Origin: Octopus bimaculoides
Taxonomy: Eukaryota
DNA length: 34,638 nucleotides
Direction of reading: 5' to 3'
Assembly (NCBI RefSeq): GCF_001194135.2
Contig: NC_068986.1
Location: 78,426,176 to 78,460,813 of the forward strand
In this document: in pieces, positions 1 to 34,638 of the stretch
Layout of the letters: each line of letters starts with the position of its first letter
Position numbering within the stretch: the stretch's first letter is position 1
The notes under the pieces: model-generated
Told to the model about the DNA's origin: nothing
Seen by the model: only the letters and a program-made list of their open reading frames with translations
Database searches by the model: none
Position numbers and translations under genes: made by a program

Positions 1-729
1 TTTCAATTGAATTATTTGAAATATTCTGTGAAATAATATCCATATGAAAGAACTTTTGGATTATATTATTGATGAATCTCCTCTCAGCTATATCATGTCA
101 GCTGTGGTTTTATGTGTAATCCATTATGGTTTTATATCAATGTCTATCAGGAATCTCAAGGGAGAGCTAGCTAGTCTTCCCTAGAATGAGGTGTGTGCTG
201 TGTACTTCGTGATGCAATCTGTTGATTTTGTTTGTTTGAAAGAGAGGTACTCTGCATGCATAAAAATTCATCGTTTACTCTGACTTGTCCTCTGTCTCTT
301 ACCTTTATAATTGACAATTCCATTACAGCATCATTTCAACAACAACGATGACAATAACAACAACAACAACAATAACAAAGCAGTGAATGACATGGTATAG
401 TTTACCATGATATGGCATGATATGATACCTTGATTGGTATGTATGCATTTTGCTCTCTCGCTCTCTCACTCACTCTCTCTCCCCTCTCCCTCTCGCTCTA
501 TTTCTTACTATTCCTCTTTCGCAGAGGTTGACTGATTTTTCTCTTCTGCTTCTGATGCAAGAGATTTCCATTTCATAAACACTATGTGTCAATGGATATG
601 TCTGTCTGTTTGTCTAATTGTCAACTGGATTTTATTTGATGCATGACAAAAACTAACCAACACCATTATCATGAGTACTTACAGTATATATATATATATA
701 TGCATATATTGATAGATGGATAGATCTAC

Positions 730-964
730 ATGTCACATATCATTACCACCACTACCGATGGTATAAAAAGTATCATATCCTCTTACTATTACTACTCCTA
801 CTACAACAGCAACAATGATGACGACAACCACTACCACCACCTTCACCAGCACCATCATCACCAACACTACCAGCACCACCATCATCACTACTACTACTAT
901 GACGATGACGACGAAGACAAAGACGACGATGATGATGACGAACACCCCACCACCACCACCACCC

Positions 965-1015
<51 letters not shown>

Positions 1016-1279
1016 TCATACAATCACCACTTCTATAACCTGACCCACCATCACCACCACTGCAACCTGAGCTACTGCTATGAAAGCCAATAGTTCCTTT
1101 TCACCATCATGAAAGCTACTACCACATCCTTTTACCATCAATACCACTTACTCCTCAACCACAATTGCTACAAAAAAACCAGCTACCACTAGCCAGCCAT
1201 TGCCACGACAACCGTTACCACCACCACCACCACCACCACCACCACCACCACCANNNNNNNNNNNNNNNNNNNNNNNNNC

Positions 1280-1316
<37 letters not shown>

Positions 1317-1430
1317 CCATCGCTACATGTTCACTGCCACCAATACTGCTATCTCCCCTCTACCGCCACCATCTACTAGTTTATAAACTCTACTGCCACT
1401 ACTGTTGCTGCAACTGTTGCTGTAAGTGCT
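730..1430. repeat. Compound trinucleotide microsatellite / low-complexity cluster (TAC, CAC, GAC, ACT, AAC), including a 25-N gap at 1254-1278
   Basis: Runs are directly visible, e.g. (act)n ~966-1013, (cac)n ~1216-1253, (caa)n 1279-1315. They explain the homopolymeric ORFs 730..1038, 733..1023, 815..1093 and 1165..1386. Confidence 0.95.
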
Positions 1431-1530
1431 GTTACTAATCATTGATGCACTATGTATTAAAACTGGACAGATCAAACAGAGAACTGCTCAGTCAACTGAA
1501 CTGTCACTAATGTATAATAACAGTGCAACC

Positions 1531-1650
1531 TGACGAGTCTTTGAGGGAGGCCTCTAATAAACCATTCCTCGACCAGCTAGAAATAGCAGCCTAATTATTC
1601 ATTCCCTCAAATCTCTAGATCTTAAAAAAGAAAGGAAGGACGTATTAGAA
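1531..1650 (+). mobile_element. Fragment of interspersed repeat family D (SINE/LINE-tail-like)
   Basis: 'ctcgaccagctagaaatagcagcc...ccctcaaatc...tcttaaaaaag' matches the copies at 16440-16625 and 30835-31270. Confidence 0.55.
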
Positions 1651-1651
1651 T

Positions 1652-1960
1652 AATCCTTTCTACTATAGGCACAAAAACTGAAATTTTGTGGGAGGGGACC
1701 AGTTGATTAAATTGATCCCACTGTTTCATTGGTACTTAATTAATCCTTTTCTACTCTAGGTACAGGACCCAAACTTTTGGGGAATGGGGCCAGTCAATTA
1801 GATCGACACCAGTACACAACTGGTACTTAATTTATCGATCCCAAAAGGATGAAAGGCAAAGTTGACCCTGGCGGCATTTGAACTCAGAACATAAAGACAG
1901 ATAAAATACTGCTCAAACATTTTGCTCAGTATGCTAACGCTTCTGCCAGCTCACCGCCTT
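1652..1960 (-). mobile_element. tRNA-derived SINE family A: full copy 1742-1960 plus a 5'-truncated tandem copy 1652-1741
   Basis: Reverse complement matches the + copy at 30326-30558 (aaggcggtgagctggcagaagcgttagc...ttctgagttcaaatgccgcc...tgcctttcatccttttggg). The 3' block 'aatcctttc..ctac..tagg...tggtacttaatt' occurs twice in tandem. Confidence 0.9.
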
Positions 1961-2017
1961 GATGTATTAGAATAATATAGTCTCAGAGAGTATCAATATA
2001 TAAGTGTAAGCTAAACC

Positions 2018-2330
2018 TGTAGTTCTCCACCATTTATAACAAATGGATTTCTTTGATTACTATAGTAATTCTGGTGGATCCCAACAGCCATTCAATGCTT
2101 TAAACACTAGTTTTGTAAATATTTATTTTGAAGTTCCTATTTTGTTTATCATCCATTCGCTTGTGTTGGTTGAAAGAGAAAGAAACTTAGGTGTTTCTTG
2201 TAATAAATACATTCAAAGCAAACATTTTTTAACAGACTCATAAAATACTTCTGTGGATCCAATTTACTATTTTGCTAGTAATCTTATAGGGACTCTAAGG
2301 AGTTGTATAGACTGTGGTTGAGAGCTGCTG
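2018..2330 (-). mobile_element. Degraded hAT-type MITE, same family as 30236-30831
   Basis: Aligns by eye with the reverse complement of 30570-30831 ('attctggtgga', 'actagtttt', 'ttcctattttgtttatca', 'aaaatact.ctgtggatcc'). It ends in 'ggttgagagctgctg', resembling a Charlie-like TIR. Confidence 0.7.
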
Positions 2331-2484
2331 AGCTAAACAAACTCCTGCTTAGGGGTCATAATCCAAATAGTTATAAAATAATTAAAAAAATGTTTCCAAT
2401 ATTTGCAAATTTTTTACAAGGGGCCCCCTATAAATTTTATATAAGTTAGAATCTCACCAAGTCTAAATCTGGTACTGGCCCCAA

Positions 2485-2810
2485 TTATTACCTCCGCCAA
2501 GGAAGGAGGTTATGTTTCCATTGGCATTGGTTTGTCTGTCTGTCAATCTGTGTGCAAAATAACTCAAAAAGTTGTGAACAGTATTTGATGAAACTTGCAG
2601 AAAAGGTTGGTAATGACACAAGGAATAGATGATGAAATTTTGGTAGTGATCTGGGAATTTTTGTGGATTCTTGAAGGATTTTTTATTTCTATAGTTACTT
2701 TACATGAAGTACTACAATGTTACGTTCTTTGATTATCTCCCTTGAAAACACGCTGTTTCCACGTAACCTATGGTGGCGTTGCTGTTTAGAGACAGTGTTG
2801 ATGATGACGA
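2485..2810 (+). mobile_element. Helentron-associated non-autonomous element (HINE/DINE-1-like), 5' part
   Basis: Starts 'ttattacctccgccaagg..aggttatgttt', followed by a (tgtc)n tract and the body 'aactcaaaaagttg...gatgaaacttgcagaaaa...gatgaaattttggtagtgat'. Confidence 0.7.
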
Positions 2811-3085
2811 TGGTCAAGATAATTATGGGAGGAGGATAAAATTGTATCGGTGGTTATAATGGTGACAGGAGTGGTGTGATGTGTGATACTGAGGAAATGG
2901 TGGTATTAGTGGTGGTGATGATAGTGTTGGTTGTGTGATGGTGGTATTGCAGTGGTTATACTGGTTGTGGTGGTGAAAGTGACTGTCAAGTTAACCATCA
3001 TGATAACATTGATGGCAGTATATATGGTTGAAGTGGAAGCAATGACAATGCTGCTGATGATGCTGGTGGTTGTGAACTGCTTCAG
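2810..3085. repeat. GGT/GAT-rich low-complexity tract
   Basis: Degenerate (ggt)/(gat) trinucleotides are directly visible. Confidence 0.75.
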
Positions 3086-3143
3086 GTGATTCCTGTTTTT
3101 AAAGGTTTTTTTTTTCTTAAAATCATACGGCTGCGTTATTTTT

Positions 3144-3272
3144 TTACCCCCACCAAGGATGTTATGTTTTTGCCGGCGTTGATTTGGGAAATTGGGCGAT
3201 TTTCAGCATGTGTGTATATGGGTGGAAATGAGGTGCTTGGCAGAGGTCTGTGCTCTCTGAGTGCTTTTCTAA
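3144..3272 (+). mobile_element. Short HINE-like unit carrying the 3' subTIR and stem-loop
   Basis: Second 5' motif 'ttacccccaccaaggatgttatgttttt'. 3' subTIR 'cttggcagaggt' (3236-3247) is complementary to 'acctccgccaag' (2490-2501). Hairpin 'gtgctc-tct-gagtgc' at 3250-3264. Confidence 0.7.
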
Positions 3273-3371
3273 TTCTATTTAATGGTTTAGTCCAAAGAAA
3301 GAGAAAGCAAGCAAGAAAGAGATGGTTGGGGAGATGGTGATAGGAGAAAATGACTGAACACATGACTTATA

Positions 3372-3510
3372 TTTTATTTATTGACCCTGGAAAGAGCAAA
3401 GGCAAAGCTAAACCCATCAGGATTTGAAGTCAGGATGCTGAGAACCAGAACAAAATACAGGTACTTTATCCATCACCTTAATAACAGCTCTGCTGATTTG
3501 TCATATACTA
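3372..3510 (-). mobile_element. Degraded SINE family A fragment
   Basis: 'tttattgaccctggaaagagcaaaggcaaagct...ggatttgaagtcagga' is a diverged version of 1830-1890. Confidence 0.6.
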
Positions 3511-4954
3511 ACTTCCTAAATGCTTGAAGCTTACTAACTTCCTACACTAAGATCCCTGGATCATACTTACGTATTGCTATATATTAAGTGCCTATATTTT
3601 TTATTGGTTTGGCTGGAGGAAGGGGCAGTGAACCATGGCTTTGAAGGCCTTCTGAAGCTGGTTAGATTAATATATGTGTATGTTATGCACACAAATACCA
3701 CCCCACACACATATACATTCACAATTCATGTAAATATTTCAAACAACATCATATATATATCTTAAACTAATGGTAATGATGAAAATACAAGTTATGTTGG
3801 CAAATAAAGTATTTAACATAAATCGATGCATATTAATCCAGCAATTTATGGCTCTGCTAGTTATATTTAATCTCAAATTGCATTTAGCAGATTATAAACA
3901 ATTTATATATACACATACATATACATAATACAAGCATATACACATACAGGTGTGTGTCTTCCGCTCCTCACTCCCTCTCTCTCTCTATCTATCTATCTTT
4001 ATACATATATATTTATGTATATATACACAAACATCCTTACATACATGTATATGTGTGTGTATTTGTGTAGGTGTCCGCACTTAAACAAACACACAAAAAA
4101 ACAAAAAATGGCAAAGCTATATAGCATTATCATACTTGATTTGACATATCTGGTTGCACATGTTCACAGATCCATGAAATCATATGTATGGAAATACAGC
4201 TATCATTTAATTTGTCAATGTATATGTGTGTATATACGAGGCTTATGCATATATTTTAAAGATTAAATTAGAATATCAAATGAGTTTATGATAATAAAAT
4301 TTGATTGATAGTTAAAGAAATGAAGATTTGACATCCAGTTAATCATGTATAAAATATCATACACATACACATATATTTATATATATATATATTTATATAT
4401 ATGTGTGTGTGTATGTATATATGTATATAATTTAATACATTTTTTCCTTTGATAATATAAAAAGTAAATGCAAATATATGTATAAAATATGTAGAAATTT
4501 ATTCATTGCTTATGGAATGGTAATGTGAATTGTTCCTGGTATTTTTAATTCATTTATATTACTATGGTAATATATCTTTTAGTGAGAAGGTGCATATGAA
4601 ACAGGCAACTTTTGGGTATGTGAAGTGTTGAAGGTTAATGTAAATATTCTAAATTTAAACAGTTTATAAATAGAAAGCAGCCACTCCATTATATGTTAGA
4701 GAAAATAGTTTAGAATGAAGCTCTGTTCAGTCTAAAACAGAAATCTTCTGTGAAGACACCAAGTTGATGTAAAATCTCAATATATATTTTGGAGTTCTGT
4801 ATCAGAAGCTGATCAAAATGTAAACACTTCCCAGAAATTATGAATTCAAACATACACAGAGAAAACCACATATGAAGTAGAAGTAAATATCTGTGCATAC
4901 TTGAAATTTCTAGTATTTTATAAGAGTTTCTTACTGAAAGTCTATACTTTTCAG

Positions 4955-5176
4955 CCATTTCAAAAATCAATGAACTGGGGAGAAGCACTGCAAAACACAA
5001 ATGCCCCATGTGGTAGTACGACTTCAGCTGAAGATGCCAGTTGGCAAACTGATGCTGGAGTGTTACAACAATTGGCTCTTAGCGGTGGGAGCCTGAACTA
5101 CAAAGGATTTGTTCCACACAGAACATTCCCAGTGACTTTTGGTTACCCCCTCATATTTGTACTAAATCTGTTGAAA
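4955..5176 (+). CDS. Candidate internal coding exon of an unidentified host gene: PFQKSMNWGEALQNTNAPCGSTTSAEDASWQTDAGVLQQLALSGGSLNYKGFVPHRTFPVTFGYPLIFVLNLLK
   Basis: Acceptor 'ctatacttttcag|' (AG 4953-4954) and donor 'gaaa|gtaaca' (GT 5177-5178). The exon is 222 nt, phase 0/0, with only one frame open across it. GC is visibly higher than the flanks and the sequence is non-repetitive. It lies within the longest non-microsatellite, non-gap ORF (4901..5323). Protein not recognised. Confidence 0.5.
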
Positions 5177-5214
5177 GTAACATTGGATCAAGCAAATAAA
5201 CATACAGGCATAAA

Positions 5215-5432
5215 CATGGTTGTGTGTTCTGCCACCAACACTGTAAACAAAGCAACGCTGCTTCATAACAAGTGTTGGTTTGTTTATGTCCCTGTGACTT
5301 GGCAGTTTGGCAAAAGGCACTGATAGAATAAGTACCAGACTTTAAAATAAACATTGAGGTTAATCTGTTAGATTTACAACTATCATGGTGGTGCCCCTGC
5401 ATGGCTGCAGTCAAAGGACTGAAACAAGAAAA
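5215..5432 (+). mobile_element. 3' half of SINE family B
   Basis: 'gtgttggtttgtttatgtccctgtgacttggcagtttggcaaaag...gatagaataagtacc...cagcatggctgcagtcaaaggactgaaacaag'-like sequence matches the reverse complement of 26066-26250. Confidence 0.8.
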
Positions 5433-5479
5433 CGGATTTTTATTGATTTTGACAATGAGAATTCAGTATTTGATCAACT

Positions 5480-5640
5480 GATCTCTCTCCTCATTGGGTT
5501 AACATGTAAATAAATAGCCAAAAATTCCATAACACATAGCCATCATGAACTTAATTCTCAGACAGAATCAGCATGACATGGTATGTAATAAGGTTGGGCT
5601 TTTGAATTACAGGTACAAGGTGATGACAGAGGACCAAGGT
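5480..5640 (-). mobile_element. Degraded fragment of SINE family E
   Basis: 'aattctcagacagaatcagcatgacatgg...aaggttgggcttttgaattacaggtaca' aligns with 34080-34145. Confidence 0.6.
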
Positions 5641-5744
5641 ATGTGGTACATTGCTGTCTTCAAGATGACCTGCCCACCACACACAATAGGATCAAGATTT
5701 TAAAATCATCATGCCTCATAAAAAAGCATTGGCATGGGTACTGG

Positions 5745-6010
5745 AGCTGCATAAAAAGCACTGGTGCTGGTGCTGGTATAACATAAAAAGCACTAGTGAT
5801 GGTGCCATGTAAAAATCACCCAGTACACTTTGTTAAGTGGTTGGCACTAAGTGGGGCATCCAGCTGTAAAAACCAAGCAAAAATAGATTATGGAACTTGG
5901 TGCAGTCTCTGGCTTTGCCAGTTCCTGTCAAGCCATGCAACCCATGCCAGCATGAAAAATGGACATTAAATGCTGCTGCTGCTGCTGCTGTTGTTGTTGT
6001 TGTTGTTGCT

Positions 6011-6041
<31 letters not shown>

Positions 6042-6050
6042 ATAATGATT
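5745..6050 (+). mobile_element. Family C element (RTE 3'-UTR-derived, or a SINE sharing the RTE tail) with GCT/GTT/GAT tail
   Basis: Three 'ggtgcc..taaaaagcac' units, then 'gtggttggc..ggggcatccagctgtaaaa', 'aacccatgccagcatgaaaaatggacattaaatg', then a trinucleotide tail. Confidence 0.85.
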
Positions 6051-6159
6051 CTATTATCTGTGCAAGCCTTCTTGCACAGTTTGTGTCAACTGAATTTTAC
6101 TTATTTGGCTTGAGTTGGTGCAAGCTATGGTGTAGTTTTGACAAAGATCCATTTACTTT

Positions 6160-6480
6160 CATGTCTTATACCAATTACTTATTTCAGTTACTGTACTGGG
6201 GCTCCACCTTCTGGGATTCAAGTCAGACAGCTTAACCCCAGTACTTACTTGGTCTCTTTTGCCAAACTGTTAAGTTTAGGGAACAAAGAAACCAACACCA
6301 GCTGTGAAGCAGTGTTGGCTTGTTTATGGTGTAGGAGAAAGGAGACAAACACAAAGACACATACACACATACATACATAAATACATACATGCATACATAC
6401 ATACAGACATACATGCATATATGTATATATATATATATATATATATGTGTATGTGAGTGTGCATATGTATATGTATATAT
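6160..6480 (-). mobile_element. SINE family B 3' half plus internal TA/CA microsatellite running into the N-gap at 6481-6741
   Basis: 'cagtacttacttggtctcttttgccaaactgttaag...aaaccaacaccagctgtgaagcagtgttgg...gacaaacacaaagacaca' matches 26160-26270. Confidence 0.75.
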
Positions 6481-6762
6481 NNNNNNNNNNNNNNNNNNNN
6501 NNNNNNNNNNNNNNNNNNNNNNNNNNNNNNNNNNNNNNNNNNNNNNNNNNNNNNNNNNNNNNNNNNNNNNNNNNNNNNNNNNNNNNNNNNNNNNNNNNNN
6601 NNNNNNNNNNNNNNNNNNNNNNNNNNNNNNNNNNNNNNNNNNNNNNNNNNNNNNNNNNNNNNNNNNNNNNNNNNNNNNNNNNNNNNNNNNNNNNNNNNNN
6701 NNNNNNNNNNNNNNNNNNNNNNNNNNNNNNNNNNNNNNNNNNATATATATATATATATATAA

Positions 6763-7142
6763 GTGTGGAATGGAGTGAAAGCATTTGAAGAGGTCAGGGT
6801 AACACATGCAAGACTCAAGAGAGATTTAAGGAAGAATGTTATGATCAAGAAGGTGAATCACAATAACCTTTATGTGTGCACAGTTTGTGACAGACCATGC
6901 CATTCTTTTGCTGGGCTAAAATCTCATTTGCAAACCCATGGAAACTGAAACTCCACCAACTATTCTGCCTATATATCTGTGCACACCCCACCTTTCAATG
7001 CAATGTATGCTAGAAGGTTTGCAAATCTAATAACGGAGGCCTGAAAAAACATTTTAAGATCCACAAAAATAAGAACTTATCTGCAGCTCTTGGTGGCCCA
7101 AATCGCATACGCAATCAATGTGGGTGTCTTTTCAAAGCATAA
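6763..7142 (+). mobile_element. 3' end of an RTE(BovB-like) LINE ORF2 with tandem C2H2 zinc fingers (pseudogenised)
   Basis: WNGVKAFEEVRVTHARLKRDLRK...YVCTVCDRPCHSFAGLKSHLQTH resembles the RTE C-terminal W..G..FE..R..KR..RK plus C2H2 signature. After a frameshift, frame 3 from 6993 reads FQCNVC*KVCKSNNGGLKKHFKIH and then a decayed RIRNQCGCLFK. Confidence 0.75.
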
Positions 7143-7154
7143 AAAAACCTCAGT

Positions 7155-7306
7155 AGAATGTGGTTTGTGTTAGGAAAAGTATCCAGTCATAGAAACCAGG
7201 CCAGACAACTGAAGCTAGGTGCAGCTCAGCAGCTTGGCAGTTCCAGTCAAACCATCTAACCCATGCCAGCATGGAAAATGGATGTTAAATAATGATAATG
7301 TTGATG
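7155..7306 (+). mobile_element. Family C fragment
   Basis: 'ttaggaaaagtatccagtcatagaaacc...aacccatgccagcatggaaaatggatgttaaataatgat'. Confidence 0.8.
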
Positions 7307-7319
7307 ATTTTTTTGGTTC

Positions 7320-7440
7320 AGAAAAAGAGACCAATAAAATAAGTATCAGGTCATTTTGTTCGACTAAACGCTTCAAGGTGATGTCCCAGCATGGCTGCAA
7401 TCTAATGAGTGACGCAAGCAAAAACTAAAACAAAAAGATA
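7320..7440 (+). mobile_element. SINE family B 3' terminal fragment
   Basis: 'aaaaagagaccaataaaataagta...gttcgactaaacgcttcaaggtgatgtcccagcatggctgcaatctaatgagtgacgcaag'. Confidence 0.75.
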
Positions 7441-8209
7441 AACATTAGATACTAAAAATGTACTTATTGATGTTAACTCTTAAATAGAACCAGTTATATT
7501 AGACACTAATATGATTAGACATTAATATAACTAACTTTGAAGACTTACAAATCTAAATACAACTAAATATTTCAAACCAAGAAGTAAATACTTGTACAAT
7601 ATAAAGCTATAATTATGATACTGAATCAACATCTATATGAGAGAAAAAGAAGATATATTTTGAGAAGGTCTACAATCCTGAACTGGACGAAAGTTTTGGC
7701 ATAGTTAAATATAGAATCCCTTTGATAGTGAAGCAGCTCATATACTTATGTTACTACCTCTACACTAATAACACCATTAAGCAGCCATTTCTCACTTCAT
7801 GCATACAGTTATTGTGGCCCACATGTAACCTTCAAATGCTACCGACCAGATTAGCACATCTTCGATGAATAGAGAGCTTCATAACATCTGAAGATAAATA
7901 ACCATATTGCTGTACATATGCTTTCCATGAATAACATCCAAATCGAATCACAACTCATGATAGGCCAAACAGTTCGTAATAGCTTGTGTAATTCATTTCA
8001 CAAAATATGGCTTCCTTGTACAAAACGAAAAACTAGTGTATCCATGAATATTTGGGCAGTTTTTACCAGACATATTTATATACTTTACACTAGAAAATTA
8101 CTTGTCGTATATACTAAGACACAAAATTAATTCTAAACATTTACAGGATGGCAAGTGGACTAAGACTCTGAGTTTACAACAGACCTTTTTCTTATAAGAA
8201 TAAATAAAG

Positions 8210-8257
<48 letters not shown>

Positions 8258-8359
8258 TGTGTATTTATTGGACCGCCACATTTAGCTGGAAAATATGTTT
8301 TGTGATTCCGTACTGCTACTGTATACTTCTTGCTCAGAAATTTAATATTGCTTGTTATG

Positions 8360-8740
8360 ATGGTCAGACAATTTCTGCAACCACATCACCCCTAACATCT
8401 GGCCACCTAATTCCCCAGACTATTAAACCCTCTTGATTATTATGTGTGGGGCACAGTTGACTGAGAGACAAACAAAACACCTTGTAATACTGACGGTGTA
8501 CTGAAGGCAAGGACTATGGCCCTGACTTAAACAAGACAAACGTCCAGAAGAGTTGCAGGAGATCCCAAAGTCGTCTGGAGGCTGTGGTTGAAGCCAATAA
8601 TGAGTTTATTGAATAAATTTACTCTTTAGTATTTCAAGATATTTTTATGTAATTTTGGTAAATATATTTGTTAAAATGAAATGTCAGTGTTATTTTCATT
8701 TTTGCATAATTTAGATGACAATATATTCACTGCACCTTGA
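8360..8740 (+). mobile_element. Tc1/mariner-superfamily transposase C-terminal remnant and 3' end
   Basis: Across frameshifts it reads SDNFCNHITPNIWPPNSPDY/NPLDYYVWGTV..ETNKTPCNT...LKAR/DLNKTNVQKSCRRSQSRLEAVVEANNEFIE* (stop 8614-8616). WPPNSPD-NPLDY is the third-catalytic-residue motif of maT/Tc1-like transposases. Confidence 0.9.
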
Positions 8741-8809
8741 GAAGAAGACCCATCAAACTGAGCAAAATTGCAGTTGTGGCAGATACCAGTGTCACATAAA
8801 TTGGCACCC

Positions 8810-8996
8810 ATGCTGGTGGCATGTAAAATCACCCATTACACTCTCGGAGTGGCTGGCATTAGCAAGGGCATCTAGCAGTAGAAAACCATGTCAAATCAGA
8901 TTGGAGTCTGGTGCAGCCTTCCAGCATGCCAGCTTGGTCAAACTATCCAGCCTATGCCAGCATGGACAACGGACATTAAATGATGATGATGATGAT
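8810..8996 (+). mobile_element. Family C copy
   Basis: 'ctggtggcatgtaaaatcaccc..tacactctcggagtggctggcattagcaagggcatctagc...gcatggacaacggacattaaatgatgatgatgatgat'. Confidence 0.9.
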
Positions 8997-9039
8997 TATA
9001 TATATATAACTTAGATAACTTAGATTGGTTTCAGCCATT

Positions 9040-9625
9040 ATCGGCCCAGGCCATGACTAATTCAATAGCACCACCTGGAAAAGTCTATTAGTTAATTATT
9101 TTGGGACACCATGGAACACTCAAGCAGAGAGTTGTTGTTGGTTGAGATCTATCCAGGTGTAGGTGGCTTATCTGGTATTTCCTGGAGGAATTTGTCCAGG
9201 TACCGTTTGAAAGTTGTGGGGGTCTTTTCCTACTTTAATTTCTTTTGGAGTAACATTGAAAAGTGTAAGACCATTTGCAGTGAAGAAATTGTGTCACAAT
9301 GTCCTTATGTGATGTGATCTCGACCTTTGTAGGGGACGCATTTCACAGGGGCCTAATCTTGGGTGAATTGTAAACATAATGCCAATATCATTTGGATAAT
9401 ATTGGTGAAATATTTTCCACATGGTGCGGATAATGTATCGCTCACAGTGGTGTTGCAGAGAACAGAGCTTCAGCTATTTATGTCAAGCACAATAATCAAG
9501 TCCCATCATGCCATTTATTTATTTTGTGATTGATCTTTGTGGCACTTTGATCCTCATTATGTATTCTTTTTTGTAGGGGGACCAAAATGGGCTACAGTAT
9601 TTAAAGTGGGGCCTAGCGAATGTCG
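9040..9625 (-). mobile_element. CR1/L2-group LINE, 3' part of ORF2 (degenerate)
   Basis: Minus strand reads RPHFKYCSPFWSP, then LDYC...LKLCSLQHHCERYIIRTMWKIFHQYYPNDIGI..HPRLGP, then FKRYLDKFLQEIPDKPPTPG...NNNSLLE. These are typical post-RT motifs of CR1-group ORF2. Confidence 0.9.
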
Positions 9626-9652
9626 AGAAGAGAAGGATGATGATTTCATGAT

Positions 9653-9657
<5 letters not shown>

Positions 9658-9689
<32 letters not shown>

Positions 9690-9800
9690 TACATATGCAT
9701 GTGAGCATGCACGTGTGTGCGCGCATGAACATGTGTGCGCACATGAACGTGTGTGCACGCATGAATGTGGGTGCGCGCATGAACGTGTGTGCGTGTGTGT
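9658..9800. repeat. (TA)n plus an ~18-bp minisatellite (gtgtgtgcgcgcatgaac, about 4-5 copies)
   Basis: Units are directly visible between ~9711 and 9790. Confidence 0.85.
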
Positions 9801-10222
9801 ACGGGATGCCTGTATGTAGGTAATAGCGTTCTTTTTGCTAAAACTTAAAAAATTTTGTTCGGTTTTTGTAATTGGGGAATTTTTTCGCCATGAACAGTTT
9901 GTGTTTTTAAACCGAATGTATTTTTTTCTGATGTTATATTTATTCCTGAATGCTGTGTAAAGAAATTTTGATTTAAGTCTCTTAATGAATTATTTATACT
10001 GAAATATATATTGAAGAAGATAAATATGTTCATTTGAATATATACGTTTTTGCATCGTAACGCCTTTATTATTATTGATATAACCAAAAGGATCGATTCT
10101 TGAAGAGTCTGCATACCTTCATTGTCATTTTTTTCTGCTATTTTGGTGATGATTTTTTGAATTAGCTTACCAATTATTTTTGTTGGTAGTTAATTTATAA
10201 TATATTGATATTTATATATATA

Positions 10223-10425
10223 TATAGGGAGAATTCGCAAAAAAACAAAAGATGAGGACAGGTGGTGTAGAAAACAAACAGATGTATTAGTATTATGCTC
10301 GGGAAGTGAAAAAGTCTTTAACATTTCGAGCCTACGCTCTTCCACAGAAAGGAACACAGACAGAAACAAGGAGAGAAACAAGGAGAGAAAAAGATGTGTG
10401 TAGTGGTCAGTGCTCTATTGTGGCA
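10223..10425 (-). mobile_element. Penelope-like terminal-repeat fragment containing a hammerhead-like motif; possible ORF remnant at 9830-10190
   Basis: Minus strand 10351-10316 reads cttt-ctgtggaa-gagc-gtag-gctc-gaaa-tgt-t-aaag. The Penelope assignment is inferred from this motif and from recall of a common octopus repeat ('atatagggagaattc.caaaaaaac'). Confidence 0.5.
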
Positions 10426-10454
10426 AATATATATATATATACATATATATATAA

Positions 10455-10592
10455 GTCCTGCTTCTTTCAATTTCCATCTACCAAATCCACTCACAAAGCT
10501 TTGTTCAGCCTGTGGCTATAGTAGAACAAACGCAATGGGACTGAACCTGGAATCATGTAGTTGGGAAGCTTCTTACTACACAGCTACACCTG
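10455..10592 (-). mobile_element. SINE family B head (tRNA-like plus CORE-like)
   Basis: 'ttctttcaatttccatctaccaaatccactcacaaagc...gggactgaacctggaatcatgtagttgggaagc...tactacacagctac' matches 26295-26455. Confidence 0.9.
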
Positions 10593-10879
10593 CACAAGAA
10601 TCTTTAAATTAAAATGTTTTTTAATAATTAAATTTAATGAGAAAATAAAAATGAGTGAGAAGTATTTACTTTGAAGTAATAAGCTGGGAACAGTGGAAAA
10701 TCTGAGATTATGAGCAAAAGCATTAATAGTTCCTCTTGGTAGAATGGTAAGTTGTATTTCTGTTTACAGATTAACTACAAGGAATAACTATCTGTATGTT
10801 GATATGCTTCATTTACTTGGTTCTTGATTCAGTTGTTAATAATTAGATTTGAATATATGAAGAAGTGAGGTGAAGGTAA

Positions 10880-11283
<404 letters not shown>

Positions 11284-12299
11284 TATATGCACATGTATTG
11301 ATATAAATATATATGTATTTATATAAAGATATATTCTCAAGATCAAATCAAGATACATTCTAACCCTGATTTAATATGTATGTATATTTGTCTGCCTGTA
11401 TGTATGTATGTATGTATGTATGCATGTACGCTTGCGTGTATGCATTTATGTATATATGTATGTCCAATTACTCGCAAGGTAATCTCCACATATCTTTTTT
11501 AAACTAGTGCCACACCGACTCTCTCCTAAATGCTTTGTACCATGGAGACACATTGATACCCATCTTCTCCAGACAGGAATATGGAAACAACTCTAGGAGA
11601 GTCCCAGTGACTAGTATTTAAATACTGCACTCTACCTACATTACACAGAGATGTGTCACCACAATACAATCTGAAGTATGTTAACACTCAAAACAAATCC
11701 ACCAGTCTACTGCAACTCCACCATCATTTCAAGGAATTTTTATACTCTAAACAAATTCTTTAATCTATTGTAAGCTTCTCCTTTCTTCCACTATATTGTG
11801 CTCTCCTCCAGTAGCTTTATGTAGAATTGTGGTTTCTCAGTCATAGTGATGTCTTGGCAAGGAGAGCAAAATGAAATCTGTATTGGAAAGAAGTAGGTTT
11901 CACAGGCTGCTGTAAAAGCAACTTGTTTCAGAGAGTAGAAATTCTGAATTGAATAAAATTCTTTATGGGTGAAAGACACAGATTCTCTAAGCTACATTAA
12001 AGGCAACCTTTCCAGGAGACTAATAATGTTAAAAAAAAAAAAAAGTGGTGCAACTTTGAGAAGACACTTTAGGCCCAACATATAACCTTGCTGGTGTTTA
12101 TGATATGATTAAATGCCAGTCCATGTTGTAAACTCTGTTGACACTAGGAAGAGCATCAAACCAAAAACATACCTCAATCACAACAATTACAAATACAATA
12201 AAAAAAAAAACTTTTTGTATGTACAGTCCTAACACCATCGTAATACTGTACACAGTAGTAAGGGGGTCAAGTGAAAACATTTGGTCATATTTGAGAACT

Positions 12300-13975
12300 C
12301 CTTAATTGTCATCGAACACACCAACCCTCTTCCTTTCAGATGCAGGAAATAGACATCAAACGATCCACCTACCATCAGAAACTCTTCTCTTCCTCTCAGG
12401 TGTAAAACTTTAGCTATTGTGAGATTGTAGATGCGCTAAAGTGGAGATAGGTAAAAGTGTATTGTGTACAATAAAAAGCACTGAGAGTGGCCTCATCACA
12501 GGTAATGAAGATAAATACAAATTCTTTTAGATGTGCAACAGCTCTAGAGAGGGTAGAGTTGGCATATTGCTGGCAATAAAATTAATAAATTAACTGAGAT
12601 TGTCAGAATGTGTGACTGAGTAATTAAATTCAAAAAAAGTAATTTGCAACACAGAGTCTATCCCCACATGCTTTGCAGTCTGAACTGACAAACAAGTAGA
12701 AAAGCCATTCCTATTAGATTCTCTGGCAGATTACTTCAGTAATGTATGACTGTGGCCTCATTATCATGACTGATAACTTAAATGGACATGATTGCTACTC
12801 TGATATACCTGGAGGCTATGTACATGGTATCATTGCTTTTTGAGTTTTGTGATGCACTTAAACCAGTTATTTGCAGTGTTAGCATCAGGAAACAAGCCAG
12901 TAACGTGACCATCTACGAATCAAATGAACATACCAGTTAGACTTCATATTCACTGAGAAAGAGAAAAGCAACTGGTTGTGATACCCTTGGAGAACGTATA
13001 CCACTCAGTATAAACTTGTGATTAGTGAACTCGAGGTAAGAGCTAGATGACCTCAGAGACACAAGACAATCTAGAGAAAATGTGGAAGCTGAAAGATTCT
13101 TCAGCCAGATGTATGTTCAAAGGAGTACTAATTGACATCTATGATGAGAAGAAGAAGATAAAAATAAGTGGGAGTTTCTGTGAGACTTGTTGCAAGGTAC
13201 AGACTAGATCAGCAGCTGTAGCAAGGTTAGAGTCAAATAAGAGGCGTTTCAAATTGTAAACCACCATATCACTGTGAATCAATACTTCATTGGGGAAAGT
13301 AGAGAAGAGTAATAATGGTCCACTTGCTCTTTTGGATATGACCAAAAGCATAGTAATGTTACAAGGAGGTTGTTAAGTTGCTAAATGAGGAAAATGAAAC
13401 AAGGTGTGAAAGAGTGTGAGAGTGTGAGAGAGAAGGGAGAGAGAATGAAGAAGAGGAAGAGAGAGACTTCTTCAAGGACACTCAATTTAGGTACCATCTA
13501 CTGATGTTGAGAGTTACAATGCTGAAAGCATAAGTAAGAGGATGAAGGTAAGGAAACGAACTAGGTCATCAGTGAGCTTTGCTAAATATCTGACGAAGTA
13601 GGATATGCCCTTGTTATTTGCATTGGTAATCAGATCATACCTCATGAGAAAGCTTAGATAAAGGCGGAATCAGATGTTGTGAACTTAATAGAGGACTGAG
13701 CTGGTATTGCAATGCGATAGATACAGAAGATGATAGATGAGTAAGCAAGTGCTAAGCACACCATATGAAAGGAATTCACAGAAGTGTAAGACTGGAGAAA
13801 AAATAGGAGAGACATGTTGAAAGCTATTCTCAGGAGAGCTTCTGAATCTCACAAAGGACATAATATAGCAACAAAACAAATAATGAGATGCCGTGCATGA
13901 GAAAATTCCTCTAACCAATGCAAACATGGCAAAAAACATGTGAAAGTGGATATCAAAATAGTGATGGAGATGATG
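12300..13975 (+). mobile_element. Old RTE LINE: degraded APE endonuclease, linker, largely missing RT, and 3' end
   Basis: EIVDALKWR*VKVYCVQ (~12421), LITGNEDKYKFF*..GRVGILLA (~12492-12575), EFCDA (~12842), RKQASNVTIYES/QLDFIF/QYKLVISE (~12887-13032), KMWKLKDSS (13078), LNLTKD...DAVHEK (~13843-13905), then the tail 'catggcaaaaaacatgtgaaagtggatatcaaaa..gatg'. Confidence 0.85.
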
Positions 13976-14064
13976 TTATGTATGCATTATATATGTGTGT
14001 GTGTGTTTGATTGTGTATAATTTAAAAGTATGGTGGTATCTTTATATTGAATTTGTTCACAGAT

Positions 14065-14065
14065 G

Positions 14066-14126
<61 letters not shown>

Positions 14127-14318
14127 CATATGATATATATATATATACATATAATATATATATCATCATCATCATCATCATCGTTTAACGTCCGCTTTCC
14201 ATGCTAGCATGGGTTGGACGATTTGACTGAGGACGTACATACATTCAAACATACATTAAATATATGTATGTATATATGTATATATATATATGTATATATA
14301 TATGTATATATATGTATA

Positions 14319-14400
<82 letters not shown>
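14065..14400. repeat. (TA)n microsatellite block interrupted by a retroposed fragment
   Basis: Directly visible. Confidence 0.95.
14162..14234 (-). mobile_element. Very short 5'-truncated young RTE/family C 3' end
   Basis: '(cat)n cgtttaacgtccgctttccatgctagcatgggttggacgatttgactgaggac' is identical to 17337-17389. Confidence 0.95.
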
Positions 14401-14401
<1 letters not shown>

Positions 14402-15074
14402 TAACAAGAAGCATACATTTATATATGCTTGTACAACTTTGTGTGTAAACGATGGCCAAGAGTAATATTTACTTTATTTACTTACTACTATAAATACATA
14501 TAAGGATAACTATTCACATTTATAGCAATATTCACTTAAATGGACCATCTCTATCTATATTTATATATCTGTAAACAAACACTTAGAGTTATTACCATCA
14601 TAATTTATTGTCTGATAGATATATTGTCTGTGTATGAATGAGTGTGAGTTTATGCACGCACATATCCTCTTTATATCTTATCTTTGCAACCAAAAATAAA
14701 TACACAAAGCTGGTGATGCGAATTGTTCCTATAGTTTATTACTCCTTAGAGAGTCACAGACAAAAGAGGGAATCAAGAATCAAGTGAAATAAATGATAAG
14801 TTATCTCGTTTAAAATCTCATGTGACCATAAAAATATGAGCTATTGATGAAGCTTCTGCTTGGATGGTCAACCTACATTGAATATGTTCATGCCAAATTA
14901 CGACTCACCATTTTAGAAAATATAGGATGCATTAATTAAAATAAAACCTGTAGGTCTTATTTAAAATACAGCTTTGATTAGAATATTTACTTAGTCAAGG
15001 CTAATGAGAAGCTAAGCAACCACAATAGGAACAAAATTTGATGACAAATTTAATGTGAATTATAATATATTTTA

Positions 15075-15557
15075 TCTTTTACTTGTTTCAGTCATTGAAT
15101 TGCAGCCATGCTGGGACATCACTTTGTGGGGCTTTAGAAAACAAATCAAATCAAACACTTATTTCTGTTAAGTCTGGCACTTACTCTATTGGTCTCTTTT
15201 GCTAAACTATTAAGTCATGAGAGCATAAACAAACCAACACTGTTTGTCAGATGGTGGAAAACAAACACAAAGGCACACACAAAGATATATATATATATAT
15301 AGATATATATGATGGGCTTCTACACAGTATCCAATCTACCAAATTCACTCAAAAGACATTTGCCAGCCTGAGGCTATGGTAGAAGGCACTTGCCAAGTCG
15401 AAAGTATCAACCCCAGTACTCACTCTTTATAAGCCTGGAACTTATTCTATCGGTCCCTTTTGATAAACTGCTAAGTTACAGGAATGTACACACACCAGCA
15501 TCAGCTGTCAAGTGATGACAGGAGGGGAAGCTCAGACACAAAGACATACGCAGAGAT

Positions 15558-15608
<51 letters not shown>

Positions 15609-15797
15609 TACATACATACATACATACATATATACACAATGGCTTCTTTCAGTTTCTGTCTACCAAATCCACTCACAAGGCTTTGGTTAGCCCGAGGGTA
15701 TAGTAGAAGACACTTGCCCAAGGTGCCATGCAATGGGATTGAACCCAGAACCATGTGGCTGGGAAGCAAGCTTCTTACTACACAGCTATGCCTGCAC
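15075..15797 (-). mobile_element. Two tandem SINE family B copies (15075-15400 with truncated head; 15405-15797)
   Basis: Each shows the 3' domain, an internal TA/CA microsatellite and a CORE-like head ('gacacttgcccaaggtgcc...gggattgaacccagaaccatgtgg...actacacagc'). Confidence 0.9.
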
Positions 15798-16365
15798 CGA
15801 TTAATTTCTAATATAAACACAAGGCTTCTCTAATATAGAGAACGCAGTCAGCTAAATCAATTCCATTACTAAATTGAGGCTTTATTTTATTGACTTTTGA
15901 ATGATATAAATTGCAAATTGGTCTTAGTGAGATTTGAATTGAAAGACTCATAACTACGTACCACAAGATATCTTATCTAACATTCTAATACTTTTGCCAA
16001 ACACACCCACCTATTAATGTAATTGTCATGACTTACAGAAATGTGTAGATATATTATGAAGTAGGAGTGCTAAGCAGTGATATAATACTGGAAAGGGGCA
16101 CTGTGAACTGGTCTATGAGTATTTACACCATTGTCTACAGCAAGAAATTTTCTCCATGACACAACACAGTGAATGGCTTGTGTATTAGTCCGAAGATGCC
16201 ACAGGCACATTTGAACAATGAAGAAATTTAATTTCTGTTTCTTCAGGTTCTACTTTCAAGTCCAGACGGTGCTGACTTTACCTTTCATCTTTACCAGATC
16301 AGTGAAATAATGTATGACTCAAGCACCATGTTTGATGTAATTGACTGTCTCTCTTCTCTTCAAAT

Positions 16366-16625
16366 TTCTGGTCATAGCTGGAACACCTTTAGTCATATGT
16401 CAGCTCAATCAGAACTGATCTAAAACTAAATCCCAACAAAAACAGCCACTACATGATCGCTTGACTGGCTGAAATTAGCAGTCAAATCGCCTTCAAATCA
16501 CATTCTACCACCTTAAAGGATACGTTTGATAACGCAGTACCAAATACACTTAAAACAGATGCAGTGGTCATAGGTGGAATGCCTTTGATTATAGATTTGT
16601 TGTTCAATAAAGGTTGGTCTCAAAT
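16366..16625 (+). mobile_element. Family D, head-to-tail: tail of one copy followed by a second copy
   Basis: 'ggtcatagctggaacaccttt' (16371) and 'ggtcataggtggaatgcctttg' (16566) are repeated; the body 'cagtcaaatcgccttcaaatcaca' is shared with 1580-1610 and 30865-30890. Confidence 0.65.
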
Positions 16626-16626
16626 A

Positions 16627-16823
16627 TTGGCTTACTTTTTTTCTAGTTTACAAACAAAAAAACGAATATTATAATTGGGGTTTGTTTCTCTTTTATATAT
16701 ATTTGAAGTCATGAACTTAAGTCAAATTTGAATATGAAAAATGTAATATATGTCAGAGATTTGAAAAGTATATCTTTTATCATCATCATCAGCATTGTCA
16801 TCATTGTCATTGTCATCATCATC
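16627..16823 (+). repeat. Left arm of a ~200-bp inverted duplication (partner 18647-18859)
   Basis: 'ttggcttactttt..tagtttacaaacaaaaa..aatattataattggggtttgtttctcttttatatatatttgaagtcat...atatcttttatcatcatcatcagcat' equals the reverse complement of 18859-18700 with few differences. Confidence 0.95.
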
Positions 16824-17133
16824 GCCAGTGGGCATTGAGATAGTCCCAGTGGGCGCTGATGCCTAAGGGGGCAGTGGGGGCAGGGGTGGTAGAGAAAAAG
16901 GAGACGTTGGGAGGAAAGCAGTGGGTTCGGGGATGCTATGAATTTATTATAATATTATCATAGTATTGTATACAAATTATGTAATATTATATTACATACC
17001 AATTGATTCATAGTATAGATATAAATTAGTAAAATATAAAATATTTATTTATACATAGAAACAGGGGTGGGGGTGCTGAGGGTATTATGTGGCCATGAAG
17101 CGGGCAGTGACCTAAAAATTTTGAGAACCTCTG
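16824..17133 (+). mobile_element. hAT-type MITE lacking its 5' terminus
   Basis: GC-rich 'ccagtgggc..cccagtgggcgctg...gggggcagtggggg' head. It ends 'aaaattttgagaacctctg' (Charlie-like 3' TIR), with no matching 5' TIR upstream. Confidence 0.65.
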
Positions 17134-17229
17134 GTCTAAACTAAGCCACAACCATAACAATAGTAATATTAGTGACAATAGATGATACATTAATGTCAGT
17201 TTGAAATACTGTTATTACAAGTTAACACC

Positions 17230-17318
17230 AGTCAGGAAGGGCATCTAGCTATAAAAAATTCACCTAAAAATTTCAATTCATGCCATCTTAGATAAACAGA
17301 CGTCAAAGTGATGATGAT
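17230..17318 (+). mobile_element. Old family C fragment whose (GAT)n tail was the target of the RTE insertion
   Basis: 'cagtcaggaagggcatctagctataaaa...agacgtcaaagtgatgatgat'. Confidence 0.7.
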
Positions 17319-18646
17319 CATCATCATCATCATCATCGTTTAACGTCCGCTTTCCATGCTAGCATGGGTTGGACGATTTGACTGAGGACTGGTGAAACCG
17401 GATGGCAACACCAGGCTCCAGTCTGATTTGGCAGAGTTTCTACAGCTGGATGCCCTTCCTAACGCCAACCACTCAGAGAGTGTAGTGGGTGCTTTTACGT
17501 GTCACCCGCACGAAAACGGCCACGCTCGAAATGGTGTCTTTTATGTGCCACCCGCACAAGCCAGTCCAGGGGCACTGGCAACGATCTCGCTCNNNNNNNN
17601 NNNNNNNNNNNNNNNNNNNNNNNNNNNNNNNNNNNNNNNNNNNNNNNNNNNNNNNNNNNNNNNNNNNNNNNNNNNNNNNNNNNNNNNNNNNNNNNNNNNN
17701 NNNNNNNNNNNNNNNNNNNNNNNNNNNNNNNNNNNNNNNNNNNNNNNNNNNNNNNNNNNNNNNNNNNNNNNNNNNNNNNNNNNNNNNNNNNNNNNNNNNN
17801 NNNNNNNNNNNNNNNNNNNNNNNNNNNNNNNNNNNNNNNNNNNNNNNNNNNNNNNNNNNNNNNNNNNNNNNNNNNNNNNNNNNNNNNNNNNNNNNNNNNN
17901 NNNNNNNNNNNNNNNNNNNNNNNNNNNNNNNNNNNNNNNNNNNNNNNNNNNNNNNNNNNNNNNNNNNNNNNNNNNNNNNNNNNNNNNNNNNNNNNNNNNN
18001 NNNNNNNNNNNNNNNNNNNNNNNNNNNNNNNNNNNNNNNNNNNNNNNNNNNNNNNNNNNNNNNNNNNNNNNNNNNNNNNNNNNNNNNNNNNNNNNNNNNN
18101 NNNNNNNNNNNNNNNNNNNNNNNNNNNNNNNNNNNNNNNNNNNNNNNNNNNNNNNNNNNNNNNNNNNNNNNNNNNNNNNNNNNNNNNNNNNNNNNNNNNN
18201 NNNNNNNNNNNNNNNNNNNNNNNNNNNNNNNNNNNNNNNNNNNNNNNNNNNNNNNNNNNNNNNNNNNNNNNNNNNNNNNNNNNNNNNNNNNNNNNNNNNN
18301 NNNNNNNNNNNNNNNNNNNNNNNNNNNNNNNNNNNNNGAAGTTGTTTCCTGTTTGTTTGCAGTCTTTATTGCACCTGAACATCTGCCACAAAACAAAAAC
18401 TAACTTGCTAGTTAACCTGCCTTTGATGTTGCTGCACCTCTTATGTGTCCATAGCTTGCACCGGGTACATCTTATAGAGTTACTACCTACTCCTTTTCTA
18501 CATACTGAGCAGGGCCATCTACCTGAAGGGGTTTGTGTTTTATCTACCTTCCTACTTATTAGGATTTTGGTTTTAGCTAGGTTGACTCTAAGGCCCTTCA
18601 ATTCTAGACCTTGCTTCCACACCTGAAACTTCTCCTCTAGTTCTGG
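17319..18646 (-). mobile_element. Young 5'-truncated RTE LINE (RT C-terminal part with PHD-like insert, 745-N gap, 3' UTR and (GAT)n tail)
   Basis: Minus strand reads PELEEKFQVWKQGLELKGLRVNLAKTKILIS...WPCSVCRKGVGSNSIRCTRCKLWTHKRC...F/CGRCSGAIKT. The 3' UTR 17592-17337 ends 'ggaaagcggacgttaaacgatgatgatg'. The gap size is compatible with the missing ORF2 remainder. Confidence 0.9.
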
Positions 18647-18859
18647 GTGATGACAATGACAACCATGATGATGATGATGCTGATGATGATGATGCTGATG
18701 ATGATGATAAAAGATATATTTTTCAAATCTCTGACATATATTACATTTTTCATATTCAAATTTGATTTAAGTTGATGACTTCAAATATATATAAAAGAGA
18801 AACAAACCCCAATTATAATATTTTGTTTTTGTTTGTAAACTATAACAAAAGTAAGCCAA
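18647..18859 (-). repeat. Right arm of the inverted duplication (includes the continuation of the GAT/GAC tail)
   Basis: Reverse complement of 16627-16823; see finding. Confidence 0.95.
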
Positions 18860-19249
18860 AAACAAAGAAATCATAGACTTGTACAAAACTGAAGGAATAG
18901 TAAATGAAGATTTATGATTTTAAAGATTTTCTAGTGAATAAATATTTTTATTTTTATGACAGTGATTTACTGCTTAAATTTATGACATAATGAATTGCTG
19001 CTTGAATTTCATTGTTTTATGAGTGGGGCAGGAACAAATTACTGCCCCAAAATTTGGTGGATATATTTATTGATATAGTTACATTTGGTTAAAGCTAGGA
19101 ATGGCTATTTACTTAAAAATTTAGCTTGGTTCTGGGTTAGATTTCTGCTGTACTTTGGGTTGATCAAAACCTTCTGTCAGAACATCTGTTTAAGAAGATG
19201 GTAAAGATGAACTGCCTGCATTAAGGAAGACAAAGGCTAAGAAATTGTA

Positions 19250-20900
19250 ATCTGAATGTGAAACAAGTGTCTGTCTGCTTTAGAGCAGTTTCCAATAGAC
19301 TGAATGCATGTTGGCCTCCTGCAGTTGTCTTGAGTTAGTTTTGTCACTGGATCCATCTTTCTCATAGCAAAGACAGTGATATGAGGGGAATGTACATCCC
19401 AGCATCATTACCAATTTGCACTGGGCTGACAACCTCCCTTGCAATACAAATCATGGATATTAAATCTCAAGGTATTGTCATTGCTGTTGAGGCTGTTACA
19501 AATATATTATGATGAACTACTGCCACTTCTGCAGTTTCATTACTCACAAATGTATACAGTAAGTGTAGCATAGTCAGTGGCAGCTATGATACTCTGATAG
19601 TCTGCATGAGATGGAATTAAACATCTTCGGATATCTAACCATACAAGCAGTAAACTTTGGTGATTCTGCCTCACCTCCTTATGGCAGCATTATTGATGGG
19701 AGCTGTTCAGTACAACTTCCTTTCATCTTGCTTGTGCATCATTCAATCCCATCATCTGTTTTGCCAAGATAATGGAGCAATACATTCTAGCAACCTGTGT
19801 ATAGTTTATACATAACATTTTAGTCTGTAATAAGTAGGTAGATTTTGGCCTCATGAGTCTCTCTCTATGCACAGATATGTATGCAAACATCAACCAACCT
19901 GGCTCATTGGGTTCAATGTCCATGACCTTTTCACATGTGTTGATGGGAGATTCCTTGTAGAATATGAACTTCCTATATCAATAAGCAATTATTAGTTCAA
20001 CTTATGATTTTCCATTCAGTAGATTTCCACAACTGCCAGAAGAATTTCATTAGGAACTGTCAGAAGAATTTCATTAGAAGAGACTTTTACTCAGTAATCA
20101 TTCCACTGCTCATTTAACCATACTGCATCATGGTTGTGCTATTTATTTACATTTCTGAGCTCCCCACCCACAGAATATTTCAAGACTATCCCAAATTGGA
20201 GCTTTTAGAACCTTGATGGCATGGTCTTTGTTGCTGTGGCATAGAGCTTGTGGGTTTAAGTAAACTGACAGTTGATAACTGTACACTCTTGTAATTACTT
20301 ATAAGAAGAAGCCTTTTCTCAAAATTTGCATTTAAGGGCAATTGATTTACCTGTACAGGTCTCTCACAAGCAGTTCCTTGTAGACTTTGGATAGATTATC
20401 ATAAAGTTATAACTTGTGATTTCTGACTTCCTTATTCACATGGCATCTAATGATAGGATCTAACTGATCAATGTCTTATTCTTTCTCTGTCAATATTCTT
20501 TTGGAAAGAAGTAATCCATCTTGGCAGTGCGTTATCATTTCAATTGATTTCTGTTACTACCATTTGTTGACAAATGGTAATTCCAACTCAGTACAGCAGG
20601 TCATTCAATGTCCAATAGCTGGGAGCTCAATTTGTACAAATTGTTCTTTAGAAACTTGATTGATCATGGATAACATGAAGTCAGTAGGTTTTCTATTGAT
20701 CACATGTCACAGTTATTCTTTTGTCTAGTGGTTTGTTGATGTTAACAGTGAAGTAGGCTTTAAATCTTTCTGCAAGCTGTGTTTTGAGTTATTTGTGTCC
20801 TTTACTCATCTCTTTTGGCTTGTAATTTGCTCTCTCCTATATATTCCATTTTGTGTATATAAACATATTCTAAAGATTATTTTGAAAGCTGAGTCCATGA
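19250..20900 (-). mobile_element. Heavily degraded R4/Dong-like (RLE-type) non-LTR retrotransposon: N-terminal region and first RT motifs
   Basis: In order on the minus strand, with frameshifts: WTLNDLLY (~20615), PRWITSFQKNIDRER (~20523-20480), HDAVWLNEQW (~20130), PGWL (~19905), GSCTEQL/INNAAI/EVRQNHQSLLLVWLD (~19720-19632). Order and spacing fit R4/Dong proteins as I recall them. Confidence 0.65.
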
Positions 20901-21197
20901 GAATAAATGATCCTGTAACTGGATTATCTGATTTAAATTCTCTTTAAAATCTATGAATCTTAAAATTTCTGAGTAACGGTGAGACACATCCTCCAGTATC
21001 TTACAGTAAATATGTTTACAAACACAAAATAGATGTTCTGTGGAAATTGTGTATTGCAATTAATGTTAGTTAGTTTTTATCACAGTATATAAATACATAC
21101 ATATACACATATTTATACACATACATGCATTTATATATTCAAATATATATATTTATATGTATGTACATACATACATGTATATGTTCATACATATATG

Positions 21198-21229
<32 letters not shown>

Positions 21230-21609
21230 CATGCACATACTCACTTATATATGTATATAGATATAGATACATACACATGTATAATAACCCTTACCAAATA
21301 ATAGGTTAAGATACTAGAAATAAAACTATTGATCTATCCAATTATTTATTTATGGTTCACAAGTAAAGATGATGTAGCAAAATGTACTGTGAGAGATTGT
21401 TCCAGACTAGACAGAAATTTGATAGTAAATATTATAAATACCTTCAGACGTAAAAGTAAAGAAAGAACTTTTAAAAGAATTATAAAAGCTGTGTTTACAC
21501 CAAACTGAGTAGAATATCAATGAACAAACACATTACCGTATAGAGAGACGAGAAGTGAAATAGTGGAATAGATGAATTTTGTTTTTGATGGGTTAATTTA
21601 GTTATATTC

Positions 21610-21720
21610 TTTGACTGGTTTCATTCATTGGACTGCAGCCATGCTAGGTTACTCATCACCTTCAATGGTTTTAGTGAATCACATTGAGCCTAGTGATTAT
21701 TTTAGTCTTGTGTTGACATA
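21610..21720 (-). mobile_element. Degraded SINE family B 3' fragment
   Basis: 'tggtttcattcattggactgcagccatgctagg...accttcaatggttttagtgaatcacattgagcctagt'. Confidence 0.65.
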
Positions 21721-33185: not shown

Positions 33186-33902
33186 ATAATATAGCTAGAA
33201 AATGTGCAATGCAAGACAGTTTGGGTGTACAGAATATGCAGTGCGATAAAATAACTTTCATTGTTGTAGAATGAATGAAGTTAACTTAGATACATTCATG
33301 TCAAGAAATAACACAATGTATGTCTGCACATCAGGTTCTTCATACTGGAAGAAATTACATTGACAGTTGTACACTTGACAACAGTGTCATCACAATAATC
33401 TGATAAATTAAGCAGTGATACGATGTGTGGTAACATTGAGAAAATAAGACTGTTTACCAAGAAAAAAAAGTAAAAATAAAACAAACAAACGTACATACAC
33501 TTATTGTAATCATTTTGAAATTGTGCTTTTCTACAGAACATGGAATTTAAGATTGTTGTAGATATAACTGGATATAAAGAGATAAATGTAGGTAATTTAA
33601 GTCATCTCTATAATCTTAATCTGATATATTAAGTAATGATAGTGGTGGTGGGAGGAGATGGTAGCATCAAGAAAGATCAGCTTATTTAGGAAAAACAAAT
33701 GTACACATGCATATTGTAGTTATTTCTGTATTATGATTTTGTATGCTAGAACAGGTATTTGAGATTTTGTTGATTTAATGGGATGTAAATGGGATAAATG
33801 TAGAAAATTTGAAGGCACTGGGCTAATTGATAACCCAGATGTTCTTTATGGCCTGATAGAGCCTTTATGATTTACATCTAAGTGTATCCTCCTCCTCTTC
33901 CA

Positions 33903-33936
<34 letters not shown>

Positions 33937-33954
33937 CATACATAATACTACTAC

Positions 33955-34285
33955 TACTAGCACTCCATCGGTTATGACAATAAAGGTTCCAGATGATCTA
34001 ATCAACAGAACAGCCTTCTCGTATTGAAATTAAAGCAGAAATGGTTGAGCACTCCACAGACATGTTGACCCCTAATGTAATTCCCAGTGAGATTCAGTGT
34101 GACACAGAATGTGACAAGGCTAGCTCTTTGAATTACTGGTATAACTCTTTTTTGTCAGCAGAGTGGACTGGAGCAACGTGAAGTAAAATATCTTGTTCAA
34201 GGGCACAGTGTGCTACTAGGAATCGAACTTATGATTTAAGATCGTGAGCTGAATGTCCTAACCAATAAGTCACTTGCATTCACTC
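33955..34285 (-). mobile_element. tRNA/CORE-type SINE family E, near full length
   Basis: Minus strand: tgacttattggttaggacattcagctcacgatc...ataagttcgattcc (A/B boxes), gtgcccttgaacaagatattttacttcacgttgctccagtccactc (CORE-like), tail (gta)n. Confidence 0.88.
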
Positions 34286-34303
34286 CATCCATCCACACAT
34301 ACG

Positions 34304-34304
<1 letters not shown>

Positions 34305-34337
<33 letters not shown>

Positions 34338-34371
34338 TCCTCTCTCTCTCTCTTCCTCTCTCTTTCTCTCC

Positions 34372-34425
<54 letters not shown>
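34305..34425. repeat. (CT)n/(TA)n compound microsatellite
   Basis: Directly visible. Confidence 0.95.
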
Positions 34426-34428
<3 letters not shown>

Positions 34429-34638
34429 GGTAAATTGAAATTTAGAGGTAATACTTGACTATTGTAAGCACCTGTGTATTCCAGCTAGTGGTTGCGGTGA
34501 AAGAATAAATTGTAAATCCAAAAAATAACAACAAAACTACAAAGGATTCCGCGGTACACGTGTTTCAAGCTTTACATGTGTATAATATAATATAATATAA
34601 CATAATATAATATGTGTATATGTAAATTATACACATAT

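What the first reader, a model, noticed from the sequence alone, without database searches (positions are those of the whole stretch)
16627..18859. Local ~200-bp inverted duplication that preserves the empty site of an RTE insertion
Seen: 16627-16823 equals the reverse complement of 18647-18859 (roughly 93-95% by eye), in otherwise unique AT-rich DNA, and homology stops abruptly with no TSD. The right arm continues the (GAT) tail of the old element at 17230-17318 across the RTE. The left arm read in reverse begins gatgatgatgacaatgacaa, matching the reconstructed pre-insertion junction (gtgatgatgat + gacaatgacaa). The left arm also abuts a hAT MITE that lacks its 5' TIR. Inference: a template-switch (FoSTeS/MMBIR-like) event copied ~200 bp in inverted orientation ~0.5 kb upstream, deleting the MITE end, before the RTE inserted. 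If transcribed, the arms would form a long dsRNA stem, relevant to ADAR editing, which is extensive in coleoids.
Basis: partly seen in the sequence, partly recalled or inferred. Interest (0 to 1): 0.7.

Follow-up and report, generated by a model that had tools for sequence, protein, structure and literature searches.

The report
Small local inverted duplication in octopus DNA
A roughly 200-base stretch of non-coding, repeat-rich octopus DNA is present twice in opposite orientation about 2 kb apart, most likely an ordinary one-off copying error, and whether it is truly single-copy could not be tested here.

Summary
16627-16822 is the reverse complement of 18665-18859: 196 aligned positions, 92.3% identity, E 1e-77 in a self-search of the window. 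The non-microsatellite 150 bp is 96.7% identical (5 substitutions, 2 indels). Homology ends abruptly on both sides, there is no target-site duplication, and the window holds no third copy.

Each arm is an already degenerate (GAT)n array plus 150 bp of AT-rich DNA. The right-arm array is the tail of an old retroelement 3' fragment (17230-17318).

The 745-N gap lies between the arms, not in them. It sits inside one minus-strand, 5'-truncated LINE. The two gap flanks agree in order, orientation and size: at least about 606 nt should be missing, against 745 N written.

The best reading is a local DNA-level inverted duplication, probably older than the LINE insertion. The mechanism is not settled. 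Fold-back template switching with a deletion is favoured, but a roughly 0.5-kb micro-inversion by staggered breaks fits almost as well. No microhomology could be shown.

The dsRNA/ADAR idea is supported only by a folding calculation. This is an ordinary feature of low interest.

The parts
16627..16778 (+). Left arm, non-microsatellite part (152 nt, 22% G+C)
   Evidence: 145/150 identical to the reverse complement of 18709-18859. Occurs only twice in the window.
16779..16823 (+). Left arm, imperfect (ATC)n array. Read on the other strand: GAT GAT GAT GAC AAT GAC AAT GAT GAC AAT GCT (GAT)4
   Evidence: Shares the interruptions GAC AAT GAC AA and GCT with the right-arm array. Homology ends at 16823|16824.
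16824..17133 (.). Spacer, part 1: remnant of a possible hAT-like non-autonomous element. It has one TIR-like end (CAGAGGTTCTCAAAATTTTTAGGTC, minus strand, 17109-17133) and no partner TIR.
   Evidence: The TIR-like word occurs once in the window. No other copy of the segment is in the window. Family assignment was not tested.
17134..17229 (.). Spacer, part 2: unassigned DNA. 17134-17141 (GTCTAAAC) would be the 8-bp target-site duplication if the neighbouring segment is a hAT element.
   Evidence: Read. 16617-16624 (GTCTCAAA), 2 nt before the left arm, matches 6/8, but this is near chance (about 0.02).
17230..17318 (+). Old, diverged 3' fragment of the (GAT)n-tailed retroelement family, ending ...GACGTCAAAGT GAT GAT GAT
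   Evidence: Aligns with six other copies in the window. All end ...GACGTTAAA-N(GAT)n (alignment A1).
17319..17592 (-). 3' untranslated region and (GAT)n tail of a LINE on the minus strand (left flank of the gap)
   Evidence: Other copies lie at 22819-22999, 8811-8999, 5801-5990 and 14162-14234. The segment has no similarity to the C-terminal parts of homologous proteins.
17593..18337 (.). Assembly gap (745 N) inside the LINE
   Evidence: At least about 606 nt of coding sequence is expected to be missing.
18338..18646 (-). LINE reverse-transcriptase fragment: the part just after the YADD box plus a PHD-type zinc finger. It carries one frameshift and is 5'-truncated at 18646 (uncertain by about 3 nt).
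   Evidence: Translation. Pfam PHD E 4.5e-5. 75-94% identical to Octopus bimaculoides proteins. Alignment A2. tblastn aligns P0007 residues 8-110.
18647..18708 (+). Right arm, imperfect (GAT)n array: GT GAT GAC AAT GAC AAC CAT (GAT)4 GCT (GAT)4 GCT (GAT)4. Read as the remainder of the old element's tail.
18709..18859 (-). Right arm, non-microsatellite part (151 nt)
   Evidence: Homology ends at 18859|18860.

Best explanation
This is a one-off, local, DNA-level inverted duplication in repeat-rich non-coding DNA of an octopus, Octopus bimaculoides or a close relative.

Shown: an old retroelement 3' fragment (17230-17318) carries a (GAT)n tail. That tail, already degenerate, plus the next 150 bp of flanking DNA now occurs twice in opposite orientation. 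A 5'-truncated LINE lies between the old element's body and the right-hand copy.

Inferred: the right arm is the original, and the left arm is a copy laid down about 0.5 kb away. During replication or repair of a break, a 3' end folded back on nearby sequence, copied about 200 nt of the opposite strand and was rejoined, with loss of adjoining DNA (the missing end of the neighbouring element). The LINE inserted later into the old (GAT)n tail, raising the spacer from about 0.5 kb to about 1.8 kb.

Nothing indicates a function. If the region is transcribed through both arms, they could pair into a roughly 195-bp double-stranded RNA.
For: The repeat itself:
- 196 nt, 92.3% identity, E 1e-77; 96.7% in the non-microsatellite part.
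- It is the closest and the most similar long pair in the window. Pairs from dispersed families there are mostly 70-88% identical and usually occur three or more times. The arm occurs only as this pair.

Why a DNA-level copy:
- The right-arm (GAT)n directly continues an element whose family always ends in (GAT)n. The left arm therefore carries another element's tail without that element's body.
- The two arrays share the same interruptions, including those at the far end of the array. Independent retroposition events would not be expected to share these.
- There is no target-site duplication, no new tail beyond the outer end, and no extended flank homology.

The gap:
- Both arms lie inside contigs, with different unique DNA on each side.
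- The gap flanks are collinear parts of one LINE. The 3' UTR and tail lie on the left; the RT fragment ending at residue 110 of the 311-aa homologue P0007 lies on the right, on the same strand.
- About 201 aa (at least 606 nt) should be missing, against 745 N.

Order of events:
- The LINE 3' end is 73/73 identical to another copy (14162-14234), whereas the arms differ by 3.3%.
Against: - Genome-wide copy number of the arm is unknown. This is the one test that could overturn the reading, and it could not be run.
- No microhomology is visible at the sides of the two left-arm junctions that can be read. The deleted sides are unknown.
- 200 nt is long for the templated insertions usually described for polymerase-theta end joining (from my knowledge of that literature; papers found).
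- A staggered-break micro-inversion predicts exactly the same present-day sequence.
- The inner end of the left arm coincides with the body/tail boundary of the old element. A random breakpoint does not predict that.
- The 'deleted MITE end' depends on an unverified element assignment.
- The relative orientation of the arms depends on a scaffold join.
Confidence: 0.4

Rival explanations
1. A micro-inversion of about 0.5 kb by staggered breaks. Two single-strand (or chromatid) breaks about 200 nt apart flanked the segment now duplicated, and a third break lay about 0.5 kb away. Fill-in and end joining inverted the 16824-17318 segment and left an inverted copy of the 200 nt at each end. In this reading the left arm keeps its ancestral outer junction and the right arm keeps its ancestral inner junction.
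For: The layout is exactly arm - segment - inverted arm, with abrupt ends, no target-site duplication and no repeat family at the breakpoints. Ranz et al. 2007 (PMC1885836) report inverted duplications of non-repetitive sequence at 17 of 29 Drosophila inversions and propose staggered breaks. The right arm is contiguous with the old element's tail, as this model requires.
Against: If 16824-17133 is a broken element, its other half should begin at 18860. The only TIR-like match there (19175-19188, 11/14) scores within the range found in other 1-kb windows. The described cases are inversions much larger than 0.5 kb. There is no outgroup to polarise the junctions.
Confidence: 0.22
2. The arms are two copies of a dispersed repeat. 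Either they are a short retroposon with an (ATC)n tail, one copy of which primed on the old element's (GAT)n array, or they are the long terminal inverted repeats of a foldback-type or DNA transposon that later acquired nested insertions.
For: Both copies have the same outer end and both finish in a microsatellite, as full-length retroposon copies would. An RNA with an (AUC)n tail could anneal to a nicked (GAT)n strand, so insertion next to the old tail is mechanistically natural (inference). About half of octopus genomes is repeats (abstract of PMC8967140, listed). Copy number could not be measured.
Against: No target-site duplication flanks either copy or the pair. The window has no third copy, although other families occur 3-7 times. 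Rfam gives no match in the window, so no tRNA-, 5S- or 7SL-like head was found. The arrays share degenerate interruptions at the far end of the tail. 96.7% identity would imply a very young family, yet both copies assembled without breaking a short-read contig (inference). Inner ends made of microsatellite are not typical of TIRs.
Confidence: 0.2
3. A scaffolding artefact. Both arms exist, but the contig starting at 18338 is misplaced or misoriented, so the arms are not close inverted neighbours.
For: The arms sit on different contigs joined across 745 N. Full-length LINEs are not assembled in the short-read O. bimaculoides reference (PMC9115989).
Against: The two gap flanks are the expected consecutive parts of one LINE on one strand, and the size is compatible. 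The arms differ by substitutions and indels and have different flanks on both sides, so they are not two alleles of one site.
Confidence: 0.08
4. An RNA-level copy: 3' transduction. A read-through transcript of the old element was reverse-transcribed and truncated at its tail, leaving only tail plus flank.
For: The copied unit starts exactly at the old element's tail and continues into its 3' flank.
Against: No new tail follows the outer end at 16626, and there is no target-site duplication. The copy would lack the 3' UTR that such elements are thought to need for recognition (general knowledge, not tested).
Confidence: 0.03

Closest known systems
Inverted duplications from fold-back or template-switch synthesis (FoSTeS/MMBIR; snap-back synthesis in alternative end joining, e.g. 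PMC4912351, PMC5068794, PMC5728401 found)
   Same: A short stretch is copied in inverted orientation close to its template. The ends are abrupt, there is no target-site duplication, and neighbouring DNA was probably lost.
   Different: No junction microhomology could be shown. About 200 nt is longer than typical templated insertions (my knowledge of that literature). This is a single fixed event seen in one assembly, so the process itself is inferred.
Inverted duplications at inversion breakpoints from staggered breaks (Ranz et al. 2007, PMC1885836)
   Same: Inverted copies of non-repetitive sequence flank a segment, with no repeat family at the breakpoints.
   Different: The putative inverted segment is only about 0.5 kb. 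Its inversion cannot be shown without an outgroup. Only one duplication is present, so only one break pair would have been staggered.
Nearby inverted repeat pairs as ADAR substrates (Zhang et al. 2023, PMC9989829)
   Same: The pair meets that paper's computational criterion for a potential intramolecular dsRNA: a reverse-complement match of at least 80% over at least 50 nt within a 4-kb window. The predicted duplex energy is -267 kcal/mol.
   Different: That paper concerns pairs of dispersed young repeats. Here the pair seems to be a local duplication. Transcription and editing were not tested.
Microsatellite-tailed non-LTR retrotransposons of octopus (RTE-2_OV, PMC9115989)
   Same: An APE-type LINE with a microsatellite tail, not assembled at full length in the short-read reference.
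   Different: [quoted passage not shown] Here at least 254 nt of non-coding sequence precede the tail. Clade membership was not tested.

Membership tests
Template-switch / fold-back inverted duplication (FoSTeS/MMBIR-like) | An inverted copy lies close to its template | tested here: met
   The arms are 1842 nt apart now, and about 495 nt apart with the LINE removed.
Template-switch / fold-back inverted duplication (FoSTeS/MMBIR-like) | Microhomology at the switch junctions | tested here: inconclusive
   There is 0 nt on the readable side of 16626|16627 and of 16823|16824. The other side of each junction was deleted and is unknown. The inner junction lies at the end of a microsatellite.
Template-switch / fold-back inverted duplication (FoSTeS/MMBIR-like) | The copied sequence is otherwise single-copy | not testable with these tools
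   Only two copies occur in the 34.6-kb window. No cephalopod genome is reachable. The arm 30-mer is absent from JGI metagenomes, which says little.
Inversion with staggered-break duplications | The segment between the arms is inverted relative to the ancestral state | not testable with these tools
   This needs an orthologous locus from another species or haplotype.
DNA transposon / foldback element (arms as TIRs) | A target-site duplication flanks the two termini | tested here: not met
   The flanks CTCAAATA and AAACAAAG match at 2/8, and shifted registers give no match.
DNA transposon / foldback element (arms as TIRs) | Multiple copies with the same termini | not testable with these tools
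   None in the window.
SINE or other retroposon copies | Target-site duplication around each copy, and a family-typical head | tested here: not met
   No direct repeats surround either arm. Rfam gives no match in the window.
SINE or other retroposon copies | Own 3' tail | tested here: inconclusive
   Both arms end in (ATC)n on their common strand. In the right arm, however, that array is the (GAT)n tail of the adjacent old element, and the arrays share distal interruptions.
LINE 3' transduction | A new tail and target-site duplication follow the transduced flank | tested here: not met
   The sequence left of 16627 has no microsatellite.
   The fragment aligns just after the YADD box of RT-containing proteins. 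The full-length homologue P0051 has Exo_endo_phos, RVT_1 and PHD domains. The (GAT)n-tailed 3' end is on the same strand.
   No reference set of clades was used. The 3' UTR differs from the described octopus RTE-2_OV.
   One TIR-like end only (17109-17133). There is no partner within 3 mismatches and no second copy. The candidate duplication matches 6/8, near chance. A truncated element would look like this, so the assignment remains open.
ADAR / hairpin-RNA substrate | A long, nearly perfect intramolecular duplex | tested here: met
   Duplex energy is -267 kcal/mol. In a fold of the LINE-free sequence the arms pair along their whole length.
ADAR / hairpin-RNA substrate | Both arms are transcribed on one RNA, with clustered A-to-G mismatches | not testable with these tools
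   No RNA data are available. Eight ORFs of the window gave no Pfam match, so no gene context was established.

The most novel reading that the evidence does not exclude
Degenerate (GAT)n tails of this LINE/SINE family may be recurrent break or fork-stalling sites that seed local fold-back duplications in octopus genomes. That would create many young inverted pairs of otherwise unique DNA, feeding dsRNA to ADAR or small-RNA pathways. The hints are the breakpoint exactly at the start of the tail, and polarity-flipped (GAT)n(ATC)n tails at two of the seven family copies in this window.
Probability: 0.05. Interest if true: 0.45.

Novelty: new member of a known kind. Interest (0 to 1): 0.12.

Why it matters
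It matters little on its own. Small inverted duplications are a known by-product of replication and break repair, and this one lies in non-coding DNA crowded with transposon fragments. It has two modest uses. First, it gives a relative timeline for one locus: old element, then decay of its tail, then the duplication, then the LINE insertion. Second, it is a candidate roughly 195-bp dsRNA stem that could be looked up in octopus RNA-seq data. It would become interesting only if such pairs turned out to be systematically tied to microsatellite tails, or if the arms were hyper-edited.

Tried and rejected
- **Independent assemblies.** Exact-product look-ups of three short ORFs were made: two span arm junctions (16722-16835 minus, 18767-18886 minus) and one lies inside the right arm (18647-18775 plus). 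None is on record (one search failed). The O. bimaculoides protein P0001 is not on record either. No octopus contig could therefore be fetched.
- **Copy number.** An exact 30-mer of the arm was scanned in JGI metagenomes and found nothing. This says little. I ran no further search on the arm's 20-25-aa unique ORF pieces, because such matches could not reach significance in 5.8 billion sequences.
- **Larger ancient palindrome.** The outer flanks and the spacer show no similarity beyond shuffled controls. Rejected.
- **Other half of the hAT-like element.** No TIR partner was found. The best candidate, at 19161-19193, scores 25, while other 1-kb windows reach 30. The match of 16617-16624 to the putative target-site duplication is 6/8, about 0.02 by chance. 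Neither decides between the models.
- **Structured RNA or a SINE head.** Rfam gave no match at gathering scores anywhere in the window.
- **Gene context.** Eight ORFs of the window have no Pfam match.
- **Two alleles of one site.** Rejected, because the flanks differ on both sides and the arms differ by 3.3% plus indels.
Full report
**1. The observation**

Reading 15800-19600 and searching for repeats show one long inverted pair. A local alignment places it at 16627-16822 against the reverse complement of 18665-18859: 196 columns at 92.3% identity. A self-BLAST gives E 1e-77.

Each arm has two parts. The first is 150 bp of AT-rich (22% G+C) non-repetitive sequence, with 145/150 identical bases, 5 substitutions and 2 small indels. 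The second, at the inner end, is an imperfect trinucleotide array.

Diagnostic words of the arm occur only twice in the window. The outer flanks, and the spacer against the flanks, align no better than shuffled sequence. The homology therefore really does stop abruptly at 16626|16627 and 18859|18860. No direct repeat flanks the pair.

**2. The gap**

The window has six N runs. The one at 17593-18337 lies between the arms, and each arm is embedded in its own contig with unique sequence on both sides. The gap therefore cannot have created either arm or any of the four junctions. What depends on the scaffold is orientation and distance.

Left of the gap, 17319-17592 is the 3' end of a multi-copy element on the minus strand. 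Six other copies in the window align with it, and all end ...GACGTTAAA-N followed by (GAT)n.

Right of the gap, the minus strand of 18338-18646 reads PELEEKFQVWKQGLELKGLRVNLAKTK...CSVCRKGVGSNSIRCTRCKLWTHKRCS.... Several results place this fragment:
- It contains a PHD-type zinc finger.
- It is 75-94% identical to Octopus bimaculoides proteins, one of them named reverse-transcriptase-domain protein.
- In an alignment it starts just after the YADD box.
- A full-length relative (P0051, 1042 aa) has endonuclease, RVT_1 and PHD domains in one ORF.

Locally, tblastn aligns residues 8-110 of the 311-aa relative P0007 to 18646-18337, with one frameshift. It finds nothing of the remaining 201 residues left of the gap. 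Eight longer relatives all have 180-197 residues after the matched stretch.

At least about 606 nt of coding sequence should therefore be missing, against 745 N written. Order, strand and size all fit one 5'-truncated LINE spanning the gap. Reading-frame continuity across the N run cannot be tested and does not matter here, because this copy is already frameshifted.

A published study notes that full-length LINEs are not assembled in the short-read O. bimaculoides reference, and that octopus RTE elements carry microsatellite tails (PMC9115989). I did not test whether this element belongs to the RTE clade. Its 3' UTR of at least 254 nt differs from the RTE-2_OV described there.

**3. What was duplicated**

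17230-17318 is a diverged plus-strand member of the same 3'-end family. It ends GACGTCAAAGT GAT GAT GAT, directly abutting the LINE's tail. Beyond the LINE, the sequence resumes with GT GAT GAC AAT GAC AAC CAT (GAT)4 GCT (GAT)4 GCT (GAT)4, followed by the 150-bp unique part.

The left arm, read on the other strand, begins GAT GAT GAT GAC AAT GAC AAT GAT GAC AAT GCT (GAT)4, followed by the same 150 bp.

The duplicated unit is thus the aged tail of an old element plus its 3' flank, without the element's body. The shared interruptions, including those at the far end of the array, indicate that an already degenerate array was copied as DNA. Two independent retroposition events would not be expected to share them.

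**4. Local event or dispersed repeat?**

No cephalopod genome is reachable with these tools.
- Look-ups of ORFs spanning the junctions or lying inside an arm found nothing.
- An O. bimaculoides protein is not on record in the contig collection.
- A metagenome scan found nothing.

Only indirect evidence remains, and it favours a local event:
- Within the window, dispersed families occur three to seven times, with pairwise identities mostly 70-88%.
- The arm pair is the most similar long pair, the closest pair, and has no third member.
- There is no target-site duplication and no RNA-family match.
- In the right arm the microsatellite belongs to the neighbouring element.

I put the dispersed-repeat reading at about 0.2.

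**5. Mechanism**

Two DNA-level models predict the present sequence equally well.

(a) A copy was inserted by fold-back or template-switch synthesis during replication or break repair, with loss of adjoining DNA. The new junctions would be 16626|16627 and 16823|16824.

(b) A micro-inversion of about 0.5 kb arose by staggered breaks, as proposed for Drosophila inversions that carry inverted duplications of non-repetitive sequence (PMC1885836). The new junctions would be 16823|16824 and 18859|18860.

I looked for internal evidence to separate them.
- The segment next to the left arm has one hAT-like terminus (17109-17133) and no partner.
- Under (a), the 8 bp before the left arm might be the element's other target-site duplication. 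GTCTCAAA against GTCTAAAC matches 6/8, about 0.02 by chance.
- Under (b), the element's other half should start at 18860. The best TIR-like match there is within the noise.

Neither result is decisive, and I prefer (a) only slightly. No microhomology is visible on the readable sides of the junctions, so the FoSTeS/MMBIR label is not demonstrated. 3' transduction is unlikely, because no new tail follows the outer end.

**6. Order of events**

The left arm has no LINE sequence, although its homology runs up to the LINE junction. Its three leading GAT units match those left of the LINE. The LINE's 3' end is 73/73 identical to another copy (14162-14234), whereas the arms differ by 3.3%.

The 'preserved empty site' nevertheless rests on six bases of a slippage-prone array. 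The LINE's 5' end is uncertain by about 3 nt: GTG at 18647-18649 could be a mutated leucine codon of the RT.

**7. dsRNA**

With the LINE removed, the predicted fold pairs the arms over their whole length, and the duplex energy is -267 kcal/mol. The pair meets the computational criterion used for potential intramolecular dsRNA in a cross-metazoan editing study that included O. bimaculoides (PMC9989829). Whether the locus is transcribed is unknown, and I found no gene context.

**8. Verdict**

This is a real, small, probably local inverted duplication in transposon-rich non-coding octopus DNA. It is an instance of a known kind of rearrangement. Interest is low.

Noticed in passing
window 17309-17338 and 22823-22848: Two of the seven copies of the (GAT)n-tailed retroelement 3' end have a tail that flips polarity. 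In the element's sense the tail reads (GAT)n followed by (CAT/ATC)n, which makes a short palindromic microsatellite. At 17309 the flip is explained by the old element lying tail-to-tail. At 22823 no such neighbour is evident.
   Followed up: partly
window 14162-14234: A 73-bp fragment is 100% identical to the LINE 3' end at 17317-17389 and 93% identical to the copy at 22826-22898. This very short, very young copy suggests recent activity of the family.
   Followed up: no
window 18338-18646 (minus strand); proteins P0051, P0065, P0061: This LINE family carries a PHD-type zinc finger inserted in the reverse transcriptase between the YADD box and the FxYLG motif. A profile of this region finds 2256 proteins at E up to 0.001 in the representative library, so the arrangement is widespread.
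   Followed up: partly
protein P0005: This database protein is 94% identical to the window's fragment. It consists of a long Asp-rich stretch, which is a translated (GAT)n-like array, fused to a copy of the same LINE truncated at another point. Copies of this LINE next to (GAT)n arrays may be recurrent.
   Followed up: no
window 16617-16624 vs 17134-17141: GTCTCAAA, 2 nt before the left arm, resembles GTCTAAAC, which follows the hAT-like terminus (6/8 match, about 0.02 by chance). If the resemblance is real, the left arm replaced that element exactly from its missing end, pointing to a break at the transposon terminus.
   Followed up: partly
window 28735-28785: A 51-nt palindrome, 90% self-complementary, appeared in the self-BLAST.
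   Followed up: no
window 6481-6742, 23736-24091, 24617-25206: These three assembly gaps are flanked by dinucleotide microsatellites (TA- or CA-rich; they translate as YIYIYI and similar). They are probably unresolved microsatellite arrays rather than missing unique sequence.
   Followed up: no
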